Assembly (NCBI GenBank): GCA_963827235.1
Contig: CAWHAE010000009.1
Coordinates: 672,001-736,000 of the forward strand
DNA: 64,000 bases
DNA from: an uncultured bacterium
GTDB taxonomy: Bacteria; Chloroflexota; UBA5177; JANWHV01
Direction: 5' to 3'
In this document: in pieces, positions 1 through 64,000 of the stretch
How the letters are laid out: the number at the start of each line of letters is the position of its first letter
How positions within the stretch are numbered: the stretch's first letter is position 1
Notes under the pieces: generated by a model
The model's input: the letters and a program-made list of their open reading frames with translations, nothing else
The model's database searches: none
What the model was told of the DNA's origin: nothing
Position numbers and translations under genes: made by a program

Positions 1-12035: not shown

Positions 12036-12103
12036 GGCACCCCACGCCGGAAGCAGGGCTCGGCGCTACACTGGCTCACGAAGCACGAGCCGGAACACCA
12101 GGA
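12036..12103 (+). repeat. 68-bp dispersed repeat, copy 1 (TACACT box plus hairpin)
   Basis: 58/68 identical to 14538-14605 by manual alignment. Confidence 0.85.
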
Positions 12104-12414
12104 GGTGCCGCTCTTCGGTGATGGCAGGGCCGGCGGTAGGGAAGGTGCCATGCGGTCGTGTGACCGGGTACACCCGTCCTTCGCGCACGTTGCTCATGGC
12201 TGCACCGGCACTATGCTGGGCGAATTGACATGTCACCTCCCGGCTCTTGCTGCGTTTAGTGAGTGTGATGATGCGATACGCCGCGCCGGGCCAGAGGGAT
12301 ACGCTGAAGGTGCATGACTCGCTCCGGTTGCCGGTCTCCGACCTGTACGGTGCACTCCCTCGAGTGAGTTGCATACCCGGCCCGACATCCGGCCATGCCT
12401 TCGCCGAACCGAGC

Positions 12415-13029
12415 ATGCACCCGGCGGCGCCCTTCGATGCAGGTGACTGCACCGGCCGGTCAAGCAGCGCCGCGGGAGAGGATGGACCTGACCCAGGCGT
12501 AGCTGCCGGACAAACCCGTGTAACGCCGGCGCCGGCTCAGAGCGTTGACGCGCTCTACCGTGCTACCTACCAGAGGGTGTATGCCTACTTGCGGACGCGC
12601 ACGACGAATGAGGAAGACACTGCGGACTTGACACAGCAGGTGTATCTGCAGGCGTTACGGGCCTGGCAGCGCCGCCCGGCCGACCCTGCAGCACATTTGC
12701 CCTGGTTGTTCCGTATCGCGCGAAATGCAGCCATCGACCTTCATCGAAGGCGGCGCGAGAGCGTGCCCTGGGACGCGCTCCCGGCGGCAATGCAGCCGTT
12801 CTCGGGCGATCAGCCCGAGAACGGGCTCCTGCGCCGAGAAGTGCTCGATCACCTGGCAGGGGTGGTGGAGGCACTGCCCATGGCCAAGCGGGATCTGCTC
12901 GCACTGCGCTTCGCTGCCGACCTCTCGTATACGCAGATCGCCGCGGTGATCGGCAAGCGCGAAAGCGCGGTGAAGAAGGAAATGAGCAGGCTACTCAGAG
13001 ACCTCAAGGAGCGGCACCATGCGGATTAG
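12415..13029 (+). CDS. ECF RNA polymerase sigma factor
   Basis: Region 2 (DTADLTQQVYLQA, WLFRIARNAAIDLHR) and region 4 (LSYTQIAAVIG). Start uncertain. Confidence 0.92.
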   Translation: MHPAAPFDAGDCTGRSSSAAGEDGPDPGVAAGQTRVTPAPAQSVDALYRATYQRVYAYLRTRTTNEEDTADLTQQVYLQALRAWQRRPADPAAHLPWLFRIARNAAIDLHRRRRESVPWDALPAAMQPFSGDQPENGLLRREVLDHLAGVVEALPMAKRDLLALRFAADLSYTQIAAVIGKRESAVKKEMSRLLRDLKERHHAD

Positions 13030-13080
13030 GCGCTCACTTTCCGCCGCCGCCTACCCGAGGACGACCCAGAGGCGACGGAG

Positions 13081-14535
13081 TTGGTGGCAGAACTCAGAGC
13101 CCTGTATCGTGTCTCGCCTCCACCCGATCACCGGCGGCAGTTGGCCGGCACGCTGGAGCAGGAGGCACGGGAGATACGGGGAGCGATCGTGCTGAGCTAC
13201 GATCGCCGGCGCGGTCGCGAGCGCGCCGGGACCAGCAGCGGACGACCGGCACCGTGGGGTATGGTAGCGAGCATCATCGCGGTGCTCGGGCTCGTGACTG
13301 GGGTGCTTGTCGTTGGCAAACCCGCGGACGGCCCGGCCCGGCCTGCGGTTGGCGCTCACGGGCCGGTCTCCGAAATACCGCCTGGAGCGAAGATCGCGCT
13401 TACCATCGACGGCTACCTACAGACGCATGTCGTCGAGCCGGAGCTTCTCCTGCTCATGCAGCGCTTCCACGCTCGAAGCGGAGCTATCGTGGTGGAGCGT
13501 CCCAGTGACGGGGCGATCCTCGCCCTGGCCTCGCAACCTAGCAGCGACACGCGAAGCTGGCAGCAGGTCGCGGCACAGCATGCCTTCGGCACCTTCCCTG
13601 CTGCCGCGAGCAACGAGGCCTCGGCTCCGGGTGAAACCATGATGGCGCTGCTCACGGCGATCGGCTTCGATACCGGCAGCTTCGACGAACAGACCGAGGT
13701 CGACGACTCCGGTCAACTGAAGACCGGCGGCATCACCGTGCGGGACTGGTGCTACCCAACATGCCCTTTCGACGGTCCGCAGAACGCCGGGCAGATGTTG
13801 CACTGGGCTTCCAGCGTGTCCGCCGCACGATTCGCCCAGAGAATCCCTGTTCAGCAGCTCTACCGCTACCTCGAAGGCTTTGGATTTGGTGAGACACAGG
13901 CAGGACCCGGACTGCCCAACGCAAAGCCCGGGGTGCTGATCGAGCCGTCCACGACAGTCGGGGGCAAACAGGTTCCTAACAGCCGGTGGAACCCGGCCTA
14001 TCGCACGGCCACGGCCCTCGGCGGCACGGGCCTCACGGCCACGCCGCTGCAACTGGCAAACGCCTACGCGGCGCTTGCCAACGGCGGCCGCTTGATGCAG
14101 CCTCATCTGGTGCAGTCCTACACACTCAACGGCAAGACCACGATGGTGCAGCCCCAGGTTCTTCATATCGTGTTTCGTCAGAGCGACACTGCCGAGCGCG
14201 TGACCAGCGTGCTGGTGCATGAGGCGGCGCATGGCGAGGCCTGCATGGCACTGGTGCCCGGCTTTGATGTGGCCGCCAAGACCGGCGCGGCTCTGAGCTA
14301 CAACTGGCCGCAGACCAGCGCCACCGCCGTAGCCTATGGCCCCGTGGGGGAGGCCGACCCGGCGCACAGGTTCGTGGTGCTGGTGCAGCTCCAGCTTCCA
14401 GACATTCCCTATGGTTCGGAGACCGCGGCGCCGGCCACACGCGAGATTCTGCGCCAGCTCTTCCAGCACTATGGATTGCAGCCGGATCCCAAGCACGTCC
14501 AGCCGGACCAAGCGTGCGCGGGTCCGAACGACTAG
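13081..14535 (+). CDS. Membrane-anchored protein with a degenerate class B PBP transpeptidase domain (putative anti-sigma/sensor)
   Basis: N-terminal cytoplasmic segment and one TM; LTIDxxLQ, GAILALAS, TPLQLANAYAALANGGRLMQP, AAKTG. The SxxK position reads PGETMM. True start may be ATG 13019 with a frameshift. Confidence 0.85.
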   Translation: MVAELRALYRVSPPPDHRRQLAGTLEQEAREIRGAIVLSYDRRRGRERAGTSSGRPAPWGMVASIIAVLGLVTGVLVVGKPADGPARPAVGAHGPVSEIPPGAKIALTIDGYLQTHVVEPELLLLMQRFHARSGAIVVERPSDGAILALASQPSSDTRSWQQVAAQHAFGTFPAAASNEASAPGETMMALLTAIGFDTGSFDEQTEVDDSGQLKTGGITVRDWCYPTCPFDGPQNAGQMLHWASSVSAARFAQRIPVQQLYRYLEGFGFGETQAGPGLPNAKPGVLIEPSTTVGGKQVPNSRWNPAYRTATALGGTGLTATPLQLANAYAALANGGRLMQPHLVQSYTLNGKTTMVQPQVLHIVFRQSDTAERVTSVLVHEAAHGEACMALVPGFDVAAKTGAALSYNWPQTSATAVAYGPVGEADPAHRFVVLVQLQLPDIPYGSETAAPATREILRQLFQHYGLQPDPKHVQPDQACAGPND

Positions 14536-14537
14536 CC

Positions 14538-14605
14538 GGCACACCACTCCGGAAGCAAGGCTCGGCGCTACACTGGCTCGTGAAGCGCGAGCCAGAATGC
14601 CGGGA
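14538..14605 (+). repeat. 68-bp dispersed repeat, copy 2
   Basis: Contains a 10-bp stem CTGGCTCGTG-AAG-CGCGAGCCAG; matches 12036-12103. Confidence 0.85.
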
Positions 14606-14633
14606 TAGGCTCGCTCCGCGAGAGGAGCGGCAT

Positions 14634-14845
14634 GTGCGCGCCATACGCGTGACCGTACGCGGCGTGGTGCAGGGCGTCGGCTTCCGCTACTTTGCCTTGC
14701 GGCGGGCCAACGCGCTGGGGCTGGTCGGGACGGTGCGTAACCTGCCGGACGGGTCTGCCGTCGAGGTCATTGCCCAGGGCGGCGAGCCGGAGATCGAGGC
14801 GCTTCTGGCGGAGATGGCGCAGGGACCACGCGGCAGCCAGGTCCA
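14634..14845 (+). pseudogene. acyP: Acylphosphatase, apparently C-terminally truncated and running in frame into the next gene
   Basis: VRGVVQGVGFRYF and GTVRNLPDG motifs; GAGGAG RBS; the usual terminal F-x-I strand and stop are missing. Confidence 0.7.
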
Positions 14846-14948
14846 ATCACCCGAGGCAAGTGTCGCGGGCGTCCTCCCTGTGTGCCGGAGCGAGAGCTAC
14901 AATACGGACTGTGGTCAAGAGATCAAAGCAGCCAGTGGGAGGCAGCGT

Positions 14949-15410
14949 ATGGCTCTGATTCGCGTTGAAACGTCACGGGAGATCGCGGCGCCACCCGACC
15001 GCATCTACGAGCGCTTGTCCGAGTACGGCCCCGGCCGGGCCGCATGGTTACCCGCCGCAAACTACAGCGAGATGGCAGTGGAGAAAGGTGGGTCGGGCCC
15101 CGGAACAGAGGTCCGCTATCGACTCAAGGTTGGGCCGAGGCAGCGGGTCTACAAGATGCAGATCTCGGCGCCGGAGCCGGGCGTATCGGTCGTCGAGGCG
15201 GACTCCACCTCGAGCATGGTGTTCACCTGGAGCGTGCGGCCTGCCGGTTCCCGGAGCCGCGTCATGGTGACCTGCCAATGGAGCGGCGGCAGCGGCATCC
15301 GGGGGTTTTTCGAGCGCCGGTTCGCTCCAGGGGGCGTGCGGAGCGTGCTGGACCGAGCCCTCGCGGGGCTGGATTCGGCGGTGACCGGCACAACGGGTCC
15401 TGCGAGCTGA
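14949..15410 (+). CDS. SRPBCC (polyketide cyclase/START-like) family protein
   Basis: SREIAAPPDRIY, GGSGPGT, WSGGSGIRGFFERRFAP; own TACAAT -10-like box near 14898. Confidence 0.85.
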   Translation: MALIRVETSREIAAPPDRIYERLSEYGPGRAAWLPAANYSEMAVEKGGSGPGTEVRYRLKVGPRQRVYKMQISAPEPGVSVVEADSTSSMVFTWSVRPAGSRSRVMVTCQWSGGSGIRGFFERRFAPGGVRSVLDRALAGLDSAVTGTTGPAS

Positions 15411-15419
15411 GCCGGGCGA

Positions 15420-16397
15420 TCAGAGCCCGGCGAAGACCTCGAACGCCGGCTTGGCTGTGTAGTCTGCATGACACAGCCCGAAGGACAGGCGTGCGGCAGG
15501 GTTGTCGTTGATCTGAAACCAGCAGAGCGCGGCCACGCGTCCTGCCTGCTCGCAGTGCCGATACAGCGTCTGCAGGTTTTCCGCTTGCGCCTCGGGCGCC
15601 AACGGCGGCGACTGCCATCCGGTCTCGGTCAGATACCACGGCAGGTTGGCAAGGCCGTCGCTTGCTGCCAGGGCCCGCTCGAGGTGACCGAAGGCCGTGG
15701 CCGCGTTGCCCGGATCGAGCCTGCCGCCCCGGTCGAGATATGGGTGCACGCCGATGCCGGCGATGGGCAGGGACGCGGTGTCAAGACGCTGGAGCAGCGC
15801 CGCGAGGTAGCTTGCTCCGCTGCTGTCGGCATTGAGCGTGCCGCCTATGTTGTGGCAGAACAGCCCGCCGAGCACGATCTGGCTGTCCGGGCGCCTGGAA
15901 CCCAGTGCATGACCGGCCGCGCCGAGCAGCGCCGCGTAGCTCGACGGATAGATGAAGGTTGATCCGGTATACAGGCTCGGCGATGGATGCTGAGTCCAGG
16001 CGTTCGGCTCGTTCCACAGCTCCCACAGCCGCACCGTTGGCAGGGCACCGGCAAGCTGCACTGCCGCCGCGACGTACTGCTCTCTGAACGGATCGTCGCG
16101 ATCCGTCGTACCGCCGTTCTCCAGGTTATTGGCATTCCACAGCGCCTGGCTGGCGCGCGGCACGATTTGGTGGGAAAGCAGGCCGATGACCTCGATGCCT
16201 ACCCGCTGGAGATCGTCGACAATGCTCGCATAGCGCGCGATCAGCGCCTGGTCCCATCCCGCCTCTGGGCCGATGCGGAGCTCGAGCCGCACGATCTGTG
16301 CTCTGCCGGTCTGGAGTATCTCGAGGTCGCGGGCGCCGAACAGGCGGGTCTGCGCATCATTGCTCAAGACCTGGCCAAGGGCAAATCCCTTTTTCAT
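15420..16397 (-). CDS. Clan GH-A glycoside hydrolase (GH5/GH39-like)
   Basis: WELWNEPN acid/base motif, GVHPY, WYLTETGW nucleophile motif. Confidence 0.8.
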   Translation of the reverse strand: MKKGFALGQVLSNDAQTRLFGARDLEILQTGRAQIVRLELRIGPEAGWDQALIARYASIVDDLQRVGIEVIGLLSHQIVPRASQALWNANNLENGGTTDRDDPFREQYVAAAVQLAGALPTVRLWELWNEPNAWTQHPSPSLYTGSTFIYPSSYAALLGAAGHALGSRRPDSQIVLGGLFCHNIGGTLNADSSGASYLAALLQRLDTASLPIAGIGVHPYLDRGGRLDPGNAATAFGHLERALAASDGLANLPWYLTETGWQSPPLAPEAQAENLQTLYRHCEQAGRVAALCWFQINDNPAARLSFGLCHADYTAKPAFEVFAGL

Positions 16398-16473
16398 ATG
16401 CACTCCGTCCGGGACGCGTGTGGCTGGAGGTTGCTGGTTCGGTCGGCGCTGCCACCCTGCCGCCTTCACCTTC

Positions 16474-16600
16474 GGCGATACGGTGGTGGTGTGGAAGCTT
16501 GATCGGCTGGGCCGCTCCCTGCGGCATCTAGTGCCGACGGTGCACTACCTGGATTGTACGGGGCGTAGGCTTTCAGAGCCTACGCGAGAACATCGACAGC
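16474..16600 (+). pseudogene. Serine recombinase (resolvase) internal fragment
   Basis: GDTVVVWKLDRLGRSLRHLV, then a frameshift, then GVGFQSLRENID. Confidence 0.75.
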
Positions 16601-16609
16601 CAAGACGAG

Positions 16610-16868
16610 TCCGACTCCGGCCGTGGACGCGCTCCTGGCATCTCCCTGTAGAACAAGAACGACCAGGGCCCCACTGGCTGTGGATCTCTGGCCCGATCGA
16701 GATCGAAAGCACCACTCGCGTCGGCCATATTGATGAGCGCGCTGCGCTTGTCCGCCAGCGTGTCGGCCACACCGCCGGGCAGGTCGGGGTGACCGGGGGA
16801 TCGATGCGCAGGACCTCCGCACCGAGCGTCGCCAGGTAGCGCGTACACACAGGACCGGCGATCACGCA
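16610..16868 (-). pseudogene. CaiB/BaiF CoA-transferase fragment
   Basis: VIAGPVCTRYLATLGAEVLRIDPP, frameshift, then DTLADKRSALI. Confidence 0.7.
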
Positions 16869-17046
16869 TCCCTCTTAGGCTTAAGTATCGCCAGGTGCGC
16901 AGGTATAAGCACGATCTCACCCGGCACTGCCTCGCATGCGCGTGCATCGTCGTACGGGTCGCAGTCGGCGGGATGCACACTTCGCACCCCTGGCCGCCGC
17001 GATGTCCAAGATGTGCGCCGACTACACGGCCTGTCCCCTTGCTAAG

Positions 17047-17080
17047 TGACCCAAGGTCAATATATACTGACCTGGGGCCA
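17047..17080 (+). promoter_or_regulatory. Paired TetR-type operator palindromes around a TATACT -10 box
   Basis: TGACCCAAGGTCA (17047-17059) and TGACCTGGGGCCA (17068-17080) directly upstream of tetR. Confidence 0.65.
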
Positions 17081-17112
17081 ATAGATGGCGTCCAATGCCT
17101 GGAGGTACGGAT

Positions 17113-17829
17113 TTGGAGGGCGCGGATCGTGCGGCAAAGGGCAGGCGGAAGCCTGCCTCGGCGCCCGTTGTTGAGCGGCGTGCCGGCTCGGGCGCCACGC
17201 ACAAGGAACGCCGCAGGCTTGCGCCTGATGCGCGACGGGCAGAGCTCGTCGATGCCGCCGTCCGGCTGCTGCGCGCCGGCGTCGACGAGGGCAATTGGGT
17301 CGCGGACGTCACCAGAGAGGCGGATGCTGCCAAAGGCACCTTCTATGTCTACTTCCCTTCCTGGGAGCACATGCTGGCCACCGTGCGCGACCACCTGATA
17401 GAGGAGTGCAGCGCACCAATCCGGACCGCACTCGCCGCCCCGGGTGCGCTTGACTACTGGGCCGTGCTCGCCACGCAGTGCGGCCGGTTCATCGACATCT
17501 CGCTTGCCTTCAAGCGGCACCACGCGCTCATCTTCCACTCACCCCTGCCGGAGCGGCCGGTCGAAGAAGCGCAGGCGGGTCCCGCGCTGCTCGCGGCGCT
17601 GATCGCCCGCGGCATCGCCGAAGACTGCTTCGGCCCCGTGGACGCCGAGGCCGGCGGCGTGCTGCTCTTTGCCGCTGTGCACGCGGCCGCCGACGCCGTA
17701 CTGGCCGGCGGGGATCGCGACCGCTGGATCACAGCGAGCATGGCGCTGGCTCGCGGGTACCTTTCGCCTGCACCCACGTCTGCACGCCGCTCGAGCCAAC
17801 CGGTCAACAAGAGGAGGACAGCGCGATGA
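17113..17829 (+). CDS. TetR/AcrR family transcriptional regulator
   Basis: RRAELVDAA...VADVTREADAAKGTFYVYFPS HTH; GGAGGT RBS before TTG 17113. Confidence 0.9.
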   Translation: MEGADRAAKGRRKPASAPVVERRAGSGATHKERRRLAPDARRAELVDAAVRLLRAGVDEGNWVADVTREADAAKGTFYVYFPSWEHMLATVRDHLIEECSAPIRTALAAPGALDYWAVLATQCGRFIDISLAFKRHHALIFHSPLPERPVEEAQAGPALLAALIARGIAEDCFGPVDAEAGGVLLFAAVHAAADAVLAGGDRDRWITASMALARGYLSPAPTSARRSSQPVNKRRTAR

Positions 17830-19355
17830 TCGGTGGTGCGCCGCAACCGGAGCTCAGCGACCGACGGCGGCTCTTCATCCTGGCGATCTGCTGTGTGAGC
17901 CTCTTCGTCGTGGGCATGGACAGCACGATCGTCAACATCGCCCTGCCGACCATCCAGCAGGATCTGCACGCCGGCGTCTCCGAGCTGCAATGGACGATCG
18001 ACGCCTACGCCCTGGTCCTGGGCAGCTTGCTGATTCTGGCCGGGTCGATGGCGGACCGCTTTGGGCGACGACTGGTCTTCCAGGCCGGCCTGGCCGTGTT
18101 CACCGCCGGATCGGTGCTGTGCAGCCTGGCCCCCAGCGTGGGCTGGCTGATCGCCTTCCGCATGATCCAGGGCATCGGCGGCTCCATGCTCAACCCGGTG
18201 GCCCTGTCCATCATCAGCAACGTGTTCACCGATCAGAAGGCGCGCGCCCGCGCCATCGGCGTCTGGGCCGGCGTGTTCGGGCTCAGCATGGCGCTCGGGC
18301 CGGTGATCGGCGGATTGCTCATCGGGGCATCGCTGGGCTGGCGATCCGTCTTCTGGATCAACCTGCCCGTCGGGCTGGCTGCGTTCGTCCTCGTCGCCCG
18401 CTTCGTGCCCGAATCCAGGGCGCCTCACCCGCGGCGCATCGATCCCGTGGGCCAGGTGCTGGTTATCGCGACGCTCGTCACGCTGACCTACGCGATCATC
18501 CAGGGACCGCAGGACGGGTGGACCTCGGCGCTGATCCTCGGCTGCTTCGCCTTCTCCGCCGCCGGTCTCATCGCGCTTGTCGTCTACGAGCCACGGCAGG
18601 TCGAGCCTCTGCTCGATGTGCGCTACTTCGCCGGCGTGCCGTTCTCTGGAGCCACGGCGATCGCGCTTGCCGCCTTCGCGGCAATCGGCGGTTTTGCGCT
18701 GGTCAATACCCTCTATTTGCAGGAGGTGCGCGGCTACTCCGCGTTGCATGCCGGCTTGCTGACCCTGCCGGTGGCAGTCGCAACCCTGATCGCCGGACCG
18801 CTCTCCGGCCGGCTGGTAGCCTGGCGCGGGCCGCGCCTGTCGCTGCTGGCGTCCGGCCTGGCGCTGGCACTGAGCGCCGTGCTGCTCACCGCATTGACCG
18901 CAAGCACGCCCATCGGCCTGCTCCTCGCCTCGTATGCGGTCTTTGGCCTGGGCTTCGGCTTGGTCAGCGCCCCCGTGAACACCACGGCTCTTGCCGGCAT
19001 GCCGCGCACGCAGGCAGGTGTGGCAGCGGCAATCGTCTCGACCGGCCGTCAGGTGGGCATGGCTCTCGGCGTCGCCGTCGCCGGCTCCGTGCTCGCCTCC
19101 AATCTGCACGGGCCGTTACGCACGGGCCTTGCCGCGGCGAGTCACCCGAGCTGGTGGGTCACTGCCGGCTACGGCGCGGCTGTCGTCGTGCTTGCGCTGG
19201 TCATCACGAGTCCGTGGGCGCGGCGCACCGCCGCGGCTACACCTATCTCTACACCGATCGCACGCAGGAAACCGGCTCGCTCGACTCTCCGCCCGGCACC
19301 ACGGCCGCGGAATAGACTGGGACGCCGCCGGCGACGGCAGCAGAAAGCGGGCTGA
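17826..19355 (+). CDS. MFS drug:H+ antiporter-2 (EmrB/QacA family)
   Basis: MDSTIVNIALPTI, GSMADRFGRR, WRSVFWINLPVG; ATGA overlap with tetR. Confidence 0.93.
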   Translation: MIGGAPQPELSDRRRLFILAICCVSLFVVGMDSTIVNIALPTIQQDLHAGVSELQWTIDAYALVLGSLLILAGSMADRFGRRLVFQAGLAVFTAGSVLCSLAPSVGWLIAFRMIQGIGGSMLNPVALSIISNVFTDQKARARAIGVWAGVFGLSMALGPVIGGLLIGASLGWRSVFWINLPVGLAAFVLVARFVPESRAPHPRRIDPVGQVLVIATLVTLTYAIIQGPQDGWTSALILGCFAFSAAGLIALVVYEPRQVEPLLDVRYFAGVPFSGATAIALAAFAAIGGFALVNTLYLQEVRGYSALHAGLLTLPVAVATLIAGPLSGRLVAWRGPRLSLLASGLALALSAVLLTALTASTPIGLLLASYAVFGLGFGLVSAPVNTTALAGMPRTQAGVAAAIVSTGRQVGMALGVAVAGSVLASNLHGPLRTGLAAASHPSWWVTAGYGAAVVVLALVITSPWARRTAAATPISTPIARRKPARSTLRPAPRPRNRLGRRRRRQQKAG

Positions 19356-19364
19356 AGAGCCGGA

Positions 19365-20417
19365 CTATGCCGCGCCAGCGTCCCACTCCGCCACGGCCGC
19401 CTCCAGAAGCGCGAACCGTCTCTCGGAACAGTCTATGGATGCCCGGCAGCCAACCGGCAGTGTGATCTGTGGCGCCGTGTGGCCGAAGTCCATGTCGGCG
19501 ACGATCGGGAACGCGTAGCGCCGCGTGCGCTCGAGCAGCACGGCATGCAGCGCCTGCTTCTGAGCCTCCGTGTAGCGGTACGGGCGACCGACGAGCAGTC
19601 CGTGGATCTGCCCAAACACGCCCATGTTCTCGTAGTCTTGCAGCACTGCATCGACCCGATCTGGAGGGGGTACGGCTTCAGACGTTTCGAGAAAGAGAAT
19701 CGCGCCCGCCAGATCCGGCCAGTAGGGCGTGCCGCGCAGGTGCTCCAGCGATTCAAGGCAGCCGCCGACCAGCCGGCCCTCCGCACGGCCGCCTTTGAGC
19801 CAGGTCCAGCCCCCTGAGCGGCGCATGGCACGTGGGCGCTGCAGGTCGGCCTGCACCGCCCAATCCAGGAACTCCTCGGTCCACGCCGGCGCCGGCTCGA
19901 TGCTGCCGACCGGAGCGGCGACGCCGATCGTGCGCAAGAACGAGTCGACGGTGTAGGCGAATGGCGCTGGGTATTCGCCGAAGTCGGTCATCAGCGCGGG
20001 GCCGTTGAACGTGAGCAGTCCGGTGCGGGCGTGGATGGCGACGTTCAGCACGGTGATATCGGAGAAGCCCATGAAGACTTTAGGATGGTTGCGGATGAGC
20101 TCCCAGTCGAGGACCGGCAATAGGTGGCAACAGTGGTCGCCGCCGATCGCCGCGATGATCATGCGCACGTTCGGATCGCCGAATGCAGCGTGCACGTCCG
20201 CCGCCCGCTCCTCGGGCGTGCCGGATACCCACCCGTGCTGCTCGAAGGCATGCGGCGCGATTGCGACGTGGTATCCCAAGTCGGTGAGCGCAGCCACGCC
20301 ACGCTCGACGCGGTGTGGAAACGTGCCGGGTCCGCACCACGAGGGCGCGATCACGGCTATCGTATCGCCGGGGCGCAATGCCGGCGGCTTCACGCTGTTT
20401 TCCACCCTGGTCTCCAT
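19365..20417 (-). CDS. S66 family peptidase (LD-carboxypeptidase/MccF-like)
   Basis: LRPGDTIAVIAPS, GFSDIT, GAILFLE, DFGHTAP (Ser-Glu-His triad). Confidence 0.92.
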   Translation of the reverse strand: METRVENSVKPPALRPGDTIAVIAPSWCGPGTFPHRVERGVAALTDLGYHVAIAPHAFEQHGWVSGTPEERAADVHAAFGDPNVRMIIAAIGGDHCCHLLPVLDWELIRNHPKVFMGFSDITVLNVAIHARTGLLTFNGPALMTDFGEYPAPFAYTVDSFLRTIGVAAPVGSIEPAPAWTEEFLDWAVQADLQRPRAMRRSGGWTWLKGGRAEGRLVGGCLESLEHLRGTPYWPDLAGAILFLETSEAVPPPDRVDAVLQDYENMGVFGQIHGLLVGRPYRYTEAQKQALHAVLLERTRRYAFPIVADMDFGHTAPQITLPVGCRASIDCSERRFALLEAAVAEWDAGAA

Positions 20418-20437
20418 GCGTCGCCCAGAAGTCTCAC

Positions 20438-20472
20438 CGTGTTTCTTGAGCCAGTGTAGCGGCGGGCTCAGC
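20438..20472 (-). repeat. Partial third copy of the TACACT-containing repeat, upstream of the S66 peptidase
   Basis: GCTGAGCCCGCCGCTACACTGGCTCAAGAAACACG is 29/35 identical to copy 1. Confidence 0.65.
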
Positions 20473-20696
20473 ATGCGAGAATCGCCGTACACCACGCCTA
20501 CTGTGCTGCGCTGCTTGGGCACCGGTCTCTGCAGCGAGCTGCGGAGCAGGACCGGGCGATCAGAATGTAAATCGCCCCTGCGTATGTCTCTCCGGGGAGC
20601 CGTCACCGCGACTGCGGGCCTTGCGTTCGGCACGCGAGGGCGCATACCATGCCTACGCCGCCGGGCGGCAGCCGGGCCCCGGGGGGAGTAAGAGCC

Positions 20697-21596
20697 GTGA
20701 CGCTAACGACAAACCGTCCCTACGCCGGAGAAGCAGACTACCAGCGGATGCGCGATCTGCTCCTGGCTGTTTCGGCCCGGAGCGCACCCGCGGCCTACTG
20801 CACGGTCGGCGATCTGGACTGGTGGCGACATTTCGACGAGCCTGCCGCTATAGATCTGGCACACCTGTGGTTTGCCGGCGACGTGCTGGCCGGCTTTGCC
20901 TGGCCGAAAGACGATCAGGTCGATCTCCTGTCCCATCCGGAGCATCGAGGTGTCGAGGCAGCAATGCTGAGATGGGCGGAAACCGAACGGAGTGCAGCCG
21001 GGGCCGGGTCGGAGCCCGTTGTGCTGCGGGCTTGGGCCTACGGCGGCGACATCACGCGCACGGCGCTCCTGCGCGCGAACGGCTATGAGCGTACGGTGAC
21101 CTGCTTCGTGTGCCGCGCTCAGTCGTTGGACGCGCCGATTCCAGCAGCATCCTTGCCGCCGGGATACGCAATTCGCCATATGCGAGATCTCGCCGACGTG
21201 GAGGCACGCGTGGGTGTGCATCGGGCGGTGTTTACCAGGACCAGGCTGAGCGTTTCGAGGTACGGCGATCTGATGCGGGCACCGACCTATCGGGCGGACC
21301 TCGATCTCGTAGCAGTGGCACCGGACGGGACCTTCGGCGCCTTCGCGATTGTCTGGCTCGACACATTCAACCGGCTGGGCGTCTTCGAGCCGGTGGGCAC
21401 GCATCCGGCACACAGGCGACGAGGGCTTGGCCGTGCCCTTCTGCACGAGGGGCTGCGACGACTGCAAGATCTGGGTGCAGGCACGGCGCATGTGAACAGC
21501 CGGCACGACGATCCGGCCCCAAACTGCCTGTATGAGTCGGCTGGCTTCAGCCTGGTCGACCGCAACTACGCTTGGAGCAAGCTGCTGCGCGGCTAA
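20697..21596 (+). CDS. GNAT family N-acetyltransferase (two-domain)
   Basis: FEPVGTHPAHRRRGLGRALL and LYESAGF motifs. Confidence 0.9.
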   Translation: MTLTTNRPYAGEADYQRMRDLLLAVSARSAPAAYCTVGDLDWWRHFDEPAAIDLAHLWFAGDVLAGFAWPKDDQVDLLSHPEHRGVEAAMLRWAETERSAAGAGSEPVVLRAWAYGGDITRTALLRANGYERTVTCFVCRAQSLDAPIPAASLPPGYAIRHMRDLADVEARVGVHRAVFTRTRLSVSRYGDLMRAPTYRADLDLVAVAPDGTFGAFAIVWLDTFNRLGVFEPVGTHPAHRRRGLGRALLHEGLRRLQDLGAGTAHVNSRHDDPAPNCLYESAGFSLVDRNYAWSKLLRG

Positions 21597-21784
21597 CGCC
21601 CCCCGGGTGCCCTCGGCGCCGAAGGGCTGCGTAGAACGTGACCGCGTAGGGCATCCGTGCCATACCGCCGGATTTCACTGTCGAGCATGGCGGCGATGGC
21701 CTGTCACTGCTTGGCCGACATTGGGCAGCGTTGTCTGCGCCAAGAGCCCGGCAGCAGCGGCAGTCCGAGCGGAAGTCGTGCACG

Positions 21785-22927
21785 TCATCGTGGAGCTATT
21801 GAAGCCCGGGCCGGTGATTGGGCACGGCCGAACGACAGGCGTCGACTCAGCCAGAGCGCGACGTAGACCAATCCCACCAGGGCGGGCACCTCGATGAGCG
21901 GGCCGACCACGGCGGCGAGCGCCTGTCCGCTACCGATACCGAAGGCTCCGATGGCAACGGCGATGGCGAGCTCGAAGTTGTTGCCGGCCGCGGTGAACGA
22001 GAGGGTCGCCGTCTCGGGGTAGGTGAACCCAGCCCGCCGGCCCCACCAGAAGGAAGCGCCGAACATGAGGGCAAAGTAGACCAGGAGCGGCAGCGCGATG
22101 CGCGCGACATCCCTGGGCAGTGAGAGGATCGTGCCACCCTTGAGAGTGAACATCACCACGATCGAGTACAGCAACGCCAGCAGGGCGATCGGCGCGATTC
22201 GCGGCATGGCGACCTCGTCATACCACGCTTTCCCCTTTGCGCGAATGCCGCAGTAGCGCGTGAGGGCGCCGGCAACGAGCGGGATGCCCAGGAAGATGAG
22301 CACGCTGCGCGCGATGTCCGCGAAGCTGATGTGAATCGCCTGCGCCGCCCCCAGGTGCAGCCATGTCGGCAGCACACTGAGGAAGAAGTAGGCATAGAAG
22401 GCATAGGCGAGGATCTGGAAGACGCTGTTCAGGGCCACGAGCACCGCGGCATCCTCGCGGTCGCCGCCCGCGATCTGGTTCCACACCAGCACCATGGCGA
22501 TGCAGCGGGCGAGCCCTACCAGGATCAGCCCGGTGCGATACTGCGGCAGGTCAGGCAGGAAGATCCACGCCAGAGCGAACATCAGCAGCGGCCCCACCAG
22601 CCAGTTGAGCAGCAAGGACACGCCGAAAAGCTTGCCCGCGTGGCGCAGGCGGCCCAGCTCTTCGTAGTGCACTCGCGCCAGCACGGGGTACATCATCAGG
22701 ATCAGCCCAATGGCAATCGGCAGCGATACGGACGTCACCTGCAGCGAGTTCAGCCGGTTCGCCATACTGGGTACGGCGGCGCCCAACGCGAGGCCGGCGC
22801 CGACCGCGGCGAAGATCCAGACCGGGAGAAAACGGTCGAGCAGTGAGAGGTTTCCGACCACAGACCGCACGCTCACCGCCATCTGATCCGGCCGCGCGTC
22901 GTCCACCGCGAGTGTTGTTCTTGCCAT
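21785..22927 (-). CDS. acr3: Acr3 family arsenite efflux transporter
   Basis: GLARCIAMVLVWN, GNNFELAIAVA and GPLIEVP motifs. Confidence 0.96.
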   Translation of the reverse strand: MARTTLAVDDARPDQMAVSVRSVVGNLSLLDRFLPVWIFAAVGAGLALGAAVPSMANRLNSLQVTSVSLPIAIGLILMMYPVLARVHYEELGRLRHAGKLFGVSLLLNWLVGPLLMFALAWIFLPDLPQYRTGLILVGLARCIAMVLVWNQIAGGDREDAAVLVALNSVFQILAYAFYAYFFLSVLPTWLHLGAAQAIHISFADIARSVLIFLGIPLVAGALTRYCGIRAKGKAWYDEVAMPRIAPIALLALLYSIVVMFTLKGGTILSLPRDVARIALPLLVYFALMFGASFWWGRRAGFTYPETATLSFTAAGNNFELAIAVAIGAFGIGSGQALAAVVGPLIEVPALVGLVYVALWLSRRLSFGRAQSPARASIAPR

Positions 22928-22934
22928 GTGCTAT

Positions 22935-22950
22935 ATCAACCTTCATTGAT
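22935..22950. promoter_or_regulatory. Putative ArsR operator upstream of acr3
   Basis: ATCAA-N6-TTGAT inverted repeat; a matching TCAA-N6-TTGA lies at 23380-23393. Confidence 0.65.
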
Positions 22951-23006
22951 GTGTTGCGCGCATCTCCGCCATCATGCCGGCCGGCAGGCGCGCCGGCTTT
23001 TCATAG

Positions 23007-23372
23007 CTAGGTACCGCCTCCATCGCCCGCGGTGCTGCCGCAGACCGGGACTCTCGTTCCCACGTGTGATGGATGGAAAGCTGCGTCCAGATCGCGCCAC
23101 AGCGTCGCGAGCTGCTCGGCGTCGACCGTGTAGTGGATCCAGCGTGCGTCGTGGGCGTCCCGCCGCTCGCGCACGATCCCAGCCTCTCGGAGCTTGCGGA
23201 TGTGGTGGGATACCAGGTTCTGCGGCAGATCCAGCGCAGCCGCCAACTCGCAGTTGCAGGTCTCGCCCCGCATCAAGAGCAGGAAGATCTGGCGCCGCGT
23301 GGGATCGGCGAGCAGCCGCAAGAAGTCGGCGGTGAGCGGAGCCACGTCGGGCACGCGCTCGGGCGCGTGCAT
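23007..23372 (-). CDS. arsR: ArsR/SmtB family regulator
   Basis: LADPTRRQI, CNCEL metalloid-binding motif, VSHHIRKLREAG. Confidence 0.92.
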   Translation of the reverse strand: MHAPERVPDVAPLTADFLRLLADPTRRQIFLLLMRGETCNCELAAALDLPQNLVSHHIRKLREAGIVRERRDAHDARWIHYTVDAEQLATLWRDLDAAFHPSHVGTRVPVCGSTAGDGGGT

Positions 23373-23379
23373 GAGTAGT

Positions 23380-23394
23380 TCAACGACCATTGAT
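23380..23394. promoter_or_regulatory. Putative ArsR operator between divergent arsR and arsC
   Basis: TCAA-CGACCA-TTGAT, same geometry as 22935-22950. Confidence 0.6.
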
Positions 23395-23425
23395 GTACCT
23401 CACGTCCGCATGATACCATGAACAC

Positions 23426-23836
23426 ATGGGTAAGCAACGCGTGCTCTTTCTCTGTACCCACAACTCGGCCCGCAGCCAGATGGCAGAGGCCCTGCTGCGC
23501 GCGCTGGCCGGCGAGCGTTTCGAAGCGTGTTCGGCGGGCACACAGGCGACTCAGGTGCGCCCGCTTGCCGTGCAAGCTATGCAGGAGATCGGCGTGGACA
23601 TCTCAGGGCAGGAGAGCAAGACGCTGGACCGCTACCTGGGCGAGCCGTTCGACGCGGTGATTACCGTCTGCGACGATGCCAACGAGAGCTGCCCCGTGTT
23701 TACCGGCGCGCGAGTACGCTTGCACTGGAGCTTCCCCGATCCCTCGCGCGCCGGCGGCAGCGAGGCGGAGCAGCTGGCCGCCTACCGCAACGTGCGCGAC
23801 GCCATCCGCGCACGGATCGCAGCGGAGTTGCTCTGA
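23426..23836 (+). CDS. arsC: Arsenate reductase (LMW-PTP fold, thioredoxin type)
   Basis: CTHNSARSQMAE P-loop, CDDANESCP resolving cysteines, HWSFPDP. Confidence 0.92.
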   Translation: MGKQRVLFLCTHNSARSQMAEALLRALAGERFEACSAGTQATQVRPLAVQAMQEIGVDISGQESKTLDRYLGEPFDAVITVCDDANESCPVFTGARVRLHWSFPDPSRAGGSEAEQLAAYRNVRDAIRARIAAELL

Positions 23837-23990
23837 CTTTCGGGTCGGGACCTGGAGTACGGCCCAGCGGCCTCCGCGTACATCGGGGTGCTGGCAAGCT
23901 ACGTCGCAGCGAAGCAGCCCGCACACCGCCGGACGAGCGCTGCCAAGCGTCCCGTTGCGCAGGGCTCGACCAAGCTGTACTGTAGGGCCG

Positions 23991-24731
23991 ATGAGCAGCC
24001 CAGTATCCCGTTCGCCGCAGGCCACAAACGGGTATGCGGTATTCCTGCCGGCTACCGCTACCGGCAACTCGTCCTCTACGGGTACCACCGGCAGCGGAAC
24101 GACCGCCGTTGCTGGCGGCAGCTCTCCCGGCACGTCCGGCACCGCCGTGCCGCCGGCCGCCGCTGCGCCCGCCGCCATATCGAGCATTGGCAGGTCGTCG
24201 GACGCGACCACTACGTCCTGCGGGACCCCGGGTAGCGCGTCGAGCACTGCCAAGACGGCCGGCAGCACCGGCGCCGCGTCCTCAACGGGGACAGGTACTT
24301 CGAGCAGTACGTCGCCCGACGTCGCTCGCGTGATCGCCCAGTTGCAAGCCCGGGACACGCACGTGCGCGCACACGAAGCAGCGCACATCGCCGCCGGCGG
24401 CGCCTTCGTGCATGGCGGCGCCACCTATACCTACGAGCGCGGTCCGGACGGCAAGGAGTATGCCATCGGCGGCGAGGTCAGCATCGACGTCTCGCCCGTC
24501 GCGAACAACCCCCGCGCCACGATCCAGAAGATGGAGACTGTGCACGCCGCCGCGCTCGCTCCCTCGGATCCATCGGCCGCAGACCTGGGCGTGGCCGCGG
24601 AAGCGATCCAGATCGAAGCCCAAGCCCAGGCCCAGCTCACCGCGCAGCAGGCAGGCCAGGTTGCCGGCGCCTACGCCGCCGTCTCCCAGCCCGTGGAGGC
24701 GACCGGATCGCTCGTCAACGCCCAGGCCTGA
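23991..24731 (+). CDS. SprA-related family protein (putative metalloprotease)
   Basis: RDTHVRAHEAAH, YERGPDGKEYAIGGEVSID, AALAPSDPSAAD after a Ser/Thr/Gly-rich N-terminus. Start uncertain. Confidence 0.8.
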   Translation: MSSPVSRSPQATNGYAVFLPATATGNSSSTGTTGSGTTAVAGGSSPGTSGTAVPPAAAAPAAISSIGRSSDATTTSCGTPGSASSTAKTAGSTGAASSTGTGTSSSTSPDVARVIAQLQARDTHVRAHEAAHIAAGGAFVHGGATYTYERGPDGKEYAIGGEVSIDVSPVANNPRATIQKMETVHAAALAPSDPSAADLGVAAEAIQIEAQAQAQLTAQQAGQVAGAYAAVSQPVEATGSLVNAQA

Positions 24732-25094
24732 TCACCTGCTCTAAGCGGCATCGAGCCGGGACAAGAGCGCGCCTTGCAAGCGGCGCAGGCACGCCGCTTG
24801 CTGCCGGGTGCCGATCCGCCATGGCTACCAGGAGGAGAGCCGGCAGCCAATTACCGGTCATCCCTGCAATGCCGCCGATGCCAAACATCGGGCCGGTGCG
24901 GAATACGTCGGCGTACAACTCACGGGCGCGCACGATCGAGACCAGGTGTCCACTACGACGTGCACGACGGACTGCCGATCCGCCGAAGTCCTCAGTGGCT
25001 CGACGGACGGCAGGTGGTGCTGCGATGTCGCATCGGTGCCACGTCACGTCGGGTGCATGGCGGGCTGTCTCAACCGTGCGGCACTGCTGCCATG

Positions 25095-26837
25095 TCAGCA
25101 ATCATCGGGCACGCCGTACTCCGCGGGCAGATCAGTGATCAGGCCGCGACCAGCCGGACCGTATTCGAAGGCGAAACGCACTCCCGGGTTGAGCACCTGT
25201 TCCAGCATTCGGATCTTACCCATGTCAACGCGATAGATCGGAGCGTACGGGCAGGTTGCCAGGCTTCGCCCGCTCGGCGTCACCGCACCGCCGGCAAGGT
25301 GGGCGGCCAACTCGTCGGCATAGCGCACCTCTACCGCGGTGAGAGCCCACCCTCTGGCTTCCCACCAGGTCACAAGCTCGCATTCTGCCTGATCCTCCAG
25401 CCCGGCGCGGCGCAGCCGGTGACGCGCGCCCTTGCTACTGAGCAACCACCGATCTGCCCGGTCGACGTGCCTGCCTGGCTTTGGGGTCGCTAGGCCGGCG
25501 GGCTCCACCGTCGGGGCAGTGCCAAGCAGCGCCTGCTCAGCCCGGCCACTGTGTGCTGTCTCCGCGGGCAACGTCGCGGGCGCCGCAGGCCTGCCGATCT
25601 CTGGCATGGCGCGTGCAGCGTGGCCTTCCGCGGTCCGCTGGTCGCCGGCCGGCTGCGGGGCATGTCTCTCCGTGCTGGACGACGCAGCATCGAAGGCGCC
25701 GCCGATTTGTGGCATCGCGCGTTCAGCGTGGCCCTCCGCGGTCAGCGGGCCGCCGGCCGGCTGCGGATTACGCCTCTCCGTGCTGGACGACACAGCATCG
25801 GAGGCATCCCCGATCCGCGGCAGAAGCCGCGATGCGTCGGCGGGCGACGGGCCAGCCGATGCTCCCGCATGCCACGCCGGCATGGCGGTGGGTCGGATCG
25901 CGATCTCGGGCAATGCGCGCGGCGGCTCCGGCGGTTCTGGTTGTTCCGGTGCGGGCGGCTGCTTTACCGATCCGGCCGCGCCTGCGGCAATCTCGCCGGA
26001 CTGCACGGGCGATGCCTGCCGCTGGTCAGAGCGCGTGGCGATCGCCAGTTGGTGCGCGACGCCGGGCAGCAGGCTGGGTGCGGCGAGCTGCTGTCCGCAC
26101 GTGAGCAGCGTCGTGAGCACGGTCCACAGCTCGATCGCCAGGTCATAGAGGGCGGCCTCCTCCGGGCTCTGGCCGTGGAAGAGGGAGATGGCGCGCATCT
26201 CGCAGGCATCCAGACGAGATTGCATGGCGGCAAGCTCGCCTTGCAACCCGGAATATGCAGTCTGGAGCCAGGGCGGTGTCGAGGCGTGGGCAAAGAATAC
26301 CTGATAGTCCGCGGCCAACACCAGCACCGAGCCTGCCACGCTCTTTACCCCGGCAAGGATGCCGCGCACGTACGGTGTCGATACACGCTCCGTTTGCAAT
26401 CCGCTATTTGCACCGGACTGCGACCCGGGCAGCAGCGGCAAGGTGAGCGTCGATCGGCGATGCGGATCGGCCAGCAGGCCGCTCAGCTCGCTCTGCAACG
26501 TCTCGACCGGCTCCAGCAAGGCGAGCATGTCGGCGCGCGCAAGCGCCGACATGCTCGCCTTCCTTTCCGGATGGTTGGTCGCCTCGGCGTCGGCGAGACA
26601 CTGAGCCAGAGTCACCAACCAGTCCGCCAGCCAGAGTGGTGCGGCGAGTGGAGAGAGCACAATGGGCACGCGCCAGGGCTCTTTCACCCAGGCAATCTCG
26701 GCCTCGAGCCGGCGGTCCGCTAACTGGGTTCTGAAGCCGGTCAGTTGCGTTGTTGCGGCTAGACGAGCCAGTACGTCGGAGCCGTCGACCGCGCCTTCAA
26801 GGGCATTCCTGATCTTCTCCGTCCACGATTTTGCCAC
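25095..26837 (-). CDS. Hypothetical protein (helical N-terminal domain, repeat-containing Pro/Ala linker, C-terminal domain)
   Basis: 580-aa ORF with GGGGAG RBS; co-oriented downstream of the vWA gene. Confidence 0.7.
   Translation of the reverse strand: MAKSWTEKIRNALEGAVDGSDVLARLAATTQLTGFRTQLADRRLEAEIAWVKEPWRVPIVLSPLAAPLWLADWLVTLAQCLADAEATNHPERKASMSALARADMLALLEPVETLQSELSGLLADPHRRSTLTLPLLPGSQSGANSGLQTERVSTPYVRGILAGVKSVAGSVLVLAADYQVFFAHASTPPWLQTAYSGLQGELAAMQSRLDACEMRAISLFHGQSPEEAALYDLAIELWTVLTTLLTCGQQLAAPSLLPGVAHQLAIATRSDQRQASPVQSGEIAAGAAGSVKQPPAPEQPEPPEPPRALPEIAIRPTAMPAWHAGASAGPSPADASRLLPRIGDASDAVSSSTERRNPQPAGGPLTAEGHAERAMPQIGGAFDAASSSTERHAPQPAGDQRTAEGHAARAMPEIGRPAAPATLPAETAHSGRAEQALLGTAPTVEPAGLATPKPGRHVDRADRWLLSSKGARHRLRRAGLEDQAECELVTWWEARGWALTAVEVRYADELAAHLAGGAVTPSGRSLATCPYAPIYRVDMGKIRMLEQVLNPGVRFAFEYGPAGRGLITDLPAEYGVPDDC
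25593..25822. repeat. 108-bp intragenic tandem repeat (about 2.1 copies)
   Basis: Encodes P.IG.A.DA.SSSTER..PQPAG...TAEGHA.RAM twice. Confidence 0.8.
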
Positions 26838-26990
26838 GAGTTGTCTCCCCAGCAGCGTGCTCGCGAAGAGGGCCTAGCTCTCCACGAGTCCTCTGTGGCC
26901 TGCCCAACCTTGAGAGACTGAATCCTGCGCCGGCCGGCGGCTGCCATGGCCTGTGCTTACAACTGACACACGGATCGTCGCGCCTCGAGC

Positions 26991-27629
26991 CTACTCGATC
27001 ATGCGTAGCAGCGCGTCCGCAATGACCTGGGGGTTGGTCTCGCCGGCGAACGTGAGGGTCTTGACGTGCGCGTTGTTGGCCTCGATACTCTTGTAGGCCG
27101 CCAGCGCGCGATCGTGCTCGGCACCAAAGCCCACCAAGGCGACCACGATGTAGACGCCTCCGCTCGCGGCGCTGATGGCCTGGGCAAAGCGATCGGTGTC
27201 GTCGGCCTCGCCATCCGTGATCACCAGGGCGAGCAGCAGCGGTCGCTCCGCCGGTGGCTTCTGGCCGAACTCGTCCTGGTAGGTGTCGATCAGGGTGTTC
27301 CAGCCCGGCATGACGCGTGTGCCGCCCGCCCAGCGTATGTCCCCCCACTTCTGCGCCAGGTTGTTGGGGTTCAGGTCGCCCAGATCCACCGCTCGGCCAT
27401 CCGCGAAGGTGACGGTGCGCAGGCCACCGCCCTCCTCTTCGCCTGCCGCCTGCGAATCCTCGGCAGCAAGCGCATCCACGATCAGGCTGATCGCCTCCCG
27501 GATCGTGTCCTTCCGCGGCGTCTGATCGTTGGCACTGGTCGGGTAGTTCATGCTACCGGTGGTATCCAGCAGCAGCATCGGTTCCTTCTCCACCTCGGGG
27601 GCACCGGGAGTTTGGGCTTCTGAAGTCAT
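26991..27629 (-). CDS. von Willebrand factor A domain protein
   Basis: MIDAS-like LLLDTTGSM, GGT, VITDGE; GGAAGGAG RBS. Confidence 0.85.
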   Translation of the reverse strand: MTSEAQTPGAPEVEKEPMLLLDTTGSMNYPTSANDQTPRKDTIREAISLIVDALAAEDSQAAGEEEGGGLRTVTFADGRAVDLGDLNPNNLAQKWGDIRWAGGTRVMPGWNTLIDTYQDEFGQKPPAERPLLLALVITDGEADDTDRFAQAISAASGGVYIVVALVGFGAEHDRALAAYKSIEANNAHVKTLTFAGETNPQVIADALLRMIE

Positions 27630-27759
27630 CTCGCTCGCTCCTTCCAACGCTCTACCGAACATGTGTGGACTCTAGCCTTCTGCAGCGTAGCCCAGCTTGG
27701 AGCACGGCGCAACGGGGTCGGCGCCGGTCCATCAATTCTGGGCCAGACTGCCTGAAGTG

Positions 27760-27973
27760 ATCCTCTCCCAGCCGAGCGATGTCGGTCTCACGGCGCGACT
27801 CGCTGCCGTGCAGCACGCGTATAAAGGCAGCGATACTGCCGGCCTCGCCCGGTCGAACTGTCGTGCAAGCAGCCTTCGAGAGTGCGTTCGCAAAGCTCTG
27901 CTATTTCCATCGCCGGTTCAAAGCCGCCAATGGATTAACGCCAGCCGATTTCCGGCGGCAGCCGGCTGGATGA
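27760..27973 (+). pseudogene. AraC family HTH remnant
   Basis: VVQAAFESAFAKLCYFHRRFKAANGLTPADFR resembles the AraC C-terminal HTH. Confidence 0.6.
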
Positions 27974-28428
27974 CAGCGCCCAGGTCCATGGCGGCGGTCC
28001 CGGCCGACTGTTGAATCCGAGGCACGCACGGGGGCACTTTGAGCCCCCAAGTCGGGCCATTCGGCCCTCCATTTCCTGGGCCGAGTGTACTATCATGCCC
28101 GCGCGTGAGTGAGATGCACGCCTGCCGTGGATGCGATGACCCGCAGCCTTGGACAGGAACCGACGCCTCAAGACTCGAGAGTGATAGAGCTCCACTCCCA
28201 CTCTTCCGACGCCCGCTCTTGCCTGGCCACCCTAGACTGCCGCGAGCAACTGGTGAAACCGGCCACGACCGTGAGGTTATGTGCCGGTTTCTCGCGTCTC
28301 ACGCAGGGAGGTACGCGGAGCGAGCGACCAGGCATCTGCCGCGCGTGCGGATCTGAAGCGCTCAGATAGTTCCTGCCTTCTGCTTCTCGAGCCCTTCGAT
28401 AGCGTAATGCGTGCGGAGGTAAACAGCG

Positions 28429-31400
28429 ATGCGCAGTATGCTTCGTTTTGGATCCGGCCCCGCCGGTCGAGCCCTGCGACGATGGATACCCATCCTCGTG
28501 ATGCTGGCAGCCATCCTACCACCAACAAGCAGCGAAGCGCATGCGAGCCGCACCGCCGGCTGCAAGCAGGGCGGCTGCCCAGCCGTACAACCAGCGACCA
28601 CACAACCGTCGACCGTATCGAGCCGCGCAGCAGGCTCAACGGCAGCTCCCAATACTACCCTCGACGTGGCCGACGGATACATCCAGGTTCAGGCTCCCAA
28701 TAACCTGCGCATCATCGGCCCATCGTACAGCACAACCATCCAGGCAGGCGACAACAGTGCAAGCCAATTCTTCAGTCCCGGATTCGGCTCCGTGATGCTC
28801 GATGCCGGCGCGCGACTCAACCTCACCGTACTCGATACCAACGGCAATAGAGGGACCTATACAGCGATCGTCACGCCCTCCACGTACGTAGCCAAGGACG
28901 GACGCGTCTACCTCAAGGGCAGCGGGTACCTAGGCAGCGGCTCCCGCGAACCGCTGGCCATCAAGTATTATCCGTCAGGATCTAGCATAGGCAATCTCCA
29001 GTATTGGGTGGCTGAAGTCACCAATCTGGATACGCAAGACGTCCATCTCACCATCGATATGACTCAGGGACCTACCAACTTCACCAATGGACGTTACCAG
29101 AACGTCGGCAACGGCAGCGGCGATAACTTCGTCATCGACGCCGCAAACAGCTACCTGAGAATCAACGACACCGGCATTGCCAACATGTACATAGGTATGA
29201 AGCCGCTGAATACACCGACGAGGCACTTTCAGGTGTCCAGCTCGTGGATGGACGACTCTAGCTACATCAGCACCAATCACAAACTGAGCGATACCGTATC
29301 CCAATCCTCCAGCGGCTATGGTGACTACGTCTATCTCCAAAGCGGGGACCTTGCTTCAGGATCAGCAAGTACAACCACCATCACTCCAGGTGCCACGGCG
29401 ACGTTCGCCTGGGCAATAGGTTACGCGACGACTCAAGCGGCGCTCACCACGCTCATGAACGGCAGTGACGCGCAGTTTGGCTCTGACTTAGGTGCCTATA
29501 GAGCACTAGCCGCCAACACAGTGATGACGGTGACCACACCGTACGCAAGCTTCAACTATCTGCTCGAGTCGATGATGAGGACAGAGCTCTATAGCTCCAA
29601 GCTCATGCAGGTGCATGGGTATCAGGCGCCGCCCGCAGGAGCATACACGTTCTTCACACCCTTCGCACGCGACGGCTACTACGCGGCACTCAGCAATGGC
29701 CAGGCAGGCAATACCAGCTCTATCAGAGACCAATTCAATCTCTTTAGGAGCATAGAGAATGCCAACCACAGCCAGCAGCATGAAGCCGGCTACTACGTCA
29801 ACTCCAATGGCATGTACTTTGCGTATGGCAACAACGGATCTCCCGGCGATCAGGATATGTATCAGATTCTGGAAGCGTATGAATACTACGTTCGTACCGG
29901 AGACAAGCCCTTCCTGACGGCAAACATATCCTACCTGGACAACATAGGAGACTACCTTGTCGGCTACTATAACACCAATATAAGCACGGATGGGCTATTC
30001 GAGTCAGCAGGGTGCGCGACATATCTAGACGGCAATGGAAATCTGACCGGTAGATCTCCCGTCGTGGATCCGATCATGAACGCACTGTTTGCCTATACCA
30101 TGAACCGGCTATCGGAATTGAATGCGATCACAGGAGATACTTCCAGGGCCAGTACGTACGCCGCTGTCGCCACCAAGATAACCCAGAACTACTCCAAGCT
30201 CTTTCTCCCCTCGACAAACTGGCTACTGTTCAACAGAACGCCTGATGGTCTCACGACCTACTCGAACGAGGCGCTGACCAAGATAGATGCATTGATATTC
30301 GACGCACTGACGGATACGACAGAACAGCAGGCAATGGTGACTAACGTACTGGGAGCTACATGGTGGGACTCGACCAATGAGGCTTTCTATGAGACGCCAA
30401 CGAACGATAGTCTGTTTAGTCCTGGCTCGTACTGGTACGGTCCCGGATGGAACTTGACCGACTACAAGGCATTCTCCGCCATATTCAGATACGGAACGAC
30501 GGCCCAGGCGCAGGCGGCGTGGTCACGCTTGCAGCTTCACACGGATCGAGTGATCGCCTCGCAGTACGGCAATCCGGGTGAGCACAGCGGAGACAATGGC
30601 CTGTTCGACTTTAGCCTATCGGCGGTAGAGATGGTAACTAGAGGCTTGTTCGGCATCGACGCGCATAGCACGTATTTGACTGCTTCGCCCAATACGTGGA
30701 AGATAGGTGCCGGATCGACCTGGTCATTGAGTAACTATACGGCCGGCGGTCATTACTATAGCTTCACGGTGAGTGGCGACGGCCCGCAGCAGACGACGTA
30801 CCTTGATGGCGTTCTCCAGTCGTCGAACAGGCTCTATTACGATGGCAGCGATCATACTGTAGCGATCGTGATGTCGGCTACTACAATCTCGCCCACGCCG
30901 ACTGCAGCGTCCGCCTCGGCGACACCGACTACTACTCTCGCCTCGTCCACCCCGACCGCGGGGTCCGCCTCGTCCACCCCGACTGTGCCGCCTGCGTCGC
31001 CCACGCCGACTTCCGTACCCGTTTCGCCCACGCCGACTGCCACGGCGGCGGGCGGGATCGTGACCTTGGGAGGGCTCAATCTGGATGGATTCTGCCGCGC
31101 TCAGGGCTTAGGTAGCAATGCCTCGCTCGTCAATGGAGTGTGGTACTGCTCGAGCACGAGGATCGACATGGTCTCGGCCTGCAAATGGCAGTATCCGTCG
31201 GCGCAGAACGTTACCGCAGCTGAAGCTCAGAACGGCAATGCCTATACTTGGACGTGCTACGGGGGCGCCGTAGCGTCTTCCCCCACGCCGACCGCGGCCA
31301 CTCCCTCCGGCACGGCAACTTCCACACCAACAGGGAGTGCACAGAGAGTGACGTCGTTCGGGCTCTATAACGCTACGACCAATCAACCGATAGCCGGATA

Positions 31401-31692
31401 CAATCCACTACTTAGCGGTTCGACGATCAGTTTGTCGGCTTTGCCGAGCACACACTTGAATATCAATGCAGTTACATCACCGGCGATGGTTGGCAGTGTG
31501 GTTTTCGGCGTGGACGGAAATGCGAATTATCATACTGAGAACTATACCCCTTACTTCTTAGCTGGTAAGAGCGGCGGATATTGGATACCGTCAATTGGGA
31601 CGCACACCATCTCAGCAACTCCCTTCACGGGCTCACAAGGGTCAGGAGCAAGAGGGCTGCCTTCAACACTTGTCATTACCTTTGCTCAGTAG
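28429..31692 (+). CDS. Large secreted modular protein: putative (alpha/alpha)6 glycoside hydrolase, S/T/P linkers, 4-Cys domain, Ig-like C-terminus
   Basis: Signal peptide ending AHA; FARDGYY, YEYYVRTGDK.FL, YWYGPGW motifs typical of six-hairpin glycosidases; GGAGGT RBS. Confidence 0.75.
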   Translation: MRSMLRFGSGPAGRALRRWIPILVMLAAILPPTSSEAHASRTAGCKQGGCPAVQPATTQPSTVSSRAAGSTAAPNTTLDVADGYIQVQAPNNLRIIGPSYSTTIQAGDNSASQFFSPGFGSVMLDAGARLNLTVLDTNGNRGTYTAIVTPSTYVAKDGRVYLKGSGYLGSGSREPLAIKYYPSGSSIGNLQYWVAEVTNLDTQDVHLTIDMTQGPTNFTNGRYQNVGNGSGDNFVIDAANSYLRINDTGIANMYIGMKPLNTPTRHFQVSSSWMDDSSYISTNHKLSDTVSQSSSGYGDYVYLQSGDLASGSASTTTITPGATATFAWAIGYATTQAALTTLMNGSDAQFGSDLGAYRALAANTVMTVTTPYASFNYLLESMMRTELYSSKLMQVHGYQAPPAGAYTFFTPFARDGYYAALSNGQAGNTSSIRDQFNLFRSIENANHSQQHEAGYYVNSNGMYFAYGNNGSPGDQDMYQILEAYEYYVRTGDKPFLTANISYLDNIGDYLVGYYNTNISTDGLFESAGCATYLDGNGNLTGRSPVVDPIMNALFAYTMNRLSELNAITGDTSRASTYAAVATKITQNYSKLFLPSTNWLLFNRTPDGLTTYSNEALTKIDALIFDALTDTTEQQAMVTNVLGATWWDSTNEAFYETPTNDSLFSPGSYWYGPGWNLTDYKAFSAIFRYGTTAQAQAAWSRLQLHTDRVIASQYGNPGEHSGDNGLFDFSLSAVEMVTRGLFGIDAHSTYLTASPNTWKIGAGSTWSLSNYTAGGHYYSFTVSGDGPQQTTYLDGVLQSSNRLYYDGSDHTVAIVMSATTISPTPTAASASATPTTTLASSTPTAGSASSTPTVPPASPTPTSVPVSPTPTATAAGGIVTLGGLNLDGFCRAQGLGSNASLVNGVWYCSSTRIDMVSACKWQYPSAQNVTAAEAQNGNAYTWTCYGGAVASSPTPTAATPSGTATSTPTGSAQRVTSFGLYNATTNQPIAGYNPLLSGSTISLSALPSTHLNINAVTSPAMVGSVVFGVDGNANYHTENYTPYFLAGKSGGYWIPSIGTHTISATPFTGSQGSGARGLPSTLVITFAQ

Positions 31693-31714
31693 TGAGCGCT
31701 GACTGCCTTGCTCG

Positions 31715-32677
31715 CTACAAGCCCGGTCTTAGCGCCAGCTTCCAGAACACCACGACGATGCCGAGCAGCAGCAGCGCCAGAACGGCATAGTACGGGCAGA
31801 GCAGTAAGCCGGACAGCGCCGCGACCGCGCCGAACGCCGCGCTTATCTGCAGCAGCCAGTGCCGGCCCGCCTCCTTGACCAGGAACGTGGCGACCCGTGA
31901 CCCAACCGGTGGCGCGGCAGCCTCACAAGGTGGATCCGGCGCCCAGCCGAACATGCGCTCAACGCGCAGCACGGATTTCTGTCGCTCGGCCTGCGCCTCT
32001 GCATCCCGCAGCAGCACTTGCCCTGCACTCCGGGCCGCAACCTCGATCTCATCCACGATCTTCGCGAAGCCGATAGTAGCCACGGCCTCGGTCACCGGCA
32101 TCGGCCCGTAGGAGCAGGCCAATGGGCCATCACGTCCTGCCGCTTGCCGCTCCTGGCTGGGGACTACGCGCGCGAAGCAGGGTGCCGAGGCGCTGATCAG
32201 TGTCTGCTCGGCTGCGCTGGGCACGTCGAGAGCGACAAGATGGGTGAACAAGCCCAGTTCCGCGTGGCACGCACCTGCGTCGCCGCCAGACTCCAAGGCA
32301 AAGCGGAGGGTCGGGCTGGCTAGATGGGGCCATATGGCGCCGCTGGCCGCGAGGATCCCCGTCAATGCCCACGTCTCGCGTTCGAGCAAGTCCGCCGCTT
32401 GCCGGGCGTGATCTTCGCGGGACTGCGTGAGGGTTTGGAACGACTCCCACAAGCCGGCCTGCCCGCTACCCACACGTCGAAGACGCTCGTGTGTGTCCTG
32501 CTCGCCAGGCGCTGCTGGCTGGCCGGTGGCGGCGGCACCCCACGGCGTGCTCTGGTCGTTTGTCGAACCGTCTCGTCTCTGGAGCGGTACGGCAAGCCGT
32601 CCCTCGGCTCGCTCCTCGCCGGCGATCCAGCCATAGGGGGAATACGTCGCTGCGTCCTCGAACTTGTCAGCCTTCAT
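31715..32677 (-). CDS. Hypothetical protein with two C-terminal TM helices
   Basis: 320-aa ORF ending in hydrophobic segments; no family recognised. Confidence 0.55.
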   Translation of the reverse strand: MKADKFEDAATYSPYGWIAGEERAEGRLAVPLQRRDGSTNDQSTPWGAAATGQPAAPGEQDTHERLRRVGSGQAGLWESFQTLTQSREDHARQAADLLERETWALTGILAASGAIWPHLASPTLRFALESGGDAGACHAELGLFTHLVALDVPSAAEQTLISASAPCFARVVPSQERQAAGRDGPLACSYGPMPVTEAVATIGFAKIVDEIEVAARSAGQVLLRDAEAQAERQKSVLRVERMFGWAPDPPCEAAAPPVGSRVATFLVKEAGRHWLLQISAAFGAVAALSGLLLCPYYAVLALLLLGIVVVFWKLALRPGL

Positions 32678-32844
32678 GTCATTCTGGCCTGCCCGCAGGC
32701 AGAACCTCCTCGTCGCGGCTCCGCCTGCTGTCCTGCCCCTTCTGCAGGTTCACCAGCCCGGCCCGGTCCGCCCACCTACCGACCACGTTGCAGAATGGTC
32801 GGGTAACCCATCCTGCCCGTGTATCGCACCCGACGCCGGTGGAC

Positions 32845-34005
32845 CTACTGGCCGGCACGCACGCCCGGCTCACCTTGGCGCCACTCGACTGCTCGCCTGG
32901 TGCGCTGTCCCGGGATATTCGCCTCTCGCTCTCGCTTTCCCAATGGCAGAACGACCCGGCGGAAGCTGTCCTCCAGCAGCAATGCCGTGGCCAGGTACCA
33001 GGCGAGCAGTGCCGAGACCAGCAAGAGATAGCCGCCGGCCTTCAGCGGGCCCGAGCTCGGGCCCAGCAGACCGATCGCGGCCAGAACACAGGCGGCGGTC
33101 AGCGCCGTGAGCAGAGCACTTTGGGCAAAGTTGCGTCCCAGCGCCGCGATGGCGCCGGCAGCCGAGATGGCACCCAGGGGAATAAACCACCAGCCGAAAT
33201 TGGCGTCGACCGGGGCCAGCCCCAGCGACCCAGCGGCGACCAGCGCGTAGAGCACACCGTAGGCCAGCCAGAAAGCGCCCCAGGCACCGTGGATGGTGGT
33301 CGCCAGACCATCACGGGCCCGGAAAGCCCACATTCCTGCTAGCAACTGCGCGAGACCGCCGAGCAGGGCGGCCAGCGGCGCGATATACAGCGGCGTCCTG
33401 CTGTCGCCGAACCAGTGGGCGTAGAAGGCGCCCACCAGCAACGCGGCAGCGGCCAGGCCAAACAGCCCCAGAATCGAGGGCGCGGCAATCGGCTGTAGCG
33501 TGATCCGGGCCGGCGGCGCCTCGGCGGGGACGGGCCGCAGTAGTGTTGGCTCGACGCGCGCGCCGGCATCGATCGACGGTGCATGCTGAGCCGGAGGCTC
33601 CCCGCCGCCAGCACGCTCCGCCTCGGGTGCTGTTACACCACCGAACCTGGTGGCCAAGTTTGCCAGGGACACCGTGCCGACCGGCTTGCCATCGCGTACC
33701 ACCACGATACTGCTTACGCGTCGATCGGTCATGACGCGAGCAACCTCTTGCACGTCCTGGTCCTCACGCGGGAATGCGGCGACCGGGTGGACGAGGTCGC
33801 GTGCCTTGGCCGCCGTGACGTCACGTCCCGGTGCAGCGATCCAATCGGCAATGTCATGTTCGGTCAGCGGTCCAAGAAACTCCGTCCCCTCATAGACGGC
33901 GAGGACGCCCTCCTCGCGGTGCTCCAGCAGGTCAACGGCCGCAAGCAGCGGCGCATCCGCGCGAACAGACTGTACCTCGGTCGTCATCACATCTTTGACA
34001 AGCAT
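32845..34005 (-). CDS. CBS-pair domain fused to a GPR1/FUN34/YaaH (SatP-like) acetate channel
   Basis: MLVKDVMT...VGTVSLANL CBS pair; IAAPSILGLFG, GGLAQLLAGMWAF, WGAFWLAYG; GAGGAGG RBS. Confidence 0.88.
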   Translation of the reverse strand: MLVKDVMTTEVQSVRADAPLLAAVDLLEHREEGVLAVYEGTEFLGPLTEHDIADWIAAPGRDVTAAKARDLVHPVAAFPREDQDVQEVARVMTDRRVSSIVVVRDGKPVGTVSLANLATRFGGVTAPEAERAGGGEPPAQHAPSIDAGARVEPTLLRPVPAEAPPARITLQPIAAPSILGLFGLAAAALLVGAFYAHWFGDSRTPLYIAPLAALLGGLAQLLAGMWAFRARDGLATTIHGAWGAFWLAYGVLYALVAAGSLGLAPVDANFGWWFIPLGAISAAGAIAALGRNFAQSALLTALTAACVLAAIGLLGPSSGPLKAGGYLLLVSALLAWYLATALLLEDSFRRVVLPLGKREREANIPGQRTRRAVEWRQGEPGVRAGQ

Positions 34006-34222
34006 GGTTGCCTCCTCGTGATTGACGTGGTCGCATCGTGACCGCTCGACCTGGCGCGCACTAGGTCCCTAAGCGGCGAGCAGATCGCATGCTGTATCTT
34101 GCTCTCCATACCGCCTCCTTCCTCGCCGTGCCACCCATCCAACACGTTCCATGCTGCAGGTGGTGACGCACTGCGCCCCCGTAGCCGTGCATGTACGTTG
34201 GTAGCTACCCGCCCCTTGCAGC

Positions 34223-34735
34223 TCAGCTAGCAGCATGACGCCGGCTGCAAACCGGTGATCTCGTCGCCTGCCCTGAGCTGCTCCGGTGTTCCTTATGCGC
34301 AGAACCGATGTGAGCGAAGAAGCTGCGCAGGGCAGTTCGCGGAGCGCGGCAGAGACCGGTCCAGACTTCTCCAGAAGAAGGGCGGCTGCACATCAGCAAG
34401 ACGGTCACGGCTTGGTCGTCAAGCCACCATGTGCTCTCAACGCTCCAGTCCGGTTCCTTTGCAGCGGTGTGGGCAAGTGCCTCGGTTGCCGGCAGCACGA
34501 TGCCGGGGAAGATGTCGCCTGGAATGAGCCGGCGCGCCAAGAACTCCTGTTCGTGCAGGAGGTAGTCGCGTAACCAGGACCACACCTGCTGGTCGCCGGC
34601 CTCAAACCGGGCCGCCACAGCTTCGACCGTCAGGCGCTCGCCACGAGCGTTCACAGGGGTGCCCGACTCGTCTTGATCGCCTTGCGTAGCAGGCCCCATT
34701 TTGCCTGCAACAGTGTTCCTATCTTTGACAAGCAT
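34223..34735 (-). CDS. Hypothetical protein
   Basis: GAGGTGG RBS before MLVKD; its first five codons are shared with the CBS-SatP gene. Confidence 0.4.
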   Translation of the reverse strand: MLVKDRNTVAGKMGPATQGDQDESGTPVNARGERLTVEAVAARFEAGDQQVWSWLRDYLLHEQEFLARRLIPGDIFPGIVLPATEALAHTAAKEPDWSVESTWWLDDQAVTVLLMCSRPSSGEVWTGLCRAPRTALRSFFAHIGSAHKEHRSSSGQATRSPVCSRRHAAS

Positions 34736-35746
34736 GGCTGGCCACCTCGGGGTGGAGGTCGTCATGCCCTTCCGACTCGGCTTGGCGCGCACGGGGCAGT
34801 GCTGAGCACCAAGCAGGTAGCGTGCTGCGCGTCGCTCTCGACTCCGCCTCCCTTATCCATCAAGCGCGGCACCTGCTGCACGTAGCGTGTGATGACGCCT
34901 CGACACGCGTCGTGCAACTCACACTTCCCGCTGCTCACGGCTTCCTAGCGGCGAGGCACGTCCCTTCGGGCATCTACCCGAAGTCAGAAATGTAGAGACC
35001 TCCGTACGCTACCATATGCCATCCATTGTGGCGAGATCAAATGCCACATGGCACCGGTTATGGCGCCAAACGTCACGAGGTGCCGTCTACCGAACATATC
35101 GTGCAGAGGCTCAGCCCCGCGGTGCGGCCGGCAATCACGATCGCCGCGTGGACACCGGTGCGTAGCCGTCGCCGATTTCGCGGACAACTGCGTGGAGCAC
35201 CATACATGTGTGTGCAATCCCGTCAACGGTTGGGGCGGTGCTCGCGACAGCGAGAATGTCGAGCCCAATCGGGATTGCTTTGCGTCGGCCTGTCACGCCG
35301 GCGAAAGCGCCCAATTGCCATCAACTTGCAGAAGCCTCTGTCTATGCGGCGCGGTGGCGGCGTTCATAGTTGCACCTGCCCGGGCAGAGTTGCAGACGTG
35401 CGTTGCTGCGCGGCCGACGGCTTGTGCTCACCGCTCGAACGGCATGCAATCGCGCATCACAGCATCGGCGCACCACGGCATCGTAACCACACCGCCAACA
35501 ACAGCGCGAAATCATCGTCTTCGCACGCGCATCGCATCTGAGCCAGACTGCCTGACGCGACCCCATCCCAGCTCTGCAGCATTGGCCGCACGGCGCGACT
35601 CGGTGCGGCGGGGCGGCGGTTTGCCGCGGCACGCGTATATTGGACGTGGGACCGGGTGACACCGAGCGTGTTCGGACCCGGCGCAGCGCGGCATTCCATC
35701 AGGGCGGCTCCGGCTGCGGTGGGCGGTCGCGAGGAAGGGAGCAGGA

Positions 35747-36475
35747 GTGACAGTCGACCTCTCGCCGATTGGCATCGGCGGGGCCTATCTGGCCGGACTG
35801 GCATCGTTTCTCTCGCCGTGCGTCTTCCCCCTGGTCCCCGGTTACCTCTCCTACCTGGCAGGCACCGCCGGCCAGGAGGCACGGCGCCAGGCCTCTCCAT
35901 CGCAGCTCCGCTGGCAGGTCGCGCTACACGCGGTCAGCTTCGTGCTGGGCTTCTCCCTGATCTTCGTGGCCCTCGGCGCTACTGCCAGCTCGCTGGGCGA
36001 CTTCCTGCGTTCCAACCAGACTACCGTGCGCCAGGTCGGCGGCGTCCTGATCGTGCTGGCCGGTCTGCAGGTTTCCGGCGTCCTGCAGATCCTGCCGCTC
36101 ATGCGCGAGCGCCGTATGGAGGTGGAGCGGGGCGATCCCGCGTTGATCAAGTCCGGCCTGATCGGCATGGCGTTCGGCGCCGGGTGGACGCCCTGCGTTG
36201 GCCCATTCCTGGGCTCCATCCTGACGCTGGCTGCCGCCGGCGGCTCCCTTCGGGAGGGCGTGCTCCTGCTCCTGGTCTACTCGTTCGGGCTCGGGCTGCC
36301 ATTCCTGATCACCGGGTTGCTGATCGATCGCATCACGCCCGCCTTCCGGCGCATCTCGCCGTTGATTCCGGTGATCAACCTGGCCAGCGGCGTGCTCTTG
36401 ATCGGCATGGGCGTGCTCGTGCTGTCCGGCACTCTCGTCTCGCTGGCCAAGTATTCGCCGATTCTCGGCGGCTGA
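35747..36475 (+). CDS. ccdA: Cytochrome c biogenesis protein CcdA
   Basis: SFLSPCVFPLVPGY and GWTPCVGPFLG motifs. Confidence 0.95.
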   Translation: MTVDLSPIGIGGAYLAGLASFLSPCVFPLVPGYLSYLAGTAGQEARRQASPSQLRWQVALHAVSFVLGFSLIFVALGATASSLGDFLRSNQTTVRQVGGVLIVLAGLQVSGVLQILPLMRERRMEVERGDPALIKSGLIGMAFGAGWTPCVGPFLGSILTLAAAGGSLREGVLLLLVYSFGLGLPFLITGLLIDRITPAFRRISPLIPVINLASGVLLIGMGVLVLSGTLVSLAKYSPILGG

Positions 36476-36488
36476 GGCGATCCGGGAA

Positions 36489-37010
36489 TCAGGCGCCGGG
36501 CTCTTCCAGCGCCGCGCCGAGCAGTCTCTCCACCAGGATGCAATCCATCCAGACGCCGTCGAGGCGCGCGTGCCGCCTGTGCGTGCCGACGCGCGAGAAG
36601 CCGACTTTCTCCAGGAGGGCCAGACTCGCCGCGTTCTCGGGAAAGACCTTGGAGACGAGCTTCCAGAGTCCACACGCCTCGGCGGCCCTGAGCAGCCCTT
36701 CCATGGCGGCACGCCCGGCGCCTGTGCCGCGGGCGCTTCGCTCGACGTAGACGGAAAACTCGGCCACGCCGGCGTAGCACGGCCGGCTGCTGTACATGCT
36801 CGCCGCCGCCCAGGCGACCACCCGGTCGTTCCGCACGACGACCACGGTGGGGTAACGCTCACCTCTCTCCCGGAGCACGGCCCGGATGTCTGCCGCGCTG
36901 CGCAGATCGGTCTCGAAGGTGGCGCAGCGGTCCTCGATCCCCTGGTTGTAGATGGCGGCAATGGCCTGCGCATCGCCGGGCGTGGCGGCGCGGACGCGGA
37001 GATCGTTCAT
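36489..37010 (-). CDS. Phosphinothricin/arsinothricin N-acetyltransferase-like GNAT (ArsN1-like)
   Basis: IYNQGIEDRCATFET, YAGVAEFSVYV, WKLVSKVFPEN.ASL, HARLDGVW.D. Confidence 0.85.
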   Translation of the reverse strand: MNDLRVRAATPGDAQAIAAIYNQGIEDRCATFETDLRSAADIRAVLRERGERYPTVVVVRNDRVVAWAAASMYSSRPCYAGVAEFSVYVERSARGTGAGRAAMEGLLRAAEACGLWKLVSKVFPENAASLALLEKVGFSRVGTHRRHARLDGVWMDCILVERLLGAALEEPGA

Positions 37011-37022
37011 CGGGGCCTCCTC

Positions 37023-37964
37023 TCAGCCCACTAACGGCTCGACCGCGACGGCGGAGGCTATCTCCTCCCCGGAGGCGCCGCGACCGGCAAGAGCAACGCC
37101 GAGGATAATGCAGCAACCGCCGGCGAGCGTGGCCAGATCGGGCCGTTCCCCCAGGAGCAGTCTGGCCAGGACAATGCCGAGCAACGGCTGCAGGTACAGT
37201 GTAGGTGCCGCGCGGGCCGCATCGACGTGGGCCAGTGCGACCATCCAGATCACGTAGGCGACGGCGGTACACGGAATGCCCAGGTACAGAATGCCGAGCC
37301 ATGCACCCGGCGTCATGTGGGGCATGCCGGCCATGGCGACGTTGACGGCGGAGGCGGGAATCCAGAACAGCAGGCTGGCGACCACGCCCGAGGCGATGAT
37401 CAGGAGGCCGGGGTAGCGCGCCAGCGAGGCCTTGCCGAATGTTGAGTAGGATGCCTCGCACACCAGGGCCAGCACGACGAGCAGGTCGCCGATCAGGCGC
37501 GTGCCGCCGCCCATGTGCGGTGGCCCAAGGCCGTCTACGATCACGACGTAGATTCCCAGCGATCCGACGATCAGGCCTCCAACGGCTCCCCGGCGCACGG
37601 GCTCACGCAGCACCAGCCAGGCCATGAGCGAGGTGAACATGCTTTCGGCGCCGATCAGCAGGGCGGTATCGGAGGCCGTGGTCAGATTGAGTCCGCCGAA
37701 CTCGATCAGCTTGTTCAGCACGAAGCCGATCAGGCTGAGCGCGCCAAGAGGCAGCAGATCGCGCCGCCGGATGGGCATGGCTCGGCGGCCGAACCAGAGC
37801 ACGGGACCGAGCACCAGAGAGGCAACGGCAAAGCGCAGCGTGTTCAGCTCGACGGGAGAGAGGATGCGCATCGCCTCTTTGCCCGCCGTGTACGAGCCCG
37901 ACCACATGACGTTGGCCAGGATCAGCACGAGCATGGCGCGACTTCGCGTCCAGCGCATCGGCAC
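37023..37964 (-). CDS. DMT/EamA family transporter
   Basis: About 10 TM helices; duplicated EamA pattern with LVLRE and LLLGE. Confidence 0.9.
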   Translation of the reverse strand: MPMRWTRSRAMLVLILANVMWSGSYTAGKEAMRILSPVELNTLRFAVASLVLGPVLWFGRRAMPIRRRDLLPLGALSLIGFVLNKLIEFGGLNLTTASDTALLIGAESMFTSLMAWLVLREPVRRGAVGGLIVGSLGIYVVIVDGLGPPHMGGGTRLIGDLLVVLALVCEASYSTFGKASLARYPGLLIIASGVVASLLFWIPASAVNVAMAGMPHMTPGAWLGILYLGIPCTAVAYVIWMVALAHVDAARAAPTLYLQPLLGIVLARLLLGERPDLATLAGGCCIILGVALAGRGASGEEIASAVAVEPLVG

Positions 37965-38160
37965 GGTCTGCTTTCTTCCCGGCGCGTGGAGGGTGGCCGC
38001 TCGGGCCGGCGTCAGGTGTAAGGAAGGTGCCGGGAATCAAACGATCCGGACATGCCCCGCGGCGCCCGGTCTTCCATCACGTGCAGACATGCGGGCCGCC
38101 ACGATCCTTCGCAGAACCGCCACCCGGCAAATCATGCTCAGCCGGTCGTAGTGCCGGCGA

Positions 38161-38376
38161 TCAGCCCTTTGCCTGCTTGTGCTGGGTACGCAGACAGCGC
38201 GTGCAAATACGCATCTTCGTCGGCCTGCCGCCAACCATCAGCGTAACGTTCTGCAGGTTAGGCTTGAACGTGCGGCTCGTCACGGGCGCGCGCCGGAACC
38301 AGCCGCCGCCTGCCTTGTGGCGAATGCTGCGACCGAAGGTGGTCTTCTTAGCACAGATCTCACATTGAAAGGCCAC
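38161..38376 (-). CDS. rpmB: 50S ribosomal protein L28 (Cys-containing form)
   Basis: CEICAK...RTFKPNLQ...ICTRCLRT. Confidence 0.95.
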   Translation of the reverse strand: MAFQCEICAKKTTFGRSIRHKAGGGWFRRAPVTSRTFKPNLQNVTLMVGGRPTKMRICTRCLRTQHKQAKG

Positions 38377-38506
38377 GACTGTGTTCTCCAATCTGCCGGT
38401 CAGAATACTTCTGAGGTGTAAGCCGCGCGGAAGACCAGAATGCCGCGCCGGGGTCCAAAACCGCACCGGACAAAGGTAGCATACATAGCATATGGAGGGC
38501 AATTTG

Positions 38507-38917
38507 ATGACTGAGCAGGAATTGGCATCGTTCTGGCGCGAGCCGAATCTGGCCAAGTTGGCTACGATCAACGCGGACGGCACGCCGCATCTGGTGCCGA
38601 TCTGGTACATGCACGATGGACGCGATCTACTGATGATCACCCGCCCCACGTCGCGCAAAGTGCGCAACCTTCGACGCGACCCGCGGGTGACCGTTTGCAT
38701 CGACCGTCCCACGCCGCCCTATGCCGGTGCCGTCGTGCGGGGCGTGGCGGAGCTGGAACAGGTGGCGCACCAGGATCTGGCGGTACCAATGGCCGTGCGC
38801 TACCTAGGAGTGGACGCGGGACGGTTGATCGGCGCCCAGTACGCGGAGCTCGACCTGATGACCATCCATATTCATGTCGAGCACCTGATGAGCTGGGACT
38901 ACAGCAGACCCGATTAA
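38507..38917 (+). CDS. Pyridoxamine 5'-phosphate oxidase-like (PPOX class) protein
   Basis: LATINADGTPHLVPIWY and KVRNLRRDPRVTVCID. Confidence 0.9.
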   Translation: MTEQELASFWREPNLAKLATINADGTPHLVPIWYMHDGRDLLMITRPTSRKVRNLRRDPRVTVCIDRPTPPYAGAVVRGVAELEQVAHQDLAVPMAVRYLGVDAGRLIGAQYAELDLMTIHIHVEHLMSWDYSRPD

Positions 38918-38988
38918 CGCCTGACGCGCGCGCCGACCCGGACGAGCGCCGCGGGTTGCTCGGCAAGGCACCGGTGACGGAGGGATCG

Positions 38989-39399
38989 ATGGACGGCGAG
39001 ACACAGCAGGCGTTGATCGCGGCGGCAACCGTCGCGCATGGCCGCGCCTACGCACCATATTCGCATTTTCAGGTCGGCGCTGCCGTGCTGGACAGCGCGG
39101 GACACATCTTCGCGGGCTGCAACGTGGAGAACGTGTCCTATGGACTCACCAGCTGCGCGGAGCGCAACGCGATCGTGCGCGCGGTAGTAGAAGGGGCTCG
39201 CTCTATCCGTGCCGTGGCAGTGGTCACCGCGGCCGAGACGCCGACCGCGCCTTGCGGCGCATGCCGGCAGGTGCTCAACGAATTCGCCGCGGATGGCGAC
39301 ATGCAGGTGATCCTGGCGAGCACCAATGGAGAGCTTCGCCTGACACAGCTCTCTGCGCTGCTGCCGGAGAGCTTTTCCATCTTTACCGCGACGAGCTGA
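38989..39399 (+). CDS. cdd: Cytidine deaminase
   Basis: AYAPYSHFQVGAA, GCNVEN, CAERNA, PCGACRQ. Confidence 0.96.
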   Translation: MDGETQQALIAAATVAHGRAYAPYSHFQVGAAVLDSAGHIFAGCNVENVSYGLTSCAERNAIVRAVVEGARSIRAVAVVTAAETPTAPCGACRQVLNEFAADGDMQVILASTNGELRLTQLSALLPESFSIFTATS

Positions 39400-39429
39400 C
39401 CGCGTGCCTGGCCCCGCGGAGTCGTGGCA

Positions 39430-39562
39430 GCCGTCGGGGCACCGCGATGCAAAGGCTCTCGCGACGGCGGTAGATCGTCGCTGCCGTCGGGGCACTGCGG
39501 TGCAGGGGCTTTCGCGACAACAGCTCGACCCACATCCATGGCGGTAGGTCGTCACTGCCATC
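39430..39562. repeat. Degenerate intergenic direct repeats (period about 53 bp)
   Basis: GCCGTCGGGGCAC.GCG.TGCA..GGCT.TCGCGAC at 39430 and 39483; GGCGGTAG.TCGTC.CTGCC occurs twice. Confidence 0.65.
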
Positions 39563-39738
39563 ACAGCGCATTGGGAAGCCGCGGACCAGCCGGCCCAAGC
39601 AGACGAGCATATGTGCGGCACGGTTTCGGGACGTATCTCGACATAGGGGCCAATTGCATCCGCCCCCGCGCTCGAATACCCGCTACGCGAATGCGCACTG
39701 GCTTGGCACGCCATCACGAGCCAGGGGGACAACGCAGA

Positions 39739-39773
39739 GGAGGGTATCTCGACCCCGGGTCGAGATACCCTCC
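39739..39773. terminator. Perfect 17-bp inverted repeat between convergent genes
   Basis: GGAGGGTATCTCGACCC-C-GGGTCGAGATACCCTCC; no clear U-tract. Confidence 0.6.
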
Positions 39774-39796
39774 CGCACTGCTAACCGCTTGCTCGT

Positions 39797-40246
39797 CTAC
39801 GATCCCGGCGCTACGACCGCCCACCAGAAGCCGCCGCTGGCGAACACGCCCTGGCCATAGGCGTCACCTTGTTCCTTGTCCTGAAGGAACGTATAGAGGG
39901 GCGCCTTATCGAAGGTGAGCTGCTCGCTACCGTCGGTGCGCATGATGACGCCGAACGTTCCCGTCACGTCGGCCATCTTGGCCGGCGGCTTCGCGCCCTT
40001 CGGCAGGAGCACGGGCGGCCAGTACTTGGCACACGTGCCGTAGCAGGTGGACTTGTCTGCCGGATCGGCCGCGAATACATAGAGTGTGAGACCCTTGGCA
40101 TTGACGAGCATTTTGCCCGCGACGACCTTTACGGGAGCCGCAGCGGCCTGCTCGCGTGGGGCGGCCTGGACGGCGCTTCCTGCTGCCAAGGCCAGCAGCA
40201 CAGGCAGCGCGAGCAAGGCGCGGCGGCCACGTTTCAATACATGCAT
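39797..40246 (-). CDS. Secreted COG4315 (Yx(FWY)xxD repeat) protein
   Basis: Signal peptide; GLTLYVFAAD, CYGTCAKYWPP, PLYTFLQD...G.G. Confidence 0.88.
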   Translation of the reverse strand: MHVLKRGRRALLALPVLLALAAGSAVQAAPREQAAAAPVKVVAGKMLVNAKGLTLYVFAADPADKSTCYGTCAKYWPPVLLPKGAKPPAKMADVTGTFGVIMRTDGSEQLTFDKAPLYTFLQDKEQGDAYGQGVFASGGFWWAVVAPGS

Positions 40247-40385
40247 GACACCCCTCCATCCGGAACGCGCGGCTCGCGCCGCGCCGGCAGTCGAGTGCAA
40301 TCACTCGACTGCAAGGTGATACGCGGCCGGTTACAGCCAGCTTTCAGCCGGAATCTCGGAGACTATTCTGGCACTCTGGAGAGAG

Positions 40386-41474
40386 GTGGCAAGCATGCAA
40401 GACATCGTCCGGACTGCCCCATCGTGTTGGCAGGATCTCGCATGGTGGAACGAGCAAGTCGGAGGCGCGATCGCGACCCCCGATCCAGTGCTGGCCAACC
40501 TGCGCATCACGGTGACTCACTACCACCTGTCTCTCGCTTTGCGAGAGCTCCTCGGCCCCCAGGCGGGCGCCAACTTCCACACCTGGGCTGCGTGGGGGTC
40601 CAAGAAGGCCGGGGTGACTATTCGGCAGGAAGATGTGCCACATATTCGCGCCGGAGCACTGTTTGCCGGCGGCGCGCTCGGCGCGCTGAGCACGGCGGAG
40701 CTCCGGCATCGCCTAGCGCGCGCCCGGAACATCTCGTTCGTGACGGGCATTCTGCTCGGCGGCTTGGGCATCCGGACATTGACGCGACAGCTGCTCGACC
40801 ATGCCAGCCGGATGATTCTGGAGGGCAACATCACCGTGCTGGCCGATATCGGCCGCCAGTCCGCTCGCTTCGTCAGCACCTTCTATGGACATGCCAATCC
40901 GGATGCGGAGCGACTGGACGGCTTCCTCGCTCAGCTACAGCCTGGCCAGGCGGCAGCAGGAGGCCAGGATCTCCTCGCGAAAGCGTTCACGCACTACTAC
41001 CGGGCCTGGCATGCTCAGGACCTCAACGAGAAGCACGAGCAAATGCTGCTGGCCAACCTCTATGCCATCCTGCACGAGCACATCCGTTTGCAGCCATACA
41101 TCGTGGGAGCGATGCCGCTACTGGCACGACGGCTCATCACCCACCGCTTGCTCAACTTCTACGCCGGATTGCGAAGGATGAGCGTGGGCAGAGACGTGGC
41201 GCCTTTCGAGGATCCGGGCTGTCCCTGCACGTTGCGGCACATCGAGAGCGCCGAGCTCTTGGGATTCTTGGGCGGGCCGAATGGCTGGGACAGGACGCTG
41301 GACAGCGTGCTGGGCAGTCATGCAAACAACTGGGCCGATATCCACGACCGGATGAACTTCATCTGCGATCTCTTCCGCCAGTATCACTTCGATGCAACGC
41401 TGTTCACTGCTCCCTACGACGACCGGCAGCGCGCGGATATCGCAAGCGGGCGGATCCCCAAGCCGCCGCTCTGA
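40386..41474 (+). CDS. Conserved-looking hypothetical helical protein
   Basis: 362-aa ORF with GGAG RBS; motifs ANFHTWAAWGSK, GNITVLADIG, HEHIRLQPYI, WADIHDRMNFI. Confidence 0.75.
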   Translation: MASMQDIVRTAPSCWQDLAWWNEQVGGAIATPDPVLANLRITVTHYHLSLALRELLGPQAGANFHTWAAWGSKKAGVTIRQEDVPHIRAGALFAGGALGALSTAELRHRLARARNISFVTGILLGGLGIRTLTRQLLDHASRMILEGNITVLADIGRQSARFVSTFYGHANPDAERLDGFLAQLQPGQAAAGGQDLLAKAFTHYYRAWHAQDLNEKHEQMLLANLYAILHEHIRLQPYIVGAMPLLARRLITHRLLNFYAGLRRMSVGRDVAPFEDPGCPCTLRHIESAELLGFLGGPNGWDRTLDSVLGSHANNWADIHDRMNFICDLFRQYHFDATLFTAPYDDRQRADIASGRIPKPPL

Positions 41475-42092
41475 TGCACGGCAGCACCCGCACGACTCGG
41501 CTGGACGGATCGGGAACGACTCTGCTCCTGCCGGGTGGCCGGTGACAATTCCACGCCGGCAGACAAGGGCGCGGGCAACGGCATACCCGCTAGATCTGCA
41601 AGAAGGAGCTCGAGCCTTCCGCTTCCCGTGGAGGGGTCAGGAAACGTGCCGGCACGACGTGGCAGTATCGCTCCTGGACCAGGGCCGAATACAGCTGCAG
41701 AGCACGAGCAAGGCGCGTCTGCGCTTCGTGGATCGTTTCCGGAATACCGGCGTTCTCGGCCTGGGCGAGCAGCCTGCGGCAGCGGTTGACGTCGGTTTGA
41801 GCCTGTAGCAGTAGATCGGCCATGTGCGGCACCCTCGCATTTCACCCCATCGAGTCGTCGTATGGGCCTACTCTACTGCGCAGGTATTGGCGCGCTGTCA
41901 GCGCGCTGTAAATACGTGTAAATGGTGTGTTAACTTGCTGGATGGATTTCGTCTCGCCGATTCGCGGAGCGCTCTACACGATGTCGCGACGGTCGAGACC
42001 AACGCGGAGAGCGCGCCACGACCCTCTGAGATTCCGCCGCCCAAACGCGGGCGTCCATGCACAATCCTTCGGGACCCGTACGTTCGCCGGCG

Positions 42093-43751
42093 CTACACAA
42101 GATCGCCCAGCTCCGCTTCTCGCAGCGCGCCATCTTGCATCTCCAGCACACGGGAGGCGAGACGGCGGATGGCGAAGCGGTCGTGCAGGACTGCCACGAT
42201 CGTGCCGGAAAAGCCGGCCAGTGCCGCCTCAAAGCGTGCGCGCGAGGGGATGTCCAGGTGATTGGTCGGCTCGTCGAGCAGTAGCAGGTTGCAGCGCGCG
42301 GCGATCAGCCGCGCCAGGGCCAGGCGGGCTCGCTCCCCATAGCTGAGCCTGCCGATCGGCGTGAAGACCGCGTCGCCGCCGAAGAGGTAGGCATGCAGCA
42401 GGGAGCGTGCTTCCGTCTCATCCATCGGCCGTACCTGCCGCAGCAATTCCAGCGGCGTTTGGTCCGGCTCGAGCAGCTCCTGGTCCTGGCTGAGGTATCC
42501 CGGAATCACACCGGCGCCGAGCCGCAGCGATCCACGGTCCGGCTGCAGCGCCCCTGCCACGATCTTGAGCAGGGTAGTCTTGCCACCGCCGTTCGCCCCG
42601 GTGATCACCAGTCGCTCTCCATGCCGTACCAGCAGGTCCAGGTCGCGCAGCACGGGCACGCCCTGATAGCCCTTGCCCAGGCCTTCCGCCCGCACCACGT
42701 CACGGGCGCCTCCTTCGACGGGAGCGAACGCCAGCTTGAGCGCCCAACCTGCCCGCGGCTTCTCTATTGTCTCGACCTCGAGGCGCTTCTCCAGCTTCCG
42801 CTCGCGGACGATAGCCTTGCGCGCCCCTTTCGCCGCGCGCTGCTTGGATGCCATCTTCTTGCCACGCGTGTCTCCGTGATCGTAGGTGGAAGCCGAGCGA
42901 TGTTCCGTGCGGCGAGCCTGCTCCTTGAGCTCGTGGATGTCCTTCTGGATGCGGGCACGCTCCCGCTCCTGGCGCTCGTAGCGCTCCAGTTGCGCTTCCC
43001 GCTCCTGCTGCTTTGCCGCCTCGTAGGCGGAATAGTTGCCGGGGTATGACTTGACCGCGTGCGTGGCGCCGTCCAGCTCCAGCACCGTGTTCACCGTCTC
43101 GTCGAGGAAGGTGCGATCGTGGGAGACGATCAAGGCGGAGCCCGGATAGGAGCGCAGAAAGGACTCCAGGGCGCGCAGGCCATCGATGTCGAGATGGTTG
43201 GTGGGCTCGTCGAGCAGCAGCAGATCCGGGGTATCCAGCAGGAGGCTTGCCAGGGCAAGCCGCGCTCTCTGCCCGCCGCTGAGCGTCTGCGCCAACCGGC
43301 ACGGATCGATTTCCTGCAGGCCCAGGTCGCGCAGGATGTTGTCGGCGCGCTCGAGCGCCTCGTAGCCACCCGCGCTCTCGAAGGCCGCCGCCGCGCGCTC
43401 GTAGCAAGCGACCGGCGCGTCACTTGCGCCGCCGGCCAGAGCGTCGGCCGCGTGGAGCATCGCCGCGTGCGCGGCCACCGCGCCACCGCCCGGATGCAGG
43501 AGCTGCTGTACGGATAGGGTTTCATCGCCCAGGTAGCCCTGCCGCAGATAGCCGAGGCGAGTGCCGGGAGAGAGGAAGACCGATCCCTCGTCCGGCGCGA
43601 GGCAACCGGCAATGATCGCCAGCAGCGTGCTCTTGCCACATCCGTTGGGACCGATGATACCCGCTCGCTCTGCGGGTGAGAGAACGAAGGAGACGCCCTG
43701 CAAGACCGTTCGGCCCGCGAAGCGTTTGGCCAGATCGCTAATACGCAGCAT
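42093..43751 (-). CDS. ABC-F family ATPase (ribosome-protection-like)
   Basis: Two ABC domains (GPNGCGKS, LSGGQ, LLDEPTNHLD; GANGGGKT, LSYGE), no TM segments, long charged inter-domain linker. Confidence 0.93.
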   Translation of the reverse strand: MLRISDLAKRFAGRTVLQGVSFVLSPAERAGIIGPNGCGKSTLLAIIAGCLAPDEGSVFLSPGTRLGYLRQGYLGDETLSVQQLLHPGGGAVAAHAAMLHAADALAGGASDAPVACYERAAAAFESAGGYEALERADNILRDLGLQEIDPCRLAQTLSGGQRARLALASLLLDTPDLLLLDEPTNHLDIDGLRALESFLRSYPGSALIVSHDRTFLDETVNTVLELDGATHAVKSYPGNYSAYEAAKQQEREAQLERYERQERERARIQKDIHELKEQARRTEHRSASTYDHGDTRGKKMASKQRAAKGARKAIVRERKLEKRLEVETIEKPRAGWALKLAFAPVEGGARDVVRAEGLGKGYQGVPVLRDLDLLVRHGERLVITGANGGGKTTLLKIVAGALQPDRGSLRLGAGVIPGYLSQDQELLEPDQTPLELLRQVRPMDETEARSLLHAYLFGGDAVFTPIGRLSYGERARLALARLIAARCNLLLLDEPTNHLDIPSRARFEAALAGFSGTIVAVLHDRFAIRRLASRVLEMQDGALREAELGDLV

Positions 43752-43971
43752 GCACAACCCCCTGGTGCACGGTCGACGTGTGGAGCAACCGGCGCGGCGT
43801 GCACGTGCATAGAGCGGCGCGCGGCGCGGCAAAACGATCGAGGGGCGGAGCAGCCGAAAGGTAAGCTGTGCGAGGGGAGCTGCCGCGAGTCGCGGCGACA
43901 CCAGGCAGGCGATGAGAGGCACAGGCGACAACTCGAGCGTCGCCACAGCCTACTCGCTACTCAGCCCGGTG

Positions 43972-43983
43972 TTATCTGGTCAT
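43972..43983 (-). promoter_or_regulatory. 3-codon leader uORF (Met-Thr-Arg) in the ABC-F 5' leader
   Basis: GAGGA RBS, then ATG ACC AGA TAA; TGGTACGAT extended -10 at 44022-44014. Confidence 0.65.
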
Positions 43984-44069
43984 ACGTCCTCGCTTACTGC
44001 GTCCAACCTACCGATCGTACCACTCGGCGGTACCCCGGCGCAATCACATGTAGCACCCGATACAGGGCT

Positions 44070-45595
44070 GAAGTGAAAATGGCTCGTGCCTACACAGCGA
44101 CGTCCGCGGACTCCCGAAGCTGGAGGGATACATCGAAGCCCAAGGCCTGCAAACGGCGGACGAGTCGACGCTGGGCAGCCTGCTTGTCGCGCTGGTCAAG
44201 ATAGGTGACGCCCAGCTCCTGATACGGTTCATGGTCACGCAGGAGGTGGTAGACGATGACAAGGATGCTGCGGGCCACGGCCACCGCAGCCCGCTTCTTG
44301 CCGCGGCGTGCCAGCAGGCGATGGTAGAGTGCGCCAAGGTACGTGTTCTTGGCGTGCCCAGCGGCGTGCGCAGCGTCGACGAGCAGCGCGCGCAACCAGG
44401 GACTGCCCTTGCGTGTCTTGCCGCTCTTGCGTTTGCCCGCACTGATGTTGTTGCCAGGGGCGACGCCAGCCCATGAGGTCAGATGGTTCGCGCTGGGAAA
44501 GCGGCGCATGTCGGTCCCGATCTCGGCGATGATGGACTGGGCAGCGACGAGCCCAATGCCCGTGATGGCGTCCAACCGCTCGATGTCCTCTGCACTCAGG
44601 GCAACGCGGCTCGCAACCTCGGCACTGACGCGCTCGATGGCCCCATCCAGGTAATCGATGTGTGCCAGCTGCTCGGCCAGCACGAAGCATTGGTGTGGGC
44701 CGACCGTGCCGCTGAGGGCCTGCTGGAGTTGGGGAATCTTCTCCCGCATGCGCCCGCGTGCGAACTGCGCCATGGTGGCGGGGTCGGCCGTGCCCGCGAT
44801 CAGGGCTGCCAGCACGTCTCGCCCAGATGCGCCGGTGATGTCCGATGCCACGCTACTCAGTTTAGTGTTGCCGCCTTCGAGCACCTTCTGCACCCGATTG
44901 ACTTCGTCCGCGCGCTCCCGAACCAGGGCCGTACGGTAGCGGGTCAGCTCCCGCAGTTCCCGCAGCGGGCAGTCAGGGATGAAGCTCGCCCGCAGCAAGC
45001 CGTGCCGCAGCAGGTCCGCTAGCCAGGCGGCATCCCGGACATCGGTCTTGCGCCCTGGCACCTGCTTGATGTGAGTGGCGTTGACCACGATGACCGTCGG
45101 CACCACGCCTTCCAGCAGGTTGTATGGCGGCTTCCAATAACTCCCGGTCGACTCCATCGCCACCGCCGGGCACGCCGCCACCAGCCAGTCCACGAGCGCC
45201 AGCAAGTCGCTGGTCATGGTGCCGAAGTGCGCACCTCCTGCTGCGGCACCCCTGCAACGCCTGGGGTGAGCAGACAGGCGACCACGCTCTTCTTGTGCAC
45301 GTCCAGACCACAGCACCGCTCGTACAGGACCTCCATCGCGCTGCTCCTTCCTCCAGGCGCGTCCACCCGCTGCGAGATGGTGCGCGGGAGTGCCCCATAA
45401 CGCGGAGTCTGAAGTGCGTGCTCTCCCGAAGGAGGCAACAGCCGGTGCTACCCAAGGGCACTCCGGTCAATCCTATGCGCGGGCTCGTAGCACCAGCCTT
45501 GTTCCGACCTTCGTGCGTCCTCACCGTCTCGCCCCCACGATACCACCCAGTGGTCTCGCGCAGCACAACCACATTTTCATGGGCGGTGGTGGTCC
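44070..45595 (-). mobile_element. IS110 family insertion sequence
   Basis: DEDD recombinase plus ~250-bp upstream non-coding region; short inverted TGAAAATG (44074-44081) and CATTTTCA (45572-45579). Ends approximate. Confidence 0.85.
44090..45336 (-). pseudogene. IS110 transposase/recombinase with a 1-bp frameshift near 45229
   Basis: CGLDVHK, then frameshift, then AMESTGSYW, GRKTDVRDA, WAGVAPGNNISAGK. Confidence 0.9.
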
Positions 45596-45653
45596 ATGAC
45601 CATGCGTATCTTGTTCCCAAACCGGGGGCATGCGCCGGCGCGCGGAGACTCCA

Positions 45654-46229
45654 TGGGTGAGACTGTGAAGGTAATGCGGGCAGGTGATCCCATATGGGTC
45701 GTCGACTATGACCCTGCCTGGCCAGCGCTCTTCGCCCGGCAGGCAGCAGAACTCCGTGCGGCATTAGGTCTGGTTGCGGCGCGTATCGACCACATTGGGT
45801 CAACTGCTGTTCCAGCCACGCTCGCCAAACCTGTAATCGACGTTCAGATCTCGGTGTCCGATCTAGAGCCCGTGGGCCGCTACCGCCTCCTCCTGGAGAG
45901 GTCGGCATATCTACAGCGCCGACAACCCCGATCGCACCAAGCGCTACTTCCGCGAGATCCCAGGGCAGCGCCGCACACACCTGCACGTCCGGCGCGCCGG
46001 GAGTTTTGGCGAGCAGTTCGCGCTGTTGTTCCGGGATTTCATGCGGGCCCATCGGGAGGCTGCCCAGCAGTATGGAGCACTCAAAGTGGAGCTGGTGCGG
46101 CTCTATCCTCGCGTGGAGGATCGCCACGCCTACACGGCAGCCAAGACCCCGTTCATATGGAACATCATGACCCAAGCAGACGCGTGGGCGCAGGAGACCG
46201 GATGGCTGCCAGGTCCTTCGGACGCCTGA
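45654..46229 (+). pseudogene. GrpB family protein, frameshifted near 45900
   Basis: YDPAWP..F, HIGSTAVP..LAKPVID, then THLHV, FRDFMRAH, Y..LK, YT.AK in a second frame. Confidence 0.8.
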
Positions 46230-46356
46230 AGGGCGCCCTTGTCCTTCTTGGGCGCACCTTCCGTGGAGTACCCGGCCGGGCTTCCTGGGCGCTATCGGTA
46301 TGGGACAGATTGCGTTCCCAGCTTGGTCGCTCAATCCATGAAGAATCGGGAACTAC

Positions 46357-46894
46357 ATGAACGAGAGGCAGCTTACCCTCATTGAAGAGCTCACTTCGAT
46401 CTGTCACTCGCTGCCAATCGAGTTGTGGCTGCGCGGCGGCTGGGCTGTAGATTTCTTCATCGGGCGTGTCACCCGCGAGCACGAGGACATCGACCTGTTC
46501 ATCTGGGCAACTGACGCTCCTGCATTGGCGCGCGAGCTTGATCGTGCCGGTTTACGGCCCAAGCCGGACCGCCGGCCGACGCGCAGCGTAACTTTACGAA
46601 GGCCGGCGAGGATCTTCAGATAGCCCTGCTGAGCAAGAGCCAGAACGGCGCAAGAGCCAGAACGGCGAGGTTGTGGTCGCAGGCGGCCCAGCCGCCGGAG
46701 CACCGTGGCCGAGTGGTATGCTTGCTGGCACTGTGGGGTGCATCGGCCATCTCGTGTGCCCCATCATTGAGCCGCGCGTGCAGATCGAGATCAAGCAGAA
46801 GTTTCCGGACTGGCGGCCGGATCTGCCACGGTACCCGAAGCACCAGGCCGATATCGCGCTGCTGCGCGCTGCACTGGTACGTACCGAGGGATAG
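46357..46894 (+). pseudogene. Aminoglycoside/lincosamide nucleotidyltransferase-like protein, disrupted
   Basis: WLRGGWAVDF..GRVTREHEDID; frameshift(s) and a 17-bp tandem duplication at 46633-46666. Confidence 0.75.
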
Positions 46895-46949
46895 CGGCGG
46901 CAAGGAGGTTCGCGTTTACATCACACAATCACGCCGGAGAGCGCCCCGC

Positions 46950-47810
46950 TCATCCGGCCGGATCGCTCGACCGGAGGCCGACGTACAGCAGGTGGGCACT
47001 CGTGCCGAGCAGCGAGAGATCGCCCGCAGTCTCGATTGCCAGATCAAGCACGCGTCGGTAGCCGGCCGGGTCCACAGCTTCCATGGCAGCCAGAGCTTCG
47101 CCAAGCCCGGAGGCGAACCCGTTGGCGGCCAGGAGCGCTTGGGTGGTAAAGCCATGCGCCTCGAAGAATGGCGCGACCTGCTCGGCTCGTACACCATAGC
47201 AGCTGGTGAAGCGGCCCGGTACCGCGTTCCCGTAGATGCCCTTCTCGAGAAGCGGCCGCAAGAAAGCCGGATCTGCCAGTTGGAACCGTTCGTCCTCCAG
47301 CATGAGGGTACGGCGAAGGAAGGCGTAGACGGGCATCATGGCGACGAACACCAGCCCGCCGGGCCGGAGCACCCGCGCCATCTCCGTGCAAGCGCGATCG
47401 CGGTCCGGCTCGTCTGGCAGGTGGTAAAACGGCCCGAATGAGAGCACGGCGTCGAACGACGCATCGTTCCAGCGACTCAGGTCACGGGCATCGGTCTCGA
47501 CAATCGCCTCGACCATCCCGGCCACCGGCGAGCGACGAATCCGCTCGCGCGCGGCGGCCACAAGAACGGGGGAGAGATCGGCGAGCACCACGCGGTGCCC
47601 GCGCTCTGCCAGCCACAGCGTGTAGCGACCGGGTCCGCCGCCGATATCGAGCACACGCGAACCCGTGGGCAGGCACGTCTCCAGCGCGTGCGTGACCACC
47701 GCGAACTCTACAGGGCCGTCGTGAGCAGGGCTTGTGAGCCGGTCCCACTCTCGCTCTGCGCGAGCCGCATAGTAGTGAAGCATGGCATCCCGAGAGGCGT
47801 CAGGATCCAT
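46950..47810 (-). CDS. Class I SAM-dependent methyltransferase
   Basis: VLDIGGGPGRY, FDAVLSFGPFYHL, RVLRPGG. Confidence 0.92.
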   Translation of the reverse strand: MDPDASRDAMLHYYAARAEREWDRLTSPAHDGPVEFAVVTHALETCLPTGSRVLDIGGGPGRYTLWLAERGHRVVLADLSPVLVAAARERIRRSPVAGMVEAIVETDARDLSRWNDASFDAVLSFGPFYHLPDEPDRDRACTEMARVLRPGGLVFVAMMPVYAFLRRTLMLEDERFQLADPAFLRPLLEKGIYGNAVPGRFTSCYGVRAEQVAPFFEAHGFTTQALLAANGFASGLGEALAAMEAVDPAGYRRVLDLAIETAGDLSLLGTSAHLLYVGLRSSDPAG

Positions 47811-48199
47811 GCACAGCACCCTCCCGTCGTAGCCTCAAGTGCAGCTCCGCGCCGAGTTGCAAGGCTCGCTCGACCGTTGGCGTGCTGAGCTTGCCCATGG
47901 CAGGTGGTCCATATAGCGGCGCGGGGTTCATGGCGGCAGGATACAGGCATGGACGATCTCGCGACAAGATAGCTTCCGCCGACAGCATCGGCGGAGGTCA
48001 CCGGTGAGGATCTCGCGCGCCAGAGCGTGCATCTCCTCGGGCATCGCAAGCTCTTCGTGCTGTACCGCGCGCATCCGGGTCAGGAATAGAGCGTCTTGCG
48101 CACGCAGGAGCGGTGCTGTGGAGAACTGGAAATAGGATCGTATCGGCGCTGCCGAGCAGGAAGAGAATCCGACGGTGCTGCTGCGGCTGTCCAGCGGCT

Positions 48200-48440
48200 A
48201 CGCCTTCAGGTGCGGACACACGGTTCTTGCCGGGCTACTGCGTTCTCATGGCTGTGCCTCAGGTCAATCGCCTGACCGACCTGCCGCGTGACTGTCGGAG
48301 AGTGTTCCTGCTGGAGATGAGCCTGCTGGGCGTGGCAGTGATGACGGTGTGCACGCCCAGGCGCATCAACTACGAGATCCCGGGCACCACGGACGCCTAC
48401 CTGCACGCCCACGTGAGGGTGCGCTACGACCGGGAGCCTG
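48200..48440 (+). pseudogene. HIT-family hydrolase remnant
   Basis: FLPGYCVL...RINYEI.G..D.YLHAHV..RY. Confidence 0.6.
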
Positions 48441-48648
48441 CAGAGCAGTCGGGCCCGGCGAGAAGCCTCGCCTCGGCCGGGGACCGCTCTCGCCGGATCC
48501 GCGGCCGGGACGGCGCTCCCCTCGCGCACCACGCCCTCGGTGATAGTGCTCATGCCGTCCCGGACGCGACCGGCCGCCTTTGCCCGTCGCCGCGATGCTG
48601 GCGAGCAAAGGCGGCCAGGTGGAGTAGAAGCTGCGTCGAAGCGGCAGC

Positions 48649-49452
48649 TCAGTCGGACGTCGTCGCGGTGGGCACGCCCGTGGTCGTGGTCATCGGCTGT
48701 GCCGTTGTCGTGGTGGGCGATTGCGTCGTGGTAGTAGGCGCGGGAGTCGTGCTGGTGGTGGTGGTCGGCTGCGGCGTAGTAGTTGTGATGGGCGCCATCG
48801 TGGTGGTCGGCTGCGGCGTAGTAGTTGTGATGGGCGCCATCGTGGTGGTCGGCTGCGGCGTAGTAGTCGTGATGGGCGCCATCGTGGTGGTCGGCTGCGG
48901 CGTAGTAGTCGTGATGGGCGCCGTCGTCGTGGTTGACGCGGGAGTCGTGCTCGTGGTAGGGGCTGCCGTCGTGGTCGTGGAGGTCGTGGTCGGGCGCCTG
49001 GTAGTGGTGGTCGTTGGGCGCCTGGTGGTCGTTGGGCAGCGGTGCCGGTGGCGATCGGGATCAGGATCGGAGATCGGGTCCGCGAGCGCAGGCACCGCGG
49101 GTGCTACGATCGGCATGAGGACCAGCGACAATCCTGCCGCCGTCAGCCGCGTGATCACCTGCCGTCTCGAGAGCGTGGCCGGGCGGGAGTCGCCGTGCTG
49201 GAACAGACCGGCACTCCTCAGCTCCTCCAGCGCCAGGTCCAGCAATCCTTCAGCCTGCTGCTGAGAGACGTTGAACGTGCGCTGCAGAAGCCGGACCAGC
49301 TGCTGTGGCGTGGTCTCGCCATCACAATGCTGCCACACCAGGCTGGTCGTGGCGTTCAGGACGAAGCTCTTCCCTCGCTGCCAGTCAAAGAGGCCCAGCC
49401 CATCTCCGATGGCCTCCACTCGGACTGTGGTGATCTTCTGCGGGTTGTGCAC
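48649..49452 (-). CDS. PqqD/RRE domain fused to a twin-Arg-like leader and a mucin-like Thr/Pro-rich repeat core
   Basis: GGGAGAG RBS before GTG; LNATTSLVWQHCDG...L..ALEEL.SAGL (PqqD pattern); LSRRQVI, hydrophobic stretch, PALA; then TTTT-rich repeats. Confidence 0.85.
   Translation of the reverse strand: MHNPQKITTVRVEAIGDGLGLFDWQRGKSFVLNATTSLVWQHCDGETTPQQLVRLLQRTFNVSQQQAEGLLDLALEELRSAGLFQHGDSRPATLSRRQVITRLTAAGLSLVLMPIVAPAVPALADPISDPDPDRHRHRCPTTTRRPTTTTTRRPTTTSTTTTAAPTTSTTPASTTTTAPITTTTPQPTTTMAPITTTTPQPTTTMAPITTTTPQPTTTMAPITTTTPQPTTTTSTTPAPTTTTQSPTTTTAQPMTTTTGVPTATTSD
48758..48925. repeat. 42-bp x4 tandem repeat encoding (M/T)APITTTTPQPTTT
   Basis: Units start at 48758, 48800, 48842 and 48884 and differ at only 1-2 positions. 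Confidence 0.95.
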
Positions 49453-49529
49453 GCGTGTCTCTCCCTGGATATGCGGATGAGCGAGAACCGTGGGACAAAG
49501 CACAAAGAGTGACGGATGCGCCGGGCCGG

Positions 49530-50330
49530 TCAGTCCATAGACGCCACCTCCTGCACCGGCTGCCCGGCCGGCGTTTGCAGGCGCGCGGATACCATGCTGC
49601 AATAGTCCTTCTGCCAATGTGGTACCAGACTGATGCGTCCGAGGCGAATGTGGCCGGCCGCAGCGCTTCGTTGCACGTACGCCTCGACTTCCTGGTGGCC
49701 CACGTTCTCGCCCGGCTGGTAGTTGCCAAAGCCGCTCATATGATAGGATCCCGTGCCGCCCCAGCGATAGACGTAATAGATGTCTTGCGGTCTGATGTCG
49801 TAGGGCGCGATCGCGCCGGGAAATCGTCGCGCAAGGCGGGTCTCGAAGTCCCAGTCATACCCCGTTCCCTCGGCCGCGTACCCTCCTACGGCGTCAAACA
49901 ACGTGCGCGTCCAGCAGCTCCCGGCATGGAACAGATTGGCCTCGGGACCGCGCAGCGTACCGCTGTCCAGGACCCATCCTTTGTCGGGCTTGAAGAAGCG
50001 CTGCTGCGGTGCGAGCTTCTCCACCGTAAAGGACAGCCTGTGAGGCAGGTAGATGTCGTCGTCATCCCAGACGAAGAGCAGATCGTGCGCGGCCAGGGCG
50101 ACGGCCATGTTCATCTTTTCGCCCACGGTGCGCAGGCGCTTGGGCAGGTTCACCATCCGCACCTCGGGATGGTCGATCTCCAGGTACTGCTTATCGTAGT
50201 CGTTCAAGACGATCAGCTCTTTCGGCCCGGCGTACTCCTGCCGGAGAAAGGAGAAGATGGCCTCCTCCAGCAGCGCCGGACGGGCATACGTCAGACAAAT
50301 ACAGCTGACGGGCGGATACCGATTCAACAT
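49530..50330 (-). CDS. Glycosyltransferase family 2 protein
   Basis: PPVSCICLTYAR..LLEEAI, ELIVLND, WDDDDIYLPHRL (DxD). Confidence 0.92.
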   Translation of the reverse strand: MLNRYPPVSCICLTYARPALLEEAIFSFLRQEYAGPKELIVLNDYDKQYLEIDHPEVRMVNLPKRLRTVGEKMNMAVALAAHDLLFVWDDDDIYLPHRLSFTVEKLAPQQRFFKPDKGWVLDSGTLRGPEANLFHAGSCWTRTLFDAVGGYAAEGTGYDWDFETRLARRFPGAIAPYDIRPQDIYYVYRWGGTGSYHMSGFGNYQPGENVGHQEVEAYVQRSAAAGHIRLGRISLVPHWQKDYCSMVSARLQTPAGQPVQEVASMD

Positions 50331-50443
50331 GCGTGCGGCTCACTCACTCCGTTACGTGGATAGACGACGTGCGTTCATCTGAATCAGGGAACCGGCTCCG
50401 GAACCCTAACTCGGGACTCCTGTTCTCGGGCCCAGGGGGAGCG

Positions 50444-52888
50444 TCACAGGGGACAGCTCTCCTTGAACTGTTCGAATAGCCAATCGTCGCCCCGCGTGCG
50501 GCGTCCGGCCAGGGCCGCGCGCCGCTGCCAGACGTCGCTCTCCACGGCATGCGCCAGGGCCTGACCGAAGTCGGAGCTCTTTTGCATCTCGGAGGCGACG
50601 CGCGCGATGCGGTCCTGGCTGAAGTGCAGCAGCGCCACCCGCAGCACGTTGTGCGTGACAATGCCCGGCTTGAGCTTGAGCGGGTTGACGGTGCGGAAGT
50701 AGTGCAGCACGGTGACGTCCGGCACCACCCACACTTCGTAGCCCAACAGCCAGTAGCGGACGCAGAGCTCCATGTCTTCCGAGCCCCACTGTGCCATCCC
50801 TTCGTCGAACCCACCGGCATCGTCCAGAGTCTCACGTCGCATGGCCATGAACCCTCCTCCCAGCGCGGGCACCGGATGAGGCTCGTGCTGCTGCCAGGGC
50901 AGCCATTCCAAGCGCAGATTCAGCTCCGCGATGCGCTGGCCGCAGGCCGCCGGGTACTCTGGCTTGCCCATGACGCCGATCGCCGGGCCCACCACGCCCA
51001 CGCGCGGTAGGTTGAGCGTGGCTACGATCGGCTCCCACCATCGCGCCGGGAGGTCGATGTGCGCATCGGCGAACACGATCACCTCACCGCGCGCCTCCGC
51101 CAGGCCGCGGTTACGCGCCCCAGCCACGCCCAAAGGTTTTGGCGCCCGGATGAGCGACACGCGCGGGTGTGGCTGCTCGATCAGGAAGTCAGCGCTGCCG
51201 TCGATCGACCCGTTGTCGACCACGATGATCTCGCCGTCGGCCGGGATGGTCGCTTCGAACTGCTCGACCGTCCGCTGAAGCAGCACCGACTCGTTCAACG
51301 CCGGCAGGATGACGCTGATGCTAGCCGGGTGCGTGCGCCTGAACAGGCCCGCTGCTGCCTCGTCCGGCAGTGGCGTGGGGGCGGGAATGACGAAGAACGG
51401 TGGCGGGAACGGGATCTCTTCCTCGCGTTGCGGCGCGGGCTCAGTGCTCAGATACTCGAAGACGAGCCGGGCATAGTCGCTGTTCCAGCGTGGATTGAGC
51501 GTGATGCAGCCCTGCCGGACCTGCCCTTGAGAAGCTTGCTCCCGCACATGCGCCGCGATCTGTTCGCGCTCGCGGCCGCTTTGCCCATAGGCACTCAGAT
51601 GGTACGAGCCGGTCCCGGCCCAGCGATAGATATAGAAGATGTCCTCCGGCTTTACCCGCCGGCTCGCGGTAGCTCCCGTGCGCGCCTCCTCGCATCGCCA
51701 CTCGAATCCGGAGTCATAGCCGTTGTCGAGGTGGGGATAACCCTGTGCTTCGACGAAGAGCGCGCGCGTCCAGCAGCTTGCGCCGTGAAAGACGTTGTGC
51801 TCCGGACCGCTCAGCTTCCCGTCGTTCCAGAACCAGGCCCGGTCGGACTTGAGGAACCCTCGTTTCTCGTCGAGATGTGCCACCGAGAAGGACAACCGGT
51901 GGGGGAGATAGATGTCGTCGTCGTGCCAGACGAAGATCAGATCGTGCGATGCGAGCGCCGCCGCTGCCTTGTACTTCTCACCCACGGAGTGAAAGCGCCC
52001 GGGCACATTGATCACCTGCACGTCGGGATGGTCGAATGCCAGCGTCTGCTGGTCGTAGTCGTTGAGGACGATCAGCTCCTTCCGGCCCGGGTAATCCTGC
52101 AGCAAGAAGGAGTGGATTGCTTCTTCCAGCAGATCCACCCGCCCGTACGTGGGGCAGATGCAGCTCACGGGCGGCGGATCGGATAGCCGCGCCGCCCAGT
52201 CGCTCGGCGCAGTCTCCGCATCGCTCCGCGCTACAGGCACCTCCTGCCTCGCCGTGTCTGTATGGCCGCCGCTCAGGCGCCGGACGACCTGTTGCACAGC
52301 AGGATCCTGTACCGCCTGCTCGAATGCCCGCGCATAGGTCTCCGGCTCCGTCGCGGCGACCGGGATCACCACCGGCGTATCCTGCGCTTCGTCGTCCTGG
52401 GAATACGGCACGATGGTGCAGAACGGCTCGCCAGCGGTAAAGCGGACCGTGTGGTGGGGGCGGGTGAGCTTCCAATGGACCACGATCGTGCCGGGGAGCG
52501 CGGACGTATCGGCCATGCTCTCCAGCGGGTACAGGCCATCCTTGGGCGCGTTGATTGGACCGCGTACCCACAGCAGCTGCTTCTCCCCGGTCTGTATCTG
52601 GTAACCGGTATGGAAGCTCAGGATGCCGTCACCAAGCTGGCTGCGCACGAAGCCGGGCGTCTCATCCGTCGTCTGATCGAATCGAATCTCGACGTCGGCG
52701 GCCCGCGAGCCGCCATTCCAGGTCGCCTCAAAGGCCCGAGGGCAGCAGAGCTGCCAGCCGAGGCCGTTCACGCGCCGCCATGCCGGGTTGGCCTGCAGGT
52801 CCTCGTTACCCGTGGCCCACTCCCGCTCCTCGGAGGGCGCTTGCAGGCCGGCCGCCTGTTCGGACAACGCATAGGCTTTGATGGTCAT
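50444..52888 (-). CDS. DUF6065 + GT2 + GT-A (ppGalNAc-T-like) three-domain glycosyltransferase
   Basis: N-terminal GWQLCCP..F.ATWNGG/GP.N.PKDG/GEPFC (DUF6065 pattern); central GT2 with HDDDIY; C-terminal FADAH, WGSED, LHYFR. Confidence 0.88.
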   Translation of the reverse strand: MTIKAYALSEQAAGLQAPSEEREWATGNEDLQANPAWRRVNGLGWQLCCPRAFEATWNGGSRAADVEIRFDQTTDETPGFVRSQLGDGILSFHTGYQIQTGEKQLLWVRGPINAPKDGLYPLESMADTSALPGTIVVHWKLTRPHHTVRFTAGEPFCTIVPYSQDDEAQDTPVVIPVAATEPETYARAFEQAVQDPAVQQVVRRLSGGHTDTARQEVPVARSDAETAPSDWAARLSDPPPVSCICPTYGRVDLLEEAIHSFLLQDYPGRKELIVLNDYDQQTLAFDHPDVQVINVPGRFHSVGEKYKAAAALASHDLIFVWHDDDIYLPHRLSFSVAHLDEKRGFLKSDRAWFWNDGKLSGPEHNVFHGASCWTRALFVEAQGYPHLDNGYDSGFEWRCEEARTGATASRRVKPEDIFYIYRWAGTGSYHLSAYGQSGREREQIAAHVREQASQGQVRQGCITLNPRWNSDYARLVFEYLSTEPAPQREEEIPFPPPFFVIPAPTPLPDEAAAGLFRRTHPASISVILPALNESVLLQRTVEQFEATIPADGEIIVVDNGSIDGSADFLIEQPHPRVSLIRAPKPLGVAGARNRGLAEARGEVIVFADAHIDLPARWWEPIVATLNLPRVGVVGPAIGVMGKPEYPAACGQRIAELNLRLEWLPWQQHEPHPVPALGGGFMAMRRETLDDAGGFDEGMAQWGSEDMELCVRYWLLGYEVWVVPDVTVLHYFRTVNPLKLKPGIVTHNVLRVALLHFSQDRIARVASEMQKSSDFGQALAHAVESDVWQRRAALAGRRTRGDDWLFEQFKESCPL

Positions 52889-53065
52889 CGCCGGGCTGGC
52901 TCCCATATGCAGTTGCAGGCCGCAAGCGCACCTCCGCGAGGTGCCGGGCCGAGAACAGAGCAGGGGAAGTGAGCAACCCACCGGCCTTTGCCCTGCCGAC
53001 TGCGTTGCTCTCGGAGCATAGCATATCGTGAGCGATGTGCTCAACAGGTACGGCTGCCCGGGGGG

Positions 53066-53623
53066 TCAGCTCGTGCCGTGCTCCGCTTCCCAGGTCCTCG
53101 GCGGCCCGATGGTGGCACCCTTCGGCCCAAATCGCTCGACGTACCGGCCATGCACGGCATGCCAACCCTCGCCGGGTTTCCACGATGCCGTACCGGCGAG
53201 GTGCATCTCGAGACCATCCAGGCAGTCGTGCCAGCCGGCGGCGTCCCGAGCGGCTTTGCCTTGCTCGTCGAATGTGTCGAGCAGCGTCAGCACGCAGCCC
53301 TGCCCCTCCGGCATAACCTCCAGGCGAATGGTGTCGGTTCCCCAGCGGAACTCGATCACGGATGGCGGCTCGCAGGCAAGCACCTCGCCCTCGAAGTCGC
53401 CGTACTTGGAGATGAATCGCAGCGGCGCGCCGGCGACCCACGAGCCGACGACGTGTTGCGGAAACCAGGCGTCGAGATGCTTGGATTCGGTGAGAGCGCG
53501 CCAAACCTTCTCCGTAGGGTAGGTCAAGCGGCGGGTAAATCGCAGTCGCCAACGCGCTCCGGCCGGCTCGAGCACGCCGTCCCTGTCGTCGCTTCCCCCG
53601 GCCTCCGGCTCGCGATCATTCAT
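53066..53623 (-). CDS. SRPBCC/Aha1-like domain protein
   Basis: LRFTRRL...EKVWRALT...L.AWFP, AAGWH.CLD.L. Confidence 0.88.
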   Translation of the reverse strand: MNDREPEAGGSDDRDGVLEPAGARWRLRFTRRLTYPTEKVWRALTESKHLDAWFPQHVVGSWVAGAPLRFISKYGDFEGEVLACEPPSVIEFRWGTDTIRLEVMPEGQGCVLTLLDTFDEQGKAARDAAGWHDCLDGLEMHLAGTASWKPGEGWHAVHGRYVERFGPKGATIGPPRTWEAEHGTS

Positions 53624-53930
53624 CGTCGTCCATCTCCTTCAGGTGACGCTCGAGGTCGTCGAGGCCGAGGCCCCAGAGGACTCGGTATGGTGCCAGCCAG
53701 TCGTCGATCTCGCGAAGCGCTGCCGGGCGCAGGCGATAAAGGCGCCGTTGAGCATCGACTCGCGCCTCGACCAGCCCGGCTTCGCGCAGCACGCGGAGGT
53801 GCTTGGAAACGGCCGGCTGGCTCACGGTCAGTCCCTCGACCAGATCACCGACCGGCCGCTCTCCAGCCCGGAGCAGATCCAGGATCCGCCGCCGATTGGG
53901 CTCTGCCAGTACCGCGAACGCCGTGTTCAT
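53616..53930 (-). CDS. ArsR/SmtB family regulator
   Basis: FAVLAEPNRRRIL, SQPAVSKHLRVLREAGLV; overlaps the downstream SRPBCC start. Confidence 0.92.
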   Translation of the reverse strand: MNTAFAVLAEPNRRRILDLLRAGERPVGDLVEGLTVSQPAVSKHLRVLREAGLVEARVDAQRRLYRLRPAALREIDDWLAPYRVLWGLGLDDLERHLKEMDDDE

Positions 53931-54290
53931 GGCTATTATGTTCCTCTATAGATATATAATTGTCAAAACATATATCGGGAGGCCGTTCGCGGTCGGGCGC
54001 GGTAGCCTCGATGCGGGTGCCGTCATGGGCCGGTGTGGAAAACCAGTGGCTGCAGTGGGTCGATGTACCATAGGCAGTATGGCGCGCCCGCGCGCACGGT
54101 GGCCGGGACTGCTCGTTCGCCGGCACGTGCCGTGTTCTTCGCTACCGGCCGCGCGGCCGGCCCGGTGCCGGCTGCATGACGCCACGGGCGGGCCCATGGC
54201 TCACTGCTTTGAGGTGAGGCATGAGAGAGGCTTCCTGCTTCCCAAGGAGGAGCGCTTTCGACTGCCTCGTGAACAGATGTGGAGTACGAC

Positions 54291-55055
54291 ATGATCGAAG
54301 CCCCTGCCGGCGACCGCTTCCTGGCCTGGGAAGGCTGCTGTAACATCCGCGACCTGGGCGGACTGGCCGCGGCGGACGGTACCAGGATCAGACGCGGCGC
54401 TCTCGTGAGGTCCGATAGCCCTTGCCGGTTGACCGCGGCCGGCCGGGCGGCGCTCGTGGCGCACGGCGTTCGCACGGTGCTCGACTTGCGCGCCAGCGAC
54501 GAGCTGGCGCGGCTGCCCAACCCGTTCGCCGTGCAGACGGCCGAGGAGGGCTGGCCGTGCTTCGTACACGTGCCGCTGTTCGAGATGAGCGATACCGCGA
54601 CGGTCGCGGCGCTGGACGAGGATCGGGATCAGTACGGCCCCAACAAGGCGCTGCTCGACCGCTGCGGCTCCGCAGTCGCCGCAGCGCTGCGCGCCATCGT
54701 CGCGGCACCGGAGGGAGGCGTGCTTGTACATTGTTTTGCCGGCAAGGATCGCACCGGCCTGGTGGTCGCCCTGACACTGGCCGTGTCGGGAGTAGCGGCG
54801 GAGACGATAGCCGCCGACTACGCGCTGAGCGATGCCTACCTGAAGCCCATTTACGAGGAGATGCTCGCAGAATGCGACGGCGACGAGGAGGCGATCGCCA
54901 GGATGACGCTCCGCTTCCGCTCCGATCCCGCCGTCATGCTGCGGACGCTGGCGTATCTGGATTGGAAGCACGGCGGGCCCGAGGGCTACCTGCGCGGTTT
55001 CGGGCTCACGACGGGCGATCTGGCCGCCCTGCGCCGGCGCGTTCTGGAAGCGTAG
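54291..55055 (+). CDS. Tyrosine/lipid phosphatase family protein (PtpB-like)
   Basis: NIRDLGG, DLR...E, HCFAGKDRTG, DYALS. Confidence 0.92.
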   Translation: MIEAPAGDRFLAWEGCCNIRDLGGLAAADGTRIRRGALVRSDSPCRLTAAGRAALVAHGVRTVLDLRASDELARLPNPFAVQTAEEGWPCFVHVPLFEMSDTATVAALDEDRDQYGPNKALLDRCGSAVAAALRAIVAAPEGGVLVHCFAGKDRTGLVVALTLAVSGVAAETIAADYALSDAYLKPIYEEMLAECDGDEEAIARMTLRFRSDPAVMLRTLAYLDWKHGGPEGYLRGFGLTTGDLAALRRRVLEA

Positions 55056-56601
55056 CGGCAAGCTCGGGCGTGCCGCCGCCGGTCATGAGGATGCCCAGCT
55101 TCTCTTCCGTGGCTTCCTCCGCGGTGAACTCGCCCATGATATGGCCCTCGTAGATCACGATGATGCGATCCGAGAGGGCGAAGATCTCCTCGAGCTCGGC
55201 GGAGACCAGCAAAATGGCCACGCCGCGGTCGCGTTCGGCCAGAATGCGCTCGTGCACGAACTGGATGGCGCCGATGTCGAGGCCGCGCGTCGGCTGTGCG
55301 GCGATGAGCAGACGAGGCGCGCAGTCGATCTCGCGGGCGAGCACGAGCTTTTGCTGATTGCCGCCGGACAGCGAGCGGACGGGCGTCTCGGGATCGGCGC
55401 CCCTGATGTCGAAACGCTCTACCAGCCGCCGTGCACGCGTGATGATCTGGCCGGGACGCAGCACACGACCGCCGGTCACCTCGCGCTTGTCCTGTACGCC
55501 GAGAATGAGGTTGTTGGCGACCGAATAGTCCAGGATCAGGCCGCGCGCATGGCGATCTTCGGGAATCGAGGCCAGGCCAAGGTCGCGGCAAAGGCGCGGG
55601 CTCTTGTTCGCGATCTCGTGACCGAGCAGGGTGATGTGGCCGCCGGTGGCATGGCGCAGACCGGTGATCACGTCTACGAGCTCGCTCTGGCCGTTCCCTT
55701 CCACACCGGCCACGCCCAGCACTTCGCCAGCGTGCACGGTGAAGTTGAGGCCCTTCAGCGCGCTGAGGCCGCGATCGGACGAGCAGTGCAGGTCGCTGAC
55801 CTCGAGCACGGCCTCCGCCGGATGCCCGGTGCCGCGCACGACCTGGGGCAGCACGTCGCGTCCCACCATCAGCTTGGAGATCTCCTCGCGCGACGTCGCC
55901 GTCTTTTCGAGCGTGGCAACTTTCCTGCCGCGCCGCAACACCGAAATCTGGTCCGCAACGGCCATTACCTCGCGCAGCTTGTGGCTGATGAAGAGAATTG
56001 TCTTGTCCTGCCGCACCAGGTCGCGCAGCACGACGAAGAGCTCGTCGGTCTCCTGCGGCGTCAGCACGGCAGTCGGCTCGTCGAGGATGAGGATCTCCGC
56101 GCCACGGTACAGCGTCTTGAGGATCTCGACACGCTGCTGCAACCCGACCGGCAAGCTGCCGACCTTCGCGGTAGGCTCGACCTTGAGGCCGAAACGGTCG
56201 CAGAGCTCCACCACGCGGCTGATCGCTTCCCGCTTGGGAAACACCGCCACGGCAGGCGGCTCCGCACCCAGTACCACGTTCTCGGCCACGGTGAGCGGCG
56301 GTATCAGCATGAAATGCTGGTGCACCATGCCGATGCCGTGCTTGATGGCATCGCCCGGGCCGCGCAGCGTGACCTTGTGGCCATTGATCGCGATCTCGCC
56401 GCTGTCAGCGACGTACAGGCCGTAGAGCATGTTCATCAGCGTGCTCTTGCCGGCACCGTTTTCGCCGACCAGGGCATGGATGCTGCCCCGTTGTACGACG
56501 AGGTCGATGTTGTCGTCGGCCACCAGGGACCCGAAGGTCTTGGTGATGCCGCGCATCTCCACGGCCGGCGGCGTACCCGAGGCGCTACTTGGCTGGATCA
56601 T
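55006..56601 (-). CDS. Nucleoside/sugar ABC transporter ATP-binding protein (NupA/YufO-like)
   Basis: GENGAGKS, GMVHQHFML, DEPTAVLTPQE, LSGGNQQK. Confidence 0.95.
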   Translation of the reverse strand: MIQPSSASGTPPAVEMRGITKTFGSLVADDNIDLVVQRGSIHALVGENGAGKSTLMNMLYGLYVADSGEIAINGHKVTLRGPGDAIKHGIGMVHQHFMLIPPLTVAENVVLGAEPPAVAVFPKREAISRVVELCDRFGLKVEPTAKVGSLPVGLQQRVEILKTLYRGAEILILDEPTAVLTPQETDELFVVLRDLVRQDKTILFISHKLREVMAVADQISVLRRGRKVATLEKTATSREEISKLMVGRDVLPQVVRGTGHPAEAVLEVSDLHCSSDRGLSALKGLNFTVHAGEVLGVAGVEGNGQSELVDVITGLRHATGGHITLLGHEIANKSPRLCRDLGLASIPEDRHARGLILDYSVANNLILGVQDKREVTGGRVLRPGQIITRARRLVERFDIRGADPETPVRSLSGGNQQKLVLAREIDCAPRLLIAAQPTRGLDIGAIQFVHERILAERDRGVAILLVSAELEEIFALSDRIIVIYEGHIMGEFTAEEATEEKLGILMTGGGTPELAATLPERAGAGRPDRPS

Positions 56602-57511
56602 AGGGCACTCCATCGGCAGCGGGCGAAACCGCGCGGCCGACAAACCCGGCCACCGCGATCAGCGTGATCAGGTAGGGCGCGATCTGCACGAGGTTCCCGG
56701 CAAAGCTTGGCTGCACCACGAGCCCGGACGTCTGGATCTGCTGGCCGAAGCCGAAGAGCAAGCAGGCGGCGAGCGCGCCGAGCGGCGTCCATTTGCCCAC
56801 GATCATAGCGGCAAGCGCGATGAACCCAGCGCCGGCCGTCATGTCGAAGTTGAAGTCGTCGTTGGGACCAAGCGACAGGTAGGCGCCCCCGAGCCCCGCC
56901 AGGGCGCCGCTCAGCGTTACGCACAGGTACCGGAGGGCGAACACGTTGATGCCGACGGTCTCGGCTGCCCTCGGCTGCTCGCCTACGGCGCGGATGCGCA
57001 GCCCCAGCGTCGTGCTGAACAGCAGCACGTTCGTGGCCACGACCAGGAACAGCATGATGTAGACGATGATGTTCTGCTGGCCGAGCACCGGCCCAACACC
57101 GGGGATCGCCGAGAGCCCGGGAATCTTGACGTCCGGCACCCCCGGCATATTGGAGAAGCCGTTCGCGGCGTACGTGGCGTAGAGGAAGCTGGTCAGTCCT
57201 GTACCGATCAGATTGATGGCCACGCCGCTGATGATCTGGTCCGCGCGAAAGGTGATCGCGACGACGCCGTGGACGAAGGCGACGAGGGCGCCGAACAGGA
57301 TGGCGGCCAGCAGGCCGAGCCAGGGACTGCCGGTGCTGAACGAGAGCCAGGCGCCGAAGAAGGCGCCGACCAGCATGATCCCTTCAAGCCCGATGTTGAC
57401 AACTCCCGAGCGCTCCGTGATCACGCCGCCCAGCGCAGCCAGCGCCAACGGCGTCGCGGTGCGGAGAATGCCCGCGTAGAAGTCGCTGTACGTCAGAACC
57501 GTCCAGTCCAT
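56585..57511 (-). CDS. Nucleoside ABC transporter permease
   Basis: ERSGVVNIGLEG, GLRIRAVGE.P.AA, GFIALAA. Confidence 0.93.
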   Translation of the reverse strand: MDWTVLTYSDFYAGILRTATPLALAALGGVITERSGVVNIGLEGIMLVGAFFGAWLSFSTGSPWLGLLAAILFGALVAFVHGVVAITFRADQIISGVAINLIGTGLTSFLYATYAANGFSNMPGVPDVKIPGLSAIPGVGPVLGQQNIIVYIMLFLVVATNVLLFSTTLGLRIRAVGEQPRAAETVGINVFALRYLCVTLSGALAGLGGAYLSLGPNDDFNFDMTAGAGFIALAAMIVGKWTPLGALAACLLFGFGQQIQTSGLVVQPSFAGNLVQIAPYLITLIAVAGFVGRAVSPAADGVPYDPAK

Positions 57512-57566
57512 GTACCTTCCTCGTCCAGCAGCTTGGCGCCGCTCGCTTCCGGCGTCTCCCGCCTAC

Positions 57567-59060
57567 TCAGCTGCCACCGATGGGCAGTGGCACAAGATAC
57601 TTGTTGATTGTCATGCCCAGGGCCAGGCACACGACGCAGTATGCGAGCACCAGAACGACGCCTCGTGTCGGCCTGCGCTGGCTCACGATATACAGCGCGG
57701 CGAATGCAAACGCGATGCCCGAGAAGGCGTAATGGCTGAACAGGATCGAGCCGGTAGCGAGCACGACAGAGAGCACCGCCAGGCCTCGCCAAGCCTGTGC
57801 GGCAGCGGCGACGGGAGTCTCGGCGGCGGTCGCATCCGTTCCGGCATTGCCGCCGGCGACGACGACGAGTCGCCTTCGCCGCGCCAGGAGCTTGCGCACC
57901 ACGAGATCCAGCGCGACGAACAGTACGATGATGCCCTGCAAGAGCTGGGTCATGTAGGCGTTCACGTGTCCCAGGCTCTGCATGTCGTTGCTGCCCGTGT
58001 GCAGCCCGGCGATGAGCAGTGCGGAGAGCACGATGCCGATCGGGTTGCCCTTGCCAAGCAGGGCGATCGTGATGCCGTCGAAGCCCCATCCCGGCGTGGA
58101 GCTGCTCTGGAACTGGAAGGCACCGCTGCCTGTGGGATCGGAAACGGCCACGCCGCCGGCCAGACCGGCCAGCGCTCCGGCAATGGCCATGGCCTGCACG
58201 ATCCGGTGCTTGACCGGGATACCGCCGTAGGCGGCCGCGCCGGCGTTGAGTCCCACGGCACGGATCTCGTAGCCCAGACTGGTGCGGGATATCACCAGCC
58301 AGTAGAGCACGACGGCGGCAATCGCGAGGTAGATTCCGGCGTGTATGGTGCTGCTGCTGCCGAGCCAGCTGAGGAGCGGCAGCCTGCCGCCGTCGCCGAT
58401 CTGCTCGCTGACCGCTTGGCCCTGCGCCTTGGCGGAGTTCATCGGACCGCCGATGGTGACCATGGACGTCGTGCCGTAGATTGCGATCCAGTTGAGCATG
58501 ATCGTGCTGATCACTTCGTGAGCGCCGCGGTATGCCTTCAGATAGCCGGCGATGCCGCCCCAGACCAGGCCCGCCAATACCGACGAGAGGAGAACGAGCG
58601 GCAGCAGAACTACGGCGGGCGCCGAGGCGAAGGTGACGCCCGCCCAGGCGGCGGCGATCGCCCCCACGAATACCTGGCCCTCACCTCCAATGTTGAAGAG
58701 GCCGCCGCGAAAGGCGAACGCTACGGCGAGACCCGTGAAGACGAGCGGGATGGCCTGGTCGACCGTGGCCGAGACGGTGCTCAGATCCGGCGCACCGAGA
58801 GCGCCGGTAAACAGGCTGGCAAAGGCATTGAAGGGGTAGTTCAGGATCTGACCGAGCGCATAGAGGGTCAGTCCGTGCTTGCCGATCACTCCAAACGGAT
58901 TGGCATTCGTGGCGATTATCAGCAGCGATCCGGCAAGCACGGCACACCCGAGCGTAATGCTGGTAACGGCGCTCTCGGTCACGAGCCGCCGCGCGACCCT
59001 GGCCCACATGCCGGTGCGGCCTTCTGTTCCGTCCTGCTGGGAGCTCAGTGCTACCGCCAA
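57567..59060 (-). CDS. Nucleoside ABC transporter permease
   Basis: GLFNIGGEGQ, HEVISTIMLNW, GFDGITIALLG. Confidence 0.93.
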   Translation of the reverse strand: MAVALSSQQDGTEGRTGMWARVARRLVTESAVTSITLGCAVLAGSLLIIATNANPFGVIGKHGLTLYALGQILNYPFNAFASLFTGALGAPDLSTVSATVDQAIPLVFTGLAVAFAFRGGLFNIGGEGQVFVGAIAAAWAGVTFASAPAVVLLPLVLLSSVLAGLVWGGIAGYLKAYRGAHEVISTIMLNWIAIYGTTSMVTIGGPMNSAKAQGQAVSEQIGDGGRLPLLSWLGSSSTIHAGIYLAIAAVVLYWLVISRTSLGYEIRAVGLNAGAAAYGGIPVKHRIVQAMAIAGALAGLAGGVAVSDPTGSGAFQFQSSSTPGWGFDGITIALLGKGNPIGIVLSALLIAGLHTGSNDMQSLGHVNAYMTQLLQGIIVLFVALDLVVRKLLARRRRLVVVAGGNAGTDATAAETPVAAAAQAWRGLAVLSVVLATGSILFSHYAFSGIAFAFAALYIVSQRRPTRGVVLVLAYCVVCLALGMTINKYLVPLPIGGS

Positions 59061-59262
59061 ACGCTATTCCCCAATCTTACGCAGACGAGGCGCATCCGCG
59101 CGACGACTCAGTTGAACCGCGGCCAGCAAGCACGACTCTGATACAGCAGTACCAGATCCAGTGTTGATGATACCCACCGGCGCCGAGCACACAAGCAAGC
59201 CGGAGATTCTTCCCTACCCGCTGCCGTCACCCTATGTGCCGGGTGCTAGGTCAGAGCGATTG

Positions 59263-59299
59263 GCTGCCCGGGAGCGCGACTGCCGCGCTCCCGGGCAGC
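59263..59299 (-). terminator. GC-rich hairpin after the BMP gene
   Basis: GCTGCCCGGGAGCGCG...CGCGCTCCCGGGCAGC. Confidence 0.6.
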
Positions 59300-59308
59300 G
59301 GTTGACGG

Positions 59309-60379
59309 CTAGCCGAGGTTCTTGGGGATGATCGTCGTGGGAACGATCTTGCCCGAGGCGATCTGGGCTGCCGCGGCCTGCACAAGCTTGACGATATTCG
59401 CGGGCACCATGGTGCCTATCGTACCGTAGCCGGTGGCCTGGTTCTTCAGCGTGAAGAGGTTGTCGCCACCCTTGAACTGGCCCTTATTGACGGCGCCGAT
59501 TTCCAGGTAGACTGCCTTGTCGACCTTCTTGACGGCGCTGGTCATGATATAGGAGCCGAGGAAGTGCTGGTCGGCGTCCACGCCGATACCGTAGAGGCCC
59601 TTTTGCTCTGCTGCTTTGAGATAGCTGTTGCCTGCTCCGCCGGCCACGGCGAAGAGGATGTCTGCACCGGCGGCAACCTGGCCAAGGCCGATGTTCAGCG
59701 CCTTCTGCGTGCTGGTGAAGTCGCCGCAGTAGCCCAGCTTGATCTTGATACCGGGATCGGCAGCCCGAGCGCCCTCGACATAGCCCGCGATGTAGCGGTT
59801 GACCGGAGGAATGGAGACGCCGCCCATGGTGCCGATGATGCCGTGCGTGGCAACGCCAACCTTGTTCTTCTCCATCAGGCCGGACATATAGCCGACGAGG
59901 TAGCCGGATTCCTGCTCGCGGAAGAAGAGGTTGGCGACGTTCGGAAGATTGACCGTGTTGCCCTTGGGATCGGTGGGCGCACCGTCAATCAGGGCGAACT
60001 TCACGTTGGGGTAGGCCTTCGCCACCTTGTACATGGCGTTTTGCATGAGGAAGCCGACGCCGATTACCAGGCCGTAGTTCTGGCGGGCGAACGTGGCCAG
60101 GTTCTGGTAGTAGACCGCGTCGGATATCTGCTGGCTCACGACATAGGAGAAGGGAACGCCATACGCCTTTTGTGCCTGTTGAGCCCCCTCGTACGCAAGC
60201 TGGTTGAAGCTCTTGTCGTTAAGTCCGCCGGTATCGAGGACCAGCCCAACCTTCAGCGTAGAGGCGGACTGTACGGCCGTTGCATTCGCGACAACGTTGT
60301 GCGAAGGGAGCATCATCGCCGTCAGAGACAACGCGGTGATTGCCGCTGCGATGACTCGGCGCGTGACTAGCCGATGCAT
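59309..60379 (-). CDS. BMP family nucleoside-binding ABC substrate-binding protein
   Basis: GGLNDKSFNQ, F.EQESGYLVG, IGVDADQ, SAVKKVD. Confidence 0.94.
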   Translation of the reverse strand: MHRLVTRRVIAAAITALSLTAMMLPSHNVVANATAVQSASTLKVGLVLDTGGLNDKSFNQLAYEGAQQAQKAYGVPFSYVVSQQISDAVYYQNLATFARQNYGLVIGVGFLMQNAMYKVAKAYPNVKFALIDGAPTDPKGNTVNLPNVANLFFREQESGYLVGYMSGLMEKNKVGVATHGIIGTMGGVSIPPVNRYIAGYVEGARAADPGIKIKLGYCGDFTSTQKALNIGLGQVAAGADILFAVAGGAGNSYLKAAEQKGLYGIGVDADQHFLGSYIMTSAVKKVDKAVYLEIGAVNKGQFKGGDNLFTLKNQATGYGTIGTMVPANIVKLVQAAAAQIASGKIVPTTIIPKNLG

Positions 60380-60769
60380 AGATTCATGACCTCCCGAAAT
60401 AGCCAGATCTCATGAGTTCATTCCGATGCCGACCGCCTCCGCGATCGGCAGTGCCGCCCGTGCCGGCGCCCAATGCGTCTACCACCCCCTTCCGCGGCCA
60501 GTTCAATCACCGAGAGCGTCGCACGTGCACCGTGACGAAGTGCATGATAGTGCGAAAACCCTCCCCTTGCCAGCGCCTGCCGGGAGATCTCGCGGTCCGT
60601 GCACAACTATCCTCTACGACGGCGGGTGAATGAGGGATGAGCCTGCCCTGATCGGGACGGGTAGAAGGGCAGTCTCAGGGCGTCTCGTGCATGCACGACA
60701 CTCTGTCGTTATAGGGACGCATAGGTAGGAGGTGTAGAGGCGGGAGGCTATCAGAGCCTGCGCCGGAGC

Positions 60770-62428
60770 CTAGCCCGGCACGGCCTCCATGGGCGCTTGG
60801 GCAAGCGCCGGCACGGCTCCAAGCGCGATCTGCTCGTCGAACGCGGCCAGCTCCGCACGCAGGCGTCCGTCGTCCCAGTGCAGGCGCCGGGCCAGGAAGC
60901 GGGCCACCGGATCGGCAACGTCGCGCCCGCGCTCGGCCGACATGCCGGTGGTCAGCCGCCGGAGCAGCACGTCCGCCAGCGTGCGGGCGTCCTCCTCGTC
61001 CACCGCGTAGAGCACCTGCGCCATGACGTCGGGATAATGCGCGCCCAGCGGCGCCAGCAGATCGCGGTTGGCCTGCACGTAGCGCAGCACGCGAGCAGCA
61101 CGGGAGCCGTACACGCGCATGAGGTGCTCGACCAGCGCGGGGTCGATGCCGAGCTCCCGAGCCTGCGGATCGCGGTGCATGGCGACGTAGCGGTCGATGT
61201 CCCGTAACATGCCGCCCGGCAGGGGCAGCTCGGCGGTACGGCTCTTGGCACGCTGCCCGAGGCTGCGGCAGGCGGCGTCGACCAGATTCTCGGCCACGGA
61301 ACGGTAGGCCGTGAGCTTGCCGCCGATGATGCTCAGGAGGCCGGGAATGCCGTCCCTGGTGCGGTGATCGTAGAGCACGTGGCGTCGCGACACGTCGGAC
61401 TCGGGCACGCCTTCGATGTGCATCAGCGACCGCACGCCGGCCCACGTGAAGTAAATCGTGTTCCAGGGGGCGTTGGGATACGCGTAGCGCGCCTCGGCCA
61501 GCAGATAGCAGGCATCCTCGGCATCGGTCACGATGCGATCGAGGTCGCCGTCGTAGTCGGTGTCGGTGGTGCCGAGCAGGGAGAAGCCGTTCCAGGGCAC
61601 CACGAAGAAGAGCCGGCCGTCGCTGTGCGCGTAGAGCACGACCGCCATGTTGCCGACCTTGGGCAGCACGAGATGGACGCCCTTGGTGCGGCGGGAGAGG
61701 GTACGCGGCTCACCGGTCATGGCGCCGATGTCGTCCAGCCATGGGCCTGCGGCGTTGATCACCAAGCGGCCGGCCAGCTCGAGGCGCCGGCCGGTGAGCG
61801 TGTCCTCGGCCGCGATGCCGCAGACCGCCCGTCCCCGGCGGAGCAGGCCGACGGCGCGGGTGTGGTTGAACAGCGTGGCGCCCGCCTCACGCGCGGCGAT
61901 TGCGTTCTCCACGTTGAGCCGCTCGGTGAAGGTGATCTGGCCGTCGTAGTAACGGAACGAGCCCTGCAGACCCTCGCCCCTCAGGCCGGGCTCGAGGCGC
62001 AGGGTCTCCGCCACGCTAAGCCTGCGGTGGATGGAGAGACTCTTGTCGTAGGAGAGCAGGTCATAGAGGATCATGCCGGCCCGCAGCTTCTGGCGGTAAT
62101 AGAGGCTCTTGTCGTAGAGCGGGACGAGGAAGGGCAGCGGCTTGACCAGATGCGGGGCATTGCGGAAGAGGCGCTCGCGCTCGCGCATGTCCTCGCGCAC
62201 GAGGGCGAAGTCGTACATTTCCAGGTAGCGCAGTCCGCCATGGGCCAGCCGGGTGGAACGATTGCTGGTGCCCCAGCCGTAGTCCTCCTTCTCGACCAGG
62301 GCCACGCGGAGACCACGCAAGGCGGCATCACGGGCGGCCGCGAGCCCGATAATACCGCCGCCGACGACGACGAGGTCGTACGGGGAAGCGCTCGCAGGCT
62401 GCTCTTGCTCGGGAGTAAAGCGTTGCAC
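60770..62428 (-). CDS. glpD: FAD-dependent glycerol-3-phosphate dehydrogenase/oxidase
   Basis: GGGIIG, GTSNRSTRLAHGGLRYLE, INAAGPW, GTTD, GGKLT. Confidence 0.93.
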   Translation of the reverse strand: MQRFTPEQEQPASASPYDLVVVGGGIIGLAAARDAALRGLRVALVEKEDYGWGTSNRSTRLAHGGLRYLEMYDFALVREDMRERERLFRNAPHLVKPLPFLVPLYDKSLYYRQKLRAGMILYDLLSYDKSLSIHRRLSVAETLRLEPGLRGEGLQGSFRYYDGQITFTERLNVENAIAAREAGATLFNHTRAVGLLRRGRAVCGIAAEDTLTGRRLELAGRLVINAAGPWLDDIGAMTGEPRTLSRRTKGVHLVLPKVGNMAVVLYAHSDGRLFFVVPWNGFSLLGTTDTDYDGDLDRIVTDAEDACYLLAEARYAYPNAPWNTIYFTWAGVRSLMHIEGVPESDVSRRHVLYDHRTRDGIPGLLSIIGGKLTAYRSVAENLVDAACRSLGQRAKSRTAELPLPGGMLRDIDRYVAMHRDPQARELGIDPALVEHLMRVYGSRAARVLRYVQANRDLLAPLGAHYPDVMAQVLYAVDEEDARTLADVLLRRLTTGMSAERGRDVADPVARFLARRLHWDDGRLRAELAAFDEQIALGAVPALAQAPMEAVPG

Positions 62429-62778
62429 GCCAGACCTTTCAGAGGATTGTCAGAAGGCACTTCGATTGTCGATGTCTCAGACACATGGTACCCGCTGGCG
62501 CCGGGCGGGGAACACTGTCCGGTCCGGCAGCGGCATGGTTCGCCCGGCGAGCATGGCCGGCGGCGCGGACACCCGGAGGAGCGCGCTACAGGGTTCAGCC
62601 GAGCCGGGCCTGCCGCGGGAACTCGGGGTCACGCCGGAGTGGCTGTTTCGGGGCGATTGCAGCCTCGCACAAAGCAGACAACCGGCACGCGGGTCTTTCG
62701 CATGCCGGTCGTTTGACAGCCTGACAGAGTGGCGAGAAGTGCCGGAATCGCGAAGCCGCGTGACCGGCGGGAAGAAAG

Positions 62779-63859
62779 CTAGGCGATAGTCACATCTTTG
62801 CAGAGATAGACGTCTTGAATGGCGTGGAGGAGAGCAGCGCCCTCCGCCATCGGCCGTTGAAACGCCTTCCGGCCGGAAATGAGCCCCGTGCCGCCCGCCC
62901 GTTTGTTCACCACGGCCGTCGTCACGGCTTCCGCGAGGTCTGTCGCGCCCGACGATGCTCCGCCGGAGTTGATAAGCCCTGCACGGCCCATGTAGCAGTT
63001 CATCACCTGGTAGCGGGTGAGGTCAATAGGATTATCGGTGGTCAGGTCGCTGTACACCTTGCTGCTGGTCCTGCCGAACTTGATGGCGTTGTAGCCGCCG
63101 TTGTTCTCGGGCAGCTTCTGCTTGATGATGTCGGCCTCGACCGTGACGCCGAGATGGTTGGCCTGGCCCGTGAGAATCGGCCGCCAGGTGGTAGTCGACG
63201 CCGTCCTTCTTGAAGGCGGGGTTGCGCAAGTAGCACCAGAGCACGGTGGCCAGTCCCAGCTCGTGGGCCCGGTGGAAGGCCCGCGAGACCTCCTGGATTT
63301 GACGCCCGGACTCGGCTGAGCCAAAGTAGATAGTGGCGCCGACCGCCGTGGCGCCCAGGTTCCAGGCCTGCTCCACGGTACCGAACATGACCTGGTCGGC
63401 TTTCTCCGGGTAGGTCAACAGCTCGCTGTGATTGATCTTTACGATGAACGGAATCTTGTGCGCGTACTGCCGGGCAACCGCCCCGAGCACCCCGAAGGTC
63501 GAGGCCACGGCGTTACACTCGCCTTCCATGGCGAGCTTCACGATGTTCGCGGGATCGAAGTAGGCGGGATTCGGCGCGAACGACGCGCCGGCCGAATGCT
63601 CTATACCCTGGTCTACCGGCAGAATGGACATGTACCCCGTGCCGGCCAGGCGACCGGTATTGAACATCTGGCTGAGGCTGCGCATCACCTGGGGAGAGCG
63701 GTCGGTATGCGCGACCACGCGGTCGATGAAATCGGGTCCTGGTAAATGCAAACTCTGGGAAGCGACCTTTGCTTTGTAGGTGAGCAGGTCCTTCTTGGCG
63801 CCCAACAGCTCCTCAATGCGATCGATAGACTGTGCAGTCTTCGAGGCAACTGTAGCCAT
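62779..63859 (-). CDS. fbaB: Class I fructose-bisphosphate aldolase with a 1-bp frameshift near 63175
   Basis: [43 protein letters not shown]; one extra T in GCC GAT T CTC ACG. Confidence 0.92.
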
Positions 63860-64000
63860 GCCATACTCCTCTCCGATGTCCCGTCGCCAGAGCTGACCGG
63901 CGTGACATCGCACGCTTGACGGTTATCCACATCTGTAGCGTATCAACTGCGCTTGGAGCCCAAGCAGGGCTGGATGCCCCTCCGATGCCGGACAAGTGGC

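What the first reader, a model, noticed from the sequence alone, without database searches (positions are those of the whole stretch)
48649..52888. Candidate RiPP-like mucin-type O-glycosylation system: three GT domains plus an RRE-fused Thr/Pro repeat substrate
Seen: three co-oriented, closely spaced genes. (1) DUF6065-GT2-GT fusion, (2) stand-alone GT2, (3) a 267-aa protein of PqqD-like domain, SRR leader ending PALA, and a core of about 135 aa dominated by TTTT runs and Pro. Known: PqqD-fold RREs bind RiPP leaders. Glycocins use GT2s on short peptides. Serine-rich-repeat adhesins use GT4 GtfA/B with SecA2/Y2, which is not present here. Inference: the GTs densely O-glycosylate the Thr-rich core and the product is exported as a bacterial mucin-like glycopeptide (matrix, hydration or surface shield). 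I do not know of a described system with this architecture.
Basis: partly seen in the sequence, partly recalled or inferred. Interest (0 to 1): 0.92.

Follow-up and report, generated by a model that had tools for sequence, protein, structure and literature searches.

The report
Bacterial mucin-like glycoprotein cassette
Three neighbouring genes appear to make a bacterial counterpart of animal mucin: cytoplasmic sugar-adding enzymes, one clearly related to the animal enzymes that start mucin glycosylation, sit beside a threonine/proline-rich protein that carries its own peptide-binding domain and an internal folded-protein export signal.

Summary
The three co-oriented minus-strand genes are:
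- an 814-aa DUF6065 / GT2 / GT fusion;
- a 266-aa GT2 that is 53% identical to the fusion's middle domain;
- a 267-aa protein with a PqqD/RRE domain, an SRR...PALA segment and a 143-aa tail that is 48% Thr and 17% Pro.

New here:
- The C-terminal GT is most similar to animal polypeptide GalNAc-transferases (E 1e-20). It keeps their DxH motif, and its WGSED segment aligns to their WGGEN segment.
- The "SRR leader" is a twin-arginine (Tat) type signal. Both arginines are invariant in 83 of 83 relatives.
- DUF6065 has a dUTPase-like fold.
- The cassette recurs in Chloroflexota and Thermoanaerobaculia assemblies and in metagenome contigs. Among 79 metagenome loci found through the PqqD module, 29 of 33 with Thr/Pro tails lie within 1.5 kb of DUF6065/GT genes (18 of 18 with at least 1 kb of flank on both sides). 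None of 32 with a different cargo do.
- Related loci add core-2 "Branch" GT and sulfotransferase domains.

Best reading (confidence 0.6, bioinformatic only): the tail is O-glycosylated in the cytoplasm, exported by Tat and cleaved from its signal, giving a mucin-like glycopeptide. The role of the substrate-borne RRE is open. My ten literature searches found no description of such a system.

The parts
50444..52888 (-). 814-aa soluble three-domain enzyme (DUF6065 / divergent GT2 / GalNAc-T-like GT)
   Evidence: Translated and scanned in Pfam. No 19-residue Kyte-Doolittle window scores above 1.48, so no TM segment or signal is predicted. Homologues of 57-67% identity occur in Chloroflexia and Herpetosiphonaceae assemblies.
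52334..52888 (-). DUF6065 domain (residues 1-185) with a dUTPase-like beta fold
   Evidence: Pfam PF19541 at E 8.4e-38. The AF2 model has pLDDT 79.6. The top Foldseek hits are all dUTPases (E 8e-5, target-normalised TM up to 0.72). In the VIA-align wide search, ranks 1-14 are dUTPases or dUTPase-derived viral proteins (Z 11.2-8.4), and further dUTPase-superfamily chains, including dCTP deaminases, reach down to Z 6.2. hhalign against the genome's own dUTPase is not significant (probability 0.2%).
51428..52186 (-). Middle GT2-like domain (residues 235-487), paralogue of the stand-alone GT2
   Evidence: 53% identity to P0003 over 257 aa, E 1e-88. NCBIfam WcaA/HpnB-type weak hits fall at ORF residues 287-430. 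A profile of 21 copies finds only generic GT-A/GT2 structures: heparosan synthase B at E 3.5e-6, then PglI and SpsA.
50624..51370 (-). C-terminal GT-A domain (residues 507-755), polypeptide-GalNAc-transferase-like
   Evidence: phmmer against the PDB gives GalNAc-T1 at E 3e-20, then T2, T4, T7, T9, T10 and T12. In the printed alignment FADAH aligns to FLDAH, and QWGSEDMEL...LHYFR aligns to IWGGENLEI...GHVFR. Pfam finds Glycos_transf_2 plus Glyco_transf_7C. NCBIfam MftF scores 100.8 bits, below its cut-off of 280.
49530..50330 (-). Stand-alone 266-aa GT2 (DDDD motif, no signal or TM)
   Evidence: Orthologues lie in the same position, directly upstream of the PqqD gene, in L002-L005.
48649..49452 (-). 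267-aa pre-protein: RRE domain, Tat-type signal, Thr/Pro tail (stop codon included)
49189..49452 (-). PqqD/RRE domain (residues 1-88)
   Evidence: Pfam PF05402 at 41 bits. The AF2 model has pLDDT 82.8 with three strands and three helices. The best structural matches are the lasso-peptide RREs TbiB1 (Z 10.8, rmsd 2.0 A over 88 of 88 residues) and 6jx3 (Z 10.2).
49081..49173 (-). Twin-arginine signal-like segment (residues 94-124: LSRRQVITRLTAAGLSLVLMPIVAPAVPALA)
   Evidence: R96, R97, G107 and P114 are invariant in 83 of 83 relatives. TIGR01409 scores 14.5 bits, below its cut-off of 16.7, and 36 of 83 relatives match at E<=1. Pfam TAT_signal matches 11 of 83 at E<=0.1. This is the only strongly hydrophobic stretch in the protein (KD 1.96).
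48652..49080 (-). Predicted mature region, 143 aa: Asp/His-rich start, one Cys, then Thr/Pro-rich repeats
   Evidence: 69 Thr (48%) and 25 Pro (17%). 39 of the 69 Thr have a Pro at -3, -1, +1 or +3.
48758..48933 (-). 42-bp tandem repeat, 4.2 copies, encoding MAPITTTTPQPTTT units
   Evidence: TRF score 324 with 97% matches. Translation.

Best explanation
This is a self-contained protein O-glycosylation cassette that makes an exported, mucin-like glycopeptide.

**Proposed steps (all inferred).**
1. The 267-aa pre-protein is made in the cytoplasm.
2. The GalNAc-transferase-like C-terminal domain of the 814-aa enzyme puts a first sugar on Thr residues of the Thr/Pro tail, using a nucleotide sugar.
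3. The two paralogous GT2 domains extend it. One is fused in the large enzyme and one stands alone.
4. The N-terminal PqqD/RRE domain of the substrate acts as a built-in recognition or hold-back element. It may be the handle the enzymes recognise, or it may bind the adjacent conserved signal segment (LxPxV) until modification is finished.
5. The twin-arginine signal then sends the modified, hydrophilic tail through the Tat pathway, which can carry already folded cargo.
6. Signal peptidase cuts after P-A-L-A. The RRE and signal stay behind, and a 143-aa glycopeptide is released or displayed.
7. DUF6065, a dUTPase-fold module fused in other genomes to GTs, sulfotransferases and a further roughly 190-aa domain, is a common adaptor or oligomerisation module of the tailoring enzymes.

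**Shown here.** Domain identities, conservation of the motifs, and the strict gene-neighbourhood link between Thr/Pro tails and the GT/DUF6065 genes.

**Not shown.** Every biochemical step, the donor sugar, and the role of the RRE and of DUF6065.
For: 1. **Enzyme identity.** The C-terminal GT matches animal polypeptide GalNAc-transferases T1, T2, T4, T7, T9, T10 and T12 at E 3e-20 to 6e-14. DAH aligns to DAH, and WGSED...H-Y-F-R aligns to WGGEN...H-V-F-R. A review passage names DxH as important in GALNT1 (PMC4202792, passages seen).
2. **The enzymes are cytoplasmic.** No hydrophobic window reaches TM level in either GT protein.
3. **The substrate resembles a GalNAc-T acceptor.** The tail is 48% Thr and 17% Pro, built from tandem 14-aa units.
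4. **Conserved neighbourhood, starting from the GT.** A PqqD-family gene lies directly beside the GT genes in 6 of 9 loci. The order is the same as in the window in L002-L005.
5. **Conserved neighbourhood, starting from the substrate.** Of 79 metagenome loci, 29 of 33 with Thr/Pro tails have DUF6065/GT homologues within 1.5 kb (18 of 18 with at least 1 kb of flank on both sides). None of 32 loci whose cargo is the 'NPFYG' domain have them (0 of 6 with at least 1 kb on both sides; 0 of 9 with at least 2 kb on one side). All 8 loci with at least 5 kb on both sides have DUF6065 plus the GalNAc-T-like GT.
6. **Minimal form.** The smallest cassettes are the PqqD protein plus a DUF6065/GalNAc-T-like fusion only (L006, L007 and 11 metagenome loci). 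This points to that GT as the initiating enzyme.
7. **Larger relatives add mucin-type tailoring domains.** These are Branch (core-2/I-branching), Stf0 and Sulfotransfer_1, GT25 and GT4.
8. **Export.** R96 and R97 are invariant in 83 of 83 relatives. TAT_signal_seq matches 36 of 83. TatC is present in the genome.
9. **RRE.** The fold matches leader-bound lasso RREs (Z 10.8). AF2 places residues 116-119, just after the invariant P114, in a beta-strand at pLDDT about 83. The only other strands in the model belong to the RRE.
10. **Cassette limits.** None of the 5 flanking window genes tested has a homologue in any related locus, so the cassette is just these three genes.
Against: - There is no biochemical or expression evidence of any kind.
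- The window protein's own TAT_signal_seq score (14.5 bits) is under the cut-off (16.7).
- The RR motif lies about 95 residues from the N-terminus, which is atypical for Tat signals.
- Its c-region lacks the basic residue seen in many relatives.
- Tat transport of a heavily glycosylated, unfolded 143-aa chain has no precedent that I know of (recalled).
- The GT also resembles MftF (E 8e-29), which acts in a cofactor pathway and not on a mucin-like protein. The acceptor is therefore not fixed by homology.
- GalNAc-Ts carry a lectin domain and a membrane anchor that are missing here.
- No nucleotide-sugar synthesis genes lie in the cassette.
- The cassette is patchy. It was found in 3 of 401 sampled genomes of the phylum and in none of the 4 other genomes of the genus (83-92% complete). 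An IS110 transposase lies 3.3 kb away.
- The loci counted are partly kin of each other, and I defined the cargo classes by my own sequence rules.
Confidence: 0.6

Rival explanations
1. The RR-plus-hydrophobic segment is an uncleaved signal-anchor. The protein is then a membrane protein with a cytoplasmic PqqD domain and an external Thr/Pro stalk. The stalk is either not glycosylated by these GTs or is glycosylated outside the cell by other enzymes, and the GTs serve the same surface structure in another way.
For: The segment is the only strongly hydrophobic stretch (KD 1.96). It lies about 95 residues in. The window copy scores below the Tat HMM cut-off. Two relatives, P0007 and P0008, also end in a hydrophobic stretch followed by RRRR, suggesting surface anchoring.
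Against: The S/T-R-R motif is invariant in relatives. In my alignment of 134 representative segments, an A-x-A-like small-residue pattern follows the hydrophobic part; that set was selected on RR, so its RR conservation is circular. The GTs are soluble and need nucleotide sugars, so they can only reach the tail before export. The strict link between Thr/Pro tails and the GT genes is hard to explain if the tail is not their acceptor.
Confidence: 0.12
2. The GTs act on a non-protein acceptor (a polysaccharide, a lipid-linked sugar or a small molecule). The PqqD protein is then a scaffold, regulator or unrelated neighbour.
For: All three GT domains give weak hits to polysaccharide GT families such as EpsD, WcaA and PgaC. 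The profile of the GT2 paralogues finds heparosan synthase, PglI and SpsA. MftF-type GTs act in a cofactor pathway (PMC3023750 seen as search listing and abstract only).
Against: The cassette carries no flippase, polymerase or priming transferase. Flanking genes are not conserved. The best solved relatives of the C-terminal GT are peptide-glycosylating enzymes. GT/DUF6065 genes accompany PqqD proteins with Thr/Pro tails (29 of 33) and never those with the other common cargo (0 of 32).
Confidence: 0.1
3. This is a classical RiPP arrangement. The PqqD domain binds the leader of a separate, unrecognised short precursor peptide, and the Thr/Pro tail is only a spacer.
For: PqqD-fold RREs normally bind leaders of separate peptides, and the closest folds are lasso B1 proteins solved with their leader peptides.
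Against: No conserved small ORF lies beside the cassette. The 830-bp gap downstream holds only non-conserved ORFs. The RRE is always followed in the same chain by the RR signal and a cargo (117 of 120 representatives of at least 135 aa). The genome has a single PqqD hit.
Confidence: 0.05
4. In this genome the cassette is a recently acquired, possibly silent passenger with no current function.
For: It was not found in the 4 other genomes of the genus and occurs in 3 of 401 sampled genomes of the phylum. An IS110 transposase lies nearby.
Against: All three reading frames are intact, with conserved motifs. GC content matches the surroundings. The near-perfect 42-bp repeats show no decay.
Confidence: 0.05

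Closest known systems
Animal and protist mucin-type O-glycosylation (GT27 polypeptide GalNAc-transferases, core-2 branching GT14, Golgi sulfotransferases)
   Same: The catalytic domain is homologous at E 1e-20, with DxH conserved and WGSED aligned to the WGGEN segment. The acceptor is rich in Thr and Pro and built from tandem repeats. Related bacterial loci add Branch and sulfotransferase domains.
   Different: There is no ricin-type lectin domain and no membrane anchor. The enzymes are cytoplasmic instead of lumenal, so modification would precede export. The donor sugar is unknown.
Serine-rich-repeat glycoproteins of Gram-positive cocci (GtfA/GtfB plus accessory SecA2/SecY2); recalled
   Same: A repeat-rich adhesin-like protein is densely O-glycosylated in the cytoplasm and then exported by a route suited to the modified cargo.
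   Different: There is no GT4 pair in the cassette. The genome has one SecA_DEAD match above the cut-off and one weak one. Export would be by a Tat-type signal, and the substrate carries an RRE domain.
RRE-dependent RiPP pathways: lasso B1 proteins (TbiB1, 6jx3), mycofactocin MftB/MftF, glycocins
   Same: The PqqD/RRE fold matches at Z 10.8. A GT related to MftF is present (E 8e-29). The logic is recognition by a leader-side element and modification of a C-terminal part.
   Different: The RRE is part of the substrate chain, not of an enzyme or a separate chaperone. The 'core' is a 143-aa polypeptide. Removal would be by signal peptidase after Tat export. No radical-SAM enzyme, protease or ABC exporter lies in the cassette. 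MftF and the lasso and HPr-rel-A PqqD models all score below their cut-offs.
Tat proofreading chaperones (TorD, DmsD, NapD) that bind twin-arginine signals until the cargo is mature; recalled
   Same: In the possible hold-back role, a peptide-binding domain sits next to a twin-arginine signal on a cargo that must be finished in the cytoplasm. AF2 puts part of the signal into a strand beside the RRE.
   Different: The fold is different (RRE, not TorD-like). The domain is fused in cis. Binding is not shown.
HPr-rel-A system (TIGR04353 PqqD-family chaperone with an HprK-related kinase) and phosphorylated lasso peptides; partly recalled
   Same: More distant members of the same PqqD-plus-RR-signal family lie next to an NTP_transf_5 gene and a P-loop ORF that I read as HprK-like; Pfam gave that ORF no hit. 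TIGR04353 matches 82 of 83 relatives at E<=1.
   Different: The window protein scores 25.2 bits against a cut-off of 35. No kinase or nucleotidyltransferase is present here. The tailoring enzymes are GTs.

Membership tests
GT27 polypeptide GalNAc-transferase | GT-A catalytic domain homologous in sequence to GalNAc-Ts | tested here: met
   phmmer against the PDB gives GalNAc-T1 at E 2.9e-20, and 16 of the 18 hits at E<=1e-10 are GalNAc-Ts.
GT27 polypeptide GalNAc-transferase | DxH metal-binding motif and the Gal/GalNAc-T motif (names recalled; DxH also in PMC4202792) | tested here: met
   In the printed alignment FADAH aligns with FLDAH, and WGSEDMEL...LHYFR aligns with WGGENLEI...GHVFR. The second Gly is Ser here.
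GT27 polypeptide GalNAc-transferase | C-terminal ricin-type lectin domain | tested here: not met
   Pfam shows no lectin domain, and the protein ends about 60 residues after the catalytic domain.
GT27 polypeptide GalNAc-transferase | Type II membrane anchor and lumenal location | tested here: not met
   No hydrophobic window scores above 1.48 and there is no N-terminal signal.
GT27 polypeptide GalNAc-transferase | Transfers GalNAc from UDP-GalNAc to Ser/Thr of a polypeptide | not testable with these tools
   This needs an enzyme assay.
PqqD / RiPP recognition element | Pfam PF05402 above the gathering score | tested here: met
   41 bits against 23.4. All 83 of 83 relatives match.
PqqD / RiPP recognition element | Three-strand, three-helix winged-helix fold like leader-bound RREs | tested here: met
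   The AF2 secondary structure fits. TbiB1 matches at Z 10.8 and rmsd 2.0 A over 88 residues. 6jx3, PqqD and cyanobactin heterocyclase RREs follow.
PqqD / RiPP recognition element | Binds a leader peptide of a separate precursor | not testable with these tools
   There is only an AF2 hint of a cis strand at residues 116-119.
Tat (twin-arginine) signal peptide | S/T-R-R-x-x-L motif, moderately hydrophobic stretch, A-x-A end | tested here: met
   The segment is LSRRQVI...PALA. R96 and R97 are invariant in 83 of 83 relatives.
Tat (twin-arginine) signal peptide | Curated HMM score (TIGR01409) over the cut-off | tested here: not met
   14.5 bits against 16.7 for the window protein. 36 of 83 relatives match at E<=1, best 3e-4.
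Tat (twin-arginine) signal peptide | Lies at the N-terminus of the pre-protein | tested here: not met
   The motif starts at residue 94, behind an 88-aa folded domain.
Tat (twin-arginine) signal peptide | Tat machinery present in the genome | tested here: met
   TatC is found at E 4.4e-54 on contig C8.
Mycofactocin system (MftB RRE plus MftF GT) | MftF equivalog score over the cut-off; radical-SAM MftC and MftA precursor nearby | tested here: not met
   TIGR03965 scores 100.8 bits against a cut-off of 280. No radical-SAM enzyme or short precursor was seen among the ORFs of 44-58 kb.
Serine-rich-repeat glycoprotein / accessory Sec system | GtfA/GtfB (GT4) pair and SecA2/SecY2 beside the substrate | tested here: not met
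   No GT4 or Sec genes lie in the cassette. The genome has one full SecA_DEAD match and one weak one.
dUTPase superfamily (for DUF6065) | dUTPase-like beta fold | tested here: met
   VIA-align wide ranks 1-14 are all dUTPase-type, Z 11.2-8.4. Foldseek gives E 8e-5.
dUTPase superfamily (for DUF6065) | Conserved dUTPase sequence motifs and activity | tested here: inconclusive
   hhalign against the genome's own dUTPase gives probability 0.2%. There is no Pfam dUTPase hit. Activity was not tested.
HPr-rel-A system PqqD chaperone (TIGR04353) | Equivalog score over the cut-off | tested here: not met
   25.2 bits against 35.

The most novel reading that the evidence does not exclude
The window shows one branch of a large, undescribed class of bacterial pre-proteins. 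Their 'leader' is a whole RRE domain fused to a twin-arginine signal. The class has 157 clusters (at 50% identity) at E<=1e-10, and 117 of 120 full-size representatives carry the RR signal.

In this reading the RRE-plus-signal module is a general 'modify in the cytoplasm, then export' device. The RRE holds its own conserved signal segment (Pro at RR+17 in 99% of representatives) or recruits tailoring enzymes. Tat export therefore waits until the cargo has been modified, which would make it a built-in proofreading chaperone. The cargo may be a Thr/Pro tail here, or Cys-rich, Gly-rich or other domains elsewhere.

The Thr/Pro branch would then be a true prokaryotic counterpart of the Golgi mucin pathway: a GalNAc-T-like initiator, core-2-type branching and sulfation, assembled on dUTPase-fold DUF6065 modules in the cytoplasm.
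Probability: 0.35. Interest if true: 0.92.

Novelty: new variant of a known kind. Interest (0 to 1): 0.82.

Why it matters
- **Bacterial mucin-type glycosylation.** If the reading is right, some soil and water bacteria make mucin-like glycoproteins with enzymes homologous to those that start mucin glycosylation in animals. They would do it in the cytoplasm and export the product through Tat.
- **Origin and range of GT27-type enzymes.** The finding gives a concrete, small, testable system for asking where these enzymes come from and how widely they occur.
- **A possible tool.** A soluble bacterial peptide O-glycosyltransferase set could be useful for making defined mucin-type glycopeptides.
- **A new use of the RiPP recognition element.** Here the RRE is fused to the substrate, next to an export signal.
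- **A first structural assignment for DUF6065.** It gets a fold (dUTPase-like) and a context (a module shared by GTs and sulfotransferases).

Tried and rejected
- **Complex prediction** of DUF6065 (1-200) with the PqqD-plus-signal part (1-125) scored 0.01 against a mark of 0.32. The verdict was 'no answer', so it says nothing either way.
- **The look-up of sequencing runs** for 48600-52900 listed no run, so there is no information on expression.
- **Promoter and terminator scan** of 47800-53700 gave 0 promoter-like and 2 terminator-like sites, no more than in shuffles.
- **DUF6065 as a 2-oxoglutarate or cupin oxygenase** (a prolyl-hydroxylase idea) was rejected. No His or Asp ligand pattern appears among the invariant columns, and the fold search gives dUTPases, with cupins only at Z 3.5-3.6.
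- **hhalign of DUF6065 against the genome's dUTPase** was not significant.
- **Window neighbours.** The flanking genes tested were the methyltransferase at 46950-47819, the AHSA1-like gene, ArsR, the tyrosine phosphatase and the + strand ORF at 48113-48640. None has a homologue in any related locus, so I dropped them from the system. The + strand ORF has no Pfam hit.
- **Distant PqqD-signal relatives in genome G126** (L013, L014) carry Gly-rich cargo and no DUF6065. I did not count them as the same system.
- **Papers** (10 searches over the PMC open-access and bioRxiv full text).
  - 'DUF6065' gave 0 papers and 'HPr-rel-A' gave 0.
  - RRE + precursor peptide + Tat signal + RiPP gave 0.
  - PqqD + twin-arginine + glycosyltransferase gave 1, unrelated.
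  - 'RiPP recognition element' + twin-arginine matched 2, of which the 1 listed was unrelated.
  - Cytoplasmic glycosylation + Tat pathway gave 1 general review.
  - Twin-arginine + RiPP + leader peptide gave 4, none on natural systems.
  - The GT27/bacterial searches listed nothing on bacterial homologues of this kind.
  - PqqD + Chloroflex + glycosyltransferase + precursor gave the mycofactocin paper and one unrelated paper.
  - Subscription journals and supplements were not searchable, so 'not described' holds only for these searches.
- **Atlas look-alikes** of the small GT2 and of DUF6065 are mostly phage clusters, and one weaker row carries DCD/dUTPase families. I treat these as leads only.

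Full report
**Observation.**
- **Gene 1 (50444-52888, 814 aa).** Its start, MTIKAY, agrees with homologues. Pfam finds DUF6065 (E 8.4e-38), Glycos_transf_2 in two stretches (E 7.1e-34) and Glyco_transf_7C.
- **Gene 2 (49530-50330, 266 aa).** It is a GT2 (36 bits against a cut-off of 23.3). It is 53% identical over 257 residues to residues 235-487 of gene 1. The large enzyme therefore holds a copy of the small one between DUF6065 and the C-terminal GT.
- **Gene 3 (48649-49452, 267 aa).** It starts at a GTG with GGGAGAG a few bases upstream. Its N-terminus fits the family consensus MxNPxR. It has a PqqD domain (41 bits against 23.4), then LSRRQVITRLTAAGLSLVLMPIVAPAVPALA. The last 143 residues hold 69 Thr and 25 Pro and include four near-perfect 42-bp repeats.
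- **Solubility.** Neither GT protein has a signal or a membrane segment.

**What the parts are: the C-terminal GT.** Its best solved relatives are animal polypeptide GalNAc-transferases T1, T2, T4, T7, T9, T10 and T12 (E 3e-20 to 6e-14). In the printed alignment FADAH lies on FLDAH, and QWGSEDMEL...LHYFR lies on IWGGENLEI...GHVFR. The metal-binding DxH, whose importance in GALNT1 is stated in PMC4202792 (passages seen), is therefore kept, and the WGSED segment lies on their WGGEN segment. The lectin domain and the membrane anchor of those enzymes are missing. The best NCBIfam hit is the mycofactocin glycosyltransferase MftF, far below its cut-off (100.8 against 280 bits).

**What the parts are: the two GT2 paralogues.** A profile of 21 copies finds only generic GT-A enzymes.

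**What the parts are: DUF6065.** The AF2 model has pLDDT 79.6. It has a dUTPase-like fold.
- The top Foldseek hits are all dUTPases.
- In a search that does not lean on Foldseek, ranks 1-14 are dUTPases or dUTPase-derived viral proteins (Z 11.2-8.4). Further dUTPase-superfamily chains, including dCTP deaminases, reach down to Z 6.2.
- Sequence comparison with the genome's own dUTPase is not significant.

**What the parts are: the PqqD domain.** The model has pLDDT 82.8. It matches the lasso-peptide RREs TbiB1 and 6jx3, both solved with their leader peptides (Z 10.8 and 10.2, rmsd 2.0-2.2 A over the whole chains).

**The 'SRR leader' is a Tat-type signal.**
- In an alignment of the window protein with 82 relatives, R96, R97, G107 and P114 are invariant.
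- The TAT_signal_seq model matches 36 of 83 at E<=1, and Pfam TAT_signal matches 11 of 83 at E<=0.1. The window protein itself is just under the cut-off, at 14.5 against 16.7 bits.
- The genome has TatC.
- The signal is unusual in two ways. It lies behind an 88-residue folded domain, and its hydrophobic part is far more conserved than export alone requires.
- In my alignment of 134 representative segments, Pro at RR+17 is present in 99%, followed by V-(V/I)-x-S-I-x-A-P. That set was chosen for having RR, so only the non-RR columns are informative.
- AF2 puts residues 116-119, right after that Pro, in a beta-strand at pLDDT about 83. The only other strands in the model belong to the RRE. This hints that the RRE holds part of its own signal, as RREs hold leader peptides. 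I could not inspect contacts.

**Conservation, starting from the GT.** Nine loci were found in species-representative genomes. They come from Chloroflexia, Herpetosiphonaceae, Thermoanaerobaculia, Verrucomicrobia and Anaerolineae assemblies.
- Six have a PqqD-family gene directly beside the GT genes.
- Four of them (L002-L005) keep the window's order: DUF6065-GT2-GT, then GT2, then the PqqD protein.
- Two (L006, L007) have the PqqD gene just upstream of a shorter DUF6065 / GalNAc-T-like fusion.
- The three without a PqqD hit are two short contigs and one 9.9-kb contig.

**Conservation, starting from the PqqD-plus-signal module.** A metagenome scan gave 79 loci. I classed the cargo by my own sequence rules and counted DUF6065/GT homologues within 1.5 kb:

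| Cargo class | Loci | With GT/DUF6065 | With at least 1 kb both sides | With at least 2 kb on one side |
|---|---|---|---|---|
| Thr/Pro tail | 33 | 29 | 18 of 18 | 19 of 20 |
| 'NPFYG...IQFEFTNI' cargo | 32 | 0 | 0 of 6 | 0 of 9 |
| Other | 6 | 3 | 1 of 1 | 1 of 1 |
| Incomplete gene | 8 | 1 | none | 1 of 2 |

- All 8 loci with at least 5 kb on both sides carry DUF6065 and the GalNAc-T-like GT.
- Many loci are kin, some are near-duplicates, and most contigs are short, so these are counts and not statistics.
The link is specifically between Thr/Pro tails and the GT genes.
- None of the 5 window flanking genes tested recurs in any related locus, so the cassette is exactly these three genes.

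**Related loci are richer.** Neighbouring or fused domains include Stf0 and Sulfotransfer_1 sulfotransferases, Branch (core-2/I-branching enzyme family), Gly_transf_sug, GT25 and GT4.
- DUF6065 is fused to several of these. In stand-alone relatives it is fused to Sulfotransfer_2 or to a further domain of about 190 residues.
- In L004 it is a separate 190-aa ORF in front of the GT2-GT ORF.
- DUF6065 therefore behaves as a module shared by different tailoring enzymes. I read it as an adaptor or oligomerisation module. dUTPases are trimers (recalled), but nothing here shows what it binds.

**The wider family.** An exhaustive search with the 130-residue N-terminal part found 2027 cluster representatives at E<=1e-3, 157 at E<=1e-10 and 10 at E<=1e-30.
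- Of the 138 newly returned representatives, 120 have at least 135 residues. Of those 120, 117 have RR followed by a hydrophobic stretch near position 95.
- Their cargo is very varied: Cys-rich, Gly-rich and other small domains. Only 8 have a Thr+Pro window of at least 0.7 (20 at 0.6 or more).
- Two distant members in another genome of the phylum carry Gly-rich cargo. One lies next to an NTP_transf_5 gene and a P-loop ORF that I read as HprK-like; Pfam gave that ORF no hit.
- The Thr/Pro-plus-GT system is thus one branch of a larger class built on 'RRE plus twin-arginine signal plus cargo'.

**Distribution.** The module was found in 3 of 401 sampled genomes of the window's phylum. It was found in none of the 4 other genomes of its genus, which are 83-92% complete. 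The genome has one PqqD hit and one DUF6065 hit. An IS110 transposase lies at 44090-45316. This patchiness fits horizontal spread.

**Most likely mechanism (confidence 0.6).** The pre-protein is O-glycosylated on the Thr/Pro tail in the cytoplasm by the GalNAc-T-like domain. The GT2 paralogues extend the glycan. The product is exported by Tat, cut after PALA, and released or displayed as a mucin-like glycopeptide.
- The domain identities, motif conservation and neighbourhood link are shown.
- All chemistry, the donor sugar, export, cleavage, and the roles of the RRE and of DUF6065 are inferred.

**Points against.**
- The window's signal scores below the cut-off, and the signal is internal.
- I know of no precedent for Tat export of a heavily glycosylated chain (recalled).
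- The MftF similarity shows that homology does not fix the acceptor.
- There are no experimental data.
- Rivals are an uncleaved signal-anchor protein (0.12), a non-protein acceptor (0.10), a separate hidden RiPP precursor (0.05) and a silent passenger cassette (0.05).

**Comparison with known systems.**
- It works like mucin-type O-glycosylation and like the serine-rich-repeat glycoprotein pathway: modify a repeat-rich protein, then export it.
- It borrows the RRE of RiPP pathways.
- It is not a member of GT27 in the strict sense (no lectin domain, no membrane anchor).
- It is not the mycofactocin, lasso or HPr-rel-A system (all below cut-off).
- It is not the accessory-Sec system.

**Literature and earlier notes.** Ten searches of the open literature found no description. 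Subscription journals and supplements were not searchable. Earlier notes of this scan describe similar RRE-plus-Tat precursors in other genomes. They are unchecked AI notes. I confirmed the family-level pattern independently, but I did not check their specific loci.

**Verdict.** This is a new variant of leader-guided protein modification with a clear experimental route.

Noticed in passing
P0106-P0243; L016-L094: The PqqD domain plus internal twin-arginine signal is a large family (157 clusters at E<=1e-10) with very varied exported cargo: Cys-rich domains of about 60 aa, Gly-rich domains and an 'NPFYG...IQFEFTNI' domain. Only Thr/Pro-tail cargo sits next to GT/DUF6065 genes.
   Followed up: partly
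L013:7893-11060 (genome G126): A distant PqqD-RR-signal protein with Gly-rich cargo lies next to an NTP_transf_5 nucleotidyltransferase and a P-loop ORF (GKTTL motif) that I read as HprK-like. Pfam gave that ORF no hit. This recalls the HPr-rel-A system and phosphorylated lasso peptides.
   Followed up: partly
L004:8001-10454: DUF6065 is here a separate 190-aa ORF (8001-8573), followed by a GT2 / GalNAc-T-like ORF (8616-10454). This is a natural split form of the window's fusion. It caused the stop-codon errors.
   Followed up: partly
L002:5343-10466; L003:5180-7597; L005:8853-12194; L005:4451-6817: Giant multi-domain tailoring proteins occur in related Chloroflexia and Herpetosiphonaceae loci. 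Sulfotransferase (Stf0, Sulfotransfer_1), DUF6065, Branch (core-2 type), Gly_transf_sug and GT2 domains are combined in one chain.
   Followed up: partly
window 49036-49080 (residues 125-139 of the substrate); P0010, P0017, P0055: An Asp/His-rich stretch (DPISDPDPDRHRHRC in the window) follows the predicted cleavage site. It is much longer in some relatives, where weak ZrgA-type hits appear. It may bind metal. A Cys directly precedes the Thr-rich tail in many members.
   Followed up: no
P0007, P0008 (C-terminal 35 residues): Two close relatives end in a hydrophobic stretch followed by RRRR, like a C-terminal sorting or anchor signal. This suggests surface attachment of the mucin-like tail in those organisms.
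   Followed up: no
window 49324-49326 (Cys43 of the PqqD domain): Cys43 in the motif QHCDG is invariant in 83 of 83 relatives. I do not recall this from other PqqD/RRE families.
   Followed up: no
window 44090-45316 (-): An IS110-family transposase (DEDD_Tnp_IS110 plus Transposase_20) lies 3.3 kb from the cassette. The cassette was not found in the 4 other genomes of the genus.
   Followed up: partly
window 28429-31692 (+): A 1087-aa protein with weak six-hairpin glycosidase hits (MGH1-like, rhamnosidase-like) lies in a stretch of lower GC (0.58 against about 0.65).
   Followed up: no
Atlas look-alikes of window 49530-50330 and 52334-52888: The nearest language-model clusters of the small GT2 and of DUF6065 are mostly phage or giant-virus proteins. 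One weaker row for DUF6065 carries DCD/dUTPase families. These are leads only.
   Followed up: no
L010:5223-6839: In a locus with four copies of the small GT2 and a sulfotransferase-like ORF, a 538-aa ORF begins with a classical N-terminal SRRSFLK Tat motif and has no PqqD domain.
   Followed up: no

Follow-up and report, generated by a model that had tools for sequence, protein, structure and literature searches.

The window analysed here, a stretch of 64,000 nucleotides, carries on its minus strand a three-gene island that encodes an 814-residue enzyme, a stand-alone GT2-like enzyme and a protein that joins a PqqD domain to a putative twin-arginine (Tat) signal and a Thr-rich tail. The island is flanked by genes for an IS110 transposase, a methyltransferase, AHSA1 and ArsR, with no polysaccharide machinery, and within the island itself we found no flippase, polymerase, priming transferase, exporter (ABC exporters included) or protease. 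The three genes and the domains of the largest are as follows, with enzyme residues numbered from the TTG at 53044 (TTG numbering).

50444..52888, minus strand: three-domain enzyme gene, 814 aa (DUF6065, GT2-like, GT27-like), placed from the ORF and homologue starts
52334..52879, minus strand: DUF6065 domain, aa 56-237 (TTG numbering), PF19541 at E 8.4e-38
51365..52189, minus strand: middle GT2-like domain with a DDD motif (VWHDDD, 51914-51931), the second Glycos_transf_2 stretch
50447..51349 (gene end at 50444), minus strand: GT27-like GT-A catalytic domain, aa 566-866 (TTG numbering), from Pfam, PDB and fold matches
49530..50330, minus strand: stand-alone 266-aa GT2-like glycosyltransferase (P0002) with a DDDD motif, PF00535 at E 8.2e-9
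48649..49452, minus strand: gene for the PqqD/twin-arginine-signal/Thr-rich protein, 267 aa, placed from homologue starts

The reading frame of the enzyme (50444..53044, minus strand) extends to the TTG at 53044; the likelier start is the ATG at 52888 (MTIKAY...), which is favored by the homologue consensus N terminus, MKITAY, and has GGGAG about 11 nt 5' of it. Kyte-Doolittle analysis in 19-aa windows found no transmembrane-like or hydrophobic anchor segment in the 814-aa protein, the peak mean of 1.48 being located in a predicted beta-strand region, and the enzyme is predicted to be soluble and cytoplasmic. The middle domain gives partial WcaA/HpnB-type matches at aa 287-430 and is 52.5% identical over 257 aa to the downstream stand-alone glycosyltransferase, making the two paralogues. 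For the stand-alone enzyme, the sole PDB match is PglI (E 0.0084). The domain singled out in a preliminary description of this DNA is just the final third of the three-domain protein; DUF6065, the middle GT2 domain, the missing membrane segment and the neighbor's PqqD domain and twin-arginine signal had all escaped that description.

The C-terminal domain matches PF00535 (E 7.1e-34; 117.6 bits against a cutoff of 23.3) and PF02709 (35.7 bits). Because GT27 enzymes match the same PF00535 model, this match does not discriminate between GT2 and GT27. The canonical GT2 DxD motif is absent from the domain, which has DAH instead, and the following motifs and residues were located in the ORF.

51059-51082, minus strand: VIVFADAH, aa 655-662
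51059..51067, minus strand: DxH metal motif D660-A661-H662, aligned to D224/H226 of human GalNAc-T2 (2ffu/4d0t)
51029-51040, minus strand: WWEP
50978-50995, minus strand: VVGPAI
50840-50869, minus strand: PALGGGFMAM
50750-50809, minus strand: FDEGMAQWGSEDMELCVRYW
50774..50779, minus strand: E756-D757 of WGSED, aligned to E334-N335 of GalNAc-T2
50693-50710, minus strand: VLHYFR
50702..50704, minus strand: C-terminal His H781 (LHYFR), aligned to the Mn ligand H359 of GalNAc-T2 and H344 of T1

HMMER pairs every motif with its GT27 counterpart, in the order FLDAH, GWLEP, VVCPII, MAGGLF, YDxGMxxWGGENLE and VGHVFR. The preliminary description had quoted six such motifs as evidence of a GT27-like enzyme, and all six are present in the minus-strand ORF in GT27 order; the site that it gave for VIVFADAH, 51059-51067, covers precisely the D-A-H codons, and its domain span of 50444-51320 agrees with aa 577, where the Pfam match to Glycos_transf_2 begins. 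Among bacterial relatives, the DxH is invariant in an alignment of 60 sequences and in another of 37, as is the equivalent of H781, while the Asp of the xED motif (WGSED) is conserved at 90% or more in the larger set and invariant in the smaller. The combination DxH/ED/His is the commonest residue pattern, occurring in 95 of 265 domain matches.

To compare the domain with enzymes of solved structure, we ran a phmmer search of 177,635 PDB sequences with the 301-aa domain as the query. The best 16 matches were all ppGalNAc-transferases (E 9.2e-20 to 4.4e-14), and the next family was GT2 (6yv7, E 1.4e-12). A profile of 60 bacterial relatives recovered GT27 at E 7.9e-48 to 2.7e-39, followed by chondroitin synthase (K4CP, E 1.3e-34), the best ordinary GT2 at E 1.6e-22 and, as a distant GT2 match, the glycocin glycosyltransferase SunS (E 2.5e-7); GalT1 (5hea) was a weak GT2 match in these sequence and profile searches. 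With an AF2 model of the domain (pLDDT 95.8), the Foldseek matches listed down to rank 50 were GT27 throughout. Fold comparison with VIA gave Z scores of 28.6-33.1 across 29 GT27 entries (rmsd 2.1-2.7 Å, 279-294 residues aligned), with an alignment spanning residues 132-439 of GalNAc-T2 and a top Z of 33.1 for 286 residues at 2.2 Å; the next family, GlfT2, reached Z 23.1. As a control, neither of two other GT2 genes from the same genome matched GT27 (E<=0.001). These sequence, profile and modeled-fold comparisons support GT27 as the best match among solved structures and argue against a generic GT2. The likeness to GT27 that was first proposed from motifs goes far beyond chance, and other GT2s trail GT27 by a clear margin. 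The best NCBIfam model for the domain was MftF (TIGR03965, E 8.3e-29), at 100.8 bits against an equivalog cutoff of 280, and MftF identity was rejected on that score; EpsD matched at 83.3 bits against a cutoff of 370. A search of this genome for a true MftF gave no match above the cutoff.

Like human GalNAc-T2 (2ffu/4d0t), on which its full catalytic domain superposes, the bacterial domain has the PF00535 and PF02709 pair, the DxH, the C-terminal His ligand and the GWLEP-, MAGGLF-, WGGE- and GHVFR-type motifs in order, and it is associated with Thr/Pro-rich repeat acceptors, which are putative here and taken from gene context. Unlike GT27 enzymes, with which it shares only 22-27% sequence identity and which are type II anchored and lumenal or extracytoplasmic, it has no signal anchor, is predicted to be cytoplasmic and is fused to DUF6065 and a second glycosyltransferase. 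Pfam (E<=0.1) finds no ricin-type lectin domain in the enzyme, in line with the preliminary description, and 301 residues take the protein from the start of the GT27-like domain to its C terminus. A further difference is an Asp in place of Asn335, as WGGEN stands opposite WGSED in all five GT27 alignments printed. An xED aspartate is the usual catalytic base of inverting enzymes. According to PMC7185993, it is typical of inverting GT-A enzymes, and GT60, with the same DxH substitution as GT27, falls in a clade with GT27, GT7 and GT2-CHS; the last two are described there as inverting members that keep the xED Asp. Because this Asp is retained, inverting (beta) transfer appears from the sequence to be no less likely than the retaining alpha transfer of GT27, in which GalNAc passes from UDP-GalNAc to Ser/Thr of polypeptides, and neither the HexNAc sugar proposed earlier nor an alpha (retaining) linkage is so far supported.

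GT7/GT2-CHS enzymes (beta4-Gal/GalNAc-transferases, K4CP) share the xED Asp and the PF02709 motif, but they have DxD rather than DxH, VIA Z scores of about 20 against 29-33 for GT27, and glycans rather than polypeptides as acceptors. The GT60 polypeptide alpha-GlcNAc-transferases, which are cytoplasmic or Golgi enzymes, may be relatives too: they have the DxH, and Skp1 Gnt1, like the enzyme here, lacks a lectin domain and is soluble and cytoplasmic. They are eukaryotic, and no GT60 was among the PDB search matches.

The putative acceptor is encoded at the downstream end of the island and has the following features.

49204..49386, minus strand: PqqD domain (RiPP-recognition-element type), PF05402 at E 2.5e-10, 40.9 bits against a cutoff of 23.4
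49081..49173, minus strand: twin-arginine-type signal/anchor (SRRQVITRLTAAGLSLVLMPIVAPAVPALA) ending in A-L-A, from TIGR01409 and RR conservation
48652..49080, minus strand: Thr/Pro-rich tail, 143 aa (69 Thr, 25 Pro) with PTTT-type repeats, from composition
48758..48933, unstranded: tandem DNA repeat, 42 nt x 4.2 copies, 97% matches, encoding MAPITTTTPQPTTT units

The frame of this gene is open to a TTG at 49617; its likely start is the GTG at 49452 (V/MHNPQK), with GGGAGAG upstream, and homologues begin M-x-N-P-Q-K/R. PqqD domains are recognition elements of RiPP pathways. PF05402 is carried by all 77 homologues listed, and the lasso, ScmD, HPr-rel-A PqqD and PQQ models match the domain here, all under their cutoffs. 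The signal is not N-terminal but starts about 94 residues in, with the RR at residues 96-97, behind the PqqD domain of about 85 aa; it is the sole hydrophobic segment of the protein (KD 1.96). TIGR01409 scores 16.8 bits (cutoff 16.7) on the 127-aa leader yet 14.1 bits on the longer ORF, and it matches 11 of 40 leader family members (E<=0.1). The RR itself is invariant in 40/40 members and found in 77/77 homologues. This genome encodes TatC, in a single copy, as are DUF6065 and the leader protein. In the tail, the PTTT-type repeats are putative O-glycosylation sites.

We next considered related loci, represented by seven close genome loci (MAGs of Chloroflexia, Thermoanaerobaculia and Anaerolineae) and by metagenome loci found in a reverse search from the PqqD leader. 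In counts that are drawn from related loci and are thus not independent, a PqqD/Tat-type gene adjoins the enzyme gene in all seven genome loci; DUF6065 is present in 15/15 metagenome loci whose sequence runs at least 2 kb past the gene in both directions; and, among loci with flanks of at least 1 kb, 18 of 19 DUF6065-adjacent proteins have at least 5 Thr in some 12-aa window, against 0/6 proteins without an adjacent DUF6065. This conserved synteny supports the tie to the Thr-rich neighbor that had been proposed. The GT27-like domain occurs in 30/30 assessable DUF6065 cassettes, whereas a glycosyltransferase of the middle-domain/P0002 type occurs in 16 and is absent from 14, and minimal cassettes (e.g., L003 and L004) consist of the leader protein, DUF6065 and the GT27-like domain, with nothing else. 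Its presence in every assessable cassette fits an initiating role for the GT27-like domain, so that the role first assigned to it is compatible with these data; the stand-alone GT2-like enzyme is probably a glycan-extending enzyme and an optional part of the cassette.

DUF6065 itself had no PDB relatives at E<=10 in a single-sequence search, and the best profile match was at E 0.59. Elsewhere it is fused to GT25, GT31+LicD, a GT-B domain or Sulfotransfer_2, and one locus can hold it on up to three different enzymes. Duplication of this kind is more in keeping with an adaptor than with one initiating catalyst, and we propose that DUF6065 is a shared docking/targeting module for glycan-tailoring enzymes. 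Our literature searches found nothing on DUF6065 or on this cassette system.

Taken together, the sequence comparisons, the structural model and the gene context make it reasonably likely that the cassette comprises a GT27-like enzyme glycosylating its Thr-rich neighbor, with the GT27-like domain as the initiating transferase. That the enzyme decorates this secreted protein at all is probable. In the cytoplasm, the GT27-like domain would use a UDP-sugar and a divalent metal to place the first sugar on Thr hydroxyls of the PTTT repeats, after which the middle GT2 domain and the stand-alone enzyme would lengthen the glycan. DUF6065 would bring various glycan-tailoring enzymes to PqqD/Tat-type substrates, and the Tat pathway would export the modified protein, possibly with cleavage after A-L-A. 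Since the enzyme is without a membrane segment and the Thr-rich tail lies behind the export signal, glycosylation would have to precede export, which counts against the model; to our knowledge, glycosylation ahead of Tat export has not been described before. The departure from GT27 at the xED Asp, the internal position of the signal and its TIGR01409 score at the cutoff, and the related leaders on other cargo weigh against it as well.

One alternative, which we consider unlikely, is that the domain is a GT2-type transferase acting on something other than a protein (a polysaccharide, a lipid-linked glycan or an MftF-like peptide-derived small molecule) and that the Thr-rich neighbor is merely a co-regulated surface protein. 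The placement of the domain in Glycos_transf_2 by Pfam and the top NCBIfam matches to MftF and EpsD would suit this explanation, but both scores are far under their cutoffs. Chondroitin synthase is the next solved relative behind GT27, giant multi-GT proteins and a sulfotransferase fusion, which could act on polysaccharides, belong to the wider domain family, and inverting polysaccharide GT2s typically have the xED Asp (PMC7185993). Against these points, the island has none of the flippase, polymerase, priming transferase or exporter genes sought, the PqqD/Tat partner with its Thr clusters is kept across phyla at the genome and metagenome loci alike, and leader proteins without Thr clusters are without the enzyme (0 of 6).

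It is quite unlikely that the Thr-rich protein is glycosylated but that the GT27-like domain only extends the glycan, the first sugar coming from the middle GT2, the stand-alone GT2 or DUF6065 as an unrecognised enzyme. The window does hold two more GT-A domains, and the xED Asp would suit inverting sugar-to-sugar transfer; however, the 14 cassettes without a middle-domain/P0002-type enzyme keep the GT27-like domain, and the minimal cassettes have just DUF6065 and the GT27-like domain beside the leader protein. DUF6065 is without a PDB sequence match, as an unrecognised enzyme might be, but its occurrence on up to three enzymes per locus makes it better as an adaptor. Very improbable is a RiPP-like pathway in which PqqD acts in cis as a recognition element and the Thr-rich tail is a core that, once glycosylated, would be cleaved away to give a secreted glycopeptide rather than a structural surface mucin, for although the below-cutoff lasso, ScmD and PQQ matches, the A-x-A site after the hydrophobic segment and the distant SunS match point that way, the island has no protease or ABC exporter, tails are 100-200 aa long, a Cys-bracketed globular domain precedes the Thr/Pro tract in 5/7 genome loci, and some leader relatives bear large folded cargo (PKD, PxKF or GMC oxidoreductase domains).

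GT27-started mucin-type O-glycosylation is regarded as a eukaryotic, Golgi-based invention. A GT27-like enzyme in a soil-type bacterium bears on the origin of this modification, as the bacterial family keeps all three GT27 metal ligands together with the catalytic-base Asp of inverting relatives; it would offer an expressible system for probing the origin of the inverting-to-retaining switch in this GT-A clade. We tentatively raise the possibility, which we think doubtful as a whole, that this island exemplifies a hitherto undescribed, leader-guided form of mucin-type glycosylation in bacteria. In it, PqqD (RRE-like) and Tat substrates would be served by a DUF6065-docked toolkit from families like those of the eukaryotic Golgi, namely GT27-like, GT31-like, GT25, LicD/fukutin-like and Sulfotransfer_2 enzymes, and their Thr clusters would receive sugars, with perhaps sulfate too in some lineages, in the cytoplasm before Tat export. 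The clade with DxH, xED Asp and C-terminal His would then stand as a prokaryotic sister group to eukaryotic GT27/GT60, or as an ancestral-type form of them, intermediate between inverting (GT7/GT2-CHS) and retaining (GT27/GT60) enzymes.

Among bacterial systems, serine-rich repeat adhesins are glycosylated in the cytoplasm by co-encoded GtfA/B and GalT1-type GT2s and then exported by accessory Sec. The logic of a Ser/Thr repeat surface protein modified by dedicated co-encoded glycosyltransferases before export is alike, but there a GT4-type GtfA/B initiates, export is through SecA2/Y2 rather than the twin-arginine route, and neither PqqD nor DUF6065 takes part. The mycofactocin pathway of MftF likewise uses a PqqD-family protein, but the acceptor of MftF is a small peptide-derived cofactor. 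The cassette described here would be an instance of glycosylation before Tat export, and it points to a new form of enzyme-to-protein targeting, in which the substrate would bear a PqqD domain and a Tat signal and the enzymes DUF6065, which thereby gains a testable role. Related PqqD/Tat leaders are also found on GMC oxidoreductases and on Gly-rich and Cys-rich cargo without Thr clusters and without DUF6065 nearby, indicating that the leader is not merely a tag for this enzyme.

The GT27-like domain lies in a minus-strand open reading frame (50444..53044) that contains all six motifs quoted in the preliminary description, with positions 51059-51067 forming the D-A-H codons. Homologues of this enzyme start with MKITAY, and in the window an ATG with GGGAG ahead of it gives MTIKAY; the gene therefore most likely spans 50444..52888 and encodes 814 aa. 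Enzyme residue numbers used here are counted from the TTG at 53044. The enzyme's Pfam domains and the two genes downstream are as follows.

Domains of the enzyme and neighboring genes
aa 56-237, minus strand: DUF6065 (E 8.4e-38)
between DUF6065 and the C-terminal domain, minus strand: first of two GT2-like stretches
aa 577-741, minus strand: C-terminal Glycos_transf_2 (E 7.1e-34)
aa 722-776, minus strand: Glyco_transf_7C (35.7 bits against a cutoff of 23)
49530-50330, minus strand: GT2-like gene downstream of the enzyme gene, 266 aa, sharing 52.5% identity with the middle domain of the enzyme
48649-49452, minus strand: leader protein, the next gene after the 266-aa GT, 267 aa in three parts

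The leader protein is the putative acceptor, and MAPITTTTPQPTTT is a candidate acceptor peptide. In the leader protein, a PqqD domain (PF05402, 40.9 bits) is joined to a segment of twin-arginine type (SRRQVITRL...PALA) and then to a tail of 143 aa, of which 69 are Thr and 25 Pro; a tandem repeat (42 nt x 4.2) encodes part of this tail. The leader protein has exactly one hydrophobic segment, and a hydropathy scan found none in the enzyme or in the small GT. Opposite the Thr-rich gene runs a long Val/Gly-rich ORF (48113-49264, plus strand), which is most likely no real gene but an antisense artefact produced by the ACC/ACG-rich repeats.

The resemblance to GT27 holds at several levels. When the isolated domain (P0004, aa 566-866, 301 aa) was compared with every PDB sequence, the 16 best rows were ppGalNAc-transferases (E 9.2e-20 to 4.4e-14), including one titled just "Glycosyl transferase" that Foldseek output names as Toxoplasma GalNAc-T3. 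An archaeal GT2 (1.4e-12) and chondroitin synthase (1.1e-8) followed. The gap between GT27 and other families was wider with a 60-sequence profile of P0004 and 59 stand-alone bacterial relatives (33-46% identical), which matched GT27 at 7.9e-48 to 2.7e-39, chondroitin synthase at 1.3e-34, and the next GT2 at 1.6e-22. An AlphaFold2 model of P0004 (pLDDT 95.8, pTM 0.92) returned GT27 in every Foldseek row listed, to rank 50. On re-alignment with VIA, this predicted model matched 29 GT27 entries with Z 28.6-33.1 and rmsd 2.1-2.7 A over 279-294 residues, model residues 1-301 superposing onto GalNAc-T2 132-439; GlfT2 was next among other families (Z 23.1), and ordinary GT2s scored about 20. As a control, we took the two GT2 genes of this genome that rank next against the MftF model, and neither matched GT27 at E<=0.001. 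Sequence, profile, and fold thus all rank GT27 first, and the likeness proposed in the preliminary description is specific. We rejected an identity as MftF itself, since the score fell below the cutoff and the genome has no over-cutoff MftF.

In a HMMER alignment to GalNAc-T2, D660 and H662 stand opposite D224 and H226, H781 opposite H359, and W753-E756 opposite W331-E334. D224, H226, and H359 are the Mn2+ ligands of GalNAc-T2. Every sequence in two alignments of bacterial relatives (60/60 in A1 and 37/37 in A3) keeps the Asp, the His, and the C-terminal His. One position differs: GT27 has Asn (WGGEN) in 5/5 alignments printed, whereas the bacterial family has Asp (WGSED), which is at least 90% conserved in A1 and never varies in A3. 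Motif patterns were tallied over 265 domain hits, drawn from the query domain and the top 150 library representatives; DxH/ED/His was the commonest (95 hits), and NxD/ED/His formed a separate type (63 hits) confined to proteins longer than 1000 aa. According to Taujale et al. (PMC7185993), DxH is confined to GT27 and GT60, and the xED Asp serves as catalytic base, retained in inverting families and usually lost from retaining ones. Judged by these residues, the bacterial family joins a GT27/GT60-type metal site to an inverting-type base position.

We file the enzyme in a putative bacterial sister group of GT27 rather than as a GT27 member, because it departs from GT27 proper at the xED position, in the lectin domain, and in topology. 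It is likewise filed as acting, putatively, like a polypeptide O-glycosyltransferase. In the papers searched, nothing beyond PMC7185993 concerned a prokaryotic GT27/GT60 ancestor. On ppGalNAc-transferases, prokaryotes, and horizontal transfer, PMC3417536 deals with apicomplexans, and PMC10939349 goes no further than naming one archaeal protein as ppGalNAc-T-like.

The pairing of enzyme and leader protein is conserved. A word-indexed search matched 313 proteins, and 112 of the 120 listed, on which architecture was counted, combine DUF6065 with the GT27-like domain, in forms of about 800 aa with the middle GT or about 530 aa without it. Across the GT27-like domain, these listed homologues show 62-82% identity. 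Where the source gives the organism, hosts include Kouleothrix, Caldilineaceae, Herpetosiphonaceae, and Anaerolineae of the Chloroflexi group, as well as Thermoanaerobaculia/Acidobacteria and one Methylococcaceae MAG. A PqqD/Tat-type gene directly adjoins the enzyme gene in 7/7 close genome loci; it ends in a Thr/Pro-rich tract in six, and in five a small Cys-bracketed domain precedes the tract. At locus L002, a PTTT-rich ORF lies just downstream in another frame.

The reverse survey, with the leader as query, fetched 79 metagenome loci. DUF6065 was near the leader gene in 15/15 loci with at least 2 kb outside the gene on both sides, in 15/16 at >=1.5 kb, and in 19/25 at >=1 kb. All six loci without it come from a single subfamily, with cargo devoid of Thr clusters (at most 3 Thr per 12 residues), and two of them have unrelated neighbors (sulfatase with FGE, isochorismatase, TIR). 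Among enzyme-adjacent leader proteins, 18/19 have at least 5 Thr in some 12-aa window. This count replaced T/P/S richness over 20 aa, which discriminates poorly in that the Pro-rich, Thr-poor subfamily passes. As the criterion was picked post hoc and the loci are related, the association of Thr clusters with DUF6065 is to be read as a correlation rather than as a test statistic. At one locus of the Thr-poor subfamily (L055:6239-9864), a sulfatase and a formylglycine-generating enzyme lie directly upstream.

Taken together, the adjoining genes at all seven genome loci and DUF6065 at all 15 well-flanked metagenome loci support a genetic dedication of the enzyme to its mucin-like neighbor. The preliminary description of a GT27-like enzyme serving that neighbor without a ricin lectin domain is right in kind, with HexNAc as a putative sugar. 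Its anatomy was incomplete, omitting the three-domain enzyme, the PqqD/Tat leader, and the putative cytoplasmic site of action.

We next considered which GT is constant. The GT27-like domain was seen in 30 of 37 DUF6065-positive loci; the other seven break off no more than 700 nt from the DUF6065 match, too close to judge, and were left out. A GT of the middle type, or of the type of the stand-alone 266-aa protein (P0002), was present in 16 and absent in 14 of the 30 assessable loci. The minimal cassette is therefore leader protein, DUF6065, and GT27-like domain, as expected if the last adds the first, protein-linked sugar. This domain is thus probably the initiating enzyme, as the preliminary description had predicted.

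DUF6065 varies in position, lying at the N-terminus, in the middle, or at the C-terminus of enzymes whose catalytic domains differ widely.

Other DUF6065-bearing proteins
P0007: GT25 + GT2 + DUF6065 + GT2 + GT27-like
L003:9789-11891: Galactosyl_T (GT31, 26.6 bits against a cutoff of 23) + LicD + DUF6065
L005:3031-4641: DUF6065 + Glyco_trans_1_2 (GT-B domain)
L005:4611-8651: DUF6065 multi-GT protein, 1347 aa
P0361 and P0362: Sulfotransfer_2 + DUF6065

Since several such enzymes may share one locus, we interpret DUF6065 as a putative module for targeting or docking that these enzymes have in common, rather than as a catalyst. Binding of DUF6065 to the PqqD domain is a guess, which we hold with somewhat more doubt than belief. 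We dropped the idea that it is a cupin or a 2OG hydroxylase (Skp1-like hydroxyproline route), since the domain has no conserved His and one locus can carry DUF6065 on several different enzymes. A phmmer search of DUF6065 against the PDB gave no matches at E<=10, and a 12-sequence profile gave chance-level rows only (best E 0.59), which is no pointer to a new fold. The papers searched contained nothing on DUF6065. Its partners (GT31-type Galactosyl_T with LicD, GT-B, GT25, Sulfotransfer_2) form a "Golgi-like" glycan-tailoring set in bacterial cassettes. Of the 14 control genomes, only that of Caulobacter vibrioides scored above the DUF6065 cutoff; the context there could open the way to genetics in a model organism.

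The portable N-terminal PqqD plus twin-arginine module (window 49072-49452, minus strand; also homologues P0275-P0351 and loci L010-L012) occurs in addition on GMC oxidoreductases (634-649 aa) and on PKD, PxKF, DUF1573, Gly-rich, and Cys-rich cargo; flavoprotein cargo fits with Tat. RR is present in 77/77 leader homologues. TIGR01409 scored 16.8 bits on the leader piece (cutoff 16.7) and 14.1 on the longer ORF, and matched 11/40 family members at E<=0.1. The predicted export signal starts about 94 residues into the leader protein, an unusual position, and the RR segment may instead be a signal anchor. In the literature searched, an RRE-type domain ahead of a Tat-type signal seems not to have been described, and nothing related combined PqqD, twin-arginine, and glycosyltransferase.

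The source genome (8.0 Mb, 21 contigs, 95.9% complete, 9.06% contamination) holds one DUF6065, one PqqD/Tat-type leader protein, and a TatC. Across 201 sampled genomes of its phylum, it alone had a P0004 relative at E<=1e-25 or a DUF6065 over the cutoff. Leader matches at E<=1e-10 occurred in three of the 201, source included; the other two are distant (31-40% identity), with different cargo and no DUF6065. Searches of four genomes of the same genus (83-92% complete) turned up none of the three. This sparse distribution, together with an adjacent IS110, suggests a horizontally acquired island. Its flanks hold an IS110 transposase, gene fragments, a methyltransferase, AHSA1, ArsR, and a phosphatase, and no polysaccharide assembly or export genes are among them. 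All 80 IMG/VR loci kept are distant relatives (22-40% identity over best segments), and none has cassette-level similarity.

Related GT domains also occur in giant proteins of 2000-4400 aa (P0160, P0174, P0217, P0246, and others), in 3-7 copies at 27-32% identity and with the metal motif NxD, not DxH; P0160 has TPR repeats too. In P0151 (1054 aa), a Stf0-type sulfotransferase lies upstream of a fused relative of the GT27-like domain (42% identity). Within the window, 44090-46623 looks like the decayed edge of an acquired island, comprising an IS110-family transposase (44090-45316), then a truncated ORF for GrpB, and a fragment of 88 aa with a match to aminoglycoside 2''-adenylyltransferase. 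The stretch 28001-32000 is lower in G+C (0.576-0.583) than the rest of the window (about 0.65) and is possibly another foreign segment.
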